Below are positions 1 through 64,000 of a stretch of DNA of 64,000 bases, piece by piece. The notes under the pieces were generated by a model. That model had not been told where the DNA came from. It did not search any database and saw nothing but the letters and a program-made list of their open reading frames with translations. The position numbers and the translations under genes are program-made. The stretch comes from a virus, in the IMG/VR virus record IMGVR_UViG_3300037313_001714, positions 32,001 to 96,000 of that record; one strand, written 5' to 3'. Numbering within the stretch: position 1 is the first letter of the stretch; each line of letters starts with the position of its first letter.

Positions 1-276
1 CTGGTGCGCCACCCACTGCGCGTCCGCCTTCGCCTTGAACTCCGGGTCGTTCTTGCGGCGATGATTGACATACGCCTTCATGTATGCGCGACGCGCCGCT
101 TTCTTTTCAGGCGTGTCCGTCTCGCGCCGGTAGCGACTCTTTTGCTTGCAGGCATCTGAGCAGTACAAGCCGTTGTAGCCCATCGGGTCAGGCTCGAACG
201 CCCGTTGGCAAGTGCGACAGATACGCTCGCCAACTTCGCGATCGCCGTAATCCTCGCGACCAGCAGTCTTCGTCAT
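1..276 (-). CDS. Partial ORF (runs off window) with Zn-finger CxxC...YCSDAC, typical of HNH-endonuclease N-termini
   Basis: Hand translation MTKTAGREDYGDREVGERICRTCQRAFEPDPMGYNGLYCSDACKQKSRYRR...; ATG overlaps upstream TGA (TGATG); absent from ORF track. Confidence 0.55.
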   Translation of the reverse strand, partial: MTKTAGREDYGDREVGERICRTCQRAFEPDPMGYNGLYCSDACKQKSRYRRETDTPEKKAARRAYMKAYVNHRRKNDPEFKAKADAQWVAHQ

Positions 277-719
277 CAGTCACACCCTCTGCCAACGGTT
301 CCGCTGTCCGTTATGTCGCAGAAGTCCTTCCAATGGACCCAGCCCTTCGGACACAGGAATCCCCATTGACGATAGCGTGGGCCTGTCACGAACAGGGTCC
401 AACACTCGCCTCGGTCCAGCTCCACGCGATGCGCGAATCGGCCGGAAAGACGCAGACGCCGGTCACCCGCGACGAGGCGTTGAACGCCGGTCCTCGTGTG
501 TTCCAGGTAGCTTCCTTGCAGCAGCCAGCTGGCGTTAATCCACGGGTGGTCATGCATCGCCCTGTCGTCATCGGATCGGAGAAACCGGTGGACGTAGACG
601 TTGAAGAACCGGTTGCGCGGCAGCAGCCAGTGCCGCTCCAGGTACGGGTCGTCCGGCCCGCCGATCACGAAGTCGGGCTTTCTGTTGCGAGCCCAGCGCA
701 GGATGGCCTCGCGGATCAC
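276..719 (-). CDS. Cupin-fold phage protein
   Basis: HRFLRSDDDRAMHDHPW...AHRVEL...WTLFVTGP cupin-like His motifs; GTG start overlapping upstream TGA. Confidence 0.6.
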   Translation of the reverse strand: MIREAILRWARNRKPDFVIGGPDDPYLERHWLLPRNRFFNVYVHRFLRSDDDRAMHDHPWINASWLLQGSYLEHTRTGVQRLVAGDRRLRLSGRFAHRVELDRGECWTLFVTGPRYRQWGFLCPKGWVHWKDFCDITDSGTVGRGCD

Positions 720-1276
720 GCCGCCATCCTTGCCGCGGGCAGCGGCGGCAGGGTGTAGAAACCGCGGTCGACGCCGCGCCAGAAGCACTCCATCATGCGC
801 TCGGTGTCGTAGTCGGCCGCGTGGGCCGCTGCCGGGTCGTACGGCACGCCGAGCGCGAAGCACAGCTCGCCGAGCTTGGGGAACTTGCCGTCGGCGCAGG
901 CCCAGCGCGCGTTCTCCATGGTGCAAAAGCCGATGCCGTGCGGCAGCGTCAGGCCCACGCGCAGCAGCTCGCTGCCGATGAAGGGCAGGTCGAACTCGGC
1001 GTTGTGGGCCACCATGTAGTCGCAGGCGTCGAGCTTGGCGTGGATCGTCCTGGCGACGTCCTCCCACTTCGGGCACCCCACCAGCTCGGTGTAGCTGATG
1101 CCGTGCACGGCCTGGGCGCCGGCGCTGATCGCGCGGTCCGGGTCGATGCGCTGCACGTAGCGATCCACCAGCGCGCGCGTGGACCAGTCATAGGTGAGGA
1201 TGGCGATCTCGATGATCCGGTCGTTCGCCGAAATCTCGAGGCCGGTGGTCTCGGTGTCGATGGCGGCGAGCTTCAT
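716..1276 (-). CDS. DEDDh 3'-5' exonuclease (DNA Pol III epsilon-like)
   Basis: AIDTETTG (ExoI), AHNAEFD (ExoII), HAADYD (ExoIII); ATG at 1276 overlaps upstream stop. Confidence 0.9.
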   Translation of the reverse strand: MKLAAIDTETTGLEISANDRIIEIAILTYDWSTRALVDRYVQRIDPDRAISAGAQAVHGISYTELVGCPKWEDVARTIHAKLDACDYMVAHNAEFDLPFIGSELLRVGLTLPHGIGFCTMENARWACADGKFPKLGELCFALGVPYDPAAAHAADYDTERMMECFWRGVDRGFYTLPPLPAARMAA

Positions 1277-1689
1277 GCGTGCTCCAGCTCGTACGGCACG
1301 GCGGGCGCGCAGCGCGCGTACTCGTTCATGTAGAAGCGCAGCCGCCCGAGCAGCAGCTCCTTGTCCGACAGCGCCGGCAGTTCGGCTTCGCGCGGGCTGC
1401 GCGGGCCGAACAGGATGGCGATCACGCCCACGTCGATGCGAAACAGCGCCGCGAGCGACAGCCGCGCGCCCATGTATCTGCCGCGCAGGTAAATGCCGCC
1501 TACCCGCTCGACGGCCAGGCCGAGCGCCTTGAAGAACGGGTCCTGCGACAGCCAGTAGGCCGCGTCGCCGCAGGACTGGCCATCCTTCTCGCAGACGATC
1601 TGGTCGAGCGTGAAGCGCTCCTTGGGCACCGCGGCGAGGCGCTCGTACGCCAGGTCCAGCAGCTGCCAGTCGGTGTTCGGTCGGTACAT
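1273..1689 (-). CDS. Hypothetical protein
   Basis: GGAGG SD before ATG at 1689 (MYRPNTDW...); stop coupled to next start. Confidence 0.7.
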   Translation of the reverse strand: MYRPNTDWQLLDLAYERLAAVPKERFTLDQIVCEKDGQSCGDAAYWLSQDPFFKALGLAVERVGGIYLRGRYMGARLSLAALFRIDVGVIAILFGPRSPREAELPALSDKELLLGRLRFYMNEYARCAPAVPYELEHA

Positions 1690-1737
1690 TGCGCCTCCTG
1701 AAGTAGCGCGGTTCAAAGATCAGTGTCTCGTGATTGC

Positions 1738-1920
1738 TCAGGCGGGCGGTCGGCCCCGCGAATAGATCCAGCAGGCGCGGCAGAAGACGGTCTCCGGCAG
1801 CCGCCGGCGCGACAGGGTCCGCAGCCACACCCACTTGCGCGTCGCGCAGCCGTCGGGCACCCGCACCGGGCGCCAGGCGAACCAGCGGTGCCATTGCCGA
1901 ATGTCCTGGTCACGCTTCAT
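1738..1920 (-). CDS. Small phage hypothetical protein (WHRWFAWRPV motif)
   Basis: 60-aa ORF, ATGA-coupled to upstream gene. Confidence 0.6.
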   Translation of the reverse strand: MKRDQDIRQWHRWFAWRPVRVPDGCATRKWVWLRTLSRRRLPETVFCRACWIYSRGRPPA

Positions 1921-2801
1921 TGTCGCGTCACTGGTGACTTACATTGTACCTTGTACGAAACCAGCGTCGGGGCGCTCGCCTGCAGGAACCCGGTCATGAG
2001 CTTGCGGCCCTGCGCGACGCCCTCGTCCGTGGCCTTGCCGGAGCGCCGCACGATGTAGGGGACGTCGCCAATGCCCTCGACGTAGGCCTGGCTGAAGGCG
2101 ATCGCCGCGGCGTAGAACGAGTCGCGCAGCCGGATCGCGCCGACCTCGTCGGGCGCGGCGCAGATCATCTGCTGGGCCAGCACCGGCAGCGCCTGCAGCG
2201 GGTTCATGCCGGCCGTCATCTGCGGCGAGTACCAGGCGCGCAGCATCATCTTGTCGATGGCCGTCAGCGGCGCCGTCTGGCGCGGAAAATACGACAGCAC
2301 GGTGTCGCCGCTCGGGTGGCCGCGCAGACCCATCACGTGCATGAACTCGTGGTAGCGGCAGCGCCCCACGTCGGCCTCGCGCATCTGCGTGAGCGTGTGC
2401 GTGACCAGGAAGTCCTTGCTGCCGTAGTCGGTGAAGGTGACGCACGGCTGGTTGTCCGCCAGCGCCTTGTTGGGCAGCACCTCGACGATGACGTTGGCGT
2501 AACGCTTTGCATCCTCCTCGCGCGGCACTTCCACCAGCGGCACGCCCGCGGCGGCCGTCACATCGGCCAGCGCCTGCAGGATCTCGTCATGGTGCCGCTT
2601 GGCGTGCAGCCCGGTGATGTGCACCCGCATCGGCTGCTCCCAGCGGATCACCTCGACCGGCTCGCCCGACTGGTGCCACAGCACTTCCCACATGGTCTGG
2701 AGCTGGGCGCGCTCGGCGGCCAGCGGGGTCTCTTGCGCGCCCAGCCCGCTCGCGAACGCCAGGCCGGCGACGAGGGCAAGGACCGAAGAGCAGGCGCGCA
2801 T
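1917..2801 (-). CDS. Exported zincin-like metallopeptidase (DUF2927-like)
   Basis: N-terminal signal peptide; HEFMHVMGLRGH = HExxHxxGxxGH. Confidence 0.7.
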   Translation of the reverse strand: MRACSSVLALVAGLAFASGLGAQETPLAAERAQLQTMWEVLWHQSGEPVEVIRWEQPMRVHITGLHAKRHHDEILQALADVTAAAGVPLVEVPREEDAKRYANVIVEVLPNKALADNQPCVTFTDYGSKDFLVTHTLTQMREADVGRCRYHEFMHVMGLRGHPSGDTVLSYFPRQTAPLTAIDKMMLRAWYSPQMTAGMNPLQALPVLAQQMICAAPDEVGAIRLRDSFYAAAIAFSQAYVEGIGDVPYIVRRSGKATDEGVAQGRKLMTGFLQASAPTLVSYKVQCKSPVTRQ

Positions 2802-2807
2802 GGTCGG

Positions 2808-2889
2808 ATTATAGTCACCGCTGACTGAAACACCAGACGGTGTCCTGTTTCAGACTGGGGTTGATTGTATGTCACTTGTGACTTACACT
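2808..2889. promoter_or_regulatory. Divergent sigma70-type promoters, each with a palindromic site; both appear leaderless
   Basis: Plus: TTGATT(2861)-17 bp-TACACT(2884), site GTCACTTGTGACTT in spacer, ATG 2897. Minus: TATAAT at 2813-2808 adjacent to site AGTCACCGCTGACT, ATG 2801. Confidence 0.75.
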
Positions 2890-2896
2890 CTGCCAT

Positions 2897-4282
2897 ATGA
2901 AACGACTCAGCCTGCTGGCGCTGGTCGCGGCGTCGGCACTGTCTGCCTGTGGCGGTGGTGGTGGCTCCGGGAACGACCTGCAACCTTCCCCCTCTCCGCA
3001 ACAGACCTCGCCCGAGGTCTACCCGGCCGCATCCACCGACGGCAGCCTGCTGTCGGCGATCGACGCGCGCTTCAAGGTCCATCCGCGCCCTGCCCCGGCC
3101 CCGGCACCCGCGCCGGCACCCGCCCCGAGCTGCAGCGCGCCCGCGTGGAGCACCACGACGCGCTACATGGGCGGCGAGCTGGTCACGGACCCCGGCAACG
3201 GCCAGGTCTACGTGGCGGTGGTGCTCGACCCGTCCATCTGGAATGTCAACAGCGAGCCGATGTGGACGCCGCAGTACTGGACGCCCGCGCCTGGCTGCGT
3301 CACACCGGCCCCGGCGCCAGCGCCAGCGCCCAGCCCCGCCCCCGCGCCGACTCCTGCGCCGACCCCGGCGCCCGCGCCTGGCGGCATTCCGTCGATCAGC
3401 GTCAGCTCCAACCCGAACGTGTGGCTGCAGACCGGCCCCGACGCCGCGGGCGCGGCCTACTGGGCCTCCAGCGACCCGTGGGGCGCCACCGGCCTCACCG
3501 CCGGCACCTACACCGGCATCACCGGCACGACCTACGAGCAGGCGCTGGGCATCGCGACCGATGCCTCCAACGGCGCGGCCGCGCGCTTCACCTGGAAGTG
3601 GCCCACCGGCCAGACCGAGGTGAAGGCCTACCCGTCGATCCTGGCCGGCGACAAGCCGGGTGAGGCCAACAGCGGCCCCGCCCCGGGTGGCCTGCCCGTG
3701 ATCCTGCCGGACGGCAGCACGTCGCAGACGGCGCCGTCTGGCGCCACGCCGGGGACGATCTTCCCGATGCAGCTGCCGCTGCCGCCGGTCTACAGCTCGT
3801 TCGCCTACTCGAGTGCGCTGCCCACCGGCCACGGCCACCTGTCCTACGACATCTGGCTGCAGAACACGCCCACTCAGTGCCACGGCTGGGACGCCTGCGG
3901 CGAGATCACGCACGAGATCATGATCCCGCTGGAGTACTGGGGCGGCTATGGCGCGTACCCGAACGGGCGCAACCCCGGCTGGTACGTCAAGGACGACATC
4001 ATCGATGGGCGCCTGTGGCACATCTACATCGCCAAGGACGGCTCGGGCAACTTCGTGCCGTTCGGCAGCGGCTGGAAGTTCATCGTCTTCGAGCCGGACG
4101 GCCCGGTCGCGCCTGGCACGCTGAACATCGGCGCCTTCATCAACTACCTGACCACGCAGTCCACGCCGAACGGCACCAAGTGGGCCAACGGCAACGAGTG
4201 GCTGGTGAGCGCCGAACTCGGCATCGAGCCGGTGGACGGTGAAGGCGACCTGACGATCTACGACTACCGCGTGTGGAAGTGA
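2897..4282 (+). CDS. Lipoprotein: Pro/Ala linkers, CBM5/12-like module and GH12-like endoglucanase domain
   Basis: Lipobox LSAC; AWSTTTRYMGGELV...QYW CBM-like; KAYPSI, YDIWL, HEIMIP (nucleophile), ELGIEP (acid/base) GH12 motifs. Confidence 0.75.
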   Translation: MKRLSLLALVAASALSACGGGGGSGNDLQPSPSPQQTSPEVYPAASTDGSLLSAIDARFKVHPRPAPAPAPAPAPAPSCSAPAWSTTTRYMGGELVTDPGNGQVYVAVVLDPSIWNVNSEPMWTPQYWTPAPGCVTPAPAPAPAPSPAPAPTPAPTPAPAPGGIPSISVSSNPNVWLQTGPDAAGAAYWASSDPWGATGLTAGTYTGITGTTYEQALGIATDASNGAAARFTWKWPTGQTEVKAYPSILAGDKPGEANSGPAPGGLPVILPDGSTSQTAPSGATPGTIFPMQLPLPPVYSSFAYSSALPTGHGHLSYDIWLQNTPTQCHGWDACGEITHEIMIPLEYWGGYGAYPNGRNPGWYVKDDIIDGRLWHIYIAKDGSGNFVPFGSGWKFIVFEPDGPVAPGTLNIGAFINYLTTQSTPNGTKWANGNEWLVSAELGIEPVDGEGDLTIYDYRVWK

Positions 4283-4304
4283 CGTTCGGTTTTCGCGAAA
4301 ACCG

Positions 4305-4329
4305 AAAAGGGGCCATCAGGCCCCTTTTT
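4305..4329. terminator. Bidirectional intrinsic terminator between convergent genes
   Basis: AAAAGGGGCC-ATCA-GGCCCCTTTTT. Confidence 0.85.
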
Positions 4330-4648
4330 CATGACTGTCTTGCGAAGCGCTTCCGCTAGAGGACAGGGCGGCGCAGAACTTGGTCCATGCCTCGTCGCCG
4401 AATGCGACGGCCGGTTGATGTGGGGACGCACGGTTGCGGTACACGGTCGCGCCGCACTCCTGCGCCAACTTCAGCACGTCGGGCTCGCTTGCTGCGGCTG
4501 CCTGGGGTGCGACGACCTCAGCCTCGAACGCTGGATGGATGTGCGCATCCTCCAGAACCAGCTGTGGATGTACGTCTTCGTAGCCTTCTGGGCGCTTCAG
4601 GCGCACCAGCACATCGCTTGCTGCGGCTGCTTCTCGCTCAGTCGTCAT
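4316..4648 (-). CDS. Hypothetical protein
   Basis: ORF MTTEREAA..., last gene of the leftward small-ORF operon. Confidence 0.6.
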   Translation of the reverse strand: MTTEREAAAASDVLVRLKRPEGYEDVHPQLVLEDAHIHPAFEAEVVAPQAAAASEPDVLKLAQECGATVYRNRASPHQPAVAFGDEAWTKFCAALSSSGSASQDSHEKGA

Positions 4649-4883
4649 GGGGCACCTCCACGCCAATACGACGCGCCAGTTCTTGACGCGATCGCAGCGG
4701 GCCAGACGAATTGGCAATGTCCCAGAGCGCGGCCTTTCGGAAGTCGCGCCTCCACTTCCACCACCAGATACGGTTTAGCAGACGCTTAATCGGTGCGCGA
4801 ATCAGCGAGGCTAACAAGATCAGGACGGCGATGGCTGGTGGAATGAGGATGCAAGCGAGAGGGGAGAGCGTGTCAGTCGCCAT
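4638..4883 (-). CDS. Small membrane protein
   Basis: One hydrophobic N-terminal segment followed by basic residues. Confidence 0.55.
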   Translation of the reverse strand: MATDTLSPLACILIPPAIAVLILLASLIRAPIKRLLNRIWWWKWRRDFRKAALWDIANSSGPLRSRQELARRIGVEVPHDD

Positions 4884-4910
4884 GACGCTCTCCTTGAAGG
4901 GCGGCGTCGA

Positions 4911-5126
4911 TCATGACCTGTCTCCATTCATGCGTTGCCGGTACAGCGCCACGGGCGACATCTTGCACGCCTTGTCCGGCACCTTGCCGCCATCGCGGCA
5001 GATCCACAGCGTCACGCACGGCAGCACATTGATGCACCAGCGCCGGCTGAAGCCGCTGTAGTGCGCGCCGATCCACAGCGCGAGCGGCTGGAACAGAACG
5101 CCCCAGCGCGTGCCGTAGCCCTTCAT
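4911..5126 (-). CDS. Hypothetical protein
   Basis: MKGYGTRWGVLFQP...; ATGA-coupled. Confidence 0.55.
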   Translation of the reverse strand: MKGYGTRWGVLFQPLALWIGAHYSGFSRRWCINVLPCVTLWICRDGGKVPDKACKMSPVALYRQRMNGDRS

Positions 5127-5491
5127 GCCAGCAGCTCCTCCGGCACGTCCACCTCCTCGCCCAGCTTGCTGGCCACGAAGCAGCGCATGGCGGCAATGAG
5201 GGGCGTGGGCGCGTCGGGACCGAAGTTGCCGTACTCGGTCGAGTCGCTTGCCATCCACGCGCCATGACGCAGGCGGCGAATAGCGATGCCTTCGCGCTCG
5301 ATGATCGGCCCGCACAGCGCCCAGTCCAGGGCGCTCACCTGGCGCGTGCGGCAGCGAACCACGTGCGCGACCGTGACGACGCCGGCGGCGTCCTTTGACT
5401 CGATCGTCCTGACGAAAGGCTCCCAGCCCTCGGCCAGGCACGCCGTCCACAGCAGGGCCTGACCGGTCAGCTCCGTGGCCTGAATCTTCAC
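5123..5491 (-). CDS. NinX/DUF2591-family phage protein
   Basis: DWALCGPIIERE...PTPLIAAMRCFVASKLGEEVDVPEEL signature; GTG start. Confidence 0.8.
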   Translation of the reverse strand: MKIQATELTGQALLWTACLAEGWEPFVRTIESKDAAGVVTVAHVVRCRTRQVSALDWALCGPIIEREGIAIRRLRHGAWMASDSTEYGNFGPDAPTPLIAAMRCFVASKLGEEVDVPEELLA

Positions 5492-5643
5492 AGTCTCACC
5501 TCGATGGCTTTGCCGGACAGCGTGGGCACCTTGCAGCCAGTCGTGTCTTCCGGCGTCAGGGTGAACGCGAGCCACAACGTGTACGCGCCGATCAGGGCGA
5601 ACGCCACGCCAAACGTCTTGAGCAAGAATCTGAAGAACTTCAT
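5488..5643 (-). CDS. Small membrane protein (not in ORF track)
   Basis: MKFFRFLLKTFGVAFALIGAYTLWLAFTL...; coupled at both ends. Confidence 0.55.
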   Translation of the reverse strand: MKFFRFLLKTFGVAFALIGAYTLWLAFTLTPEDTTGCKVPTLSGKAIEVRL

Positions 5644-5864
5644 TGCAGCCTCCCATGCAACAGCATGTCCAGGCGCGGCGCATCGTCGCCCAGCAGCCCG
5701 AACGCCTTCTTGCGCCGGCGCAGCTCCACACCCTTGAGCGCTGCGGCGCGGGCCTGCTCATGGTCGAACTGGTGCGCGCGGCGCAGCGCGTGCGCCTTCT
5801 TGCCCGCCGCCGACGAGATCTCCTGCAGCTGCGGCGTGCCTTCGATGTCGGCGAAGTAGCTCAT
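5640..5864 (-). CDS. KGG/stress-induced repeat-like small protein
   Basis: QEISSAAGKKAHALRRAHQFDHEQARAAALKG resembles REIASKGG..AHEF..EEAR.AGRKG repeats. Confidence 0.55.
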   Translation of the reverse strand: MSYFADIEGTPQLQEISSAAGKKAHALRRAHQFDHEQARAAALKGVELRRRKKAFGLLGDDAPRLDMLLHGRLQ

Positions 5865-6037
5865 GCGGCAAACGACAGTTGGTAGGCGACATACAGGAGC
5901 GTGACGCTGGCCACCACGATGCCCAGCAGGATCAGCAGGCCGCCGTAACCCTTGGCGGTGTCGGTGCCGCCGATCACGCCGACGAGGATGCCCCACACGA
6001 CGAGCATCACCGCCGTCACAAAACTGAAAATCATCAT
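5861..6037 (-). CDS. Two-TM small membrane protein
   Basis: Two hydrophobic segments; coupled starts and stops. Confidence 0.6.
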   Translation of the reverse strand: MMIFSFVTAVMLVVWGILVGVIGGTDTAKGYGGLLILLGIVVASVTLLYVAYQLSFAA

Positions 6038-6516
6038 TTCCCTTTCGAAAACCCGCCGCAGAGCAGGCGGGTGACATCCATGGTCTTGTCCGCGAAGCCG
6101 GGTGCGTCCAGCTTGGGCAATTCCCACGACAACGGGCCGCGATCCGGCTCGCGTTGTTTCTTGCGTGACGCGGACGCCTCGAGCACGCCCACGCGGCGCG
6201 CCCAGGCATCCAGGTGGTCGCGCGTTTCAGCCTGGCTCTCGCCGATCCACTGGCCCTGCTCGATCAGGCGTGCGCAGGTGTCGTAGAACCGGCGAAAGAC
6301 GTCCATTTCGTTCTCGTCGTCATCGAACGTCACCGGCCCGGCGATCGCGTCCGTTTCCTGCCAGCTGTCGGAGGCGCACCAGGCGATCATTCGCGCGCTG
6401 GTCCTTGCGGCCCATGCGGCGACCTGCTCCTTCGCGTCCACGTCGGATAAGGTCCAGGAAGCGGGGCGGTCCGTCCCGACGCCGAAGCCGAATCCGCGGA
6501 TGTGTCCAACTTGCAT
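6034..6516 (-). CDS. Hypothetical protein
   Basis: 160-aa ORF in a tightly packed operon. Confidence 0.65.
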   Translation of the reverse strand: MQVGHIRGFGFGVGTDRPASWTLSDVDAKEQVAAWAARTSARMIAWCASDSWQETDAIAGPVTFDDDENEMDVFRRFYDTCARLIEQGQWIGESQAETRDHLDAWARRVGVLEASASRKKQREPDRGPLSWELPKLDAPGFADKTMDVTRLLCGGFSKGK

Positions 6517-6517
6517 T

Positions 6518-6709
6518 TCAAGGCTCCCAGCAGTCGATCTCGTCCTGCACGGCCTGCTTGGGGTCGTCCCAGCGCAGCAGGTCCGGACCCCACAGGTCTT
6601 CCTGCATGCGCGCAGCCTCCTCAGAGGCAGCCAGCGCCGTGTCGTAGCCGCAGTCCGTGCACTCGACGAACTCCATGAAGTAGGCGGCGATCCATTGGTG
6701 GCGGTTCAT
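6518..6709 (-). CDS. Hypothetical acidic protein
   Basis: MNRHQWIAAY...; TGATG coupling. Confidence 0.6.
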   Translation of the reverse strand: MNRHQWIAAYFMEFVECTDCGYDTALAASEEAARMQEDLWGPDLLRWDDPKQAVQDEIDCWEP

Positions 6710-7215
6710 CAGAAGGTCCCCCAGCCGTGCAGCGTGGCGGTGCGCTCGGCATCGAGCGCCCGTGCCTGTTCTTCCAGCTCGCGCTGGCGGGCCTCGCGCT
6801 CGGCGAGCTTTTCCGGCGAGTTGTCGGGCATGTCCTTCACCCGGAAGTCGCCGACGAAGCTCGGGTAGTAGTCGTCGGTGTTGTGCGTGCCGACCTCGAG
6901 GACGACCTTGTCGTTCTCCAGACACACGAACTGCACGGCGTCGTGCGTCGTGCTACCGACCTCTGGCGTCTTCTGCCCGCGCACCCGCACGGGGTGGAAG
7001 CGGTTGATCTGCGGCACGTACGGCACCACCACGATCTCCTTCATGCAGCTGCGGTAGCCGTCCTCCGGGTCCTCGATCGCCTGGTAGCAGACGCCGTCCA
7101 GCTCGAAGGTGATCGTGCTGGCGTCGCCGCCACCGTAGTCGTTTGTGTTGGCGATCTGGGCGGTGTCCACGCCGGTCAGATCGAACTCCTTGCCGACGAA
7201 ATCGTCCAGCGTCAT
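6709..7215 (-). CDS. Hypothetical protein ending GWGTF
   Basis: MTLDDFVGKEF...; TGATG coupling at both ends. Confidence 0.75.
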   Translation of the reverse strand: MTLDDFVGKEFDLTGVDTAQIANTNDYGGGDASTITFELDGVCYQAIEDPEDGYRSCMKEIVVVPYVPQINRFHPVRVRGQKTPEVGSTTHDAVQFVCLENDKVVLEVGTHNTDDYYPSFVGDFRVKDMPDNSPEKLAEREARQRELEEQARALDAERTATLHGWGTF

Positions 7216-7559
7216 CAGAAGGTCCCCCAGCCCTGTTCCACGCGCTCGGCCTGCACGCGGGCTGCTGCCCGCGCCACCTCGCAGCGCGAGGTCGCCAGCG
7301 CGCACAGGGCGCGCGCCACGTCGGTCACGCCTTGTTGGCGGCCGGTGAGCGTGTCGGCGGGCGTGATGACCAGGCCCAACTCCTTCGTGAACCAGCCCTC
7401 CTGCGGTCCGGCCAGGACGTCGTCGTCCGGCGGGTTGGTGTCGAACGGCCAGGGCTTGCGCTTGGACAGCCCTGCCTTGAGGGCCGCGCGGTCGGCGGCC
7501 GCGCGCTGGGCTTCCCCGAACTGCATCAACGCCTCGATGTCATCGGCGAGCTTGCCCAT
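7215..7559 (-). CDS. Hypothetical protein ending GWGTF
   Basis: MGKLADDIEAL...; TGATG coupling. Confidence 0.7.
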   Translation of the reverse strand: MGKLADDIEALMQFGEAQRAAADRAALKAGLSKRKPWPFDTNPPDDDVLAGPQEGWFTKELGLVITPADTLTGRQQGVTDVARALCALATSRCEVARAAARVQAERVEQGWGTF

Positions 7560-7963
7560 CACAGCTCCCTCCAGCCGTTCTCGATCAGCCTGGTGCAGAA
7601 GCTGTCCATCATTTCCTTCGCGTGGGCGGGCGAGGCGCAGCCGCCGTGACTGCGAAAGCCGCGCAGCGGCTTGCTCACGTAGAAGCTCGACTCCTGCATC
7701 TGGCGCTCCACCACCATCGGTTCCTTCTTCCAGAAGAAGCGTCGCTCCATCGGCGGCTTCTCGCGGGCGATGCGGCCCGCCTCGCACATCAGCTCGCTGA
7801 CGTCCTCGCTCACCAGCCCGCTGACGGCCTTCCAGGTCGCGGCGATGCCGGTGGAGAACTGGCTGTCGGTCAGCAGCCCGTTGCGCACGGCCGCCATCAG
7901 CCAGTCGAGCGTTTCGACGGTCTTGCGGTCCAGCTCTTCGCGCACGCTCGGCAGTTGAGTCAC
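7559..7963 (-). CDS. Hypothetical protein, first gene of the leftward small-ORF operon
   Basis: GTG start with GGAAG-like SD; promoter at about 8011-8052. Confidence 0.7.
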   Translation of the reverse strand: MTQLPSVREELDRKTVETLDWLMAAVRNGLLTDSQFSTGIAATWKAVSGLVSEDVSELMCEAGRIAREKPPMERRFFWKKEPMVVERQMQESSFYVSKPLRGFRSHGGCASPAHAKEMMDSFCTRLIENGWREL

Positions 7964-8060
7964 GGGTTACTCTTCCCTGAAAGCGGGCGATACCGCCCGC
8001 GAATGAACGCATCATAGAGAGTTGCGTCAGGAAAGCAAGTCAGCGGTGACTATTGCCGCA

Positions 8061-8699
8061 TCAGTGCACGAGGTGGCTCGAGTGCAGGAAGCCGGAGATG
8101 TTGCTCAACACCTGCATGGTGCGGCCGCAGGCGTTGTCCACGGCCTGCACGCGCTCGTCCAGGTCGGTGAGCAGCCGCGGCAGGTAGAAGTGCGCGCACT
8201 CCAGGCGCGGGTCCACCGTCAGGCCCAGGTACAGGCTGTTCAGGTGCTCGATGAACGCCGGGTTGGCCACCGCCTTGCCGTCGCGGCTCTCCTGCAGCGG
8301 GATGCCTGGCTGCACCAGGATCACGGTGGAGAACCACTTGTTGGTGGCGTCGAAGCAGGCCTGCACGTAGCAGGTGAAGCGGTCCTGCAGCTCCGGCGGC
8401 ACGCTGTCGCCGATCGCCTCGGCCATCGTGTAGCCCAGCATGTCGAGCGGCGTGCGGTCGGTGATCACCGTCAGGCCCGGCGGCGCCTGCGCGTAGAGCT
8501 GCTGCACGCCCGCCAGCACGATCTCTTGCAGCTGCAGGCGCGTGGCGAAGTCATAGCGGCCGGCCGCCGCAGGGTCGTAGCCCGCCGCGCGGATGATCTT
8601 GGACACCGAGGCGTCCAGGTAGACGCCTTCGATGAACTCCGCGTACTTCTTGGCGAGCGTGGTCTTGCCAACGCCCTGCGCGCCGACCAGGCCGATCAC
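8061..8699 (-). CDS. P-loop NMP-kinase-like protein (AAA_28/NadR type)
   Basis: GLVGAQGVGKTT Walker A; ITDRTPLD motif; next to dut and thyX. Confidence 0.75.
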   Translation of the reverse strand: MIGLVGAQGVGKTTLAKKYAEFIEGVYLDASVSKIIRAAGYDPAAAGRYDFATRLQLQEIVLAGVQQLYAQAPPGLTVITDRTPLDMLGYTMAEAIGDSVPPELQDRFTCYVQACFDATNKWFSTVILVQPGIPLQESRDGKAVANPAFIEHLNSLYLGLTVDPRLECAHFYLPRLLTDLDERVQAVDNACGRTMQVLSNISGFLHSSHLVH

Positions 8700-8851
8700 G
8701 ACGTGACCTCGCGCGCCTCGATCACGGCGTTGTCGCCGTGGTAGGAGGCCTTGTAGAGCTTTGCGCGGGCGAAGCTGATGGCCGAATCCGCGCTGTTCGC
8801 GCGGACCGTCGCCACCTTGTGGCCGTTGATGAAGATGGCCCACTCGATCAT
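8696..8851 (-). CDS. Small hypothetical protein
   Basis: MIEWAIFINGHKVATV...; coupled at both ends. Confidence 0.55.
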   Translation of the reverse strand: MIEWAIFINGHKVATVRANSADSAISFARAKLYKASYHGDNAVIEAREVTS

Positions 8852-9291
8852 GTGCCGGTACTCCCGAATCCATTCGTGCCGCGCACGGTGTTCAGGTCGA
8901 AGTCCTCGACCTCCTCGAACTGCGCGCGCAGCACCGGCTGCACCACGCCCTGGCAGATGCGGTCGCCGTGGTTCACGACGAAGGGGTGGCTGTTGCGGTT
9001 GATCAGGACCGCGTTCAGCTCGCCTTGGTAGTCGCTGTCCACCAGGCCCGCGCCCAGCCCGATGCACTTCACCGCGTCCATCCCCGAGCGCGGCCACAGG
9101 CACAGGCCGTAGTCGGCGTCGGCCAGGTGCAGCGCGATGCCGGTGGGCACCATCGCCGTCGCGCCCGGCGCGATCGTCAGCGGCTCGTCCAGGCAGGCGT
9201 GCAGATCGAACGCGGCAGCGCCGGGGCTGTGGTACTGCGGCACGATCGCGCCGGGGCGCAGCCGGCGCAGCTTGACGCGGATCTCCGTCAT
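8848..9291 (-). CDS. dut: Trimeric dUTPase
   Basis: AFDL, PRSG, GLVDSDYQGE, GDRICQ, RGTNGFGSTG motifs. Confidence 0.95.
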   Translation of the reverse strand: MTEIRVKLRRLRPGAIVPQYHSPGAAAFDLHACLDEPLTIAPGATAMVPTGIALHLADADYGLCLWPRSGMDAVKCIGLGAGLVDSDYQGELNAVLINRNSHPFVVNHGDRICQGVVQPVLRAQFEEVEDFDLNTVRGTNGFGSTGT

Positions 9292-9701
9292 GCCGAAGCG
9301 CTCGCGCTGCCGTCGGCCGGCTGGGCGGCCTGGTTCTGCACGGGCGCGCTGGTGTCCGCGGCGGCGCACACCACGCAGGCCGGGTCGTCACAGCTCGTCG
9401 CGGTCGTCGGCTGGGCGGCCTCTTCGGGCTGGGCGGCCGGTTCGTCGGGCGTGAGCAGGCCGGCGATCTTGCTGCCGATCGCCTTGGCCGCGGTGGACTC
9501 GGCGACGGAGTCGTAGGCCTTGCCGAGCGACACGCCGGCGTCGGTGAAGTGCTGCTGCGCCAGCTGCTCGTGGTGCTCGGCCACGGTCTTCAGCTGGCCG
9601 AGCGCGTCCTGGAACATGCCGAGGGCCGACATGACGGTCAGCTCCTCCTTCTTGAACAGGGCCTTGATGCGCGCCCACAGCGCGGCGATCGATGCAAACA
9701 T
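9288..9701 (-). CDS. Hypothetical protein
   Basis: 137-aa ORF with SD GGAG; low-complexity C-terminus. Confidence 0.65.
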   Translation of the reverse strand: MFASIAALWARIKALFKKEELTVMSALGMFQDALGQLKTVAEHHEQLAQQHFTDAGVSLGKAYDSVAESTAAKAIGSKIAGLLTPDEPAAQPEEAAQPTTATSCDDPACVVCAAADTSAPVQNQAAQPADGSASASA

Positions 9702-9731
9702 GGGAAGCTCCTTTGGGTGACAGGAAAGGGA

Positions 9732-10568
9732 TCAGGCGAACTGGGCCTCGACGTCCGCCCGGAACTGGTGGAAGCCGCGGAAGTTCTTGCACCACGTCGC
9801 CTCTGGCAAGGCGTACGCGGGGTGCTCGGTGGGGCTGGCGTGCAGCGGCGCGCTGCCGACCAGCTTGTCGAAGAGGCCCAGGTCCTTCTGCGGGTCCGGG
9901 GTCGTGCCGTCGTGGTTCAGGTAGCTGACGCGCGCATTGCGCGCCGTCGAGAGCTTGGCCAGGAAGCGCGGGTCGTCGAAGTGCTCCCAGCGCTCGGCCT
10001 GCGTGATCCACGGCAGGTGCCAACCGGAGGCATTCACGGCGTTGCGCGAGAGCAGGATCTGCGGGTTGGTCGAAGCGGCCCGCGCGTCACTCATCAGGCC
10101 CGCCAGCTTCTTCATGTTCGGGTCCGCGTCCTCGTGGTCGCGCAGCGCGAAGAAGTTGGCCCACTCCGTCGCGGTGACGATCACGTTGATCCACTGGAAC
10201 GGCTCGAGGATGCGGTTGGCCACCTGCTTGTGCAGGCCCATGTCCATCATGCGTTGCGCGGTGTCGGCCGCGTCGCGCGCAGCCTGCAGCCACAGGGCCT
10301 TCGCCCGCTCGATGTCCTCGACTTCGGCGCGCGCCTGCATGCCAGGCTGGTTCTTGCCCCAGTGCACGGGCATGGCCGGCTCGTTGCGGACCTGCTCGAT
10401 CATCTTGGCGACCGGGATGGCGCGCGAACTCGAGGCGTTGCGGCTGAAAACGCGGTGCGTCATGAACTCCGCATGGACGAAGCGCGGGTAGCGCAGCTGG
10501 AACGTGATCAGCTCCTCGCCGTGCTCGGCCGAGACGCTGTGTTCGACGACTTTGGCGAGCCAGCTCAT
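9732..10568 (-). CDS. thyX: Flavin-dependent thymidylate synthase (phage type)
   Basis: PRFVHAEFMTHRVFSRNASSSRAIP ThyX motif; HASPTEH. Confidence 0.93.
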   Translation of the reverse strand: MSWLAKVVEHSVSAEHGEELITFQLRYPRFVHAEFMTHRVFSRNASSSRAIPVAKMIEQVRNEPAMPVHWGKNQPGMQARAEVEDIERAKALWLQAARDAADTAQRMMDMGLHKQVANRILEPFQWINVIVTATEWANFFALRDHEDADPNMKKLAGLMSDARAASTNPQILLSRNAVNASGWHLPWITQAERWEHFDDPRFLAKLSTARNARVSYLNHDGTTPDPQKDLGLFDKLVGSAPLHASPTEHPAYALPEATWCKNFRGFHQFRADVEAQFA

Positions 10569-10867
10569 TGCGCGCCTACCTTTCGCTTACCCTTCTCCAG
10601 AAAGCGCATGGACACGAAGTGCATCAGCACGCTGCCGGTGACGGTGCTGGCCACGTAGATCGCACCCAGCTTGAGCAGGTCGGCCAGATGCAGGCCCTGC
10701 AGCGTCACCAGCCGAATCAGGAACAGGTTGCAGGCGAAGAACACGCCGTTGCTGAACACGCTCGCGATGGCGTGGTAGCCCAGGCTGCCGCTGTTGCGAG
10801 CGCGGCTGACCCATGTGAATGCGGCGTTCTGCAGGATCAGCAGCACCGCCCAAAGAAAAAGACTCAT
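10565..10867 (-). CDS. Small multi-pass membrane protein
   Basis: 3-4 hydrophobic segments; ATGA-coupled to thyX. Confidence 0.65.
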   Translation of the reverse strand: MSLFLWAVLLILQNAAFTWVSRARNSGSLGYHAIASVFSNGVFFACNLFLIRLVTLQGLHLADLLKLGAIYVASTVTGSVLMHFVSMRFLEKGKRKVGAQ

Positions 10868-11028
10868 GGTGTTCCAGGGATCGGGTGGCTTCCGTCCTGG
10901 TCGTCGTCATCGTCCTCGTCGTCGTGCCAGCCGGCCCAGCCCAGGAAGGCCAGGATCACCAGCACGCCGGAGACGGCGCCCAGGATGAAGAAGAACAAAG
11001 GGGTGTCGGTGAAGGCGACGTCGGTCAT
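10864..11028 (-). CDS. Single-TM peptide with acidic tail (not in ORF track)
   Basis: MTDVAFTDTPLFFFILGAVSGVLVILAFLGWAGWHDDEDDDDD... Confidence 0.55.
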   Translation of the reverse strand: MTDVAFTDTPLFFFILGAVSGVLVILAFLGWAGWHDDEDDDDDQDGSHPIPGTP

Positions 11029-11285
11029 GCCAGGCCTCCGTCGTTGGCCGCGAGCACGCTGGACATGCCGCGCAGGGCCCGGCGGGCCGTGTCGCCGCGG
11101 TCCTCGCCGCCGGCGGCGTAGAACTGCAGCGCGCGCACCACGTCGACCGCCGCGGTGGTATCCACCGACGGATAGCCGCCGTGCGCGGGCCGCTCAGCAG
11201 CAGGTGACTCTGCGCGTGCATTGAAGCCGTCGCGCACGACGACGGTGCGCACGCGCGCTCCAGTGAAAGGGACGATGGTTGCCAT
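11025..11285 (-). CDS. Hypothetical protein
   Basis: MATIVPF...; downstream of TATAAT (11306-11301) with adjacent palindromic site. Confidence 0.6.
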   Translation of the reverse strand: MATIVPFTGARVRTVVVRDGFNARAESPAAERPAHGGYPSVDTTAAVDVVRALQFYAAGGEDRGDTARRALRGMSSVLAANDGGLA

Positions 11286-11327
11286 AGCTGCCTCGCGGTG
11301 ATTATAGATCACCGCTGACTTACTCCA

Positions 11328-11654
11328 TCAACCCGCAGATGGCACTGCCGACTGCACCTTGAGCTTGCCGTGCAGCTCGGTGAGGTGGATCACGCCGTCC
11401 GGGTCGGTGAAGCCCGGACAGCCTTCCAGCTTCTCGGTGTGCACGACGGAGCCCTTGAAGACGAACTGCGCGGCCATGCAGCCGTAGGTGGGGTGCATGG
11501 CGATGGTCATCTCGTCGTACATCAGGTAGACGTCGCCGCTTGCCTCCTCGACCCACCACGGCTCGCCGAGCTTGCGCGCGTCGATCTGGATCTTGGGCGG
11601 CTCGGGCGGCGCCTGCATCCGCTGGAACAGGTCGGCCAGGTTGCCGTGGGCCAT
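11328..11654 (-). CDS. Hypothetical protein
   Basis: 108-aa ORF with SD GGAG. Confidence 0.65.
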   Translation of the reverse strand: MAHGNLADLFQRMQAPPEPPKIQIDARKLGEPWWVEEASGDVYLMYDEMTIAMHPTYGCMAAQFVFKGSVVHTEKLEGCPGFTDPDGVIHLTELHGKLKVQSAVPSAG

Positions 11655-11708
11655 CTGCTTTCTCCCTATAAGGATTGGTTGAAAATTCCCGAAAAACGCG
11701 GCGTCGAT

Positions 11709-14168
11709 TTAGCTCGCCGCGGAGTTCTCGTTGAACGAGATCGGGCAGGCCCCGCCGGCGCAGCCCACGTGCTCGAAGCCCACGTCCTCCTTTTCGAGCG
11801 CGTCGGCCGCGATCGCCGCGGCGATCTGCTCGTACTCCTGCTTGGTGACGGGTTCCTCGGGCAGGTACTCGTAGGCGCTGGTGTCGGCCTGCGGCATCAC
11901 GCTGCAGCAGCGGATCGTCGACTGGCCGGCCAGCAGCGTGCGCTTGAACTCTTCGAAGGACACCCGCGCCGGGTCGTACTTCAGCGTGTAGGAGACCTGA
12001 TTGCCGCTCTCGCGCAGCGGCGTGACGCCGTCCTCTTCCACGCCCGTGATCCAGTATTTCTCGAGCAGCCGCAGCCACTGGTACTGCTCCTCGGGCGTCG
12101 CCTCCGCCGCGGTGACGAGCTTGTCGCCCATCCCGAGATCGCAGATGGTCGGGCGGGTCGGGAAACCCACGATGGTCGTGCCAGCGTAGACGCGCAGCTT
12201 GCGCACCGGGTAGCCCTTGGCGCGGTACTCTTCGATCAGCGGGTCGTCGTTGCGAAACTGCACCCAGCGCAGGAACTCGCGCATGGTCGGCAGGTGCGCG
12301 CCCTCGGTCAGCATGAACAGCTTGGAGGTGGTGCCGGCCGGCTTCATGGTGGTGTCGGTGTGCGGCACCGTGACGCCCAGCTCGGCGGCGTACCTGCGCG
12401 CCTCGTCCTGCACCGCGCGCTTGAAGCGCGACAGCATCAGCCAGAACGGCAGCGAGGCCTGCTCGTCGATCAGGTCGCGAAAACCGTATCCAAAGCGCGC
12501 CCAGGCGTACTCGTGAATGCCGGTCATGCCGACACCGATGCGGTTGGTGCGCTGGACCTCCTTCTTGTAGAGGGAGTCCATGAGATTCGTGCGCATCAGC
12601 GCACGCGTGGCCACCCGGAAGGCGTCCTCACAGTCGGCGTCGGCCGCCCACATCAGCTCGCACAGCTCCTCGCCGTCGTCCTCCTCGAGCGCGCGCTGCA
12701 CCGCGTGGTACGGCACCACGTCGGCGATCACGCAGTAGCCGCCCAGCATGTTCAGCACAATCTCGCCGCACGGGTTGGTGATGACCTTGTAGCGCTGGTG
12801 CTGCCAGCGCTCGCCCAGCACGCGCATGAGCGCATTGCCGCCCTCGTCCAGCTGGTAGCGCTCGGAGCGCGCGAAGTCGCCATCGAACAGGGCTTCGGTG
12901 CCTTCGTCGCTGTGCGTGAGCCGGTCCACCGTGATGAAACCCGGTTCGCCCGTGCCATCGAAGTAGGCCGCCTTGCAGACCGCCTCGAAGACGCGCCAGG
13001 CGTGCTCGGCCAGCGGATGGTCGACGGCGTTGCCGTCGAACTGCAGCTGCACCAGACGCCAGAACTCGCGGTCCACCGTGACGCTGTTGTTGCTCGACCA
13101 GAGAAAGCCACCGCGCTTGAGCTGGATGAAGCCGAAGATGGTCGGGTCGCGCCAGTCCTTGGTGGCCATGCGCGCGGCGCGCCGCGCCCCGCCCACCAGC
13201 ACGCACTCGGCCAGGTAGTGGTCGGCGAACATCGCCGCGCGCCAGGGCTCCATGCCCGCATCGCGCAGCTTGGCTACGTGGTTGATGGCGGTCATGAGCG
13301 GCCCCGGTCCGCTGGCGGGCCGGCCCTGCATGCCGCCGATCGGCGCGCCGCGCGGGCGCACCTTGCTGAAGTCGATCACGAGGACGCGGTCGCGCGCGCG
13401 CTGGTGCGCCATCACCTCCATCTGCTCGACCGCCTTGGCCCAGCCCTCGCGCGAATCGGGCACCTCGTAGACCACGGTCTGCGCCTGCGCGTACAGGTGC
13501 AGCGCGGTGCGCCGGTCCAGGCAGTGGATCTCCCCGGACAGCACGTCCGGGTGACTCTGGTCGCACACCGTCACCACCACCGGCAGCCAGTTCAGGTCGG
13601 CGACGATCATGTTGTCGTCGTAGGCGCGGCCCACGCCCGAGCCGTTCAGCAGCAGGTAGAACGACAGGAAGCTGGTCGCCGCGGTCGCGCAGTTGGTGAA
13701 CACCTCCATGTTGCGCTTGGGCTGGTCCTCGTCGCCGTGCTGCAGGTGGCGCCCCGACATCAGCAGGCTCGCCTGGCGCAGGTGGTGGTTGAGCGCTTCG
13801 AACTCGCGGGCGCGCCGCTGCATCGCGGTGACGTCCATGTCGCGGATCGGGTGCAGCAGGCTGTTGCCCATCGCCACCCGGTACGCCACGTCCTCCCAGC
13901 GCTCGACCTGAACTTCGCCGATCACGTTCAGCTGCACCTCCACCGCCAGGCCGTCGCCGTGCGGCACGTGGTAGCCGTCGATCACCAGCCCGAGGTGCTT
14001 GGCCTCGGCGGCGACCAGATCATCGAGGGCCGTGTCGTCCTGGCGCGGCACGACGATGGTCTTGACGTACTGCGGCACGGGCCGGGTGATCTTGCGGTTG
14101 ATGGTGCGGTCCGCGACCGCCTGGCCCATGCCAGGGGCGTACTCGCGTGCGGGGGTGACGGACGTCAT
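11709..14168 (-). CDS. nrdJ: Class II (adenosylcobalamin-dependent) ribonucleotide reductase, monomeric NrdJ/RTPR-like
   Basis: NC, GSGVG, VPDSREGWA, DFSKVRPRG, ASGPGPL, TNPCGE, TMKPAGTTS motifs; no nrdB/nrdG nearby; AAGGA SD before ATG 14168. Confidence 0.9.
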   Translation of the reverse strand: MTSVTPAREYAPGMGQAVADRTINRKITRPVPQYVKTIVVPRQDDTALDDLVAAEAKHLGLVIDGYHVPHGDGLAVEVQLNVIGEVQVERWEDVAYRVAMGNSLLHPIRDMDVTAMQRRAREFEALNHHLRQASLLMSGRHLQHGDEDQPKRNMEVFTNCATAATSFLSFYLLLNGSGVGRAYDDNMIVADLNWLPVVVTVCDQSHPDVLSGEIHCLDRRTALHLYAQAQTVVYEVPDSREGWAKAVEQMEVMAHQRARDRVLVIDFSKVRPRGAPIGGMQGRPASGPGPLMTAINHVAKLRDAGMEPWRAAMFADHYLAECVLVGGARRAARMATKDWRDPTIFGFIQLKRGGFLWSSNNSVTVDREFWRLVQLQFDGNAVDHPLAEHAWRVFEAVCKAAYFDGTGEPGFITVDRLTHSDEGTEALFDGDFARSERYQLDEGGNALMRVLGERWQHQRYKVITNPCGEIVLNMLGGYCVIADVVPYHAVQRALEEDDGEELCELMWAADADCEDAFRVATRALMRTNLMDSLYKKEVQRTNRIGVGMTGIHEYAWARFGYGFRDLIDEQASLPFWLMLSRFKRAVQDEARRYAAELGVTVPHTDTTMKPAGTTSKLFMLTEGAHLPTMREFLRWVQFRNDDPLIEEYRAKGYPVRKLRVYAGTTIVGFPTRPTICDLGMGDKLVTAAEATPEEQYQWLRLLEKYWITGVEEDGVTPLRESGNQVSYTLKYDPARVSFEEFKRTLLAGQSTIRCCSVMPQADTSAYEYLPEEPVTKQEYEQIAAAIAADALEKEDVGFEHVGCAGGACPISFNENSAAS

Positions 14169-14254
14169 GAGGCGTGCTTTCCTTGTGCTTTTCGGGAGGG
14201 GGAGCGTGAGTCTAGCCAAGTCACCGATGACTTACTATAAGCGGCGGAATTAAT

Positions 14255-14923
14255 TCACCACGCCTGCTCGTCGCTGCCCTCCGGGATGTCATTGGTCGTG
14301 GACTTCTCAACGGTTTCGGCCTTTTTCGCGGACGACAGCAGACCGGCGCCGGTGATCACCCAGGCGCCCTCGAGAAAGGTGTATTCGGTGCCGGTGTTGG
14401 CGTCGTAGAAGCGCGCGCCTTTCACCAGCGTCACGCCGGGCGGCAGCTGGGGCTCCGGCGGCATCGAAACGATCGAGCCGATCCCGCTACCGAGCACTCC
14501 CTTGAAGGCCTCCTTCATGGCCTTTTCGTCGAATTCATCTGTGGAGATGGTCAGCGACGGCATGGTCGGCGCGGCCGCGGTGAGCCTCGGATCGTTGGGC
14601 TCCAGAAACCTATAAGGATTGATGGCCGGCCTCGAAAAAGCCGGCGACGGAATGTCGTGTTTGCAAACGACGCGGTCCTTGCAGGCCGCGCGGATCGTGA
14701 TGACGCGCTGGTCGCGGTGGTAGATGGGCGGATGTTCGTGCTTCGTGATCTCCATGTGCTCGCAGCCTGCACACCCGGGTCGCTCTTCGGCCACCGCGTC
14801 CCGCAGACGCTCTTCGTGGGCCTTCACGCGCTTGGCGAAGTAGTCGCTGCCCTTGAACATGCGCTCGAGGCTTGACTGCGTCACGTCCACCCGCAGGTCT
14901 TGGTCAATCAGTCGCTTGCCCAC
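14255..14923 (-). CDS. Hypothetical protein
   Basis: 222-aa ORF; CxxC; G..FYD..TG..Y.F..GAW module. Confidence 0.65.
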   Translation of the reverse strand: MGKRLIDQDLRVDVTQSSLERMFKGSDYFAKRVKAHEERLRDAVAEERPGCAGCEHMEITKHEHPPIYHRDQRVITIRAACKDRVVCKHDIPSPAFSRPAINPYRFLEPNDPRLTAAAPTMPSLTISTDEFDEKAMKEAFKGVLGSGIGSIVSMPPEPQLPPGVTLVKGARFYDANTGTEYTFLEGAWVITGAGLLSSAKKAETVEKSTTNDIPEGSDEQAW

Positions 14924-14956
14924 GGTCTGACTCTATCTCACGGGTGACTTAGCCAC

Positions 14957-15535
14957 TCAGGCAGCAGCAATCACACCGAAGCGGCTTCCCCGCAGCACCG
15001 ACACCAGCCGGCGGAATTCATCCGTGTTGACGCCCGCCTGGATCGCCGCCACGGCGTCGGCCAGGTGCTCGTTCTTGCCGGTGATCGCGCCGCGGTGCAG
15101 CAGCCATGGCGCCGCCGGGAAGCGCGTGGTGGCCCACTCGATCATCTCCTCCTTCGTGGCGGTCTTCTTGCCGAAGCCACCGAGCTTCACCTCGGTTGGC
15201 GTCACCTCGATCATCGGGATGCCGCAGCTGGCGAGCACGCCCACGCAGATGCCGTAGCTGGCCATGGCGCGCGCGCTCTGGCTGCCCACAGGCACCTCCA
15301 CGAAGGCGATGGCCGCGCCCGTGCAAGCCAGCTGCAGCCCGCCGTACAGGATGCGGGCGCGCGCCAGGTCCTGGCAGTTCTTGCGAATCACCTTGCGGGC
15401 CGCCTTGTCGGGCTCCGTGGACACGAGCTTCAGACCCGTGATCTTGAACTCCAGCGTGTCCAGGTCCAGGTCCGCGTGGGCGAACCCCCAGTTGTTCAGG
15501 GACGGGTCCATCCCCACGACTTTCACAGTGCTCAT
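14957..15535 (-). CDS. ruvC: RuvC-like Holliday junction resolvase
   Basis: VGMDPSLNNWG, FVEVP, TPTEVK, TATKEEMI, EHLADA motifs. Confidence 0.85.
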   Translation of the reverse strand: MSTVKVVGMDPSLNNWGFAHADLDLDTLEFKITGLKLVSTEPDKAARKVIRKNCQDLARARILYGGLQLACTGAAIAFVEVPVGSQSARAMASYGICVGVLASCGIPMIEVTPTEVKLGGFGKKTATKEEMIEWATTRFPAAPWLLHRGAITGKNEHLADAVAAIQAGVNTDEFRRLVSVLRGSRFGVIAAA

Positions 15536-15771
15536 GGTTTCATCTTTCCGAACAGCGACTTGCCGCTGCGTTTGTTGAGGTAGTGGTCGGCGACCACCAT
15601 CGTGACGAACAGGCCCACGCAGCACAGGCCGGCGAGCACGCCGTAGCCGACGACCAGCATGGGCGGCAGCCACAGCGGCATGGCAACCATCCACCAGGCG
15701 CAGGTAATCAGGCCCTGCACCTTCAGCACGGCCAGCAGGGCCGTCAGGATCACACCGGGGTAGAGGCGCAT
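15532..15771 (-). CDS. Small membrane protein
   Basis: Hydrophobic, WWMVAMPLW motif common in phage membrane ORFs. Confidence 0.6.
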   Translation of the reverse strand: MRLYPGVILTALLAVLKVQGLITCAWWMVAMPLWLPPMLVVGYGVLAGLCCVGLFVTMVVADHYLNKRSGKSLFGKMKP

Positions 15772-15774
15772 GGC

Positions 15775-16413
15775 TCAGAACATCCCGAAGTTGTCGTAGT
15801 CGTCGAACTTGGAGCGGTTGCGCTCCTTCTCTTTGATCTCGCTGGCCTTGCGCGCGAGCGCGTGCAGCTTGTCGGACAGCGTGCTGCCGTCCTCGAACCA
15901 CGTGAGCTGGTCGAAGCCATGCATGTGCGCCAGCGCGTCGTCCACGAACATCTCCATGTGGGCGTACTCGGCGGCCTGCAGCGGCTGGAACTTGATCAGC
16001 ATGCGCTTGCGCTTGCCGATGTAGGCCTCGACCGGCTTGAAGTCCTCGCCGCCCACGTGCGAGACCTTGTGGTAGGTGCCGTTGACGCGGCAGCAGGTCA
16101 GCACCTCCGGGCCGGCCAGCGTGCAGGTGGTGATCGCCTGGTCGGGTTGCGCCGCGAAGTAGGTCGTCAGCTCCTGTGCCAGGTCGGTCAGCTCGGCCTC
16201 CAACAGCATGGCGTCGTCGATGTCGTCGTCGGGTTGAGGTTCGTCCATGGGATTGCTCTTCCATTGAGGGCCGTGAGATGTTTGGACCTTGCGCGACGGC
16301 GCGGGCCGTCGCGGGGCGGCAGCGACCAGCGCCTGGTACTCCGGGTCGTTGGTCGTCATGCCAGGGGTGTTGAGGAACACCTCGAAGGGCGACCTGCCTG
16401 CTGCGCCGGCCAT
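15775..16413 (-). CDS. Hypothetical protein ending NFGMF (start uncertain)
   Basis: Long minus-strand ORF between sbcC and ruvC. Confidence 0.65.
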   Translation of the reverse strand: MAGAAGRSPFEVFLNTPGMTTNDPEYQALVAAAPRRPAPSRKVQTSHGPQWKSNPMDEPQPDDDIDDAMLLEAELTDLAQELTTYFAAQPDQAITTCTLAGPEVLTCCRVNGTYHKVSHVGGEDFKPVEAYIGKRKRMLIKFQPLQAAEYAHMEMFVDDALAHMHGFDQLTWFEDGSTLSDKLHALARKASEIKEKERNRSKFDDYDNFGMF

Positions 16414-16414
16414 G

Positions 16415-18361
16415 TCAGAACGTCGCCACCGTGGCGCCCGTGACGGTGGACTTGCCACCGGACTTCGTGACCGTCACCGTCTGGTCGATCCAGTCGCTCA
16501 GCGAGTTGTGGCTGATCACCAGCACCGTGCCGCGCTCCTTCGCCTTGCGGTCGAGCACGCCCATCAGACGCTCCAGCCCGCTCTCGTCCAGCGCGTGGTC
16601 CACCTCGTCGGCGATGAAGATGTTGATCGGCTTGCTGGCGCGCGAGGCCACCAGGTCCTGCAGCGCCAGCGCGGTGGCGATGCGCACCTTGCGCTTTTCG
16701 CCGCCCGACTGCAGCCCGAAGCTGGCGCCGCCGGTGTCGTTGGCGACGGCGATCGAGAACTTCTCCTTCAGCTCACCCTTCGCGTTGGCGGTGAGCGTGC
16801 TCCAGGTCGCGTGCAGGTTCCCGTCGGCCAATGCACCGAGGTACTCACCGGTCTGGTGGTTCAGAAATGGCGTGACGGTGTCGAGAATGTGCGCGCGCAC
16901 GCCCGCAGGCCCGAACACCGCGCATGCGTCTTTGAGCAGCGCGTGGCGCGCTTCGAGCGCGGCGACGGCGCTGATGGCGAGGTTCAGCTTGCCCTCCAGA
17001 TCCTTCACCGCCTTCTCGCGTGCCGGCAGGTGCGGCGTCCACGGGTTGGGCTCGGTGAGCTTGGCCTTCGCATTGGCTTTGGCAGCGGCGATGGCCTCCA
17101 GATGACGCTTGTGCAGGCGCTCCAGGTCGGCGCGCTCGCCCAGCTGGCGGTTGATGTCGGCCAGCTCCGCGGTGGCCGCGCTCACGTCGGTCATGGTTGC
17201 CTTGTGGTCGTCCAGCGCCTTCTGCGCAGCCGCCACTTCCGCCTTCGCAGTGCGTGCAATGCCCACGAAATACCGCAGGTTCGCCTCGATCGCCTTCAGG
17301 TGCTTGGCGCGGTGCTCGCGCAGGCCATCGAGGTCGTGCTCGCTGTACGGCTTGCCGCACTCCGAGCACGCCGTGCCAACCTTGTCGGCGACATACGCCA
17401 GCGCCTGTTTGGCGTCGTCGTAGTTCATCTTGGCGTTGCGCGCGTCACTGCTCGCGACGGCGTCGTGCATGTGGGCCTTACCCAGCGCCCTTTGCAGGCG
17501 CTCCAGCTCGTCCTGCTCGCCCTTCACGCCGGCGATCTGCGCTTCCAGATCGAGCTTGCGCCGCCCGAGCGGCAGCGCCGCGATCGCGGCGATCTTGACT
17601 TGCAGGTCGTTCGCGTTGGCCGTCAGCGCCGGCACGTTGCCAACCTCCGCAGCCGCCCTGCCCTTGCGTCCCGCTTCGAACTCCTTCGCCTGGTCCTGGT
17701 AGTTGGCCAGCGTGTCGCGCGCTGCGTCCAGCTGGATCTGCAGGTGGTCGCGCTCGTTGTAGGCCACCGCCAGGTTCTTCTCGACGGCCGTCGCCTGCTT
17801 GCCCGCTTCGGCGTACGCCGCGGCCAGCTCCTCGACGCCGGCGGCCTCCTCGACCAGGAGCTTGAGGAACTTGTCCGTCATGCCAGGCAGGTCGGGCATC
17901 TGTTCCTGGCCGGCGTAGACGCTGCCCTTGAAGACTTCCAGCGAGCAGCCCATCACCTTGGCGATGACCTCCTGCGTTTCGCGCTCGGTGCCCTTGTGCA
18001 GCGGCGTGCTGGTGCCGCTGGCGTCGATCTGGTGGACAAACAGCGCGTTCTTGTGGACGTTGTGCTTGCGAAAGCGCCAGATTTGGTACGTGATGCCGCC
18101 GTCCTCCAGCAGCACCTTGACGGCGCAGTCCTTCTTGGCCTTGCTGTTGACGATGGCGTCCCCGCTCTCGCCGCGCGCGGTGGTGCCGTACAGGCACCAG
18201 CACAGCGCGTCCACGATCGAGGACTTGCCCGCGCCGTTGGACTTCGCGCTCGAGTCGTCGGCGTTGACACCCTGCACCAGGATCAGGCCACGGTTGTCCA
18301 GCTCCAGATGGGCGTCGCCGATGGCGCAGAAGTTGTGGATGTCCAGTGCCTTGATGTCCAT
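16415..18361 (-). CDS. sbcC: SbcC/Rad50/gp46-like SMC ATPase
   Basis: NGAGKSS Walker A; CSECG Zn hook; QSGGE signature; IADEVD Walker B; coiled coils. Confidence 0.92.
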   Translation of the reverse strand: MDIKALDIHNFCAIGDAHLELDNRGLILVQGVNADDSSAKSNGAGKSSIVDALCWCLYGTTARGESGDAIVNSKAKKDCAVKVLLEDGGITYQIWRFRKHNVHKNALFVHQIDASGTSTPLHKGTERETQEVIAKVMGCSLEVFKGSVYAGQEQMPDLPGMTDKFLKLLVEEAAGVEELAAAYAEAGKQATAVEKNLAVAYNERDHLQIQLDAARDTLANYQDQAKEFEAGRKGRAAAEVGNVPALTANANDLQVKIAAIAALPLGRRKLDLEAQIAGVKGEQDELERLQRALGKAHMHDAVASSDARNAKMNYDDAKQALAYVADKVGTACSECGKPYSEHDLDGLREHRAKHLKAIEANLRYFVGIARTAKAEVAAAQKALDDHKATMTDVSAATAELADINRQLGERADLERLHKRHLEAIAAAKANAKAKLTEPNPWTPHLPAREKAVKDLEGKLNLAISAVAALEARHALLKDACAVFGPAGVRAHILDTVTPFLNHQTGEYLGALADGNLHATWSTLTANAKGELKEKFSIAVANDTGGASFGLQSGGEKRKVRIATALALQDLVASRASKPINIFIADEVDHALDESGLERLMGVLDRKAKERGTVLVISHNSLSDWIDQTVTVTKSGGKSTVTGATVATF

Positions 18362-18729
18362 CAGAACTCCCCGCTCATTTCCGCCTGCTCCTCGCGCAGA
18401 GCGTCGATGGCGCGTTGCGGCACGCGGTAACCCATGGCGCGCATCTGCTCGAGGCGGTCCGCCATCTCACCGGGCGTTGCTGTGATGAAGTCGTCCACGT
18501 GCGGCACGCCCAGTGGCACCATCGTCTCGTGGTCCAGCATCGCCGACACCTTCTGGTGGCGCTCGAGCCATTCCGCCATGTGCTCCTGGTCGAACGACAC
18601 CTCGGGCGGCAGCGGCTCCTTGAAGACGTACTTCAAGCCCGCGACGTGGCACTGCCAGCCGCCCATGCAGCTTTCGTACACGTACACGTCGCACTGGAAG
18701 TCGTCGGTGGAAAAGCGGCAGTAGCTCAT
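18361..18729 (-). CDS. Hypothetical protein ending SGEF
   Basis: MSYCRFSTDDFQCDVYVY...; inserted between sbcD and sbcC with coupled ends. Confidence 0.7.
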   Translation of the reverse strand: MSYCRFSTDDFQCDVYVYESCMGGWQCHVAGLKYVFKEPLPPEVSFDQEHMAEWLERHQKVSAMLDHETMVPLGVPHVDDFITATPGEMADRLEQMRAMGYRVPQRAIDALREEQAEMSGEF

Positions 18730-19817
18730 GCAACACTCCTGACGGTGGTGAGGATGTCCTGGCACAGCGTCTGCAGCTCCGCGGGCTTCGCGAAGTGCGG
18801 CTGCGCCTTGATGTAGTCGCCGATCGACTGCTCGATGCTGGTGCCGGCCTTGTAGGTGGCCCCGGTGCGGGTCGCGCCGGTGGTCGTCTTCTCGCTCAGG
18901 ACCACCACGCCCAGTGCGCCCGCGTCCATCAGGAACTGGCGGGTCGCTTCGACGTCGGCGCTCTTGCTGCTGTTGATCGTGATGCGCACGTAGTTGCCGT
19001 CGGCCACCAGCGGGATGTCGGCGGGCGGCACACTGCCGTCGATCTCGACGAAGCGCGGCGCGTTGGTGCTGTGCCACTTCACCTCGTCGTCATCGACGAT
19101 GAGAAAGCCCGCCTGGCTGCCGATGTCGCTCCAGGTCTGGTGGGTGGTCGCGCCGATCGAGTAGACGCTGCGCGCCACGCTTCCCGGCTTGAGGTCCACC
19201 GCCATCTGCTTGTGGTGGTGGTAGTGGCCCGCGAGCACCCGCCGGAAGCCGCGCGCGAGCAGCCAGTCGGCGTCCAGCCCGTGGTCCGGCAGACCCTTGA
19301 TGACGCCGTCCACCGGCGCGTGGATGATGAGGTCGGTCTCCACCGGGTCGGTGCAGTGCGCCGCCACCTCGTCGATCGTGTCCTTCAGCTCATTGATGGC
19401 GGCGTGCCAGGGCACCAGCACGACGTCGCCGACGCGCTCACCGCTGGGCGTGTTCACCACCTGGCAGCCGATGCCGCGCATCGCGGTGATGGCGCTGGAG
19501 ACGTCTTCGGCGGTGCGGCCTTCCAGGTCGTGGTTGCCCGCAAGCAGGATCGTCTGCACGCCCAGCTTGTCGTGGATGTCCCGATACAGGTCCATCGTGG
19601 GGTTCAGCACCGAGGGGGCCAGGTTGCCGCGCACGTGAAACAGGTCGCCCGCGTGGAAGAGCCGGTAGCCGCCGGCAGCCTTCACCGCTTCGGCGGCGCG
19701 CCAGGTCTCGTCCAGGATGGTCTGCAGCCGGCTGTTTACGCCGCTGGGCAGCGTGGTGGCGAAGGCAGACCACGCATGGTTATGGCTGTCCGAAATGACG
19801 CCGTACGGCTTGCTCAT
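18726..19817 (-). CDS. sbcD: SbcD/Mre11/gp47-like nuclease
   Basis: SDSH, GDLFH, GNHD, GHYH metallophosphoesterase motifs; upstream of sbcC. Confidence 0.92.
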   Translation of the reverse strand: MSKPYGVISDSHNHAWSAFATTLPSGVNSRLQTILDETWRAAEAVKAAGGYRLFHAGDLFHVRGNLAPSVLNPTMDLYRDIHDKLGVQTILLAGNHDLEGRTAEDVSSAITAMRGIGCQVVNTPSGERVGDVVLVPWHAAINELKDTIDEVAAHCTDPVETDLIIHAPVDGVIKGLPDHGLDADWLLARGFRRVLAGHYHHHKQMAVDLKPGSVARSVYSIGATTHQTWSDIGSQAGFLIVDDDEVKWHSTNAPRFVEIDGSVPPADIPLVADGNYVRITINSSKSADVEATRQFLMDAGALGVVVLSEKTTTGATRTGATYKAGTSIEQSIGDYIKAQPHFAKPAELQTLCQDILTTVRSVA

Positions 19818-19909
19818 GTCGCTCCTGAAGTCATCGGTGACTTTGCATCATGGGCGCACGAATCCCGCGCGCCCGGTTTGTTCATTATACGCAGTAAGTC
19901 AGGCGTGAG

Positions 19910-20290
19910 TCACCTGACGGGGAACGCCAGATCAATCTTCCTGGGATCGTTCGCGGGGTCGACGGCGAAGTGCGTGCAACGCACGCCCCGCTCCAGGCCC
20001 AGCGGCGTGCGCGTGACGAAGCTCTTCTCGGGATGGAAGAAGTCCTCCAGCGGCGACAGCCACACGCACTTCTTGCCGCCCCGCCTGGCCACCACGCCCA
20101 CGTGCAGGAAGCCCTGCTCGCGGCAGCGCGCCAGCGTGCCGGTGTCGATGCTCCAGCCGTTGAATTTGCGATTGAGGTGGCGCATCTGCCGGTGCGCCAG
20201 GTAGATCCGGTGGCCGCCCTCGGTCTCGTAGTAGATGCCCAGCAACTTGCCATTGAGCGTGTGCCGTGTGCGCGCTACACGATGGGCCAT
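19910..20290 (-). CDS. Hypothetical protein
   Basis: 126-aa basic ORF. Confidence 0.65.
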   Translation of the reverse strand: MAHRVARTRHTLNGKLLGIYYETEGGHRIYLAHRQMRHLNRKFNGWSIDTGTLARCREQGFLHVGVVARRGGKKCVWLSPLEDFFHPEKSFVTRTPLGLERGVRCTHFAVDPANDPRKIDLAFPVR

Positions 20291-20292
20291 GA

Positions 20293-20607
20293 TCAGAACT
20301 CACCCCAGTCGGCGTAGTGGGTGAGCGTCGTGTTCTCTTGCGCAGTGGCCTGCGCCTGCGTCACCGGGCCGTCGGCCACCGGCGGCGCCCACGGCTGATA
20401 CTTTCGCTGGAGCTGCCTGCTTTTTCGAATTTCGTTGTCCAAAAGAATCGAGACTTCCGGACTAAAGAAACGCGCATCTCCGTTTTCATCCTTGCGCGTC
20501 TGCCGCAGCCACACCAAATACCCCGGCGCCTCCTTGAGCAAACTCCCCACCGTCTGGCCCTTGTGCTTCCCGAAGGGCATGGTGTCCGTAAGATGTAGCA
20601 ATCCCAT
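20293..20607 (-). CDS. DUF3820-like protein (MPFGKHKG module) ending DWGEF
   Basis: MPFGKHKG...GYLVWL motif. Confidence 0.7.
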   Translation of the reverse strand: MGLLHLTDTMPFGKHKGQTVGSLLKEAPGYLVWLRQTRKDENGDARFFSPEVSILLDNEIRKSRQLQRKYQPWAPPVADGPVTQAQATAQENTTLTHYADWGEF

Positions 20608-20959
20608 TTGGCAGTCGCTGTAAGTAAACGACTGTGGTCCTCTTAGTCTCTGTGGCTATCTGTGGGCCATAGAGTTTCTGGAGATACTCAAACAGTCTTT
20701 GGCAGGCGTGATCCGGGTCCGGCTTTCCTTTTTCCCGATGGTTCTCTTTGGCGTGCAAAAGACAAAGCTGCATTAGCGTGCCGGTATGAACCGCCTTCAC
20801 TAAGGCCCGGCCGAAGACGATCTTTGCCTTTTCCTCCATCAAGAAAACCTCCTGACCAGGCCGCAAGCGCTTCGACAGCGCAATGCCTAATCGGAAGGTG
20901 TTGAATTCGCCGTCGACTCCCTCGATCGGCGGGGCGAATCCAATCAGCTGAACGTGCAT
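20486..20959 (-). CDS. Low-GC hypothetical protein (possible ASCH/PUA-like fold); 3' end overlaps next gene by 122 nt
   Basis: FNTFRLG...L.PGQEVFL...FGRA.V pattern; own upstream AT-rich promoter region. Confidence 0.5.
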   Translation of the reverse strand: MHVQLIGFAPPIEGVDGEFNTFRLGIALSKRLRPGQEVFLMEEKAKIVFGRALVKAVHTGTLMQLCLLHAKENHREKGKPDPDHACQRLFEYLQKLYGPQIATETKRTTVVYLQRLPNGIATSYGHHALREAQGPDGGEFAQGGAGVFGVAAADAQG

Positions 20960-21049
20960 GCCTAAACCCCCAACAGACTGCCTTAAATGAGACTATTTAA
21001 GAGCAGAGTGTAGCGGTCTAAGCTACGTTAGTCGGATTAAAACAGTCGC

Positions 21050-22063
21050 TTACGAGCCCAACAAAGCTGTCAGTTTAGGCATAAGAGAGTCGGCCCTAAT
21101 CAGCTCGGCGAAGGCCTTTTTGCTCAACTGTTTGCCGTCCCACTTAACGAAGCCTTTGGTCGGCACTTCGATCTTGCCGGCCTCCATCAAGGATTCAACC
21201 ATCGAATATTCACGGTCGAAATAAGCAGTGCCGTTTTCATCAAAGGACATCCGCATGGCGGTCTCCTTGAACGGCTTAGTGAACTTGGTTTTCACCACCT
21301 GGATGCCGATCTTCTGTGCAACAAATTCCTTGCTGCCATTGACCTGCTGCATGACCTTTTCGCGACCGAGCGCCAGGCGGGCCGACGCATAGAACTCCAT
21401 CGCCTTGCCGCCGGGCGTGGTGCGCGGGTCGCCGTAGACGACACCCGGCTTCAGACGCATCTGGTTGAGGTAGATGAACATGGCGTTGTAACGCTCGGCG
21501 TACATCGCCATCGCTTTGAGCGTCGTGGAGGTGACACGGGCCAGCGCCGTCGTGTCATTCATGTTGTAGTCGGCGAACGGTTTGGTGCCGATGCTGTCGG
21601 GAATGGCTGAGGCGATCGAATCGAAGCCGACCACGATCGGCGCCTCGGGCGCAATCACCTTCTTCTCGCGCAGCCAGTGGCAATACAGCGCAGCGCGGGT
21701 GTTGCCCTGCTCCCACGAATTGTTGGGCGGCCGGTGGTAGTACCAGTAGGGCCGCTCGTCCGACATCTTGTAGCCGTCCTTGGCCAGATCGATGTTGAAG
21801 GTGCGCTCCCAGTCGATGAAGGCGGCCGCGCCACCCATGCGCTGGGCCTGCGCCATCACGTCGGTGAGGATCGCGGTCTTGCCGGTGCCGCTCTCGCCGA
21901 AGATTTCATACATGCGGCCGAACACCCAGCCGCCGTCGTATTTCCCGGTCATCGCCTCGTTGAGCGGCGGGAAGCCGGTGTCCAGATAGACGAGGTTCAA
22001 CCCGTCGTCCTCTTCGGGAAAGGCCTTGTCGAAGTCGGCAATCAATGCTGCGCTGGCACTCAT
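21050..22063 (-). CDS. recA: RecA/UvsX-like recombinase
   Basis: DTGFPPLN, EIFGESGTGKT, FIDWE, FDSIA, LNQMR, TTPGGKAMEFYAS motifs. Confidence 0.93.
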   Translation of the reverse strand: MSASAALIADFDKAFPEEDDGLNLVYLDTGFPPLNEAMTGKYDGGWVFGRMYEIFGESGTGKTAILTDVMAQAQRMGGAAAFIDWERTFNIDLAKDGYKMSDERPYWYYHRPPNNSWEQGNTRAALYCHWLREKKVIAPEAPIVVGFDSIASAIPDSIGTKPFADYNMNDTTALARVTSTTLKAMAMYAERYNAMFIYLNQMRLKPGVVYGDPRTTPGGKAMEFYASARLALGREKVMQQVNGSKEFVAQKIGIQVVKTKFTKPFKETAMRMSFDENGTAYFDREYSMVESLMEAGKIEVPTKGFVKWDGKQLSKKAFAELIRADSLMPKLTALLGS

Positions 22064-23082
22064 GTGGAAAGTTCCTTTGGTTTGAAATGGTCGAGGTAGG
22101 CGTCGAGCTGCTTGAGGATCGAGGCGAAGGCCAGCTCCTCGCAGATCGCGGCGAAGGCCTCGGGATCGAAGCAGCCCTTGTCGACATGGATGTCGGCGGG
22201 GTTGGGTGGCGTGACCTTCAGCAGCTGCATGAGCTGGAAGTTGCGCCGGAAGATGGCGCGACCCTGGCCGGGCCAGGCGTCCTGGTGTTTCTTGAGCGCC
22301 TTCGCGTCGGTCGGGTCGCCCGCATACAGCGCGGCCCAGGCCTCCTTGTCGTGCTCGCACTCGCCCCGCCACAAGCTCTTTTCGGCCTTGCTCTTGGGCT
22401 TGTACGCGCCGCTGTCGCACTGACGCCAGAACTCGCGCACGCTGCCGAAGGTGGCGATCAGCTCGATCGCGCCCTTCTCGCCGATGCCGCCCACGCCGCT
22501 GATGACGTCCGAGCTGTCGCCCATGAGACATTTGCGCTCGAGGAACTGCAGCGGCGTGCGGCAGCCCGTCCATTCGTAGAAGTTGCGGGCCGTGACCAGG
22601 CGCGAGCCGTCGCGCATGTCGCGCCAGAAGACGTTGCGCCGCACGAACTGCAGCCAGTCACCGTCGCCGGTGATGCAGCCGATGCGGTGACGCGGATCGA
22701 CGCTGAGCTTGCGCACGAAGTGGCCGGCCAGGTCGTCGGCCTCGTGAGTGAACGCCGTGATCTGGCGGATGCCCAGGTGCCGCAGCAGACCCTGGATGTA
22801 GGGCTTCTGGCTGGCGTAGGCCTCCTTCATGGCCACCCGCTCGGGCGTCGAGCGCCGGTTGCTCTTGTAGTCCGGGTGCAGCGCGAAGCGCCACTCGGCG
22901 CGGCCGTCCCACAGCACCAGCGGCGTCGCGCCGGGATAGTCCTGGCGCAGCGTGCGCATGTCGATCAGCATCCCGTAGGCGGCCTGCGTGGGCTGGCTGC
23001 CCGAGGTCAGCTTGGTGGCTTGCTGCCAGGCGTAGCCCAGCGCATTGCCGTCCACCAGCAACGTGAACTTGTCGTAGTTCAT
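22060..23082 (-). CDS. 5'-3' exonuclease / flap endonuclease (T4 RNase H-like)
   Basis: VDGN, EADD, TGDGD, MGDSSD.I.GVGGIGEKGA (H3TH). Confidence 0.9.
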   Translation of the reverse strand: MNYDKFTLLVDGNALGYAWQQATKLTSGSQPTQAAYGMLIDMRTLRQDYPGATPLVLWDGRAEWRFALHPDYKSNRRSTPERVAMKEAYASQKPYIQGLLRHLGIRQITAFTHEADDLAGHFVRKLSVDPRHRIGCITGDGDWLQFVRRNVFWRDMRDGSRLVTARNFYEWTGCRTPLQFLERKCLMGDSSDVISGVGGIGEKGAIELIATFGSVREFWRQCDSGAYKPKSKAEKSLWRGECEHDKEAWAALYAGDPTDAKALKKHQDAWPGQGRAIFRRNFQLMQLLKVTPPNPADIHVDKGCFDPEAFAAICEELAFASILKQLDAYLDHFKPKELST

Positions 23083-23088
23083 GAACAA

Positions 23089-23170
23089 GGAGGTCGCGTG
23101 TGGGACTCGAACCCACCTGGCGGAGCGAAGCGGGAAGCTCCGCGGGCCTCACCCGAAGCCGAACGCGACC
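23089..23170 (-). ncRNA. tRNA-like RNA with tRNA-Sec-type 8/5 fold, 6-bp D stem, possible UCC (Gly) anticodon, U discriminator
   Basis: GGTCGCGT/ACGCGACC 8-bp acceptor; GTGGG-TTCGAGT-CCCAC T arm; GGCTTC-GGGT-GAGGCC D arm; GCGGAG-CTTCCCG-CTTCGC anticodon arm; ends ...ACC-T-CC(T); fills the SSB-exonuclease intergenic gap. Confidence 0.7.
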
Positions 23171-23179
23171 GTGTCCGCT

Positions 23180-24022
23180 TTACGCGGTCGTGTCGATGTC
23201 GCCCAGCAGGTCGTCCAGCTCGGCGTCGAGGGCGACACCGGCGTCCGGTGCAGTGCGGGCGGCGCCCGCGGCGCCGTTGCCGTTCACGCGCGCGCCGATC
23301 GGGGCGGCCGCCGGACGCGGCAGGGCCGTGGTCGGGGTCGCGGGCGCTGCGCCCGGTGCCGGCAGCAGGCCAGCGACCGTGTTCAGGGCCGCCAGGGCGC
23401 GCTGCTCGCCCTCGGTGCTGTCCTGCTTCACGTAGTCATCCAGGTCCGTCACCTTGTCCTGCACAGCCTTCGGGATCGGCGTGCCAGGCTTCATGCTCAT
23501 GGTGGTGGTGTAGCGCGTGTTCAGACCCGTGCCTTCGCGGTTCACGACGATTTCGTGCCCCTTCTCGGGGTCCAACACGGCTTCCGCGCCGTTCTCGATG
23601 ATCATTTCGAAGATTTGCGTCAGCACCTGCTGCGCCACTTTCGTCACCTTCGGCGTGTTGGGCTCGGACGAGTCCAGGTGCAGCGCGTTGACGAGGTGTT
23701 CCTTGCTGGACTTGGACTTCGCGAGGACTTCGGTTGTGGTGTCGTCCGGGGCGCTGGCGATCAGCGCGCGCAGCGCGTTGCAGGTGTTGCACGGCTTGCC
23801 GTCGGTGGCAGCGGCGCAGACATAGACGGCCTGGAGTTCATCGGCCGCGTTCTTGATGAAGTGCTGGCCGAAGTCGCGCCAGAACTGCTCGGGGTTCTTC
23901 GGGTTCCAGCCGGCGAACAGCCGGATGCGGTTCTTGCCTTGGTTGAAGCCGGCGGCGCGCTCGATGCGCTTCATGGCTTGTTTCTTGGAGGCGATCAGGG
24001 CAGCGATTTTTGCGGCGTCCAT
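23180..24022 (-). CDS. T4 gp32-like single-stranded DNA-binding protein
   Basis: RIRLF..W, QHF, C..CNTC Zn site, REGTGLNTRY, acidic tail DAELDDLLGDID; sits in recA/exonuclease module. Confidence 0.7.
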   Translation of the reverse strand: MDAAKIAALIASKKQAMKRIERAAGFNQGKNRIRLFAGWNPKNPEQFWRDFGQHFIKNAADELQAVYVCAAATDGKPCNTCNALRALIASAPDDTTTEVLAKSKSSKEHLVNALHLDSSEPNTPKVTKVAQQVLTQIFEMIIENGAEAVLDPEKGHEIVVNREGTGLNTRYTTTMSMKPGTPIPKAVQDKVTDLDDYVKQDSTEGEQRALAALNTVAGLLPAPGAAPATPTTALPRPAAAPIGARVNGNGAAGAARTAPDAGVALDAELDDLLGDIDTTA

Positions 24023-24157
24023 GTGGTGTGTGACAGCAGTAAAGAGGTTGAAGAGATGGCAGGTTTGCAGGTGCTTCTCGACGCGGTCGCCCGCGTCAAT
24101 CGCACCCGACATTATACCTCACCGGTGACTTACTGACGAGCCCGAGTCCGCGGGCCT

Positions 24158-25288
24158 TCAGGAGCCCGCGCGGGCTGCGTGCAAGGCCTGCACCACGCGC
24201 ACCGGCCCCTTGCTTTCCTCGCGCCGGTCGGCGCCGATCTGGATCAGCATGTCGCGCCGGTCGTTGAGCGACGCCACCAGGCTCTTGTTGATGCTGGCGA
24301 TGGTCTCGGCCTCCACCACCCGGTTCTTGATCGCGAGCCACAGCGGGTCTGTCTTGACGGCGCTCTCCACCGCCTTCTCGGTGACCTTCTCGCCGCCCGC
24401 GGCAGCCTTCGCGGCCAGGATCTTGCGGTGCTTCTCGTACAGCTGCGCCTCCTTCACTTCGGCCTGCAGCTTCACGCGGTCGGCCTGGGCCTCCGCGTTG
24501 GCCGCGAACTGCCCGTAGGTGGCGCGCAGGCTGTTCTGCTGCATCATGGCGTCGCTCAGGTTGGTGTCGCTGATCGCCGTCTCGCGCTTGAACTCGTCCA
24601 CGTCGATGGAAAAACGCAGGCCCGGGGCGACGCGCGGGTTGTGCGTGTCGGGTTCGGCGGGCGGCTTGCTGGCTTCGCTCGCCAGGCCGGTGCCCTCGTC
24701 CTTCTCGATCTCCGCGATGGCAGCGGCCGCTTCGGCCGCCTCGTTCGCTGCGGCCACCGGGGTAGCCGGGGCGGCGGGCGTTGCTGCAGCCGCCTTGCGC
24801 GTGCGCACGATGGTCTGCACCGCGACGAACGCCGACTGGTACTCGCTGCTCGCCTGGCCGTAGATGCCGGCGATGTCCTTGAGCTTGGCCTTCATCTGCT
24901 CGCCGGTCATCGGCGACCAGTCGGGCATCGTGAAAGCCGGCAGGCCCAGCGCTTCGCCGGTGCTCGGATCGTCCTCCCACGGCAGCGGGTCGGCGATGGG
25001 TGTGACCTTCTCGGGCACGACGAAGTTGGAGGGCTCGGGCGCGGCATGGGCGGCGTCGGCGATGATCGCGTCCACCTTCTGCGCGGCCGTCACGCGCTGC
25101 GACTTCAGCGCCTCGGGCGGCAGCTCGGGCTGCTCGCGCTTGGCCGGCGCGGCGACGGCAGCGGCCGCCTCCTCGACGACCACCGCGGCCGGTGCCGCGG
25201 GCGCATCGACCGCGCCGGCAGTCTCGAGTTCCAGCTCCGCCATGATGGCGTCCAGCTCCGGGTCGTTCATTTCGATTTCGCGTGCCAT
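24158..25288 (-). CDS. UvsY-like recombination mediator with long low-complexity N-terminus
   Basis: Helical C-terminal domain (TEKAVESAVKTDP...R.DML.Q.G...R.E) upstream of SSB and RecA. Confidence 0.5.
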   Translation of the reverse strand: MAREIEMNDPELDAIMAELELETAGAVDAPAAPAAVVVEEAAAAVAAPAKREQPELPPEALKSQRVTAAQKVDAIIADAAHAAPEPSNFVVPEKVTPIADPLPWEDDPSTGEALGLPAFTMPDWSPMTGEQMKAKLKDIAGIYGQASSEYQSAFVAVQTIVRTRKAAAATPAAPATPVAAANEAAEAAAAIAEIEKDEGTGLASEASKPPAEPDTHNPRVAPGLRFSIDVDEFKRETAISDTNLSDAMMQQNSLRATYGQFAANAEAQADRVKLQAEVKEAQLYEKHRKILAAKAAAGGEKVTEKAVESAVKTDPLWLAIKNRVVEAETIASINKSLVASLNDRRDMLIQIGADRREESKGPVRVVQALHAARAGS

Positions 25289-25392
25289 GTTGCGTGTGCT
25301 CCGTGTTGCGTGTGCAGGTTGCAGGTTTGAGGGTCTGACTGTAGCCCGAATGGGCAGGAAAAGATGCGTCACGGGTGACTGAGTGAAACTGC

Positions 25393-28300
25393 CTAAGAAA
25401 CGATCTCGTGAACGGTCTTGAACACCTCCTTCAAGGCGTCGTACTTGCTCGGGTCGAAGTTGATCTGTTGCGGGTTCAGGCCGCACACGATGGTGGCGGC
25501 CAGCGCCGCGTCGTAGATGGTCTTGCCCACCATCTCCGCGCCCTTGGCGCCCGGGATGAAGCGGCGGATCGCTGCTGAGCCCAGCGCCACGATCACCGGC
25601 GGCTTGATGACTTCCAGCTCGCGGGTGAGGAACTGGCTGCAGCCGTTGATCTGGTCGTTGGAGAGGAACTTGTCGTTCTTCTTGGCCTTCACGAGCGTGG
25701 TGTAGTAGCCGTCACCGGGCTGCAGGCCGGCATCGCGGATGGCTTCCTTCACCCAGCCGGCGGCCTCGCCCTCCAGCAGCTTGTCGGCCTTTTCCTCTTC
25801 CCAGCTCGGGCAGTCGGCCACCACCATGAACTTCACGTTGGACTTCATGCGCGCCTGCGGATGCGGCCGGCCGGCCAGGTCGCAGTCGCCGCACTTGCGG
25901 TACTCCTGCACGATGTGGATCACCTTCGCGCGCACGAACTTGTCGGTGACGTCCGTGGTGCGGTCGGCCTTGACGTTGTCGATGATCAGGCCTGGCATCA
26001 GCTCGGTCTGGTCGCGCCGGCGGTCCGGGTGGCGCGCCGGCTTCTCGGTCGGGTCGATGCTGGCCAGTGCGCCGACGAGTTTGAGGCGCTCGCGGTGCGT
26101 GATCGTGATCTTGCTGCCCTTGACGCTGGTCACTGCCTCGAAGTGCGCGGCGCTGGTGAAGCGGCCGCCGGCGGCGGCGCGGTGGGCCATGAGCTTGTGC
26201 GCCGTGTTGTCGCTCAGGCCCTTGACGGCGCTGAACGGTGCCAGGATGTGCGTGTCGTCGGGAATGGTGAAGCGCTCGGTGGACAGGTTGATGTCCGGCG
26301 GCAGGATCTCGATGCCCGCCTCGCGCGCGTCCTTGACCAGGCCCGCGAGCTTGTCCTCCTTGACGATCGACAGGCAGGCAGCGAAGTATTCGGCCGGGTA
26401 GCGCACGCGCAGCCACATGGTCCAGTAGCTGATGATGGAATACTCGACCGCGTGCGAGCGGTTGAAGCCGTAGCCGGCGAACGCCTCGATCTTGTCGAAC
26501 AGCGCGCCCGCGATCGCGGCATCCATGCCCGAGTGCTTCTCGCAGCCCTCCACCCAGGCCTTGCGCTGCTCGGCCATCTTGACCTTGTCCTTCTTGCCCA
26601 TCGCCTTGCGCAGGTGGTCGGCGCCGGCGCGGGAAAAGCCGGCCAGGTCGATCGCCAGCTGCATCACCTGCTCCTGGTAGACGATGACCGAGTAGGTGGA
26701 CTCGAGCGCCGCCTCCATGTTCGGGTGCTCGTAGCTGGGCGTGAGCATGCCCTGTTTGATCGCCACGAAGTCGTCCATCAGGCCCGAGTCCATCGGGCCG
26801 GGCCGGTACAGGGCGGTGGCCGCGGTGATGTCCTCGAAGGTGAGCGGTCCACCCTTGCGCAGCTCGCGCAGCAGCTTGCGCATGCCAGGCGACTCGAACT
26901 GGAAGACGCCCGTGGTGTCGCCGCGCCCGAAGGCGTCCATCACGTCCGGGTCCTCGAGCGGCAGATCGGTGTAGGTGACGTCGACGCCGTGCCGGCCCTT
27001 GATGTACTGCCGTGCGATCTCCAGCACGTCGAGCGTGGACAGGCCCAGCACGTCCATCTTGACCAGGCCCCAGTCCTCCACCGTGCGCTTGTCCCAGGAC
27101 ACCACCGGCAGGCCTTCATCCGTCTCGCTGCGCGTCTCCACGACCGCGCGCTCGTGCAGCGGCACGCCGCCGATCACCACGCCCCCGGCGTGCTGGCCGA
27201 ACGAGCGCATCACGCCTTCGAGCTTCAGCGCGTGGCCCCAGATGTGCGGATGGTTCAGGCGGAACTTGTCGATCTCGGGGATCGCTTTGGCGGCTTCCTC
27301 GAGGGTGGCCGACACGCCCTGCTCCTTTGGCACCAGCTTGGTCGGACTCAGCTCCAGGTTGGACAGCTCGTGCACCCGGCCCGCGTCCCTCAGCGCCGAT
27401 GCGGAGGCGAGCGTCGAAAAGTTGCTGACACCGGCCACCCGGTCGGCACCGTGGCGGCCGACCAGGTACTGGAAGACCTCGTGCCGCCGGCTCGTCTGGA
27501 AGTCCAGGTCCGCGTCCGGGAGGTCGAGGCGTTCAGGGTTAATGAACCGCTCGAACAGCAGGTTGAAACGGATAGGGTCCACCTCGGTGATCCCAAGGAG
27601 GTAGGCAACGAGACTGCCACCAACCGATCCCCGACCGGGACCAACAATGATGCCATTGGCTTTGCTCCAGTTCACGAGGTCCGCGACCAGCAGGAAGTAG
27701 CCGGCGAAGCCCATCTTTTTCAGGACCGCCAGCTCGTAGTTCAAGCGCTCGCGGTACTTGGGCAGGTCGGCGATCGACGGCTGGTGGCCCATGACGCGGC
27801 GGCCGAAGCGCCTACCCCAGCCCGCGATGCACAGCCTGCCCAGCTCCATGAACTCGTTGGTCGCCATGGTGGGCAGCGACACCGGCAGCTTCGCGAACTC
27901 CCACCTGCAGGCGTCGGCCAGGTGCTGGGTGTTGACCAACCCCCTGGCGAACAGGGTGGCGATCTCATGCTTGCTCAGACCCGTGTTTCCCCACTTCTCC
28001 GCACGGTCCACCGCGCCGCTCAGACGTAGTCGCAGCGTCGCAGCCGGCTTGAAGCCGAAGTCGCGCACGAACTGGCGCGGGCGGTGCCGCGTGTCCATCT
28101 TGTACTGCCCCGACGAGCAGATCGTCTGCAAGACCTCCAGCGTGGGTGCGTCTGCGTCGTCGCGGTACAGAAACGGATAGGTGACAAGGGTGCGCGCAGC
28201 GTGCGTGTGCGCTGCCTTCAGCGCGCGCGCGTTGAGCGTGTCGAACAGCGGCGTGTCGATCGGCGCCAGTTCGACATAGACGCGCTCGCGGCTGAACTTC

Positions 28301-28788
28301 GCGATCAGCCGCTGCAGGATCGCGTCGGCCTCCTGGTGGTGCCACAGGCTGTTGAAGTCGCCGGTGGACACAAGCACGTCCTCGAGCGCGAACACCTGCT
28401 CCCAGCCGGTGCGCGCGTGGTAGTAGAACTGCTCGCGCGAGTTGGCCGCCGACAGCAGCTTCATCAGGCTCGTGATGCCGCGCTCGCCCGCCACGTAGAC
28501 CTTGATGCACACGTGCGGGTTCGGCTTGTCCTCGATGCCGCTGTTCTTGGCCGGCTTCTTCCACAGCGGGTCGTCGTAGACGCGCAGGCGGCAGCCGACG
28601 ATCGGCTTGATGCCGGCTTTCTTGCACTTCGTGGTGAAGTCCACCAGCGAGTGGATCGACATCGTGTCCACCAGCGCGACCGACTCGTAGCCGTGCCGCT
28701 GGGCCTCCTCGATGATGTGGTCCGTCTGCAGCAGCGACTCGCCGATGCTGAAGTCGCTGCGCACGGACAGCGCGTGGTTGATGCTCAT
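25393..28788 (-). CDS. dnaE: DNA polymerase III alpha subunit (C family) with C-terminal family-4 UDG-like domain
   Basis: PHP domain; GPGRGS, FERFINPER.DLPDADLDF, HAGGVV, KMDVLGL, GVFQFES, ALYRPGP, GYGFNRSH; C-term CGDCDL...VVADCPS...VKAK...C...E...IKP.VIVALG. Confidence 0.95.
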   Translation of the reverse strand: MSINHALSVRSDFSIGESLLQTDHIIEEAQRHGYESVALVDTMSIHSLVDFTTKCKKAGIKPIVGCRLRVYDDPLWKKPAKNSGIEDKPNPHVCIKVYVAGERGITSLMKLLSAANSREQFYYHARTGWEQVFALEDVLVSTGDFNSLWHHQEADAILQRLIAKFSRERVYVELAPIDTPLFDTLNARALKAAHTHAARTLVTYPFLYRDDADAPTLEVLQTICSSGQYKMDTRHRPRQFVRDFGFKPAATLRLRLSGAVDRAEKWGNTGLSKHEIATLFARGLVNTQHLADACRWEFAKLPVSLPTMATNEFMELGRLCIAGWGRRFGRRVMGHQPSIADLPKYRERLNYELAVLKKMGFAGYFLLVADLVNWSKANGIIVGPGRGSVGGSLVAYLLGITEVDPIRFNLLFERFINPERLDLPDADLDFQTSRRHEVFQYLVGRHGADRVAGVSNFSTLASASALRDAGRVHELSNLELSPTKLVPKEQGVSATLEEAAKAIPEIDKFRLNHPHIWGHALKLEGVMRSFGQHAGGVVIGGVPLHERAVVETRSETDEGLPVVSWDKRTVEDWGLVKMDVLGLSTLDVLEIARQYIKGRHGVDVTYTDLPLEDPDVMDAFGRGDTTGVFQFESPGMRKLLRELRKGGPLTFEDITAATALYRPGPMDSGLMDDFVAIKQGMLTPSYEHPNMEAALESTYSVIVYQEQVMQLAIDLAGFSRAGADHLRKAMGKKDKVKMAEQRKAWVEGCEKHSGMDAAIAGALFDKIEAFAGYGFNRSHAVEYSIISYWTMWLRVRYPAEYFAACLSIVKEDKLAGLVKDAREAGIEILPPDINLSTERFTIPDDTHILAPFSAVKGLSDNTAHKLMAHRAAAGGRFTSAAHFEAVTSVKGSKITITHRERLKLVGALASIDPTEKPARHPDRRRDQTELMPGLIIDNVKADRTTDVTDKFVRAKVIHIVQEYRKCGDCDLAGRPHPQARMKSNVKFMVVADCPSWEEEKADKLLEGEAAGWVKEAIRDAGLQPGDGYYTTLVKAKKNDKFLSNDQINGCSQFLTRELEVIKPPVIVALGSAAIRRFIPGAKGAEMVGKTIYDAALAATIVCGLNPQQINFDPSKYDALKEVFKTVHEIVS

Positions 28789-29060
28789 ACTGGGATGTAG
28801 TCCTGGTCCACCCGTTCGGGAATGGTTCGCTCCCACAAGATGACGAGGTTATGCATGCGCGTGCGGCTGATGGTTCTGGATGGTGAAGTTGCCGTGCACC
28901 CCGGCGACGGCGACACGAACGAGCTGCCCGGATCGAACTCGCTCTCGTTGTGCTCCTGCAGGTAGCTCGCGCGCACCCGCCAGCCCGACTCCGTTGTGGG
29001 CGGCAGCAGCGTGCCGGAGAACGGCAGCGTCACTGTGTGGACGTGATATTCGAACCTCAT
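28785..29060 (-). CDS. Hypothetical protein
   Basis: MRFEYHVHTV...; coupled to dnaE start. Confidence 0.55.
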   Translation of the reverse strand: MRFEYHVHTVTLPFSGTLLPPTTESGWRVRASYLQEHNESEFDPGSSFVSPSPGCTATSPSRTISRTRMHNLVILWERTIPERVDQDYIPV

Positions 29061-29713
29061 GCCAGCACGAACCTGTCGCCGTCCAGGCGCACGATGCCGA
29101 AGGTCTGCAGGATGGCCATCGCCTGCGCCATCTGGCTGCGCGCGGTGCCCTCGGTCCAGCCGAGGTCGGCCATCAGGCGGGCCAGCATCTCGGCGCGGGT
29201 GAAACCGCCGGTCAGCAGCAGCTCGCAGGCGATGCGCATGTGCTTCCACTCGCCGATCTCGGCAAACGGGTTGTTGCCTTCGTGCAGCTTGTCGCGCAGC
29301 CCGGTGATCAGGTTCGCCTTGCACAGCGACACCGCCATCGCCTGCGCCTTGGTGTTGGCGATCTTCATGATGAGCGTGCTCTGGTCGCCGCTCAGGTCGA
29401 AGGAGACCTTCACCACGCGCGTGGTGCGCTCGATCGGCTTGGCCACCGGCTTGGGCTGGGATGCCGGCACCGCCGGCGTGGCCACCGACTCGGGCGGGCA
29501 GGCCGCAGCGCGCGCCTTCTCGTGACGCTTGAGCAGGTCGTTGACGTTGACCCGGTCGCGGATCGCCTGCAGCGTCGCCCAGCTCGCGTCCTTGCAGGCC
29601 GCGTAGGCCGGGCAGTCCTGGCAGACCTTGCCGTCCACCGCGAACACGCTGGCCGCGCCGAAGCAGCCTGGCGCCAGAATCTGGCGCCCATCACTGGCGT
29701 TGACGATGGTCAT
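29057..29713 (-). CDS. Hypothetical protein with Cys cluster (GCFG...CQDC...C) and C-terminal winged-helix-like region
   Basis: Translation; coupled ends. Confidence 0.65.
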   Translation of the reverse strand: MTIVNASDGRQILAPGCFGAASVFAVDGKVCQDCPAYAACKDASWATLQAIRDRVNVNDLLKRHEKARAAACPPESVATPAVPASQPKPVAKPIERTTRVVKVSFDLSGDQSTLIMKIANTKAQAMAVSLCKANLITGLRDKLHEGNNPFAEIGEWKHMRIACELLLTGGFTRAEMLARLMADLGWTEGTARSQMAQAMAILQTFGIVRLDGDRFVLA

Positions 29714-30468
29714 GCTGTCTCCACTTGCCGCACCAGCTCGCCCAGCTCGGCGTGCACCAGCGCCAGGTCGGTGTCGTCCACCGGTGCGCCCGCGAGCTGC
29801 AAGAAGCGGCCAATGCTGTCGATGCTCACATCGGGGTCGCGCATGATGGTGGCGGCCCGCGCGCCCTGCTCTTTCGCGTGCTGGTAGTGCGCCGACTGCT
29901 TGCCCAGCTCGCACACCAGCTCGGGCGGCGGCTCGCGCAGCCAGCTCACCACCAGCTGCGTGAGCGGCGACATGCGCTGCAGCTGCTTGTCCACCCATTC
30001 CAGGCGCTCCACCTTCTGCTCGGGCGACTCGCTGTCGGCCTCCAGCAACTCCTCGAAGGGCAGGCCCTCCTCGTGGGAGCGCAGCCGGCTGAACGGCACC
30101 GGGCGCAGGCCCCACTGGGGCGGATCGAGCAACTTCTCGCCGGCGATGGCGCGCCGCTTGTTCTCGTCGCGCACGAGCTGGATCTGCTCGCGCTGGCCGG
30201 TGTTCAGGTTCTTCACCCCCGACATCACGCCGATCACCTTCTGGAAGTGGTTGCGGGCATAGCGCGAGTAGATCGCCGAGAACTTGAAGCCGGACTCCGG
30301 GTCGTAGTTCTCCGCGGCTTTCAGGAAGGCGATCGACGCCTCCTGAAAGCAGTCGTCGTATTCGAAGCCGGCGTGGTTCAGGTTGGCCATCTTCAGGCAC
30401 TGCTGGGCCTGCAGGTGGATCAAGCCCTGGTGGTCCTCGAAGCGCGGCGGGTTGGTGTTCTTGGCCAT
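29710..30468 (-). CDS. Sigma-70 region-2-containing phage sigma-like factor
   Basis: DDCFQEASIAFLKAAENYDPESGFKFSAIY matches DLIQEG.IGL.KA.EKFDP..G.KFSTY. Confidence 0.7.
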   Translation of the reverse strand: MAKNTNPPRFEDHQGLIHLQAQQCLKMANLNHAGFEYDDCFQEASIAFLKAAENYDPESGFKFSAIYSRYARNHFQKVIGVMSGVKNLNTGQREQIQLVRDENKRRAIAGEKLLDPPQWGLRPVPFSRLRSHEEGLPFEELLEADSESPEQKVERLEWVDKQLQRMSPLTQLVVSWLREPPPELVCELGKQSAHYQHAKEQGARAATIMRDPDVSIDSIGRFLQLAGAPVDDTDLALVHAELGELVRQVETA

Positions 30469-30470
30469 GG

Positions 30471-30608
30471 TCACGCTCCGAAGAAGAACAGCCAGGACCA
30501 GTCGCGCAGGCCGTAGCCGCACGGGCAGCACTTGTAGGCCTCGCAGCTGGCGGACCAGGCGTAGGCCAGGTCCACATCCAGCACGCTCACGTCGTCGTGG
30601 ATGAACAT
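30471..30608 (-). CDS. Small Cys/aromatic-rich peptide (not in ORF track)
   Basis: MFIHDDVSVLDVDLAYAWSASCEAYKCCPCGYGLRDWSWLFFFGA; TGATG coupling. Confidence 0.45.
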   Translation of the reverse strand: MFIHDDVSVLDVDLAYAWSASCEAYKCCPCGYGLRDWSWLFFFGA

Positions 30609-31174
30609 CACGCCTCCGCGGTCTCGGGTTCGGGCTGCTTGTCCTTGGGCCAGCCCGCCTTCGTGAGGTCGGCCATCAGGTTGGCCAGGGCCGGCACGCT
30701 GCGCGAGGGCGGCGCGGTTTCATCGGGCAAGTACTTCGCGAGTTCCGGCAGCGCCTCTTTGGCTGTCTTCACCGTGCTGTAGCCGCGAATTGTGGCGTTG
30801 AGCTTTTGCTCCATCTCGCCGCGCGCGGTGTTCTGCTCTCCTTCCTTGTCGTACAGCGCCTGGATCTTCGCCTCGAGGTCCTTGTCCTTGATGTAGCCGT
30901 CGTCCAGGTCGCTCAGGTACACGTGGAAGTTGATGTTGGTCGTGTAGCTGCGACCCGATGAAACGGAATAGACGACGCTGACGTGCACCTGCTGGATCGG
31001 AAAATACTGCGGATGCGCCTTGCGCGCACGCTTGATGATGTCGGGCGCCTTGTTCAGGAAATAGTCCTGGACGATCTTTTGCATCTGCTCGCGGTAGTCG
31101 ACGCGCGGGATGTCCTGCATGACCGCCCGCACGAAGGCGTTGCGGATCGATTCGGTGATGCGCATGCTGCTCAT
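30608..31174 (-). CDS. Nmad5-like phage protein
   Basis: MRIT..IR..F...M...; ..YSTVK.A...LPEL.KYLP...ANL...L...GWP pattern. Confidence 0.55.
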   Translation of the reverse strand: MSSMRITESIRNAFVRAVMQDIPRVDYREQMQKIVQDYFLNKAPDIIKRARKAHPQYFPIQQVHVSVVYSVSSGRSYTTNINFHVYLSDLDDGYIKDKDLEAKIQALYDKEGEQNTARGEMEQKLNATIRGYSTVKTAKEALPELAKYLPDETAPPSRSVPALANLMADLTKAGWPKDKQPEPETAEA

Positions 31175-31188
31175 GTTCCGCTCTCCCT

Positions 31189-32406
31189 TCAGCCGAAGAT
31201 GCGCTGCGCCAGGCCATCGGCCACTTCGCGGTCGACCTTGGACAGCTTGTTGATGAAGGCCAGGTTCAGACCCTGGCGGAAGCTCGCGCGCATGACACCG
31301 ATGCGCGCCGCGTTGATCAGGGTGCGCGGCGAGATCGTGTCGCTGATCTTGGCGCCGTCGTACGACTGACGGATCAGCGAGGCGAACTCCACCATCTTGT
31401 CGGCGTCGGCCTTCGTGAGCTTGCAGTGGTTGATCAGGATCTGGCTCTCGGCCGCCTTGTCCATGTACTTCTTGTGGATCACCATCCCGAAGCGGTCGTA
31501 GTTGGCGCTGTTCTGGATCAGCGTGCCTTGGTACAGGCCGGTCTCGTCGCCGCTGCCGTTGGTGTTGCCCGTGGCGACGAAGCGGAACATCGGGTGCGGC
31601 TTGACGATCCGCATGTCTTCCGGCGCTTCTTTAATCACCAGTGACTTACCCTCCAAGACCGGCTGATAGACCGCCAGGACGCTCGGCATGCCGAAGTCGT
31701 ATTCGTCGGCGCAGTACACCCAGCCATTGAGCATGGCGAGCGGCAACGGCCCGAGCTGGAACTCGGTCTGGCCGCCCTTGACGATCCACTGCCCGAGGAT
31801 GTGGCTCTCTTCGGTGTTCACCGTGTGCTGCACCCGGATGAACGGCCGGTTGGTGCGCGCGGCCACCTGCTCGAGCATCTCGGACTTGCCCGAGCCCTTG
31901 TGGCCCCACAGCAGCGTCGGGATGTTCAGCTCCATCGCGAGGATCACGTTCTTCAGCTCGTCGATGTCGTAGACATAGTTGTCCGACACCGCCGGCACCA
32001 TGTCCTGCTGGTCGTGGGCGCTGATGGTGGAGATGTTGATCGGGTCGCCGCGGGCGGACAGCGCCGCCTTCACCTTGCCCAGTTCGAACACCTCGTGGAG
32101 GTGCTTTTTCACCACCGAGCCCTTCGGGATCAGCTCCACGACCTTGGCTGCGGTGGCGGTGCCGCTCATGGCCATCACCGGTTCGACAGCCGCGGGCTGC
32201 GCTTCGCCCTGCGTGGCCTGGGCCTGTGCGGCTTGCTGGCGCTTTTGCTCCAGCAGCTGCTTGGCCATCTCCGACAGAAGCGGCTGGCCGGGGTGCTTCG
32301 CCTGGTAGTCGGCGATCGTCATGCCCGGGTGCGCTTCCTTGAGGTGACGCTGGATGGCGTGCTCCAGCGCCCCGCATTCAGCGCAGCGAATCTTTCCGTT
32401 GCTCAC
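31189..32406 (-). CDS. MoxR/CobS-like AAA+ ATPase with N-terminal C2H2-like Zn finger
   Basis: CAECG...HL...H; GHKGSGKS Walker A; ADEYD Walker B; ATGNTNG; DRF; SPRTL. Confidence 0.88.
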   Translation of the reverse strand: MSNGKIRCAECGALEHAIQRHLKEAHPGMTIADYQAKHPGQPLLSEMAKQLLEQKRQQAAQAQATQGEAQPAAVEPVMAMSGTATAAKVVELIPKGSVVKKHLHEVFELGKVKAALSARGDPINISTISAHDQQDMVPAVSDNYVYDIDELKNVILAMELNIPTLLWGHKGSGKSEMLEQVAARTNRPFIRVQHTVNTEESHILGQWIVKGGQTEFQLGPLPLAMLNGWVYCADEYDFGMPSVLAVYQPVLEGKSLVIKEAPEDMRIVKPHPMFRFVATGNTNGSGDETGLYQGTLIQNSANYDRFGMVIHKKYMDKAAESQILINHCKLTKADADKMVEFASLIRQSYDGAKISDTISPRTLINAARIGVMRASFRQGLNLAFINKLSKVDREVADGLAQRIFG

Positions 32407-32522
32407 GTGCTGCTCTCCTGATGGTGCGGGCACCGCGCCCGCGTTCGATGGTTTGAATTATCGTCAGCGCGTGCAGGAAAATAAGTCAGCGGTGACTTGT
32501 TCTTACACATCGCCGACACGGC

Positions 32523-34496
32523 TTACTTGGCGCCCTGGACGATCAGGCCGCGCAGCGTCTTCATGACAGCGGCCGGCAGCTCCTCGACGTTGTTCAGGAC
32601 CATGTTCTTCGGATAGAACTCCTGCACGGCCTCCGACTGGATGCCGATGCCCACCACGCTCACGCCGGTGTGCATCAGGTCCTTGACCACCCGCTTCAAG
32701 TGGCCCTTGAGCGCTGCCGGGTCGCCGTGCGCGGCGGGGTAGCCGTCGCTCAGCACGATCATCACCTTGCCGCTCTCGCGGCGCGCCAGCAGCATGCGCC
32801 CGGCGATCATCACGCTCTCGCCGTCGACGTTGCTGTTCATGGCGCTGGAGTTGGGCATCCAGCCGAAGCGCTTTTTCACCTCCGTGCCCATGCGCTCGTT
32901 GAAGCCTTTGAGGATCGGCATGTAGAGCGACTCCATGCGGCTGTAGCGCACGCTGTGCGCCTTCTTGCCCTTGCGCGCGGCGCTGATCTTCTCGGCTTCT
33001 TCCTCGAGTTCGGTGTAGCTGGCGACCATCGGCCCGGTCGTGAAGCACACGCACATGCTGGGGATGCCGATGCGCTCCAGGGTGCTGGCAAGCGCGTACG
33101 CCGCCTGCACCGCAGTGTGGACCTTGCTGCCGTGCATCGAGCCGGAGATGTCCACCACCAGCATCGCTGCGACGTCCTTGCTGGACGACTCGTGCTTCTT
33201 GCGGAAGACCCGGTCGTCGTAGCCGGCGGGCGTGTGGATCGCCAGACGCGACAGGTTCGCCGGGTGCAGCCGGCCGCTGCGCAGCCCCGACGACCACGTC
33301 GCCAGCGAGCGGGCGCTGATGGCGCGCTCCAGGTCCTTCTGCATGGGCCCCACCATGTGGTCCACCTTGTCCTGCAGATTGGTGAGCATCTCCGGCTTGT
33401 AGCCCGAGCCGATGTGCAGCGGCTCGATGACGTCCTTGTCGGTGGAGTAGACGAGGTAGTCGGCGTCGGCCGCCGCTGCGGCGCTGACGTCGGTGATCTC
33501 GGCGGAGACGCTGGCGTCGAAGTCGTTGGCGGTTTCCTTGTCGATCGCCTTCCAGGTCGCCGGGTCCATCCCGACGGTCATCTCCTCTGCGCCCGCGCCG
33601 GTGTCCTCGTCTTCGTCACCGTCCTCGCCGTCATCGTCCTTGTCGGCGTCGTCGTCCTTGTCCTTGTCGTCCGCGTCGTCCTCGGGCGGCGGGGGCGGCG
33701 CGTCGTCATCGTCGGGTGCGGCCGCCTTGGTCTTCAGGTCGCCGTCCTCGTCGTCATCCTTCGGCGGCGCAGCGGGACGCCGGCCCTTGCCCTTGCCGCC
33801 GGCGCGGCCACCGCGGCCGCTGCCCTTGGCTGGCTTGCCGCTCTCCTCCTCGTCGTCGTCGTCGCTGCCGCGCAGGCGCTTCACGACCTCCCGCGCCAGC
33901 GCCAGGGCCTCCGCGGTGTCGGCGCAGTTCTCGATCTTGCCGGCCAGGTCCTTGAGCTTGTCGTACAGCGGCTGCACGATCCCGCTGTGGCCGTCGATGA
34001 AGTCCTTCATCTCGTCCTGGCCTGCCAGCGCACGCACCAGCGGCACCGTGAGCACGCCGATCGCCGTGTCGGTGTCGCCGCCGGCGATGGCGGCCTCCAG
34101 CTTGGGGGTGATGTACTTGTCGAGGAAGAAGCGCCGCGTCTGGCTCAGGTTGTGGGCGCTGCCCTCGAAGCGCTTCGCCATCTCGCGCTCGATGCGGCAG
34201 TCCTCGACGATGTTGAGCATGTTGGCCACGCTCGCATCGCCGATCGTGGGCATCACCTTGAAGTCGGTGAACAGGATGTGCGCGACCTCGTGGTCGAGGA
34301 AGCCCTGCAGCGCGTTGATCAGCTGCTCGGTGGCGTTGTCGGGCAGATACGGCAGGTTGACCTGGACCGGACGGCCATCTGGGTCACTGCGTACATACGC
34401 GGAAACTCCCTGCTGAGTTACTTGGACCCCCTTGCCGGCCAGCATTTGTGTCAATTTGACAATGGACTGGCGCAGCACGAACACGCGATCGTTCAT
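32523..34496 (-). CDS. CobT-like vWA-domain protein (partner of MoxR AAA+)
   Basis: FLDHEVAH, VEDCRIE N-domain; acidic linker; VDISGSM MIDAS, VDGES, VLSDG.P. Confidence 0.88.
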   Translation of the reverse strand: MNDRVFVLRQSIVKLTQMLAGKGVQVTQQGVSAYVRSDPDGRPVQVNLPYLPDNATEQLINALQGFLDHEVAHILFTDFKVMPTIGDASVANMLNIVEDCRIEREMAKRFEGSAHNLSQTRRFFLDKYITPKLEAAIAGGDTDTAIGVLTVPLVRALAGQDEMKDFIDGHSGIVQPLYDKLKDLAGKIENCADTAEALALAREVVKRLRGSDDDDEEESGKPAKGSGRGGRAGGKGKGRRPAAPPKDDDEDGDLKTKAAAPDDDDAPPPPPEDDADDKDKDDDADKDDDGEDGDEDEDTGAGAEEMTVGMDPATWKAIDKETANDFDASVSAEITDVSAAAAADADYLVYSTDKDVIEPLHIGSGYKPEMLTNLQDKVDHMVGPMQKDLERAISARSLATWSSGLRSGRLHPANLSRLAIHTPAGYDDRVFRKKHESSSKDVAAMLVVDISGSMHGSKVHTAVQAAYALASTLERIGIPSMCVCFTTGPMVASYTELEEEAEKISAARKGKKAHSVRYSRMESLYMPILKGFNERMGTEVKKRFGWMPNSSAMNSNVDGESVMIAGRMLLARRESGKVMIVLSDGYPAAHGDPAALKGHLKRVVKDLMHTGVSVVGIGIQSEAVQEFYPKNMVLNNVEELPAAVMKTLRGLIVQGAK

Positions 34497-34673
34497 GCGT
34501 TCTCTCCTGATCTCATGCGAGACTGATTTAAGTCATTCGTGACTTGATGCCCGAAGCATAGAAACGCCCGTCAGGCGGGCGCGCGGCAATATTGCAGTTG
34601 CCTGCAATGCGAAGCGGCCCATCGGGCCGCCGCATGCGAATAGGGTCGAGGCGAAAGTAGATCGCGGCGCGAC

Positions 34674-34880
34674 CTACGCTTCCACCAGGGTGCAGAAGTC
34701 CTCGATCGAGCTGGTCAGGTACAGGAATCCACGCTTCGGGTGCTGGATGTAGTGCGTGATCGACGATTTCCGGTCCTGCGAGTCGATGATCTCCGACTCT
34801 TCCAGGAGGTCCGCGAATTCCTCGTGGGAAATCTGCTTGGGGGTGCGAGCCTGGACAGCGCTCATGTGATCTATCTCCAT
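34674..34880 (-). CDS. Small hypothetical protein (start uncertain)
   Basis: Acidic 68-aa ORF divergent from the XRE gene. Confidence 0.5.
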   Translation of the reverse strand: MEIDHMSAVQARTPKQISHEEFADLLEESEIIDSQDRKSSITHYIQHPKRGFLYLTSSIEDFCTLVEA

Positions 34881-35086
34881 CAGTCTTCGTGCATGAAACC
34901 CTGACAAGCGCGTGAGGCGCGTCTGACAGGATGTGAGTATAGCGGAGAGTCAGTCACCGCTTATGTCGCATTTCGGGCGGTTTTGCTCATCGTGTCTTAT
35001 CTCTCCCGGCGATTTGATAGGCGTTACCTATCCAATTGTTCAGGTAGCAGTGACTTGGACTCCTGACAAACCCTCGAACCTGTCGC

Positions 35087-35115
35087 TATAATTTCAACTA
35101 AGTCACTGCTGATTA
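35087..35115 (+). promoter_or_regulatory. Promoter -10 (TATAAT) of the XRE gene with palindromic site over the predicted start site
   Basis: TATAAT 35087-35092; AAGTCACTGCTGATTA 35100-35115. Confidence 0.6.
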
Positions 35116-35177
35116 TTTCCACAGCTGCTGGCTTCAACAGCTCCGCAATCGGGGCACTGAAAGAGGAACGCAAACTG

Positions 35178-35627
35178 ATGAACGCCACCAAGACCAAGGC
35201 CGGCGCCACGAACAAGAACAAGGTGACGGTCGCCGAATATCTGTCGCAGCAGTTCGACCTGTGCGGCAAGACCCAGCTGGAGATCGCGCGGGAATGCGGC
35301 TTCGAGAAGCCCAACGTCCTCACGATGTTCAAGCAGGGCAAGTCCAAGCTGCCGATCGCTCGCGTCGGCCGCATGGCCCGCGCCATCGGCGTCGATCCGC
35401 TGTTCCTGTTCCAGCTGGTCATGTCCGAGTACGAACCCGAAACCTGGGCCGAGATCGAGAAGCTCGTCCTACAGCAGCCCTACGTCAGCCAGAACGAGAT
35501 GGAGATCGTCCAGCTGCTGCGCATGACCGGCGTGCCGAACCCGAAGGTGCGCACCCAGGAGGAGCGCGAGCGCATCATGTCCGCCTTCAGCCGGCTGCGG
35601 CCTGATAACGCGGTAAGTGGTGACTGA
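35178..35627 (+). CDS. XRE/Cro-CI-type HTH transcriptional regulator (candidate phage repressor)
   Basis: KTQLEIARECGFEKPNVLTMFKQGKSKLP...ARAIGVDP HTH; one of few plus-strand genes, near att/int. Confidence 0.8.
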   Translation: MNATKTKAGATNKNKVTVAEYLSQQFDLCGKTQLEIARECGFEKPNVLTMFKQGKSKLPIARVGRMARAIGVDPLFLFQLVMSEYEPETWAEIEKLVLQQPYVSQNEMEIVQLLRMTGVPNPKVRTQEERERIMSAFSRLRPDNAVSGD

Positions 35628-35654
35628 AACCATACGTGCCTTCCTGACCATTCG

Positions 35655-35676
35655 AGGCGCCTTCGGGCGCCTTTTT
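35655..35676 (+). terminator. Intrinsic terminator after the XRE gene
   Basis: AGGCGCC-TTCG-GGCGCCT-TTTT. Confidence 0.85.
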
Positions 35677-36184
35677 CATGTCCGTTCTCTGCGGGTCGGA
35701 TCATTATCCACAGGTTCAAGCGAACAGGGTCCCGGATGTTCTTACGTAAGTCCACGTAGTCACGGTCTCGTCCGGCGTCGTATGCATACTAACGGTGTCA
35801 TTGAACCTGACCGCCTCTTCTTCGCACAAAAGTAAGCGCTTAGTGAATGCATTTGAGGCCATGCATTTGCCCAACCACAGCCGTTTTACTGGTCATGCAT
35901 ACAGACCAGCACGAAAACCCAATAAGATCAATGGCTTACACGGTTGAGCTAGGGTTGGACGTGCGAGGGATTTCGTATGACATCGTTTCAGCGCGCACTG
36001 AAGGGCCTCAGCTGACTCGACAGGCTGATTGTGTCCGTGCACACACAAAGCCGTGTCGATGCGTGACAACAGAAAAGGTTTTCACTGACGCCGGTCCGGG
36101 GCCCTGTCCTACAGGGAATAGCCATTGTCGTGAGGCGGCGACGGCGGCGTGCTCCTGGTCGCCGCGGGGCCAGCAGTGAGCATG

Positions 36185-36474
36185 TGGCCCCCAAACTGGC
36201 CCCCAAGCCGGGCCTGATGCGGAAACGGGTTACGCCATCACTGACGTAACCCGTTGATTTCCTTTGGTTTTTCTTGGTCGGCGTGGCGGGATTCGAACTC
36301 GCGACCCCTTGCACCCCATGCAGCGGGCCATCCATTTTCATGGATAAACATCCAGTATCAACTGGTCCCCAAATTCCGTAGCCTTCAGAGGGAGACCCCT
36401 TGCAAACCGGACTCGGGCGCTACCATTCGATCTCTTTTCAGCTCGCCAAAAGTGGCCCCCAAATCGGCCCCCAA
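36185..36474 (+). repeat. Five direct (T/C)GG(C/T)CCCCAA repeats: integrase arm-type binding sites flanking the att core
   Basis: Copies at 36185, 36197, 36363, 36453, 36465; two left and three right of the core. Confidence 0.75.
36275..36322 (-). other. attP core: 3' half of tRNA-Pro(GGG) from the anticodon arm to CCA
   Basis: Minus strand TGCATGGGGTGCAAGGGGTCGCGAGTTCGAATCCCGCCACGCCGACCA; 5' half of tRNA absent; 180 bp upstream of integrase. Confidence 0.85.
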
Positions 36475-36502
36475 CGCGACCCCTTGCTGAAAAACCGTAG
36501 GC

Positions 36503-37738
36503 ATGCTTACCGACAACGCCATCAAGAACCTGAAGCTCGCGGAGTTCCAGCGCGAGAAGGTCGTCGCCGACGGCCTGGGCCTGGTGCTGCGCCTTCGCGA
36601 CGATGGTAGCCGCACCTGGATTTTCCGCTATACCTACAACGGCCAGCGCAAGAAGGTGGCGCTGGGTGCCTATCCGCAGATGTCGCTCAAGGAAGCCCGC
36701 ATCGCCCGCGACGGCCAGGCCAAGGTCCTGGAGGGCGGCCGCGACCCGGTGCTGCACAAGCAGCAGGCCACCCAGGCCAAGCGCGAGGCGATCACCGTGG
36801 GCGAGCTGGCCGAGGAATTCCGCAAGCGCTTCCTCGCGCCGCGCTACGAGCGCCCCGACGAGGCCTATGCCGCGCTCAAGCGCGATCCGGTGCGCGCGCT
36901 CAAGGCCTCGACGCTGGCGCAGGACGTGACGCCGGAGATGCTCACCAAGGTCTTCAACGCCATGGTCGACCGCGGCTCGAAGGTGGCGGCCAACCGCACG
37001 CTGGCGCTGACCCGCCTGATGTTCCAGTACGGCGTCGACCAGCACTACTTGAAGGCCAACCCCGTCACGATGCGCCCGAAGGCTGTCGGCGGGCGCGAGA
37101 CGGCCAAGAAGACCAACCTGCTGTTCGAGCAGATCCAGGACTTCCTCGCGGTGCTGGGCGACCTGCAGGTGGCGATGCATCCGATCACCAACGCGGCCCT
37201 TCGCTTCATCCTGGGCACCGCCAAGCGCCCGCTGGAGGTGGTGACGCTGGAGTGGTCGCACATCGACCGTGAGCGCAGGCAGTGGCTCAACCCGTGGCAG
37301 CTGACCAAGGACAAGCAGCCTGGCAAGGATCACCTGGTGTTCCTGAGTCAGTGGTCGCTGAATATTCTGGACGAGGTCGCCGCCATGAAGCTGGAGGGCA
37401 AGTACGTCTTTCCGTCGCCCCAACGCCGCGGCGACGAGATCGTGCCGATCGAGCGCCACGCGCTGTCGCGGGCCGTGCTGCGGCTGCACCAGGCAGGCGT
37501 GATCAAGCCGAAGTTCACCCCGCACGATCTGCGCCGCACCTTCGCCACGCGAGCTGGCAGCCTGAAGATTCCGCCGTACGTGGTGGAGAAGTGCCTCGAT
37601 CACGTGATGGAGGGAATGATGGCCGTCTACAACCACGACGACTTCTTCGAGGAGCGCCGCGAGGCCATGGACAGATGGGGCGCCAAGCTCGCGGAACTGG
37701 AGAGCTTGAGTGCAAAATCCCACGTCACTAGTGACTGA
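36503..37738 (+). CDS. int: P4-family tyrosine integrase
   Basis: Arm-binding N-domain (DGLGL.LR...W.FRY...LGAYP.MSLKEAR); catalytic R (TAKR), HDLRRT, LDH, VYN. Confidence 0.95.
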   Translation: MLTDNAIKNLKLAEFQREKVVADGLGLVLRLRDDGSRTWIFRYTYNGQRKKVALGAYPQMSLKEARIARDGQAKVLEGGRDPVLHKQQATQAKREAITVGELAEEFRKRFLAPRYERPDEAYAALKRDPVRALKASTLAQDVTPEMLTKVFNAMVDRGSKVAANRTLALTRLMFQYGVDQHYLKANPVTMRPKAVGGRETAKKTNLLFEQIQDFLAVLGDLQVAMHPITNAALRFILGTAKRPLEVVTLEWSHIDRERRQWLNPWQLTKDKQPGKDHLVFLSQWSLNILDEVAAMKLEGKYVFPSPQRRGDEIVPIERHALSRAVLRLHQAGVIKPKFTPHDLRRTFATRAGSLKIPPYVVEKCLDHVMEGMMAVYNHDDFFEERREAMDRWGAKLAELESLSAKSHVTSD

Positions 37739-37809
37739 TTTCTGACAAGGCCGCCGGCTATAATGGCATCATCGGCTGCCAAGCAGTCTCAGAGGAAAGC
37801 AGTAGCGCC

Positions 37810-38034
37810 ATGAGCCTCGTCGACGACCCCATCATCCGCCCGCGCCAGATCCGCGCGGCCACCGGCCTGTCCAAGCCGACCATCTACCGCATGATGGAAA
37901 AGGGCGAGTTCCCGCGGCCGATGAAGCTGTCGGCCGGCGCGGTGGGCTGGCGCCAGTCGACCATCGAGAAGTGGCGCGAAGAGCGCGGCCTGGCCGGCGG
38001 CGGCGAGCTGCCCGAGGACCCCAAGCAGCACTAG
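37810..38034 (+). CDS. alpA: AlpA-family excisionase / RDF
   Basis: IR...TGLSKPTIYRMM.KGEFPRP.KL...AVGW.QS.I..W. Confidence 0.85.
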   Translation: MSLVDDPIIRPRQIRAATGLSKPTIYRMMEKGEFPRPMKLSAGAVGWRQSTIEKWREERGLAGGGELPEDPKQH

Positions 38035-38270
38035 GCCCAGCGCGCGGCCTTGGGCCGCAGCACGGCCCGTTTCGTGGCCTTGAGCTGCTCCAGGCGCAGC
38101 TTCTCGGCTTTCTCGACCTTCTCTTCCGGGGTCAGCTCGCGCGAACCCCACCCCATCGGGATGCGTTCGGTCACCGTGCCGACGTTGCTGTTGATGGCCG
38201 TGGAGATCGTGACCGTGCCGATCACCACCACGTTGTGACAGGCGCACGTGGTGTCAGTATCTGGCGCCAT
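38031..38270 (-). CDS. Hypothetical protein
   Basis: Coupled ORF; last of leftward operon. Confidence 0.5.
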   Translation of the reverse strand: MAPDTDTTCACHNVVVIGTVTISTAINSNVGTVTERIPMGWGSRELTPEEKVEKAEKLRLEQLKATKRAVLRPKAARWA

Positions 38271-38488
38271 CACTGCAGCAGCGGCGAGCGCGGCGTGCGA
38301 CCGGAGCCGTTGCACTTCGAACAGCGGCAGCCGGTCTCGAAGTCCTCGCCCATGCCGCCGCACTGGTCGCACGGGCCGCGCAGGTTCTCGTACAGGCGCT
38401 CGAGGGCTTCCACCTTGCGCAGCGCCGTCTCCAGCTGGGCGCGGTCCTTCCAGTCCCAGGCGTTGCGGACGTCTTGCGCCAGGCTCAT
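38270..38488 (-). CDS. Small protein with DnaJ-type CxxCxGxG Zn finger
   Basis: CDQCGGMG...CSKCNGSG. Confidence 0.6.
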   Translation of the reverse strand: MSLAQDVRNAWDWKDRAQLETALRKVEALERLYENLRGPCDQCGGMGEDFETGCRCSKCNGSGRTPRSPLLQ

Positions 38489-39102
38489 GACCGCACCGCC
38501 TCGAGGACTTCCAGCGCCAGCTCGCGCGGGGTGCTGTGGTCGGCGCTGTCGATCTTGTGGTCGTAGAGGAACTCGCTGCTGCCGATCCAGCCCTCGTCGG
38601 CCATCAGGCGCCAGCCCACTTCGGTGGACAGCATCAGCGCCAGGCGTTCGGCATGGGCCTGCACGGCGGACTGGCCGATCAGCAGGTCCTCGGTCACGCG
38701 CTTCATGAAGCGCTCGGCCTGCTGCAGCGGGCCGCAGTCGACCCACACCGAACGCACCGGGATGCTGTTGGCGAGACAGTAGCTGCGAATCTGCGCCGCG
38801 CCCTTGGGTTCCACGACGATCACCGCATGCCCGGTCACCGCGTCGCGCTGCGCGATCTCCAGCGCCCGCTTGCTCATGCCGTAGCGCCTGCTGCCGAGGT
38901 TGATCACTTCGACAAAGTCGCCCTGCTCCTCCATGAACTCGAAGGCACGCCGGTCCACGAAATGGTAGTGGTTGCCGTTCTCCTCGCCGATGCGCGGGTG
39001 GCGCGTGGTGTGGCTGATGGCGCGGCCGCAGCCGAGGGCCTGCAGCTCGCGCTCGATAGTGGACTTGCCGGCGCCAGACGGGCCGGTCAGGGTGATGATC
39101 AT
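38485..39102 (-). CDS. gmk: Guanylate-kinase-like NMP kinase
   Basis: TGPSGAGKST, SHTTRHPR.GE.NG.HYHFV, YG motifs. Confidence 0.85.
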   Translation of the reverse strand: MIITLTGPSGAGKSTIERELQALGCGRAISHTTRHPRIGEENGNHYHFVDRRAFEFMEEQGDFVEVINLGSRRYGMSKRALEIAQRDAVTGHAVIVVEPKGAAQIRSYCLANSIPVRSVWVDCGPLQQAERFMKRVTEDLLIGQSAVQAHAERLALMLSTEVGWRLMADEGWIGSSEFLYDHKIDSADHSTPRELALEVLEAVRS

Positions 39103-39314
39103 GTGGAAGCTCCCGGTTCGGGGTTGGTGGGCGCTGCCGCAGTCTCTCGGGCGAGCTTTTGGGTCACGATGCGCAGCACGCCGCACATGACGGTGAAGGG
39201 CACCTCCTGGCCGTTGCGGTCCAGGATCTGCAGCAGCCCGCCGCGCGGCGTCTGCAGGTAGCGTTCGGTCCAGGGCATGGTGGCTTTCGCCTGCGCGAAC
39301 TGCTCGGGCGTCAC
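39099..39314 (-). CDS. Small hypothetical protein
   Basis: GTGA-coupled to ligase stop. Confidence 0.5.
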   Translation of the reverse strand: MTPEQFAQAKATMPWTERYLQTPRGGLLQILDRNGQEVPFTVMCGVLRIVTQKLARETAAAPTNPEPGAST

Positions 39315-40705
39315 GCCGACACCGCCGCTTCGAACTGCTCGCGGATGCGCTCCAGCGTGTCGGCGACGCTCTTGTCGTCGCGGATCTCCACCAGCACCGG
39401 CAAATACAGCGAGTGGTCCGGGTTGCTGTCGCTGGGCGCGCAGATCGCATTGCCCTCCACGGTGGCCACCTTGTCCAGGAACTTGTCGCGGTTGGCCCAG
39501 ACGTGCGCGCGCTGGGCGTCGCCGCGGGCGTTCACGTCCACCTTCAACGCGCCGCACTCGCTGCGCATCTTGAAGGCGCCCAGCATGCCGGTGTACTTGC
39601 CGTTGCCCTCGATGAAGCCTTCGATGCGCAGCTCCACCGGCACCTTCAGCTTCAGCTTGATCTGCTCGCGGCTGGTGCCGTCCTTCCAGATGGCGTGGTA
39701 TTTCTTCACCACGCTGCCCTCCAGGCCGCGCGCTAGGTTGGCCTTGTAGTGGGCCATCGCCTCGTCCATGTTCTTGACGAAGCGGCTCTCCACGATGCCG
39801 AGGTACTGGCCTTTGGCCGGCTGCTTGAGCACCTCGTTCATGCTCTTGAGACCGGCGCAGCCTTGCAGCAGCTGCAGGCACAGCCCCACCAGCCGATGGG
39901 CATAGGATTTCTTGTAGCTGCCCTTGGGCACGGCCGCCTCGAGCGGAATCTGGTCCCACGCCAGGAACAGCGGGCGCTCGTTGGCGGCGAAGTCGCCGCC
40001 CTCGCGAATGTGGGTGAACACGCCGTTGCCGTCGGCGCGGTCGATGATCTGACCGTCGCGCAGCAGCAGCAGCTCGCCGTGCAGCTGGGTGCCTTTCCTC
40101 ACGTACTGGCGGATCTCCGCGAGCAGCGGCTCGAGCGCCGTGAGCGGGTACTCGTTGCCCTGCCGGGTGCTGATGCGAATCTCGCCGTCGGCAGTGATGT
40201 CGATGTTCGCGTAGGTGCCGTCGGCCTTGACCTGGCTGATCGCGCCGTGCTCGAAGAACTCGTCCAGCTTGACGTGCTTCGGCAGCGAGCAGCGCATGTA
40301 GGGGAAGTCGGGCACGAGGCCCTTCCACACCTTGTTGACGGTCTCGGCGTCGAAGCCCGCGCGCATGTCCTTCGTGATGATCCGGTGCAGAAGCGATGCG
40401 CTCTTGGGCGTCAAACGCGTCTGCTCGGCCTCGATGGCGTCCAGCGCCGCGGTGCCGGACAGTCTGCGGCTGGCCAGCTTCTCGAGCATCAGCCAGGTGT
40501 TCTCGGCGGTGAAGTGACCGGTGCCGTGCCGCGTGACCGCGCGCATCTTGCGCACGCCGTAAGTGGTGAGCGGGTGGTAGGCGTGCTTCAACACCGTCAT
40601 GAGGTGGTCATCCTCCTCGTACGCCGCGAGCAGCGCGATCTTGACGTTCTTGCCGCTGTTGGCGGCCACCTGCTCGATCAGATCGAAGATTTCGTCCGAT
40701 GTCAT
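39311..40705 (-). CDS. lig: ATP-dependent DNA ligase (phage type)
   Basis: QVKADG (KxDG), LHGEL, EGSVVK, KLK motifs; OB-fold C-terminus. Confidence 0.92.
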   Translation of the reverse strand: MTSDEIFDLIEQVAANSGKNVKIALLAAYEEDDHLMTVLKHAYHPLTTYGVRKMRAVTRHGTGHFTAENTWLMLEKLASRRLSGTAALDAIEAEQTRLTPKSASLLHRIITKDMRAGFDAETVNKVWKGLVPDFPYMRCSLPKHVKLDEFFEHGAISQVKADGTYANIDITADGEIRISTRQGNEYPLTALEPLLAEIRQYVRKGTQLHGELLLLRDGQIIDRADGNGVFTHIREGGDFAANERPLFLAWDQIPLEAAVPKGSYKKSYAHRLVGLCLQLLQGCAGLKSMNEVLKQPAKGQYLGIVESRFVKNMDEAMAHYKANLARGLEGSVVKKYHAIWKDGTSREQIKLKLKVPVELRIEGFIEGNGKYTGMLGAFKMRSECGALKVDVNARGDAQRAHVWANRDKFLDKVATVEGNAICAPSDSNPDHSLYLPVLVEIRDDKSVADTLERIREQFEAAVSA

Positions 40706-41319
40706 TTGCCTTCCTTCTTGAGTGCGGCGAGCCGCATGGCGCGGGCGCGCGGGGTTTCACCTGGCAGCGCGGCCAGTGGTGCGAATGCCTTGTGGGCGCC
40801 TTCCTTCGAGAAGGCGGGTTCGGTCGCAATCGCCGTGTGCAGGTCGATCTCCTCTTTCGAGAGGCCCGACGCGGCCTGGGCCTGCTTCAGCTCGGCGTTG
40901 ATCGCGTCCGCGAAGCCGCCGGTGTCGATGTGTCCGGTGCGCTTGTCGGGCACCTTCACGTGCTCGCTGTGGTACGGGTCCGCGCGCTGCGCGATGTCCT
41001 TTTCTGCGCGGTTCGCATCGGTGGGCTCGCGACTCCAGGCGGGCGCACGCACCGCGTTGCCGGCGGTGTCGCGCGGCAGAAAGTACAGCGCCTCGCCAGC
41101 GAGTTCTTCGGTCTGGCGCATGGTCACGGCCTGGCAGGTGCCCAGCCGGATCGCTTCGTTGCAGGCGGGCCAGACCTCGCGCGCCCTGCCCTCCTTGACC
41201 AGGCGCATCTTGTCCAGGCACGCGGCGTAGGCCGGGTTGTGCTCGGTGATGCGGCAGTGCCCGAGGTAGTAGGCGTTCTTGCCGGACAGCGACGCCGAGA
41301 GTGGGTGCTTGTCGCTCAT
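40702..41319 (-). CDS. Hypothetical protein with Cys/His N-domain
   Basis: MSDKHPLSAS...GKNAYY..HC...C...C...C. Confidence 0.65.
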   Translation of the reverse strand: MSDKHPLSASLSGKNAYYLGHCRITEHNPAYAACLDKMRLVKEGRAREVWPACNEAIRLGTCQAVTMRQTEELAGEALYFLPRDTAGNAVRAPAWSREPTDANRAEKDIAQRADPYHSEHVKVPDKRTGHIDTGGFADAINAELKQAQAASGLSKEEIDLHTAIATEPAFSKEGAHKAFAPLAALPGETPRARAMRLAALKKEGK

Positions 41320-41498
41320 AGCAGTCCCGCCAACGTGAGCGCCTTCTCGACCACCAGATACAGCGACCAAAGGCCGCCCGTGAAGATGGCGAAGGTGGTC
41401 GACCAGAAGCCGTGTGCGAGCACGATGCCCGCCACCCACATGACGAGGTAGGCCACACTGAGCACGCTCTCCACGAGCACAGTTGCAAATCGAATCAT
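41316..41498 (-). CDS. Small membrane protein
   Basis: MIRFATVLVES...; TGATG coupling. Confidence 0.6.
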   Translation of the reverse strand: MIRFATVLVESVLSVAYLVMWVAGIVLAHGFWSTTFAIFTGGLWSLYLVVEKALTLAGLL

Positions 41499-41992
41499 CA
41501 GAAAGTCCCCCATGCATCGCCGCGGTCGACGGTCTCGTCGAACACGGGTTCAGCCTTCGTCACCGGTGACGTATCCGTAGCGGCCATAGTGATGCCGCCA
41601 ATCCATTTCGTGATCTGGTTCACCAAGTCCGAGCTGGCGTAGTGATGCTGAACTTTCTCCAGCACCTCGGACGGCTTGTGCACGTTGTCGCCCGACATCT
41701 GGTGCAGGCTATGGGTGGTGGGCACCACCTTGTAGCCCTTGGTCGAGGACATCTTTTGCTTGAGGATCTTCTTGCGCTCGCCTTCGCACAGCATCAGCGT
41801 GCCGCTGTGAACTTGGCAGTCCTTGCCGCCAGTGTTGGCATGGGCCCACGGGCCCCAGCGCTTGATCAGCATGGCGCCGGTGCACTCACTCTCGCCTCTG
41901 AAGTTGATCTCGATCTTCTTCAGCAGGACGGTCTCGTAGAACTTCGTGCCGCCTTCGTGCCGCAGAAAGTAGGTCTCGACTTGGATGCCCAT
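41498..41992 (-). CDS. WGR-domain-like protein ending AWGTF
   Basis: TKFYE...LIKRWG......G...........K...KM..TKGY pattern. Confidence 0.6.
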   Translation of the reverse strand: MGIQVETYFLRHEGGTKFYETVLLKKIEINFRGESECTGAMLIKRWGPWAHANTGGKDCQVHSGTLMLCEGERKKILKQKMSSTKGYKVVPTTHSLHQMSGDNVHKPSEVLEKVQHHYASSDLVNQITKWIGGITMAATDTSPVTKAEPVFDETVDRGDAWGTF

Positions 41993-42080
41993 GGGGGTGT
42001 CTGGTGCGTGCGCGATGCCCGCGCGTGATGGTTGAATTTTACTGAGACCGTCAGGAAAAACAAGTCATCGGTGACTCTTC

Positions 42081-43178
42081 CTATGAGGCAGACGCAGCGA
42101 GCTTGGCGCAGCGCATGCGCAGCTCGATGGCGCTGGTCGGGTTGATCACCCGGGCCTTCCAGTAGGCGTCGCGCACCACCTGCGGGGCGACCTCGTTGGG
42201 GTCCTTGTCCGCGGGCAGCTCCGCCAGGCGCGCCTTCAGGCCGATGCCGTGACACAGCAGGCCCGCGCTGATCGCCGCTTCCAGCGCCGCGGGCTCGCCG
42301 TCCCACATGAAGGTGATGATCTGCAGCCCGAGCGCCTGCAGCTGCTGCAGCTTGGCGAGCTGGCTGTCGGCATCGCCGCTCGACAGGTGCTTGCCGAAGG
42401 TGCCGATCGGCACCACGTGGCGCGTCTGCAGGCTGCCGTCCAGCGCGAACTTGATGGCCGCCACGTCGAACACGCCCTCGCCCGCGCAGACCTCGCGCGC
42501 GCCGACCGCGTTGTGGCCGTTGTAGAGGATCGAGCCGGTGCTGGCGAACCCCGGCGGGAACAGGTACTTCTTGTCGGCGCTGCCGGTGATGTCGCGCCCC
42601 TGGAATGAGGCGAGCTGGCCGTCCAGGTTGAACACCGGGATGATGACGCGCCGGCTGTAGTCCTGGAAGCGCTTGCGCCCGCCCTCCTCCCACCAGAACT
42701 TGCCGTCATGGCAGTAGCGCAGCCCGAAGTAGCGCGCCAGCTCGCCGCCGATGTTGCGGTTGTCCAGGTACTTCAGGTTTCGGCCATTCACTGGCAGCGC
42801 GACCGACTTGGGCAGTTTCAGCGGACCATGCTCGACCGTCGGGGCGGCAGCCAGTTTCGGCGGCTGCCAGCCCTGCTCGCGCGCGGAGGCCTTGACGTTC
42901 TCCACCGTGGCACGGTTGTCGCCGCCCATGTAGGCCTTCATGAAGCTCCACTTGTTGAAGCCCTGGCCATCGCAGTCGCCTGAGAAGCAGTTGCCAAAGC
43001 CTGTGTCCAGCCCGAAGTAGACCTTCCACTTGGTGCTGCCGCAGCGGGGGCACTCGCGGATGTTGGCCTGCCGGCCGTGGTGGCCGCGTGTGACCTTGTA
43101 GCGGATGCCCTCGCGATCGAGCCACTGCTCGAAGTCCAGGGTGTCCAGCGCCTCCTGCAGCTCGGCGTTGCCGCTCAT
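42081..43178 (-). CDS. dnaG: DNA primase (Zn-binding + TOPRIM)
   Basis: CPRCG...C...C Zn finger; RVIIP, QGR, KYL; AGEGVFDVA and MWDGE TOPRIM. Confidence 0.85.
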   Translation of the reverse strand: MSGNAELQEALDTLDFEQWLDREGIRYKVTRGHHGRQANIRECPRCGSTKWKVYFGLDTGFGNCFSGDCDGQGFNKWSFMKAYMGGDNRATVENVKASAREQGWQPPKLAAAPTVEHGPLKLPKSVALPVNGRNLKYLDNRNIGGELARYFGLRYCHDGKFWWEEGGRKRFQDYSRRVIIPVFNLDGQLASFQGRDITGSADKKYLFPPGFASTGSILYNGHNAVGAREVCAGEGVFDVAAIKFALDGSLQTRHVVPIGTFGKHLSSGDADSQLAKLQQLQALGLQIITFMWDGEPAALEAAISAGLLCHGIGLKARLAELPADKDPNEVAPQVVRDAYWKARVINPTSAIELRMRCAKLAASAS

Positions 43179-43336
43179 AGCCGGTGCTGCTCCAGAATTT
43201 CGCGCAGATGCCGCGACAGCGCGATCAGCTCGGTGACGCACCGCGCGCGCCGCACCAGCGTGCGCATGCACTCATGCCACAGCAGCAGCATGGCTGCGAA
43301 CCAGCAGAAAACGCCCAGCATGAACAGCGGCAGCAT
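43175..43336 (-). CDS. Small membrane peptide (not in ORF track)
   Basis: MLPLFMLGVFCWFAAMLLLWHEC...; ATGA-coupled to primase. Confidence 0.5.
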   Translation of the reverse strand: MLPLFMLGVFCWFAAMLLLWHECMRTLVRRARCVTELIALSRHLREILEQHRL

Positions 43337-43339
43337 CGT

Positions 43340-44797
43340 CTACTCCACCTTGATGATCGAGCGGATGAACACCATCCGCGCGATGTCCTGCTTCACGTGC
43401 ACCGTGAAGCCCGACTCCTGGTTGCGGCTGGCCATGAAGTACAGGCGCGCCTCGTTGTTGGCGCGTTCCTCGTCGGTGATGTTGATGCCGATCATCAGGT
43501 CCACCGTGCGCACCTTGTTGATGTCGTCGGCGATGTCGCCCATCTTGGCCACCGTGGCCTTGATGCCGTCGCGGTTGATGGCCGTGGCTGTGAGCATCGC
43601 GACGTCTTCGTCGTTGGCGATCGCGCGCAGGTCGATCCAGATCCAGGTCATGCGGCCCTTGTCGCCGTCGTAGGGCCGGTCGCTGTCCATGATGTCGGCG
43701 TAGTCGACCACCACGAGGTCGAACTTGATGGCGGGAATCGTCTCGCCGTTGACGACCTGCGGCGCCTTGTAGCGCTCGATCAGCGCGCGCAGCATGGAGG
43801 GCTTCAGCGTGCCGCTCGAGTATTCGTGGATCTGCAGCGCGCCGGCCTTGGCGGCCAGCGCCCGCACCTTGGACTCGACGTCGTGGATGCGGGTGCCGAC
43901 CTCCTTCATCAGGGTGTCGGTGACGCTCGCGTCGGCGCGGTCGGCGATGATGTCCTTCGCGACCTCGCAGGTGGCGTACAGCACGTTGTGGCCACCCAGG
44001 CTGGCGGCCTTCGCGAAGTTCAGCAGGGCCGTCGTCTTGCCCACCTTGGGGCCACCCGACAGCGCCGACAGCTCGCGCTTGCCCCAGCCCTTGTGATACA
44101 GCAGCTGGTCGAGCTGGTAGATGCCGGTGGTCACGCCCGTGGGCGGCAGCACCCCGGCGAGCCGATCCTGGCGGCGCTTGGTGCGCTCGCCGATCTTGGT
44201 CCAGTAGTTGTAGCTCTCGCCGTCGGCGTTCACCGCGACAGCCATCGCCGCCTGCATGTCACGCTCGATCAGGTCGAAGCGCCCCTTCTCGCGGTGCCCC
44301 ACCGCGCGCAGCAGCGCCTCGCCCATCGCCTGGTAGCGCGCGAAGGTGGCGACCTCCTGCGCGAAGTAGTCGCCGTTGGACAGGTCCGGGTTGTCGATGT
44401 AGACCGCGAGCACCGCGTCCTTCAGGGGCTGCTGCACCTCCGCGCGCAGCCGCTTCTTGGCTTTCCAGTCGCGGATCACCTGATACAGCGCGACCTTGTT
44501 GGGCTGGCTGCCGTAGGTCTTCCAGAACTCCAGCACCATCGCGACCAGCGCCGCCTCGCCCACGTTCTCGAAGTATTCGGGCCGCAGGATGTGGCCGACC
44601 TTGCGCATGAACGAAGCGTCGCGCGCGACGTGGCGCACGATCTGGGTCTGGAAGTCCGCGTCGAAGCTGAAGTGATCGACCTCGCCATCAGCGGGCGTCG
44701 CCGGCGCGGGTGCAGAGGCAGCAGGAGCGGCCGCAGCCGCTCCGGTGTAGGTCTCGCCGATCAGCGTCGCAACCGACGCTTCAGCAGCCGAGGTCAT
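43340..44797 (-). CDS. dnaB: Replicative DnaB/gp41-like SF4 helicase
   Basis: GGPKVGKT Walker A; VVVDYAD; TATAINR; SRN. Confidence 0.88.
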   Translation of the reverse strand: MTSAAEASVATLIGETYTGAAAAAPAASAPAPATPADGEVDHFSFDADFQTQIVRHVARDASFMRKVGHILRPEYFENVGEAALVAMVLEFWKTYGSQPNKVALYQVIRDWKAKKRLRAEVQQPLKDAVLAVYIDNPDLSNGDYFAQEVATFARYQAMGEALLRAVGHREKGRFDLIERDMQAAMAVAVNADGESYNYWTKIGERTKRRQDRLAGVLPPTGVTTGIYQLDQLLYHKGWGKRELSALSGGPKVGKTTALLNFAKAASLGGHNVLYATCEVAKDIIADRADASVTDTLMKEVGTRIHDVESKVRALAAKAGALQIHEYSSGTLKPSMLRALIERYKAPQVVNGETIPAIKFDLVVVDYADIMDSDRPYDGDKGRMTWIWIDLRAIANDEDVAMLTATAINRDGIKATVAKMGDIADDINKVRTVDLMIGINITDEERANNEARLYFMASRNQESGFTVHVKQDIARMVFIRSIIKVE

Positions 44798-45165
44798 TGG
44801 ATGGTTTCCTCACCGGTGACTTTAGAAGCCGGACGCACTGCGGGCCGGAACTCGCTGATGTCATGCTTGAAGATGACGCGGTCGGCGCCGGTGGCCTGGC
44901 AGCGCAGGGTCACGGTGTACTTGTCGCTGCACTTGACGGTGCCGCGCAGCAGGGTGCGGCTGCCGATCTTCTCGATGATGATTTCCGTCCCGCTCGCTTC
45001 CAGCTGTTTCAGGAACGCCTCGTGCCCCTTGGGCTTGACTTTGTCCTTCGGTGCCCCGCGCGTGAGGATCGGGCGCCTGGTGCGCTCCTCGCGGGCCATG
45101 CGCGCGCCCTCCTGCTGCTGCTCGCGTCGCACGTTCTGAAAATCGTCGGAGATTCGGTCTTGCAT
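44794..45165 (-). CDS. Hfq/Sm-like protein with basic N-terminal extension
   Basis: HEAFL..L...L.G.V...DKYTVTL...VIFKHDIS aligns with Hfq Sm1/Sm2 (QDPFL...L.G.I..FDQFVILL...VYKHAIS). Confidence 0.7.
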   Translation of the reverse strand: MQDRISDDFQNVRREQQQEGARMAREERTRRPILTRGAPKDKVKPKGHEAFLKQLEASGTEIIIEKIGSRTLLRGTVKCSDKYTVTLRCQATGADRVIFKHDISEFRPAVRPASKVTGEETIQ

Positions 45166-45225
45166 GGGGCATCGTCCTTGTGGCGGGGCCGCGGTGCCCG
45201 AATAACTCGGGCTGATCGCGACTCA

Positions 45226-45951
45226 TTATAGGTCACGGGTGAGTGAGTTCTGCAGGCTGAAATCGATTGCCTCGTCGAGGTCGTCGGACGCGAAGGCGGC
45301 CAGCGCGGCCTCAAGCCGCAGGTGGCCCACCGTGTGCAGCGCGGCGCTGAGCGCAAAGCGCCGCACCGGGCGACGCCGGATGGCCTCGATCAGGTGCACC
45401 TCGTAGGCGCGCTGGTCGGGCGCGGCGCACCAGTTCTCCACCCGGAATCGGCTGGACGCGGCCCACTGGATCTTCTCGCGGCCCTCCAGCGTCCAGGCGT
45501 TGCACACCGCCACGATCAGGTCGTTGTCCGCGGTCAAGTGGGCCGGCCGCGGCGGGTGCGGAACGCCCTTGCCCCAGCCCTGCTCGATCAGGTAGCTCAT
45601 CGCCTCGCGCAGAAAGAACTCGTAGCGCATGCCGAGCCGGTCGATCAGCTGGCGCAGCTTCCAGAAGCTCTTGCGCTCGTGGTGCTCGAAGAAGTCGCCG
45701 CCCTTGATCGCCTTGGTGAAGCGCAGCTTGTGGTCCAGCGCGCGGCCGATGAAGTCGCCGTACGCCAGGTTGTAGTGGTGCACCAGCAGGTGGGTGGCCA
45801 CCGCCGGGTGCAGCTGGCGGTAGTCGAACCACTTCGACTGCATCAGGGCCGGCTCCTCCGCGAGCAGCGTGCGGTCGATCCGCGCCACCGTGAGGATCTC
45901 GGCGCTCTCCAGATCCAGGCCCGATCCGTAGAAGTCCGGAAGGTCCTTCAT
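45226..45951 (-). CDS. Conserved hypothetical protein upstream of helicase/primase
   Basis: 241-aa ORF with SKWFDY motif; AT-rich upstream region. Confidence 0.7.
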   Translation of the reverse strand: MKDLPDFYGSGLDLESAEILTVARIDRTLLAEEPALMQSKWFDYRQLHPAVATHLLVHHYNLAYGDFIGRALDHKLRFTKAIKGGDFFEHHERKSFWKLRQLIDRLGMRYEFFLREAMSYLIEQGWGKGVPHPPRPAHLTADNDLIVAVCNAWTLEGREKIQWAASSRFRVENWCAAPDQRAYEVHLIEAIRRRPVRRFALSAALHTVGHLRLEAALAAFASDDLDEAIDFSLQNSLTRDL

Positions 45952-46087
45952 CGGGTCCGCGGATTGGGGCCGCCTCGTTCCGCCGTAATGAATTCAATGT
46001 GTCCCATGTGAGACCAATATAGAAAGAATCTTATGAAGCGAGGTGGCGGCCCCACACGTCCGCCCCAAGTCCAAGAGGACCGGAAAA

Positions 46088-46207
46088 CTACGGGCTCGGG
46101 AACAGGAAGTTCAGGTGCCAGATGACCTCGGCGACGCCAGCAATCCAGCCCCACCACTTCGAGCGCGGGCGTGGCCTCTTGTCGCGCGGGTGAATCTTTG
46201 CGCTCAT
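46088..46207 (-). CDS. 39-aa basic/hydrophobic peptide (not in ORF track)
   Basis: MSAKIHPRDKRPRPRSKWWGWIAGVAEVIWHLNFLFPSP, 7 nt after phoH stop. Confidence 0.4.
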   Translation of the reverse strand: MSAKIHPRDKRPRPRSKWWGWIAGVAEVIWHLNFLFPSP

Positions 46208-46214
46208 GCTCGTC

Positions 46215-46919
46215 TCATTTCTCGTACGCCTCCACCACGTCCTGCACGAAGCCGTGCCGCACGATGTCCTCGACGCCGAACTCGATGAAGCCGCAGCGGC
46301 GCACGTGCTTCATGCGGCGCAGCGCGTCCGGCAGGCCCGAGTTCTCGATGTCCACCTGCTTGAGGTCGCCGCACACCACCACCCGGCAGTTCGGCCCGAC
46401 GCGGGTGAGGAACATCAGCATCTGCTTGGGGGTGACGTTCTGCGCCTCGTCCAGGATGACGAACGCGTCGCGGAAGGTGCGCCCGCGCATGAAGGCCAGC
46501 GGCTGGCCCACGATCTGGCCGGCCTTGACGGCGTACTCGTACTCGCTCGCGCCCATCGTGTCGTGGAAGATGTCGATGAACGGGCCGAGGTAGGGCTCGT
46601 ACTTCTCGTCCAGCTCACCGGGCAGGAAGCCCAGGTCTTCCTCGGCGCCGACGGCGGGCCGGGTGAGGATGATCTTCTTCATGACGCCGGCGTCCAGGGC
46701 CGCGGCCGCCAGCGCCGTCGGGATGTGCGTCTTGCCGGTGCCTGCCGGGCCGGTGGCGAAGGTGACCACGTTGTCGCCGATGGTGTGGATGTAGCGCGCC
46801 TGCATCTCGTTGCGCGGGGCCAGCGGCTTTTTCACCTTCGGGAAGCGCGGGTCATGGTTCTCGATCAGTTCCATCTGTTCCTGTTCTTCGCGCTGCCGGC
46901 GGCTTCGTTTGGTCATCAC
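46215..46919 (-). CDS. phoH: PhoH-family ATPase
   Basis: GPAGTGKT, LTRP, LGFLPG, FMRGRTF, ILDEAQN, LTRVG, GDLKQVD, DIVRH. Confidence 0.95.
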   Translation of the reverse strand: MMTKRSRRQREEQEQMELIENHDPRFPKVKKPLAPRNEMQARYIHTIGDNVVTFATGPAGTGKTHIPTALAAAALDAGVMKKIILTRPAVGAEEDLGFLPGELDEKYEPYLGPFIDIFHDTMGASEYEYAVKAGQIVGQPLAFMRGRTFRDAFVILDEAQNVTPKQMLMFLTRVGPNCRVVVCGDLKQVDIENSGLPDALRRMKHVRRCGFIEFGVEDIVRHGFVQDVVEAYEK

Positions 46920-46978
46920 GGCTCCGTTGAAAACTACATGCTAACTCACCGGTGACTGATCGCCTATAAGCGACGGCG

Positions 46979-48304
46979 TCACCGCATCGACAATCGGGGC
47001 AAGACCGTGTGATCGTGCTCGTGCGGCTCGCGCAAATGCATCTTCCCGCCCGCCACCGCGAAGTCGCTGACCGTGACGTAGTCGTGCGCGGTGGCGCGCG
47101 TGGCGGTGTCGACGTGCACGATGTCAAAGCCCAGGTGCCACTTCTCGCCCTCGCAGTAGCTGGCGCTCCTCTTGTGGCCTGAGCCCAGCTGGTGCCACTC
47201 GTAGGCGCCGTAGATCGGGCTGAACTCGTTGTAGACGAGGTGCCGGTGGTGGTGGCCGTTCACGCCTGGCAGGCCCATGTCGCGCGCATGCGGGAAGTGG
47301 TGCGCCAGCACGCAGTCCCAGTAGACCTTGTAGTTGGCCGCCAGCTCGCGCTCGAAGTCGCGCTTGGTGAAGGCGGCCAGGTCGGCCTTGGCCACGTAGT
47401 TCATCTCGAAGCGGTCCAGCCCGAGCAGCTTGGGCACGGTCCAGCCGTGCAGGTCCGCCAGCACCGCGCGCAGCGCCGGCGTCTGGTCGGCCAGGTGCTT
47501 CAGCAGTCGCGCCTCGTGGTTGCCCTCCAGCAGGTCCATCTGGGCGTTGGGCACCGCCTCGCGCAGCGGCCCCAGGATCTTGTCGTGCACGAAGCGGATG
47601 CGCTCGACGACGTTCCACTCGCGCGGGTCCACCGTGTACTTGCCGAACTCGGGCAGGTCGAACACGTCGCCGACCAGGCAGACCACGTCCGGCTGCAGGC
47701 GGGCCGCCGTGTCGATGAGCACGCGCAGATAGAACGGGTCGATCTCGATGTCGTGCAGGTCGCTGGCGAACAGGATGGTCTTGAAGCGGCCGTCGCGGCG
47801 CACCTCGTAGCGGTCGCCGTAGTCCTTGCGATCGCAGTTCAGCTGCCGGTAGTGATCGACGCTGGCGTGCTTGGCGATCGCGCGCTCGTGGGCGTGCTGC
47901 TGGCGCGAGAGCTTGATGCCGGCTTGCTTCTTGAACTCCTCGAAGGTGCCGAAGTAGCGGTTCCAGGTCGACTCGGAGATCGCGCTGTGCACGCGGAAGT
48001 AATTGCGCGAGACCACCCGATCGGGGTCGAGCTTGGCGACGCGCTGCAACTCCTCGATGCACTCCGCGGGGCCCCAGTCGGCCATGAAGCGGCCCGGGTC
48101 CTCGGACATGGGCGCCTCGGCGGTGGTTGCCCGGTAGATGATCCGGATCGACGGATCGCTCTTGGCCAGCGTGCGCAGGAACCCGGCCTTGTTCCTGATC
48201 GTCTTGGCCGAGATTCCGAGCGCGCGCTCGACATCGGCAACGGTGGGATAGGTGTCGCGGTCGTTGTAGACCGCGAGGAAGCGGCCGTGGTCGGCGGGAA
48301 TCAC
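46979..48304 (-). CDS. Calcineurin-like metallophosphoesterase with N-terminal HTH and HNH-associated repeat
   Basis: SDLH, GDVFD, GNHE, GHHH; TWNRYFGTF...AG repeat. Confidence 0.8.
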   Translation of the reverse strand: MIPADHGRFLAVYNDRDTYPTVADVERALGISAKTIRNKAGFLRTLAKSDPSIRIIYRATTAEAPMSEDPGRFMADWGPAECIEELQRVAKLDPDRVVSRNYFRVHSAISESTWNRYFGTFEEFKKQAGIKLSRQQHAHERAIAKHASVDHYRQLNCDRKDYGDRYEVRRDGRFKTILFASDLHDIEIDPFYLRVLIDTAARLQPDVVCLVGDVFDLPEFGKYTVDPREWNVVERIRFVHDKILGPLREAVPNAQMDLLEGNHEARLLKHLADQTPALRAVLADLHGWTVPKLLGLDRFEMNYVAKADLAAFTKRDFERELAANYKVYWDCVLAHHFPHARDMGLPGVNGHHHRHLVYNEFSPIYGAYEWHQLGSGHKRSASYCEGEKWHLGFDIVHVDTATRATAHDYVTVSDFAVAGGKMHLREPHEHDHTVLPRLSMR

Positions 48305-48612
48305 GCCCACCACTCGGCGGAGACGGCGTTGGTCGTCGCCGAGATCACGCTGACGGCGGTGCAGCCCGGGGCGATCGCCATCAGGTGCTCGTACTGCACG
48401 TAGACACTGCCGGTGCCGTCGGTGAGGTCGGCTGCCGGAATCGCCGCGTTGTTGCGGTCGTTGAGCCAGAACGGATTGGTGGCGCGCAGGCGCAGGAAGT
48501 GCGCGCCGGCCGGCACCGTGAACGGCTCGGCGATGTTGGCCGCGAGCACGCGGTTGTCCACCTGGTTGCTGGGGCTGTACGCCGTGGATGCCTTGCTGTT
48601 GGCATCGGGCAT
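48301..48612 (-). CDS. Small probable virion/structural protein
   Basis: Beta-rich, VPAGA...TDGTGS; follows lysis cassette. Confidence 0.55.
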   Translation of the reverse strand: MPDANSKASTAYSPSNQVDNRVLAANIAEPFTVPAGAHFLRLRATNPFWLNDRNNAAIPAADLTDGTGSVYVQYEHLMAIAPGCTAVSVISATTNAVSAEWWA

Positions 48613-48643
48613 GGCTGCAAATTGGCGCATGGGTGACTCTCCT

Positions 48644-48919
48644 TCAGGGGTGCTTGGCTTGTTGCTTCAGGACGCTGTCGACCCAATCGACCAGCGCGTT
48701 GTGGCGCGTCATCAGCTCGTTGTAGCGAGCCGCGGCGTCGATGTCGGCGTCGACCAGCTGGGCGACGTCAACGGGCGGCTTCAGCGGCGGCAGGCGCTGG
48801 GCCTTTTGCATCGCCGCTTGCGGCGGCACCAGCTGCGTCGCCGGCACGCGCAGCGTTGAGCAGCCGCACAGTGTCATCGTCGAGCCGAGCAGCAGGATCG
48901 ACAGTAGCGTTTTGCGCAT
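48644..48919 (-). CDS. Outer-membrane spanin (Rz1-like lipoprotein)
   Basis: Lipobox LCGC; Pro-rich; overlaps i-spanin in another frame. Confidence 0.8.
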   Translation of the reverse strand: MRKTLLSILLLGSTMTLCGCSTLRVPATQLVPPQAAMQKAQRLPPLKPPVDVAQLVDADIDAAARYNELMTRHNALVDWVDSVLKQQAKHP

Positions 48920-49250
48920 CGGTGGGAACCTCCGGTTGTTCGTCGGGATGGGCCGCGGCATAGGCGCGCGCCTCCTCGCGGGCGGCCGCTTCCGCGGCCA
49001 GGTGTTCTGCCGCGGCGTTGCGCACGCTGGCGGCCTTCTGGTTGCCGCGCGTGACAGCCGCATCGATGCGGTCGCTGCCCTTGCGGGCGTTGATGATGTT
49101 CTTGCCGGTGGTCTTGGCCGAGTCCATCGCCAGGTGCGCGTTGGCGCGCATGTGCAGCCACTGCTGGATGCCCCAGGCGCCGCCGACCCCGAGCAGCAGC
49201 CCGAAGAACAGCATCACCATCCAGAATTTGATGTGCTCCAGAATCGTCAT
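48768..49250 (-). CDS. Inner-membrane spanin (Rz-like)
   Basis: N-terminal TM then Ala-rich helical region; follows endolysin. Confidence 0.8.
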   Translation of the reverse strand: MTILEHIKFWMVMLFFGLLLGVGGAWGIQQWLHMRANAHLAMDSAKTTGKNIINARKGSDRIDAAVTRGNQKAASVRNAAAEHLAAEAAAREEARAYAAAHPDEQPEVPTDAQNATVDPAARLDDDTVRLLNAARAGDAAGAAASGDAKGPAPAAAEAAR

Positions 49251-49804
49251 GCGCTGGCCTTCACTTGCGGTTGCGGGGCGGCCAGCGGCTCCAGGCACCA
49301 GGCGCGCTCGAACAGGCGCCGGTTGTAGAGACCGCGCACGAAGCGCGCGCCGTGGTTGGTGTAGCTCCAGACCGGCGTGCCGTCGGGGCCTTGGGCGATG
49401 GCGTCGCAGCCGGCGGCAGCGTCACCGGCCTTGATCAGCGCCATGGCGCGCGAGCCGCAGGCGTTGGCCACGCCCACGTTGATGGCGAACAGGGTCAGCG
49501 CGTCGAACTGGTGCTGGTTGAGCACCGGGTGATCGGCGGTGTGGCCCGAGCACTGGATGATCGCGAGGCCGTACTTGGCGGCGTCGGCCGCGCGGATGTG
49601 ACTGCACTCGTCCTCGCTGACCTGCGAGCCGACCTTCATCTTCCAGTCGGTGTGGCCCGAGCAGACGGTGGGCAGGCCGCCGGCGAGCTTGTCGGCGTAG
49701 ACGGTGGTCTCGTCGCCCTCCCACTGGGACATGGCGCCGAGGATGGAGGCGCTGGCCACCACCAGCCCGGCGACCACCTTGGTGCCGCGGCTGATGTCAG
49801 GCAT
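49247..49804 (-). CDS. GH24 lysozyme, SAR-type endolysin
   Basis: Weakly hydrophobic N-terminus; WEG...YAD...PTVC.GHT catalytic E/D/T; GL.NRR..ER..C. Confidence 0.9.
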   Translation of the reverse strand: MPDISRGTKVVAGLVVASASILGAMSQWEGDETTVYADKLAGGLPTVCSGHTDWKMKVGSQVSEDECSHIRAADAAKYGLAIIQCSGHTADHPVLNQHQFDALTLFAINVGVANACGSRAMALIKAGDAAAGCDAIAQGPDGTPVWSYTNHGARFVRGLYNRRLFERAWCLEPLAAPQPQVKASA

Positions 49805-50045
49805 CCTGGTTCGCCTTCACCTGCAGGGCCTCTTCGATCTTGCCTTCCTTGACCAGGATCTGGCGCAGCTTGCGTCGCTCGAGCCAGTCCCAGAAGCGCA
49901 CGCCGTACCAGGCGATCGAGACGAGGGCCGCCAGGCCCGGCAGCCAACCGAAGATGGCGGCGATGATGCCGGCGAAGGCGGCATGATCGGTGTGACCCTT
50001 GACCGAGTCGCTGAGACCGCCGATGAAACTGGAGAGGAGCGTCAT
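49797..50045 (-). CDS. Holin/pinholin candidate
   Basis: 82 aa, hydrophobic core, charged C-terminus, directly upstream of endolysin. Confidence 0.7.
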   Translation of the reverse strand: MTLLSSFIGGLSDSVKGHTDHAAFAGIIAAIFGWLPGLAALVSIAWYGVRFWDWLERRKLRQILVKEGKIEEALQVKANQDA

Positions 50046-50156
50046 GCTGGAACCTGCAGAGGTGGTCCTTCAGCGGTCGCTCGCCTCGGGGGTATCTTGG
50101 TTGCGGCAGTCTAGCTGAAACCCGACCGGAAATCAAGTCACTGCTGACTTATCTGG

Positions 50157-53100
50157 TCAGAAGTTGCTGCCGGTGAACAGTGCGTCGGCAATGCCTCGGA
50201 TCACCACCAGATCCAGGTGGAGGAGGTCGAACGCCTCGCTGGCCGTCAGGGCGCCGGCCACCAGCACGCTGCCGGTGATCTGGGTGCTGTCCGGGTCTTC
50301 CGTCGCGACGAGGTCGACCAGCCCGCCGTGCTCGAGCACGCCCGCGAAGCCGTCGGCCAGCTGCTCGATCGCGGCGACCACGCCGGCCACCAGCACGTGC
50401 AGGTCGCCCACCAGGGTGTCGGCATCCTCGGTGGCGGCCGCGCTGCCCTGCACCAGCACGCTGGCGCTGATGTTGGCGCGGTCCAGGCCCGGGTCTTCGG
50501 CGCCGGCCAGGTCGCCCGAGACGAGCACCGAGACGCTCGCGCTCGCGCTGTCGGGGGCTTCGGTGAGCGCCATGCCACCGTCGACGATCACCTGCGCCGT
50601 CACCGGGCCGAAGGTGTCGGCGCCGCTCTCGCCGGCGGCCAGGTCGGCCGTGACATAGACGGTGGCGGCCGCGGCCGCGGTGTCGCTCGCCTCGGTCGCC
50701 GCCAGCGCCCCGCTCACCAGCACCGACGCTGCGATGGCGGCCGCATCGGGCGCTTCGGTCGCGCCCACGCTGCCCGTGACCAGCACACCCAGCGTGCCGC
50801 TTGCGCTGTCCGCGCCCTCGGTGGCGGCCAGGCTGGCGCCGATCCAGCCGGTGGCGCTGGCGGCGAAGGTGTCGTTGGCTTCGCTGGCGGCCAGGCTGGC
50901 CTGGACCAGCACGCTGCCGGCGATCTGGGCCGTGTCGGGCGCTTCGGTGACGTCCAGCAGGCCCTGCACCAGCACGCTGGCAGCGAAGGCCGCGACGTCT
51001 GGCGCCTCGGTGGCGGCGAAGCTCGCGTTGTCCAGCAGGACCACGCTGGCCGCGAAGGTGTCGGCGCCCTCGCTCGCCGCGAGTGTGCCTTGCACCAGCA
51101 CGCTGACGCTGGCTGCCGCGCTGTCGGCGTTCTCGGTGGCTGCCAGCGTGCTGTTGATGGTCTGCAGGCCGGTGCAGTCGATCGCGGCGGTGTCGGCCCC
51201 GCTCTCGCTGGCGGCCAGGCTGGCATTCCACCAGGGCCCGGCCGCGCTCATCGCCGCGCTGTCGAAGCCGCCTTCCACCGCGCCCAGGCTGCCTTGCACC
51301 AGCACGCTGGCCGCCAGGCTGGCCGTGTCGGCGCCGCTTTCGCTGCTCGTCAGGTCGCCGGACACCAGCACGCCGGCGCTGAAGCTCGCGCTGTCGCTGG
51401 CCTCGGTGGCGGCCAGGCTGACGTTGGTGAAGTTGCTGACCTGGATGCTGGCGCTGTCCGCGCCCTCGGTGGCGGCCAGCGCGCCTTGCACCAGGACGGC
51501 CGCGCTCAGGCTGGCCGTATCGGCGTCTTCGGTGGCCGCCAAGCTGGCGTTCCAGTACGGCCCTTCCGCGGTGGCGGCCGCGGTGTCGGGGCCGCTCTCG
51601 GTGGCAGCGAGGGAACCCTGCACCAGCACGCTGACACTGGCCGCGGCGCTGTCGTTGCCTTCGGTCGCAGCCAGGCTGGCGTTCCAGTACGGGCCACTGG
51701 CCGTGATGGCCGCGCTGTCGGCCGCTTCCGTGACCGCCAGGCTGCCCTGCACCAGGACGGCGCCGGTCATCGCGGCGGTGTCGGCCGCTTCGGTGACGGC
51801 CAGGCTGGCATTCCACCACGGGCCCGTCAGGGTGCCACTGGCGGTGTCGCTGCCCGACTCGGTGGCCGCCAGCGAGGCGTTCCACCAGGGACCGGCAACC
51901 GTCACGGCGGCCGTGTCGGCACCTTCGGTCGGGGCGAAGCTCGTGACCTGGACCAGCACGCTGGCCGACAGGGATGCCGTGTCGCTGCCCGACTCGGTGG
52001 CCGCCAGCGTGGTGTTGTCGGCCGTGGACAGGATGTTGAAGTTGTCCCACAGCGCGGTGGTGGCGCTGGCGCCGGTGGTCGCGCCGGCGTCGCCGGTGAC
52101 CAGGCCCTGGTAGAGGTTGCTGACCGGGAAATTCAGGCTGCTGGTGGCCAGCGTCGCGAAGGTGCTCCACGAGCCGGCCGACCCGCTGCCGTTGTCCGCC
52201 GCGGTGGAGAGCGTCAGCGTGCCGCCGGACTCGCTGATCTGCAGCCACTGGTGGTTGGTCGCATCGTACGTGGCGTCCGTGCCGATCGTCGTGTACGTGC
52301 CGTTGTTGGCGTACTCGGCGTGCAGCACGCCGTTGCTGGTGCCGTCCGAGTTCCAGCCGAAGCTGATGACGTTGCCGTCGTCGAACACCTGACTGGACGG
52401 CAGCAGCTGGATGTGCGCGGTGGCGCCGCTGCTGATGCTGCCTTGCGGCTTCTGGGCCAGTCGGACGGTGACGCTGCTGCCGGTGAGGTCGAACGGCGTC
52501 GTCGTCATGACGCGGGCATAGCCCGCTGCCGAGGCGTTGTACGTCTGCTGCAGGACTGTCAGGCTGCCCGAGGTGGTGCCCGGGGTGTTGCTGCAGCTGG
52601 CGTCGTTGGCCTCGGCCCAGTGGGTGGCCAGCGTGGCGCTGTCGAAGGTGTCGGTGAGGGTCGCGGCCTTGTTGGACGCCGTCGTCGTGGTGAACGTCGG
52701 CGTCGTGATCGTGCAGTTGGTGCCGACCTTGAACAACCAGTCGGCGCTGTTGCTGCCGCCGGCCGTCACCGTCTCCATCGCCACCGAGACGAACAGGTAT
52801 TCGCCTTCGAGGGTGAGGGAGCCTGGCGACCACGTGACCGAGGCGTTCTGGACCGTCGAGGTGTTGCCGGTGATGTTGCCGGTCTGCAGCGTGGCGCTGG
52901 TCAGCTCGCGCAGGCTGATCCCGCCGCCTTCATCGATCGACGCGAAGACGCGCACCCGGATCGCATCCACCTGGCTCGAAGCCAGCGTGGAGATCATCCC
53001 GAAGTTGAACGTCCAGTTGGTGGCGGCAAAGGTGCCGCTGTAGACCTTCTGGGTGCGAAAGGCGTTGCCGTTGGTGTCGTCGATCGTCGCCGCCGGCAAC

Positions 53101-53297
53101 ACCGTCGTGCCGAACGAAGTGGAGGCCTGCTTGGTGCCTTTCTTGAACGGCGCGTAGCGGCTGGCCGCGGTCTTGGCGACGGTCCAGCCGGCCGTCGAGT
53201 TGGCCGTGGTGGGCGCGGTGCCGCCATCCTGGATCGACGCGCAGTGGCCCGCGCCCGGCGCGAGCGTGTCTGGCAGCAGATACCAGGTGGTGGACAT
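50157..53297 (-). CDS. Virion fibre-like protein with about 28 tandem ~21-aa repeats
   Basis: Ala/Ser/Thr-rich; repeat (A/G)SLAATE-x2-3-D(T/S)A-x3-(SVLVQ|GPWWN); in tail module. Confidence 0.75.
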   Translation of the reverse strand: MSTTWYLLPDTLAPGAGHCASIQDGGTAPTTANSTAGWTVAKTAASRYAPFKKGTKQASTSFGTTVLPAATIDDTNGNAFRTQKVYSGTFAATNWTFNFGMISTLASSQVDAIRVRVFASIDEGGGISLRELTSATLQTGNITGNTSTVQNASVTWSPGSLTLEGEYLFVSVAMETVTAGGSNSADWLFKVGTNCTITTPTFTTTTASNKAATLTDTFDSATLATHWAEANDASCSNTPGTTSGSLTVLQQTYNASAAGYARVMTTTPFDLTGSSVTVRLAQKPQGSISSGATAHIQLLPSSQVFDDGNVISFGWNSDGTSNGVLHAEYANNGTYTTIGTDATYDATNHQWLQISESGGTLTLSTAADNGSGSAGSWSTFATLATSSLNFPVSNLYQGLVTGDAGATTGASATTALWDNFNILSTADNTTLAATESGSDTASLSASVLVQVTSFAPTEGADTAAVTVAGPWWNASLAATESGSDTASGTLTGPWWNASLAVTEAADTAAMTGAVLVQGSLAVTEAADSAAITASGPYWNASLAATEGNDSAAASVSVLVQGSLAATESGPDTAAATAEGPYWNASLAATEDADTASLSAAVLVQGALAATEGADSASIQVSNFTNVSLAATEASDSASFSAGVLVSGDLTSSESGADTASLAASVLVQGSLGAVEGGFDSAAMSAAGPWWNASLAASESGADTAAIDCTGLQTINSTLAATENADSAAASVSVLVQGTLAASEGADTFAASVVLLDNASFAATEAPDVAAFAASVLVQGLLDVTEAPDTAQIAGSVLVQASLAASEANDTFAASATGWIGASLAATEGADSASGTLGVLVTGSVGATEAPDAAAIAASVLVSGALAATEASDTAAAAATVYVTADLAAGESGADTFGPVTAQVIVDGGMALTEAPDSASASVSVLVSGDLAGAEDPGLDRANISASVLVQGSAAATEDADTLVGDLHVLVAGVVAAIEQLADGFAGVLEHGGLVDLVATEDPDSTQITGSVLVAGALTASEAFDLLHLDLVVIRGIADALFTGSNF
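50200..52015 (-). repeat. Coding tandem repeat array (about 28 units)
   Basis: E-x2-4-D units counted in translation; exact 31-bp DNA repeat at 51844-51874 and 51979-52009. Confidence 0.85.
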
Positions 53298-53298
53298 C

Positions 53299-53598
53299 TC
53301 AGCTCACGCGCGTGAAGACGTAGGTGCAGTCCGGCTTGTCGGCGATGTGCTCGGGCACCGAGGGCCAGACGTTGCAGCCGTTGAGGTACGCGGCGCTCGC
53401 GCGGCCGGTGCACTGCAGCACCCCGTTGGCATCCGTGGCGAGGTAGTGGCAAGCGCCGGCCGCGCCGGTGTCAACGTCGGCCTGGCAGCAGGCGCCGCAG
53501 TGACAGCAGTAGCCGGTGCGGCGCCAGGTGACGCCGGCAGCGTCGGTGTAATCGACCGGGTCTTCGGCCTGGACGATCGCAATGAACGGCTGGGCCAT
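53299..53598 (-). CDS. CxxCxxCC (YkgJ-like) Cys-cluster protein
   Basis: YCCHCGACC plus 4 more Cys (9 in total). Confidence 0.65.
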   Translation of the reverse strand: MAQPFIAIVQAEDPVDYTDAAGVTWRRTGYCCHCGACCQADVDTGAAGACHYLATDANGVLQCTGRASAAYLNGCNVWPSVPEHIADKPDCTYVFTRVS

Positions 53599-53615
53599 GT
53601 CTGCCCGCCGCGCGC

Positions 53616-53993
53616 TTAGGCGTGGGTGATGGTGGCGCTCGAGAGCTTGATGCTCTGGCCCGAAGTGATCGAGGTGGAGTCGACCACGATGTCGGTGCCG
53701 CTCGTGCCCACCGTCAGCCCGGTGACGATGTCGGTGCCGCCGGTGGCGGTGCGGATGCGGCCGGCCGCCGCGGTGCCGGTGGCGGCAGCCGTCACCGTCT
53801 GCGGGAATGCCGGCGAGCCGGCGAAGGTGAGCACGCCGCCCGAGGCGGTGCCGGCGGTGGACGCCAGCGTGAAGGTGGCGAGCACGGTGGCCATCGCGCT
53901 CGTGCCGATCTCGATGACGCCGGTGGCGCCGATGGCCGTCACCACGGCGCTCAGGCGCGAGTTCTTGACGGCAGTGGTGTAAGTGACAGCCAT
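53616..53993 (-). CDS. Small virion structural protein
   Basis: MAVTYTTAVKNSRL...; Gly/Thr/Ala-rich; in tail module. Confidence 0.7.
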   Translation of the reverse strand: MAVTYTTAVKNSRLSAVVTAIGATGVIEIGTSAMATVLATFTLASTAGTASGGVLTFAGSPAFPQTVTAAATGTAAAGRIRTATGGTDIVTGLTVGTSGTDIVVDSTSITSGQSIKLSSATITHA

Positions 53994-54072
53994 TTCTGGT
54001 TCCTAGGTTGTGCGCGAAGTCACCAGTGACTTAGTGCGCGGGTTGCAAAACGGGTGGTCTTTCGGATGCGGG

Positions 54073-54570
54073 TCAGACGTCGCCGACCTTGGACAGCGAC
54101 TGGATGAAGCGGCTGCCGCTCCAGTACAGCGACAGCAGCGACTCGCCGTTGGCGGCCTGGTTGATCTGCGGCACGGCGGCCGAGGCGAGCCAGCGGCCCG
54201 TCTCGAGATTGGCGAAGGTGAGCTGGTGGCCGCCGCTGGCGTCCTGGGCGATGCGGACTTGGTAGTTGCCGCAGCCGGCGGCGGTGGGGTCGATCGTGAG
54301 CGCCAGGTCGCCGCTGAGGGTGATCGCCTGCTTCTGACCGTTGGACAGCGCCAGGGTGTAGGCGCCGGCGTGGCTGCCGTTGTCGATCTCGTCGGCAAAG
54401 CCCACCGTCAGCGCGTGGTACAGCGGCGCGCCGTGCATGTCGATCGGCCCGCCCGCGTAGGCTGGGCCGGCCGGCCCCGGGATGCCGATCTCCAGCAGCT
54501 CGGGGGAGCTTTCGGTGACCACCAGGACTTCGGTCGGCGTCACCAGGAATTCTTGGATCGGGTCGCTCAT
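54073..54570 (-). CDS. Tail-associated structural protein
   Basis: GPAGPA; QDASGGHQLTF...SLLSLYWSG beta module shared with fibre proteins. Confidence 0.65.
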   Translation of the reverse strand: MSDPIQEFLVTPTEVLVVTESSPELLEIGIPGPAGPAYAGGPIDMHGAPLYHALTVGFADEIDNGSHAGAYTLALSNGQKQAITLSGDLALTIDPTAAGCGNYQVRIAQDASGGHQLTFANLETGRWLASAAVPQINQAANGESLLSLYWSGSRFIQSLSKVGDV

Positions 54571-54574
54571 GGCC

Positions 54575-54940
54575 TCAGTGCTCCACCACCACGTCGCCCT
54601 TGAGCAGCTTGTGCGCGTAGCCGGCGGGGAAGTCGGCGCTGACCGGGTAGCGCACGAAGCACACGTAGTCGGCGCCCTCCTCGTCGTCCCAGCTGAACTT
54701 GGCGCTCTGGCTGTCCTGGATCAGGATGCGGATCGAGCCGTTGGCCAGCTGCAGGCCACCGCCCGCCTTGTCCAGCCGCAGCACCTGGGTGCGCTTGGCG
54801 TCCTTGCGCCGGATCACCAGCCAGGCGTCGGTGCACGTCGACAGGTCCACCGGCGTGCGCTCGGCCCCGCTGCTGTAGTAGAGCGTGCGGTCGAAGCTGG
54901 CGCCCTGTTGCAGCGTGAGGTCGTACTGGAAGGTGAGCAT
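54575..54940 (-). CDS. BppU-N/LtfC-like tail adaptor protein
   Basis: LTLQQGASF......PVDLS...A.L.IR...G.I.I.I...S......YV......L.KG.V pattern. Confidence 0.6.
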   Translation of the reverse strand: MLTFQYDLTLQQGASFDRTLYYSSGAERTPVDLSTCTDAWLVIRRKDAKRTQVLRLDKAGGGLQLANGSIRILIQDSQSAKFSWDDEEGADYVCFVRYPVSADFPAGYAHKLLKGDVVVEH

Positions 54941-55003
54941 GGCGGATCAGGCTGAACTGTAGCGGCAAACGCCCCGGAAATCAAGTCACCGATGACTTAT
55001 GCA

Positions 55004-58000
55004 TCAGGGCAGCCACCAGCAGCCCGCGGCCACCACCAGGCACAGCAGCTGGATTTCGCTGTCGTAATAGCCGGTCGTGAGGTGGCGCAGGTTCCAGTCG
55101 AACAGCGAGTTGAGCATCGACTGATAACTGGAGTCGGTCATCATCGCCAGCATCGCCGGCGCGACGAACGAGGGGCTGGAGCTGCCGTCGGTGTTGCCGG
55201 TGCCCTGGCGGTTGCCGCTCATGTCGTAGCCGTCGCGGATGCCGATCAGCCAGTCGTTGGTGCCGGTGACGGTGCCGTTGGCCTGCGACTGGAAGAAGTT
55301 CGCCATTCGCATGGTGTAGGTCTTCAGCGTCGCGTCCGCGGAGAACACGTAGTCGGTGCCGAAGCGCCACGGGTCGCGGCAGGCGTTCCAGTAGTAGTAC
55401 ATCTCCGTGGGCGTGCCGTCGCCGATGCCGCCCGGCGACAGCCCGGGGCTGTTGCCGTCGCAGTTGATGGCGAAGTCCGGCAGCAGGCCGGTGGACGGGC
55501 TGTAGGTGGTCTGCAGCTCGTTGATCAGGCTCTCGCACTTCGTGACGCAGGTGTCCCAGAAGGTGTCGCCGGTGGCCTTCTTGAACGATCGGAAGTGGCC
55601 CAGCATCCAGTCCGAGGTGCGGCTGTTGACGGCGCTCTGGATGCGCGGGAAGCCCAGCGCGTTGAAGTTGGCCGACTTCATCGCGTTGATCTTGCCGATC
55701 GCCTCAGCGCGGTAGTTCCACTGGCCGCTGGTGCTGCCCCACTGGGCGTCGGCCATCAGCAGCGCCAGCGCCATGTCCAGGTCGCCATCCACCGCGTTCC
55801 AGCCGCCGCCGGCGCTGCTGCCGTTGGCGTACAGCCGCCAGTCCATCAGGTACTGGCTCACGCCCGGGATGTAGGGGTCGTAGGCGTACGCGGGGCGCGC
55901 CTTGACGGTGGCGTACAGGCCGTCGAAATACTGGCGCGCGGTGCCGTCGTGGCCGGCGAACAGCACGCACATCAGCATGGCGTAGCCCATGCCCTCAGAG
56001 ACCGTGCAGTAGGTCGGGTCGGAGAACTGGTCGAGGTAGCCGCCGGCGACCACCTGCGAGGCCGAGACGATGCGCGCGAGCTTCCAGGCGTCGTACTGGG
56101 CGGTGAGCTTGGTGTCCATCGCCGAGTTGGTGTAGTTGGTCGGCTTGATGCCGGCCGCGTACGTCTGGATGCGGTTGCCGTAGGGCATGCTCACCGTGCC
56201 CGGTGCCGGCGCCGGCGCAGGTCCCGGGGCGGGCGCGGGGCCGGGTGCCGGGGCGGGGGCCGCGGCGCCCATGGTGGCGTCGGCGTAGCCGGCCTGCTGG
56301 GCGACATAGTTGGCGGCGTTGACGCGGTCGGTCGGCGTGCCTGCATTGTTCTTGCGCAGGATCATCGCGTACATGTAGCCGTACCAGTCGTTCGACTCGG
56401 CCACGCCCTGGTCGCCGTCGATCATGAAGCCGCTCGAGCCGGCTGTGGCGGTGCCGCAGGCGAGCGTCTCGATGGTGCCGCCGTTGATCCGCACGCCCAG
56501 CGAGCCGCCGTCGTGGTAGCACACCACCGTGTTGTCCTGGCCGAAGCGGATCTGCGCGGCGGTGGTCAGCGTCACCCGCGTGTTGCCGATGCCGACGGAG
56601 AACTCGACGTTGTTGTTCGGCGTGATGCGGATGCGGTAGCCGGCGTTGGCGGTATTGGCGTCGCTGTAGAGCGTGCGGGTGATGCCATTGCCCGAGTAGT
56701 CCTGCGAGCACCAGGCGAACATGAAGCCCGAGGTCGAGCCACCGCCGCCGATCGTGCAGGGGAAGTTGGCGTAGATGTTCAGGTAGTCGACCCCGGCGTT
56801 GGTGGTGTTCCACACCGGGTTGCTCTGGAGATTGTTCTGGGTGATGTCGTTGCCGCGGCCCGACTTGTCCTTCCAGGTGCGCACGCCGCTGCCGGGGCCG
56901 GCCGCTTGCGCGCCCGTGCCGGTGTTGCCGATCAGCGTGGTGTGGTCCTTGGCGGTGTACCAGCCGCCCTGCGCGCTGTTGGCGAAGAAGGCGGCGATGG
57001 TGGCGTCCGAGACCGGCGTGCCGGTGCCCGGGGCCGGGGCGGGGGTCGGCGCCGGCGTGGGAGACGGTGCCGGGGCGGCCCCGGACAGCGTCGCGCCCGA
57101 CAGCGACGCCATGTACTTCTCCAGCACGTTCAGCTCGGAGGTGCTGGGCGTGCCGGTGCCGACGATCGCGCCGTAGAATTGGCCGAGCGGCGCCGCAGTC
57201 TCGAAGAAGTTCACGTAGCCGCCCAGCAGGTGCATCGCGTTGTAGGGCGAGGCGGCGAAGGTGCTGGCGCCGCTGGCGACCTGGGCGCCGTTCTGGCGCA
57301 GCACCTGCGCGCCCTGCGCGTGCGTGAGCGCGAACACCTGCGGCGTGTTGACCGGCGGCGGCGTGCCCTTGAGCGTCACCGACAGGCCGTTCACGTCGTT
57401 GATCACCGCCTGCGGCGTGCCCGAAGCGAAGCCCAGCTCGGTGCGCTGCTGGCCCTCGTCATTGCCGGCGGCAAAGATGATGCCGCCCGAGGACGAGGCC
57501 GTCAGCGCGTAGCCCGCCACCACGAAGTGCGCATTGGTCAGGTCGAAGGCCATCTTGTCCTTCGGCAGCGGGATCACGCCGGTCTGCGGCACCGTCTTGC
57601 GGCACCAGAAGCCGCGCTGCGGGTAGACCGAGGTGTCCAGCACGTACTTGCCGGCGCTGTCCTGCTGCAAGGTGGGCCGCTGGAACAGCTCGGAGCCTTC
57701 GTTGACGTCCGTGTTGTACCAGTTCAGCATCTCCATCGGGTTGGTGTTGCTGGACATCGCGCCGGTGTCGCAGATCGCGCGCACCGGCCCCTTGAGCGTT
57801 GCCACCTGCGGGGTGGGCAGGTAGTCGGCCACCGCGTCCTGGGCGCGCCACAGCGCGCAGCTGTACTTGCCCACGACGGTCATCGCCGCGTCGGTCAGAT
57901 TGGTCGCGGCGAGCGTCACCGGGTCGGTGTAGGTGTAGATCGTGCGGATCGGGGGCACCTGGCCGCCGTCGGCGCGGGTGTACTGCACCGTGCACTTGGC

Positions 58001-61000
58001 ATTGGCCACCGGCGTGACGGTGTAGGTCGCGGCGCTGTTGGGGCCGGCCGGCAGCGTGATCGAGCCGGCGCTGGTCGAGCCGTTCGAGGCCGTCAGGGTG
58101 ATGGTGAGCGGGCTGGTCAGGTTGCCGCGCGCCTCCACCGTCACGGTGTAGTTGGAGCCGCCGGTGCCGTACATCGGGCCGGCGTCGACGATGGTGGCCT
58201 GGTTGATGCCGGCCACGAACTTCATCACCCCGCCCACCGCCGGCTCGAGCGTCTGGCGCTGGTAGAACTGCGGCGTGTGGTTGATCGGGTAGCCGTGGAT
58301 CGGCCAGTGGTTGCCGCCCATCCAGGTGTAGACCTCGATGCCCTGGCCGAAGGCGTACGTGACGCCGTTCTTGAACTGGGTGAGCCAGTTGGCATTGCCC
58401 GAGTCGTTGGACAGCGGCATGCCGGTCTCGGTCCAGGCGAGGCTCGCGCCGGTGAGGCCCTTGCCGGTGGCCCAGGTCACCACTGGCGTGATGCGGTTGG
58501 TCAGCGTGCTGGTGCTGATCGCGCCGGCCTCGCCGGCGGAGGTGCCCTTGGCGACCTCGACGCTCCAGTCGAAGTGGGCGCCGTCGCTGGCGGCGTCGCC
58601 GTAGCAGTGGAAGTCGTAGATCAGGTTGGGCATCGCCGAGCCCGACGCCGCGCTCTTGTAGTTGGCGATCTGGGTGGTGGTGAGCCAGCCCTTGCTGGTG
58701 ACGATGTTCTGCTCGGCCGCCGACAGCGTGCCGCCCGCGAACGCCGTCACGAGGTACAGGTCCTCCTTGGGCGTGGTGAGCGTCTTCATCAGGCCGAAGC
58801 GGTTCTCCGGGGCCGACTGGCTCGTCTCGTCCAGCAGCTCGTAGACGCAGATCGAGTCGATCGTGCAGTTGGTCGTCGAGACCAGCTCCTGCATGTGCAC
58901 GGCCAGCGACTGGTAGCCCTCCTCGGTGTAGGTCGCGCCGTCGGTGTTCTCGTAGGTGCCGGGGTTGCCGTTGGCGACGTCCCAGTAGATTTCGCCGGCG
59001 TTGAACTCATTGACCGTGACCGGCTTGCCGAAGGTGCCCAGCATGCCGGTGGCGCCGCCCGTGCCGTACCAGGGGTCCGTGTTCAGCGAGTCGTTGGCCA
59101 GGATCGGGTAGACGTGAAAGCCGGTGACGTCCCAGTGCACGCCGGCGTTCTTCATGTACGTGAGGAAGCCGAAGTCGCGGCCGATTTCCGTCAGGATCAC
59201 CCGCAGCGGCACGCCCTGCGCGTTGGTGCCGATCGCGTGCACGGCGTCGGCGATGCCGCGCGCCACGTACGAGATGCTGGTCATCGCCGTGGAGGCGTTG
59301 TAGTTGGTCAGGTCGGTGCCCTGGCCGTTCCAGTCGATCTGGCCGCTCACGTCGGGGCGGATCTGGATCTCGTTCAGGATCTCGAAGTCCTGCACCAGGT
59401 CCTTCATCGCGTTGACGAGCTGGATGGTCTGGTTGTAGGAGTCCGTGTAGACCTGCTGCAGCGTCATCGACGCCGTCGGGTAGATCGTGTAATCCCACTG
59501 GTAACTGTTCTGCAGCACCGCCTGGATCTTGCAGCCGTTGGCCACCAGCTTGCCGCAGACGTCGCGCAGCAGCGTGAGGTCGGCGCCGGCGCCGAACAGG
59601 TCGACCCGCACGTTGCGGAAGTTGCGCGCCTGGCAGATGCTGGCGATCGAGGCGTTGTTGTTCGTCGAGCCGCCGCCGGTGTGGATGTTCACGCCGACCG
59701 GGATCGCGGTGGTGGCAGCGGTGGTGAGCGGGAAGCTCGTGTTGTTGGAGGACCAGCCCACCGGCGACTGCCAGGCGTTGCCGCCGACGTAGACCTTGCC
59801 GCTCCAGCCGGCCGCACGAATCGCGTTCACGGCCGCCTTGGCGAACGACGGCCAGATCGTCATGTCCTCGACGTTGCCGCTGACGAACGGGCTGTTCCAC
59901 GGCGTCGTGCCCGTGCTCGTGGGCATGTCGTGCGGCTCGTTCATCAGCGAGAAGCCGGCCAGCGCCGCGTGCCCCTTCCACAGGTTGGTGACGCGCGTCC
60001 AGAAGTCGGTGAAGTCGGCGACCGTCAGCGTCGCGCCGGTGGCCTTGGCGAAGATGCGGGTGGTGACGGCGCCGGTGCTCGAGTATGGCGGGTAGCGCTT
60101 GTCCGACGGCACCGTGAAGCCGTTGACGGTGCCGTCGGCGTTGTAGATGAAGTCCTGGTAGCGGCAGGAGTTGTGCAGGTCCAGCACCACCTTCACGCCG
60201 GCCGTCAGCGCGTTGTCCAGGCAGGACTGGATGTAGCTCTGGTAGAAAACGTCCAAGCCGCCCTTGACGCCGCCGATGTTGTGCGCGTTCACCACGCTGG
60301 TCGCGGCCGGCGAGGACGCCAGGATCGGCTGCAGGCGCTCCCAGATGATCGGCAGGCGCACCTTGGACACGCCGGTCTGGCGCAGAAACTGGAAGTCCTC
60401 CAGCCGCGGCACCGTGAAGTTGCGGTTCGGGTAGGTGGAGGTGCCGAAGCGGAAGTTGGGCTGGGCCCACTCCATGCCCGACAGGTTGACCCCGAACAGG
60501 TTGTTGCTGGCCGCCTGCTGGGCGATCACGTTGGCCAGGCCGGCGAAGGTGTCGCGCGCCTCGCTGGCGGCGACGCTGGCGTTCACCGTACCCGGCTGGC
60601 TGGCCGCGCTGTTGGCGGTCTTGGCGAACAGCTGGCCGTACAGCGCGCTGCCGTCGGACATGAAGACAAAGGTGTCGCGCGCGTCCGCCGTGGTCGAGGG
60701 CGTCCAGCTCTGGATGTTGTAGCCCGCCGCGAAGCTGTAGCTGTAGGGGCCACCGGTGTGCGGCTGGATCACGTACAGCGTGTACTGGCCGGTCTTCAGA
60801 TTGGTCGGCAGCTGGATGACGTGGTTGTTGCCGGTGAGCGTGAGGGTGGCGATCGAGCCCTTGCTCGCGTCCCAGGCCACCGAGGCGGCGTCGATCAGGA
60901 TCTGCTGCGTGATGCTTGGGTTGAGCAGGTCCTTGTTGGTCAGCTGCTGGGTGCCGGTGGTGGTGACGTTGCCCAGCAGAAGCACCCAGCCGACGCCGTT

Positions 61001-61075
61001 GTAGGTCCAGGTCGAACCGCCGGACGAGAAGATCTGGCCGTTGGTCGGGTTGTTCGGGAAATTGATTGCTGCCAT
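55004..61075 (-). CDS. 2023-aa multi-glycanase tail-region protein: GH5 (split) + nested clan GH-A barrel + two ConA-like domains + GH8
   Basis: GVNLSG, RLP..WERLQP, LDLHN, MNEP, ...YDFHCY, TETG, WMGG (GH5); insert GVNIH, VRVD, ILNE, GFHVYP, VNEF, YELLDE; C-term SEGMGY, DGDLD, WNACR (GH8). Confidence 0.8.
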   Translation of the reverse strand: MAAINFPNNPTNGQIFSSGGSTWTYNGVGWVLLLGNVTTTGTQQLTNKDLLNPSITQQILIDAASVAWDASKGSIATLTLTGNNHVIQLPTNLKTGQYTLYVIQPHTGGPYSYSFAAGYNIQSWTPSTTADARDTFVFMSDGSALYGQLFAKTANSAASQPGTVNASVAASEARDTFAGLANVIAQQAASNNLFGVNLSGMEWAQPNFRFGTSTYPNRNFTVPRLEDFQFLRQTGVSKVRLPIIWERLQPILASSPAATSVVNAHNIGGVKGGLDVFYQSYIQSCLDNALTAGVKVVLDLHNSCRYQDFIYNADGTVNGFTVPSDKRYPPYSSTGAVTTRIFAKATGATLTVADFTDFWTRVTNLWKGHAALAGFSLMNEPHDMPTSTGTTPWNSPFVSGNVEDMTIWPSFAKAAVNAIRAAGWSGKVYVGGNAWQSPVGWSSNNTSFPLTTAATTAIPVGVNIHTGGGSTNNNASIASICQARNFRNVRVDLFGAGADLTLLRDVCGKLVANGCKIQAVLQNSYQWDYTIYPTASMTLQQVYTDSYNQTIQLVNAMKDLVQDFEILNEIQIRPDVSGQIDWNGQGTDLTNYNASTAMTSISYVARGIADAVHAIGTNAQGVPLRVILTEIGRDFGFLTYMKNAGVHWDVTGFHVYPILANDSLNTDPWYGTGGATGMLGTFGKPVTVNEFNAGEIYWDVANGNPGTYENTDGATYTEEGYQSLAVHMQELVSTTNCTIDSICVYELLDETSQSAPENRFGLMKTLTTPKEDLYLVTAFAGGTLSAAEQNIVTSKGWLTTTQIANYKSAASGSAMPNLIYDFHCYGDAASDGAHFDWSVEVAKGTSAGEAGAISTSTLTNRITPVVTWATGKGLTGASLAWTETGMPLSNDSGNANWLTQFKNGVTYAFGQGIEVYTWMGGNHWPIHGYPINHTPQFYQRQTLEPAVGGVMKFVAGINQATIVDAGPMYGTGGSNYTVTVEARGNLTSPLTITLTASNGSTSAGSITLPAGPNSAATYTVTPVANAKCTVQYTRADGGQVPPIRTIYTYTDPVTLAATNLTDAAMTVVGKYSCALWRAQDAVADYLPTPQVATLKGPVRAICDTGAMSSNTNPMEMLNWYNTDVNEGSELFQRPTLQQDSAGKYVLDTSVYPQRGFWCRKTVPQTGVIPLPKDKMAFDLTNAHFVVAGYALTASSSGGIIFAAGNDEGQQRTELGFASGTPQAVINDVNGLSVTLKGTPPPVNTPQVFALTHAQGAQVLRQNGAQVASGASTFAASPYNAMHLLGGYVNFFETAAPLGQFYGAIVGTGTPSTSELNVLEKYMASLSGATLSGAAPAPSPTPAPTPAPAPGTGTPVSDATIAAFFANSAQGGWYTAKDHTTLIGNTGTGAQAAGPGSGVRTWKDKSGRGNDITQNNLQSNPVWNTTNAGVDYLNIYANFPCTIGGGGSTSGFMFAWCSQDYSGNGITRTLYSDANTANAGYRIRITPNNNVEFSVGIGNTRVTLTTAAQIRFGQDNTVVCYHDGGSLGVRINGGTIETLACGTATAGSSGFMIDGDQGVAESNDWYGYMYAMILRKNNAGTPTDRVNAANYVAQQAGYADATMGAAAPAPAPGPAPAPGPAPAPAPGTVSMPYGNRIQTYAAGIKPTNYTNSAMDTKLTAQYDAWKLARIVSASQVVAGGYLDQFSDPTYCTVSEGMGYAMLMCVLFAGHDGTARQYFDGLYATVKARPAYAYDPYIPGVSQYLMDWRLYANGSSAGGGWNAVDGDLDMALALLMADAQWGSTSGQWNYRAEAIGKINAMKSANFNALGFPRIQSAVNSRTSDWMLGHFRSFKKATGDTFWDTCVTKCESLINELQTTYSPSTGLLPDFAINCDGNSPGLSPGGIGDGTPTEMYYYWNACRDPWRFGTDYVFSADATLKTYTMRMANFFQSQANGTVTGTNDWLIGIRDGYDMSGNRQGTGNTDGSSSPSFVAPAMLAMMTDSSYQSMLNSLFDWNLRHLTTGYYDSEIQLLCLVVAAGCWWLP

Positions 61076-61078
61076 GGG

Positions 61079-61885
61079 TTAGCCGTAGTTCACCCACTCG
61101 GCCGAATCGGCGTCGACCGTGTACGTGTAGCGGATGCCGGTGGTGGTATCGAGCCATTCCTGGCCATGCACCGGGTTGGCGGGCGCGGTGGGGCCCACGG
61201 TGAGCGCGACCCCGCCGCTGCCGCCCCCGGGCGGGATGCCATCGAGCTTGGCCTTGTCGGAGGCCGACATGAAGCCGTGCGTGGCCGGCGTGGCCAGCGC
61301 GTGCTGGGTGTCGCCCTGCCCGATGTGCCCGGCCACCAGCGCGTTGATCTTGCCCAGCGCGTCCAGCACCGTGTCGCTGGGCGTCACCAGCTGGCTGGCC
61401 GTCAGGAAGTTGTTGGGCGAGGCGGCCTGCGTCACGCCGGTCAGGGGCGTCGCGCGCACCCGGGTGGCGGTGAAGTACAGGTTGGACAGGCCCTCCATCA
61501 GGCCGTCGGTGCTGGTGATGCCGGCGCCGCCGCCTCCGGACAGGCCGCCGTTGAGCAGCGACTCGATCTGGTACATGGCGGCGGTGAAGATCGCCGCGGT
61601 GCCGACGTCGCCGTTGTTGATCAGCGGAATCTTGTTCGTGTTGGTCTCGTCGCGCACCACCACCGCCGGCGTGAGCGCAGCGCTCACGTCCTGGTAGGCG
61701 CCACTCAGCATGAAGGTGGTGTCGGTGCCGTTGAAGACGGCGTTGGTGGCGACGAAGTACGGCACCTTGTAGGGCGTCGCCAGGAAGATCTGCGACGCCT
61801 TGATGTCGGCCGAGACGTCCTGGCCCGGCACCGTCACGAGCTGCGAGCCGTTGCTGACGTTGCAGGAGAGTTTGAGCTGTGCCAT
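61079..61885 (-). CDS. Tail fibre proximal/adaptor protein
   Basis: STDGLMEGLSNLYFT, HALAT...GFMSASDKAKLDGI, GPTAP.NP..GQEWLD motifs. Confidence 0.75.
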   Translation of the reverse strand: MAQLKLSCNVSNGSQLVTVPGQDVSADIKASQIFLATPYKVPYFVATNAVFNGTDTTFMLSGAYQDVSAALTPAVVVRDETNTNKIPLINNGDVGTAAIFTAAMYQIESLLNGGLSGGGGAGITSTDGLMEGLSNLYFTATRVRATPLTGVTQAASPNNFLTASQLVTPSDTVLDALGKINALVAGHIGQGDTQHALATPATHGFMSASDKAKLDGIPPGGGSGGVALTVGPTAPANPVHGQEWLDTTTGIRYTYTVDADSAEWVNYG

Positions 61886-61956
61886 GCCTACCGGGTCCGG
61901 AATGTCCAGTGTATCACAGTCACCAGTGACTTATGTATAAGGATCGGGAATGCGGA

Positions 61957-62526
61957 TCAGGGATGGCCACCCTGCGCTTGCGGCGGCGGGCTCGGGCTGG
62001 GCGTCGGTGGCTGGGTCGGCGACGGCGGCGCGGGCGTCGGTGCCGGTGGCTGCGCGGGCGTGGGTGCCGGGGTGGTCGCCGGCGGCGGCCCCATCTTGAA
62101 GGCCAGCTTGGGCGTGGGCCGGACCGGCACCGGCGGCTGGCTCGCCGGCAGCGGGTGGGCGTTCTTCACCGCCTTGATCGCGTCGTAGAAGCCCGTCACC
62201 TGCGGCAGCTGGCCGGCGTCCATCGCCTTGAACAGCGCGTCCAGCTGGTCACCCACGCTCGGGTAGGCGTTGCGCCGTGCCACCTGGATGGCCACGTAGT
62301 CGTCATAGGCCTGGGTCTGCGCGTCGCGCAGGTCCTCCCAGGCGCCGCTGGTCACGTTGAACTGGTGGTGGATCGATGGCCGCGGGTTGCCCAGCGTCGG
62401 GTCCTCGCCGAGCACCAGCGTCAGGCCGTCGGTCAGGTTCTGGCGCGCGTGGGCGAGCTGCCCGACCGGCATCACGCCGGTCGACACGAGGTGCGTGCCG
62501 TCATGGACGTAATATTTGAGATTCAT
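61957..62526 (-). CDS. Tail fibre assembly/chaperone-like protein with Pro-rich tail
   Basis: RRNAYPSVGDQLDALFK motif; PAPT repeats. Confidence 0.7.
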   Translation of the reverse strand: MNLKYYVHDGTHLVSTGVMPVGQLAHARQNLTDGLTLVLGEDPTLGNPRPSIHHQFNVTSGAWEDLRDAQTQAYDDYVAIQVARRNAYPSVGDQLDALFKAMDAGQLPQVTGFYDAIKAVKNAHPLPASQPPVPVRPTPKLAFKMGPPPATTPAPTPAQPPAPTPAPPSPTQPPTPSPSPPPQAQGGHP

Positions 62527-62552
62527 ATGTCACTGGTGACTTTTGGATTCGG

Positions 62553-64000
62553 TCAGCGCTTGACGCCCTGCACCAGCACGCTGGCGATCGAAATGCTGGC
62601 CTGCGAGCTGGCCGCGAGGAAGGTCAGGTAGGCCACCACGGTGCCGGGGCCCAGCCGGATGTAGCCCGAGGGGTTGATGTTGATCATGCCGTTGCCAGTC
62701 TGCTGGCACAGCACCAAGCCCTGGATCGAGGGCGTCTGCGACCCCGGCGGGTAGTAGTCCAGTCGCAGGTTGACCGTCACCGGGATGAAGCCCGAGCCGT
62801 AGCCGATCTCGCCCACCGCCGAGATCACCAGGCCGACGTCCGGCACGTTCGGCGGCAGGCTGAGGTCGAGGCTGTTCACCACCACGATCTGCTCGAAACC
62901 GTTGCCGTAGAAGGCGCCGCCAATCGTGGCATAGCTCGGGATGATGACGGCATTGCCCTGGATCTTCTCGGTGAGCACTGCCAGGTCGCCGATGCGCGCG
63001 CTGTTGATCGCCGCGTCGCCGATGATGGCGTTGTTCATGCACACGGTGGGCACGCCGTTGACGAAACCGACCACGAACGGCGTGACGGCCGGCGAGCCCG
63101 GGTAGGTGGGCATCGCCACGAAGAAGGTCTCGGCCTGCACGCCGAACGCCGAGTGGCCCTGCTTGGGGTCGTAGGCGTCGGGTGTGATGGCCAGCCCGAA
63201 GCCGGAGGCAAGCAGCCGGCCGTCGGCCGAGTTGTAGCCGATCTTGACGGTGTACTCGTTCTGCAGGTTCTGGATCTGCGCCGTCTGGTCGGCCGCCAGC
63301 CCGATCGTGGTCTGCAGGTCGGTGGTGAGCTTGGTCTTGTCCAGGATGCCGTCCTGGATCGCCTGCACGTTCAGGTAGGTGGTCTTGAACGCGATCGCGC
63401 CGGAAGGCTGCAGCTCGGTCAGGCCGAACTGGTCGTAGGCGGCCACCCGCACCCAATAGTTCGAGTTGAACATCAGGTTGTTCAGGACCACCTGCGTGCC
63501 CGAGCCGCGGTACACCTCGTACAGCGTGCCCAGCAGCGCCGTGTAGTCGCCGGCGATCAGGGTGCCGTCGGCGTCGGTGAGGAACACCACCAGGCCGGCG
63601 AAGTCCGCATCGTCGCTGTGCTGGATGTTCACGACCGCCGTCTCCCAGTCGGGCGTCACCTGCATACCGGTGATGGTCGGCGGCGGGTTGTAGGCGGTGA
63701 GCAGCGCCGGCTCGCCGAGGTTGTTGAAGATGTCGCGCATGCGGATGCGAAAGCGCAGCCGGCGCGTGATGCCGTCCTCGGCGTTCTTGCCGTAGGTGTA
63801 GACGTAGCCGTTGACCGTGGTGTACTCGACGCGGCGCGGCGCGGCCGCGGGGTCGTCGTCGTAGTGCCAGACCTCGATCTGGTAGTCCTTGAAGTGCGGA
63901 TCGAGCGCGCCGGCGTTGGCGCCCACGTTGTCCGGTTCGCTGCCGAAGTCGTAGCTGTGGGTGACCGAGTTGTAGCGCCAGGCCAGGTGGCAGTCCGGTC
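62553..64000 (-). CDS. Partial central tail fibre / host-specificity protein J-like (5' end outside window)
   Basis: FnIII-like repeats (Y.VRVAAYDQFG); EYTVKI...ASGFGL...FGVQAE.F...PFVV...MNNAIIGDAAINSARIG (DUF1983-like). Confidence 0.85.
   Translation of the reverse strand, partial: PDCHLAWRYNSVTHSYDFGSEPDNVGANAGALDPHFKDYQIEVWHYDDDPAAAPRRVEYTTVNGYVYTYGKNAEDGITRRLRFRIRMRDIFNNLGEPALLTAYNPPPTITGMQVTPDWETAVVNIQHSDDADFAGLVVFLTDADGTLIAGDYTALLGTLYEVYRGSGTQVVLNNLMFNSNYWVRVAAYDQFGLTELQPSGAIAFKTTYLNVQAIQDGILDKTKLTTDLQTTIGLAADQTAQIQNLQNEYTVKIGYNSADGRLLASGFGLAITPDAYDPKQGHSAFGVQAETFFVAMPTYPGSPAVTPFVVGFVNGVPTVCMNNAIIGDAAINSARIGDLAVLTEKIQGNAVIIPSYATIGGAFYGNGFEQIVVVNSLDLSLPPNVPDVGLVISAVGEIGYGSGFIPVTVNLRLDYYPPGSQTPSIQGLVLCQQTGNGMININPSGYIRLGPGTVVAYLTFLAASSQASISIASVLVQGVKR

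Follow-up and report, generated by a model that had tools for sequence, protein, structure and literature searches.

The phage gene P0001 encodes a protein in which a complete clan GH-A barrel is nested inside a split GH5 barrel and followed by a GH8 domain, a three-domain architecture that the preliminary description had observed and that is confirmed here. The product is probably a tail-associated, putatively trimeric multi-glycosidase of a lambda-like siphophage, which obtained its nested barrel from the gene P0165 of the same phage and would cut host EPS. From the N to the C terminus, P0001 comprises an N-terminal module, the GH5 domain split around the insert, two middle regions, and the GH8 domain (Table 1; coordinates refer to the window, i.e., the whole stretch of 64,000 nucleotides that was analysed). 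In view of the Pfam matches and the gap in its relatives, the pattern of split GH5, insert, and GH8 is not a product of chance.

Table 1. Features of P0001 and its upstream neighbours in the window
Feature	Residues	Position	Strand	Basis or remarks
Whole gene P0001	2023 aa + stop	55004..61075	(-)	Open throughout
N-terminal module, putative trimeric tail-attachment domain	1-190	60506..61075	(-)	Common to relatives; trimer prediction
GH5 part 1, strands β1-β5	191-455	59711..60505	(-)	PF00150 profile 22-172; column conservation; model strand order
Insert, complete clan GH-A barrel	456-816 (361 aa)	58628..59710	(-)	Gap in GH5 relatives; fold model
GH5 part 2, strands β6-β8	817-960	58196..58627	(-)	H823, Y825, nucleophile E883, W918
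Middle region 1 (MID1), probably Ig-like + LamG-like	961-1330	57086..58195	(-)	Weak family hints
Pro/Ala linker, middle region 2, Pro/Ala linker	1334-1349, ~1350-1603, 1604-1626	56096..57085	(-)	Linker positions
GH8 domain	1661-2023	55007..56095	(-)	PF01270, PDB, and PHROG matches; motifs
Upstream gene, weak tail-fibre and fibre-assembly matches	268 aa	61079..61885	(-)	phrog_3304 (2.3e-5), phrog_33244 (7e-5)
gpJ-like central tail fibre gene, 3' part, runs past window end	1561 aa	62553..64000	(-)	phrog_31 (2e-147)

Every motif listed in the preliminary description was found in the open reading frame where it had been placed: FPNNPTNGQ (aa 6-14) in the N-terminal module; GVNLSG (195-200), MNEP (378-381; 59933-59944), and GGNAWQ (431-436) in the first part of GH5; GVNIH (461-465), ILNE (566-569), GFHVYP (652-657), VNEF (688-691), YELLDE (745-750), and FGL (760-762) in the insert; NLIYDFHCY (817-825), WTETG (881-885), and WMGG (918-921) in the second part of GH5; and SEGMGY (1693-1698), DGDLD (1763-1767), and YWNACR (1895-1900) in GH8. 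The ATG start codon lies 3 nt past the stop codon of the upstream fibre-like gene, and four related proteins (P0004, P0002, P0011, and P0012) start at the same residue. One of them, P0004, is collinear with P0001 from residue 1 through the end of GH8 but lacks the insert.

The interruption of the GH5 domain is evident in the match to PF00150 (E 2.4e-19), which falls into two stretches (profile 22-172, aa 223-444; profile 181-267, about aa 815-920). Together they reach 70.3 bits against a cut-off of 23.5; the N-terminal part alone scores 62.6 bits and the C-terminal part alone, at 20.6 bits, stays under the cut-off. An alignment with 23 GH5 relatives shows one clean gap exactly over aa 456-816 in all of them. 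The first part holds R240, H301, N379, and the acid/base E380 (59938-59940), and the second part the nucleophile E883 (58429-58431); together with H823, Y825, and W918, these residues match the family columns in 21-24 of the 24 aligned sequences. Their layout is that of the family, with the Glu of N-E-P after strand 4 and the nucleophile Glu after strand 7. In a 776-aa model, whose refolding was steered by the alignment of uninterrupted relatives, aa 191-455 and 817-960 re-form a full GH5 barrel, as the preliminary description had implied. Because that alignment covered only GH5, the insert has low confidence in this model (pLDDT 24-60), so that neither the mutual orientation of the barrels nor the distance between the termini of the insert can be read from it. 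The insert is predicted to sit as a whole in the loop that connects helix 5 to strand 6, on the face opposite the active site of GH5.

By its sequence, the GH5 barrel falls into subfamily 5 and would be of the endo-β-1,4-glucanase type. The likeness to Ralstonia Egl that had been proposed holds only by way of the best solved matches, which are RBcel1 and Pseudomonas stutzeri Cel5A, followed by Xanthomonas and fungal Cel5A; the first two both belong to GH5_5 (PMC8900817). The solved members of GH5_5 (RBcel1, 4ee9; P. stutzeri Cel5A, 4lx4; XacCel5A; T. aurantiacus Cel5A) are single uninterrupted barrels of ~320 aa. By contrast, the chain of P0001 makes an excursion of 361 residues out of the barrel ahead of strand 6, its β3-α3 loop is longer, and the barrel resides within a phage protein of 2023 aa.

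Folded alone, the insert yields a confident (β/α)8 prediction (pLDDT 93.8, pTM 0.92) in which helices separate the eight strands, and all its fold matches belong to clan GH-A, in agreement with the earlier claim of a complete second barrel. The predicted acid/base E569 (59371-59373) follows, with N568, strand 119-122 of the model, and the predicted nucleophile E690 (59008-59010) lies in strand 242-247; both catalytic Glu recur in 49-50 of 50 members of the family. The insert also retains E565, H654, Y656, Y745, E746, and D749. The insert has 154 representative relatives; most members of the family are secreted bacterial proteins of ~360 aa, and many consist of the module alone, with signal peptides. 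In other proteins, the module is located before or after a GH5 or GH8 domain. The situation is that of a domain insertion, with a host domain that is continuous in 23 relatives and a guest that is autonomous elsewhere.

Searches with the insert recovered no family from Pfam at E values up to 10, none from NCBIfam, and no PHROG model, suggesting that it represents a family unnamed in these collections; newer families beyond that copy of Pfam may include it. The best Foldseek matches are PslG and other GH39 enzymes (5bx9/4zn2, 5jvk; E 6e-11 to 6e-10, TM 0.54-0.59), which have the catalytic layout of clan GH-A in common with the insert, and the best profile-to-sequence match in the PDB is again 5jvk (E 5.8e-8; partial, residues 19-138). 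An assignment to GH39 (PslG-like) was rejected, because there was no match in Pfam or NCBIfam and GH39 was tied by Z score with many other GH-A families.

The origin of the nested barrel can be traced within the same 118,453-bp genome of this soil phage, which carries a second copy of the module with 58% identity over aa 446-812. This copy, P0165, is located in the tail module and consists of a signal peptide, the barrel, and a Big_7 domain. It is the closest relative of the insert (59% identity) and its sister in the tree (SH-aLRT 97), which shows that the insert arose by duplication of a free-standing enzyme gene that the phage itself carries. The same module is nested also in the GH5 barrels of P0003 (β4-α4 loop) and P0027 (β3-α3 loop). 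The three nested copies belong to three separate clades and represent three independent entries into the GH5 barrel, each in a different loop. Neither the relationship to P0165 nor the threefold insertion is mentioned in the preliminary description. In genomes, 27 loci match the insert, mostly in Ramlibacter (the best with 52% identity) and next in Polaromonas, Methylibium, and Aquabacterium; to judge by similarity, the host is likely a soil bacterium of the Comamonadaceae, of the Ramlibacter/Polaromonas type.

The GH8 domain matches PF01270 at aa 1677-2013 (E 9.5e-20 to 8e-18; 71.3 bits against a cut-off of 24) and phrog_1696, which is annotated as tail and contains giant tail proteins (2.7e-41). 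In the PDB, the 5xd0 glucanase of Paenibacillus (1.2e-50) and the chitosanase ChoK of Bacillus sp. K17 (1v5c; 9e-44) are far ahead of CelA (1e-22). Both align over the full length and share the SEGxGY acid, DGDLD, and the Asn; the catalytic acid E1694 of SEGMGY aligns with the Glu of their SE(A/G), and Asn1897 of YWNACR with the Asn of YNSCR/YNASR. According to a subgroup rule reportedly formulated by Adachi et al. in 2004, an Asn in Y-N-x-x-R takes the place of the Asp base of cellulase-type members. The earlier assignment to the chitosanase/lichenase type is therefore well supported by the aligned Asn and the ranking of the matches. The GH8 motifs recur in eight relatives, and conservation extends to the acid of SEG, to DGDLD, and to the carboxylates of the loop. 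For the base, the preceding loop (IGDGTPTE) offers two candidates rather than one unambiguous position: the carboxylates D1886 and E1891, which are present in most relatives, lie one to a few residues off the reference Glu in the alignments with 5xd0 and ChoK. The members of the 5xd0/ChoK subgroup are free secreted enzymes, whereas in P0001, GH8 forms the C-terminal end of a phage protein.

The catalytic domains are connected by two middle regions and by the two Pro/Ala linkers that had been noted before. MID1 always accompanies this GH5 subgroup, and the two form a conserved cassette at about 40 metagenome loci; large contigs encode the cassette as ~800-aa proteins bearing a twin-arginine signal. 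The MID1 profile has no match among PDB sequences; hints to its nature come from Laminin_G_3 look-alikes (0.91) and from sub-threshold matches to Laminin_G_2/3 and Big_9 in relatives. Middle region 2 has a homologous region in P0002, P0004, P0011, and others and matches no family in Pfam, PHROG, or NCBIfam. Both regions are non-catalytic and, to judge from such hints, probably Ig/LamG-like; they may be β-sandwiches, as the preliminary description had proposed.

P0001 is situated among tail genes, as previously stated, inside a lambda-like tail module with the order tape measure, gpL-like, P0165, gpJ-like, fibre-like, P0001, virion structural protein, and endolysin. The gpJ-like gene has the Pfam domains FNIII-A_GpJ, Phage-tail_3, and Phage_Tail_Tip. 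The N-terminal module (aa 1-190) is common to P0004, P0002, P0011, and P0012 (38-54% identity) and has no significant match in Pfam, PHROG, or PDB sequences; its look-alikes in the atlas are viral clusters, some with Mtd_N or Phage_phiTE_241_C (scores 0.84-0.88); this is no more than a lead. When predicted in three copies, the module reaches an ipSAE of 0.92 versus 0.12 for the best of three controls. Among proteins with solved structures, 20 of 30 that pair two copies of one chain attained this mark, but only one of 23 single chains did; this calibration is only rough, because the run used a custom alignment and three copies, the sole stoichiometry modelled. Contact agreement between runs was at least 52% and pLDDT at least 80. 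The module, which is predicted to form a trimer, resembles the N termini of phage fibres and may serve in fibre docking.

If P0001 is attached to the virion, its fibre-type N terminus would fix three chains to the tail, and each chain would bear three retaining or inverting glycosidase sites (GH5_5, the nested GH-A barrel, and GH8) that would be spaced apart by the Ig/LamG-like modules and the Pro/Ala linkers. The nested barrel arose when a copy of the signal-peptide-bearing P0165 gene was duplicated into the fibre gene, after the split from insert-free relatives such as P0004. All modules would go back to enzymes that bacteria of the host group secrete. The predicted task is the cleavage of β-glucan-type extracellular polysaccharide of the host, which would allow the tail tip to reach its receptor. 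For plant or fungal matrices, which were among the targets suggested in the preliminary description, there is no support.

It is unlikely that P0001 acts off the virion, either as a soluble enzyme that is released at lysis and loosens the biofilm matrix for the escape of progeny or as an auxiliary metabolic enzyme that feeds the host on environmental glucans. All three catalytic modules, like the GH5+MID1 cassette, are of a type usual among enzymes that bacteria secrete, the phage itself encodes a version of the insert with a signal peptide, the N-terminal module matches no named family significantly, and TIM-barrel glycosidases differ from the classic β-helix fold of tailspikes. However, no signal peptide was found in P0001 itself, the gene directly follows the gpJ-like and fibre-like genes and precedes a virion structural gene, the predicted trimeric module at its N terminus is shared with other long phage-type proteins, and its GH8 domain matches a PHROG of giant tail proteins.

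Two further alternatives concern the nested barrel. There is a slim chance that it is a passenger with lost or fading catalysis, serving as a spacer or sugar-binding module and leaving the protein with two working sites. Relaxed constraint could explain why the branch of the nested copy is five times longer than that of P0165 (0.46 versus 0.09); the nested copy also keeps slightly fewer of the family columns conserved at the 60% level (63 of 75 versus 67 of 75 in the free paralogue). Yet none of the 29 columns conserved at ≥80% has been lost; among them are both catalytic Glu, the Asn that precedes the acid/base, H-x-Y, and the YELxD block. The independently nested copies of P0003 and P0027 retain the same motifs. 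An artefact of assembly or gene calling, such as a chimeric contig joining the fibre gene to a paralogue 8 kb away that might mislead the assembler, is extremely improbable: the two copies are just 68% identical in DNA, the reading frame is continuous, and nesting recurs at other sites in two other proteins from other data sets. Both junctions are spanned by contigs from two runs of two studies (one run being perhaps the source of this DNA); because one contig of 16.5 kb, assembled from the run of a different study, contains 58400-59950 in one piece, with six differences, the nested arrangement is not an assembly artefact.

P0001 resembles phage tail fibres and tailspikes with depolymerases in its putative N-terminal anchor (predicted to be trimeric), its enzymatic modules, and its position downstream of a central fibre gene. 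Classic phage depolymerases consist of a single β-helix lyase or hydrolase, whereas P0001 combines three cellular-type barrels, two (β/α)8 and one GH8, of which one is nested. By copying its own enzyme gene into a fibre gene, the phage would have enlarged its toolkit for the host matrix. With the insert, an uncharacterised clan GH-A family of ~150 representative clusters comes into view, which may act on an exopolysaccharide of Comamonadaceae. We consider it conceivable, if somewhat doubtful, that this is an undescribed glycoside hydrolase family centred on Comamonadaceae and their phages, that the GH5_5 barrel is by nature a permissive scaffold, given that a whole second enzyme was spliced into it at least three times in three different loops, and that the nested pair cooperates on a mixed or branched host exopolysaccharide. 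Such a cooperative pair would be a natural template for bifunctional barrel-in-barrel enzymes; if both barrels are active, they would demonstrate to what extent a (β/α)8 enzyme tolerates interruption and offer ready-made insertion sites for engineering.

A whole enzyme barrel inside the loop of another is a very unusual multi-enzyme build. To our knowledge, the guests in TIM-barrel glycosidases have so far been small sugar-binding modules only, and a limited search of the literature found no barrel-in-barrel glycosidase. In P0001, the guest is a complete second barrel that is predicted to be catalytic, and the event was repeated three times in three loops of one scaffold. The closest known cases are MtGlu5, a GH5 enzyme with an inserted CBM (PMC9063844), and Xyn10C/Pm25, a GH10 enzyme with two CBM4s in the β3-α3 loop (PMC7848910). 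They share with P0001 a discontinuous host barrel with a guest domain in a loop, and their host barrels stay functional. Their guests are small, non-catalytic β-sandwiches, whereas that of P0001 is nearly as large as its host and is predicted to enter from the face opposite the active site. The loop that received the guest in P0027 is β3-α3, the same as in the GH10 enzyme Xyn10C/Pm25 (PMC7848910).

The minus-strand gene of the putative tail-region glycanase is open over 2023 codons. In its product, Pfam detects GH8 at the C-terminus (PF01270, E 8e-18) and a GH5 domain whose match (PF00150, E 2.4e-19) is divided over two separate stretches. When the protein was scanned in pieces, aa 185–450 covered positions 22–172 of the GH5 profile and aa 800–960 covered positions 181–267; the 371 residues between the GH5 pieces gave no Pfam match at E-values up to 10. 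All motifs quoted in the preliminary description were found where it had placed them, and its architectural reading (a complete clan GH-A barrel nested within GH5, plus a GH8 domain) is supported. A naive longest-ORF caller chooses a longer, plus-strand frame of 2398 aa that lies antisense to the glycanase gene. This frame was rejected as a real gene; homology is confined to the minus strand, the frame itself has no homologues, and it represents a shadow frame of DNA with 67% G+C. Phage records in GenBank yielded no DNA match and only four protein matches, all weak and partial, and IMG/VR only distant relatives of the GH5 domain.

When 1.84 billion representatives were searched exhaustively with HMMER, 154 relatives of the insert (aa 456–816) were recovered, of which 73 have E-values of 1e-30 or below. 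Many of the 154 relatives are complete proteins, 360–390 aa long, with Sec signal peptides. The conserved positions of the insert follow the clan GH-A pattern, with Asn-Glu past strand 4, His-x-Tyr past strand 6, and Glu in strand 7, and the family has a Y-E-L-x-D...F-G-L block around strand 8. The nested copy retains all 29 columns conserved to at least 80% in stand-alone family members. A PDB search with the single insert sequence returned only noise; the family profile matched exclusively clan GH-A structures, led by 5jvk (GH39; 6e-8) and a GH17-type enzyme (1e-6), followed by GH1, GH53, GH26, and PslG. In the AlphaFold2 model of the insert (50 sequences; pLDDT 93.8, pTM 0.92), helices alternate with eight strands, and three more helices are added at the C-terminus; the top Foldseek matches of the model are PslG and 5jvk (E about 1e-10, TM 0.54–0.59), which agrees with the clan GH-A barrel of eight strand/helix units proposed earlier. 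No model in Pfam, NCBIfam, or PHROG covers the insert, which by its conserved positions and predicted fold is a clan GH-A enzyme without placement in any family named there. Two database relatives, P0017 (981 aa) and P0018 (696 aa), carry the barrel twice in tandem; because the copies fall into one clade per protein, both duplications seem recent and internal.

The insertion into GH5 is clean. The segment aa 185–960 was aligned with 23 GH5 relatives, of which 15 are short enzymes with a single domain and 8 are long and multidomain. All 23 show a single gap that spans exactly aa 456–816, which together with the split Pfam match confirms the nested barrel first noticed in the glycanase frame. 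The relative P0004 (1671 aa) runs collinear to the window protein, starting at residue 1 and ending with the final GH8 residue, with 41–64% identity depending on the module; in place of FPLT-[361 aa]-NLIYDFH in the window protein, it has FPLTDSANNIVYEAH. An assembly chimera as the source of the nesting is excluded because window positions 58400–59950 are covered in one piece by contigs of two sequencing runs, each from a separate study. One of these runs, which cannot be the source of the window, is a rhizosphere metagenome and belongs to another study than the soil sample that probably yielded the virus genome; it contains a near-identical phage at high depth that differs by 6 letters in 1551 nt, and its 16.5-kb contig also carries the paralogue of the insert, 8.3 kb away. 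An origin as an intein or mobile element was likewise dropped, since the insert constitutes an entire enzyme domain whose homologues occur throughout its family, and its boundaries are those of the mature domain of this paralogue (P0165).

The GH5 halves can close into one barrel, as the preliminary description had required of them. In stitched alignments, MAFFT aligned sequences that contain GH5 alone to the insert, since the two domains share clan GH-A. A model of 776 aa was therefore built on an alignment of GH5 relatives only; its GH5 parts are confident, and the insert, for which this alignment offers no depth, is of low confidence. Strands 1–5 lie ahead of the insert and strands 6–8 behind it, and the eight residues that are hallmarks of GH5 all occupy their expected positions. 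According to the predicted secondary structure, the chain exits behind the short helix after strand 5 and re-enters straight into strand 6; the usual topology of TIM barrels would put the insert on the face opposite the GH5 active site.

The nearest relative of the nested barrel resides in the same genome. The virus record (118,453 bp, with terminal repeats) encodes a second copy, 58% identical over aa 446–812, within P0165 (549 aa), which consists of a clear Sec-type signal peptide, the barrel, a Ser/Thr/Gly linker, and a Big_7 Ig domain. Both copies are sisters in a maximum-likelihood tree of 119 domains (SH-aLRT 97), and P0165 is closer to the nested copy than any of the 150 database representatives among the matches listed, the best one having 50% identity. 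The homology starts just past the site of signal-peptide cleavage and ends where the P0165 linker begins, and thus comprises the whole mature domain. At the DNA level, the copies are 68% identical, and the branch of the nested copy (0.46) is five times longer than that of P0165 (0.09).

The module has been inserted into the GH5 barrel three times, namely in the window protein and in the relatives P0003 and P0027, whose GH5 domains are likewise split in two by Pfam. The insertion sites, numbered on the uninterrupted GH5 of P0004, are listed in the table, and the three nested copies form three separate, well-supported clades in the 119-domain tree. Elsewhere, the module is located ahead of GH5 (P0002, P0006), behind it (P0005, P0036), or next to GH8 (P0022, P0051, P0082, L035). 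Nesting is rare: of about 55 proteins in this GH5 subgroup, 3 show it, and of 80 metagenome loci none does. In P0003, the GH5 acid/base motif (aa 279–284), directly ahead of the insert, reads H-E-P instead of the near-invariant N-E-P; the chemistry of its GH5 may be altered.

Insertions of carbohydrate-binding modules have been reported for the beta3-alpha3 loop of GH10 (PMC7848910) and for the GH5 endoglucanase MtGlu5 (PMC9063844), which indicates that such barrels tolerate guests. A limited literature search found no glycosidase with a second catalytic barrel as the guest. The architecture extends two known kinds, the phage tail depolymerase and domain insertion into a TIM barrel; what is unusual is a full enzyme nested in another, its origin in the same genome, and its threefold recurrence.

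The closest solved enzymes to the GH5 domain are RBcel1 and Ps_Cel5A, endo-1,4-beta-glucanases speculatively tied to bacterial cellulose (PMC8900817). The GH8 domain has a match in a PHROG of giant tail proteins; its nearest counterparts are a Paenibacillus glucanase (5xd0, 1e-50) and the chitosanase ChoK (1v5c, 9e-44), with the cellulase CelA far behind (1e-22). The domain has the SEG acid, and Asn replaces the Asp base of cellulase-type GH8; the position of the alternative base is ambiguous. The first middle region (MID1, aa 961–1330) always accompanies this GH5 subgroup and gives only weak Ig and LamG signals, and its profile had no sequence match in PDB. Neither had the N-terminal module (aa 1–190), which is common to other long phage-type proteins and weakly resembles small viral proteins with Mtd_N or Phage_phiTE_241_C (scores 0.84–0.88), a lead only. 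Modelling of three copies of this module supports binding, with a score of 0.92 versus 0.12 for the best of three controls; 20 of 30 solved one-chain pairs and 1 of 23 solved single chains reach this mark, a calibration from which the custom alignment and the use of three copies depart. At least 52% of the contacts agree among the trimer runs, with a pLDDT of at least 80. The protein would be best explained as a virion-borne depolymerase with three active sites for a host polysaccharide of the beta-glucan type.

Positions of genes, cassettes, and insertion sites
Feature	Position	Strand	Remarks
Glycanase gene	window 55004–61075	−	
Antisense frame	window 54992–62188	+	
1046-aa ORF	window 50157–53297	−	between virion structural and lysis genes
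gpJ-like central fibre gene	window 62553 to beyond 64000 = L007:553–5238	−	1561 aa
P0165 gene	G000:C1:99608–101257 = L006:946–2595 = window-numbered 67608–69257 (outside window)	−	between gpL-like and gpJ-like genes
GH5_5 + MID1 (Ig/LamG-like) cassette loci	L036–L083, e.g. L037:7857–10301 (+)		metagenome
Insertion site, window protein	past P0004 position about 278		
Insertion site, P0003	between P0004 positions 211 and 223		loop behind acid/base motif
Insertion site, P0027	near P0004 position 148		beta3-alpha3 loop
Gene order, 1–5		−	major-tail-like Ig protein, tape measure, gpL-like, P0165, gpJ-like central fibre
Gene order, 6–8		−	189-aa gene, 268-aa fibre-like gene, window glycanase gene
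Gene order, 9–11		−	small genes incl. virion structural protein, 1046-aa unknown, endolysin

In bacterial genomes, the insert family occurs mainly in Ramlibacter (best 52%), then in Polaromonas, Methylibium, and Aquabacterium, with outliers in myxobacteria, Bdellovibrio, and Bacteroidales. The neighbourhood of the nearest Ramlibacter homologue features a sugar ABC transporter but lacks an EPS operon, and thus gives no clue to the substrate. Contigs as long as 2 Mb encode the GH5_5–MID1 cassette as conserved bacterial proteins, about 800 aa in length, that carry a twin-arginine signal (MQRREFS...); the cassette seems to represent an uncharacterised type of secreted endoglucanase and is the likely source of the phage module. 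Together with the distribution of the insert family, this suggests that the phage modules were borrowed from the secreted enzymes of a host that we infer to be of the Comamonadaceae type.

The 1046-aa product has no match at all in Pfam or PHROG. The gene of P0165 occupies the slot where lambda has K and I, and a secreted enzyme amid a tail operon is odd in itself. Residues 99–210 of the gpJ-like protein also match phrog_32, a family of gpI-like tail assembly proteins, which suggests an I-J fusion that would explain why separate K and I genes were not observed.
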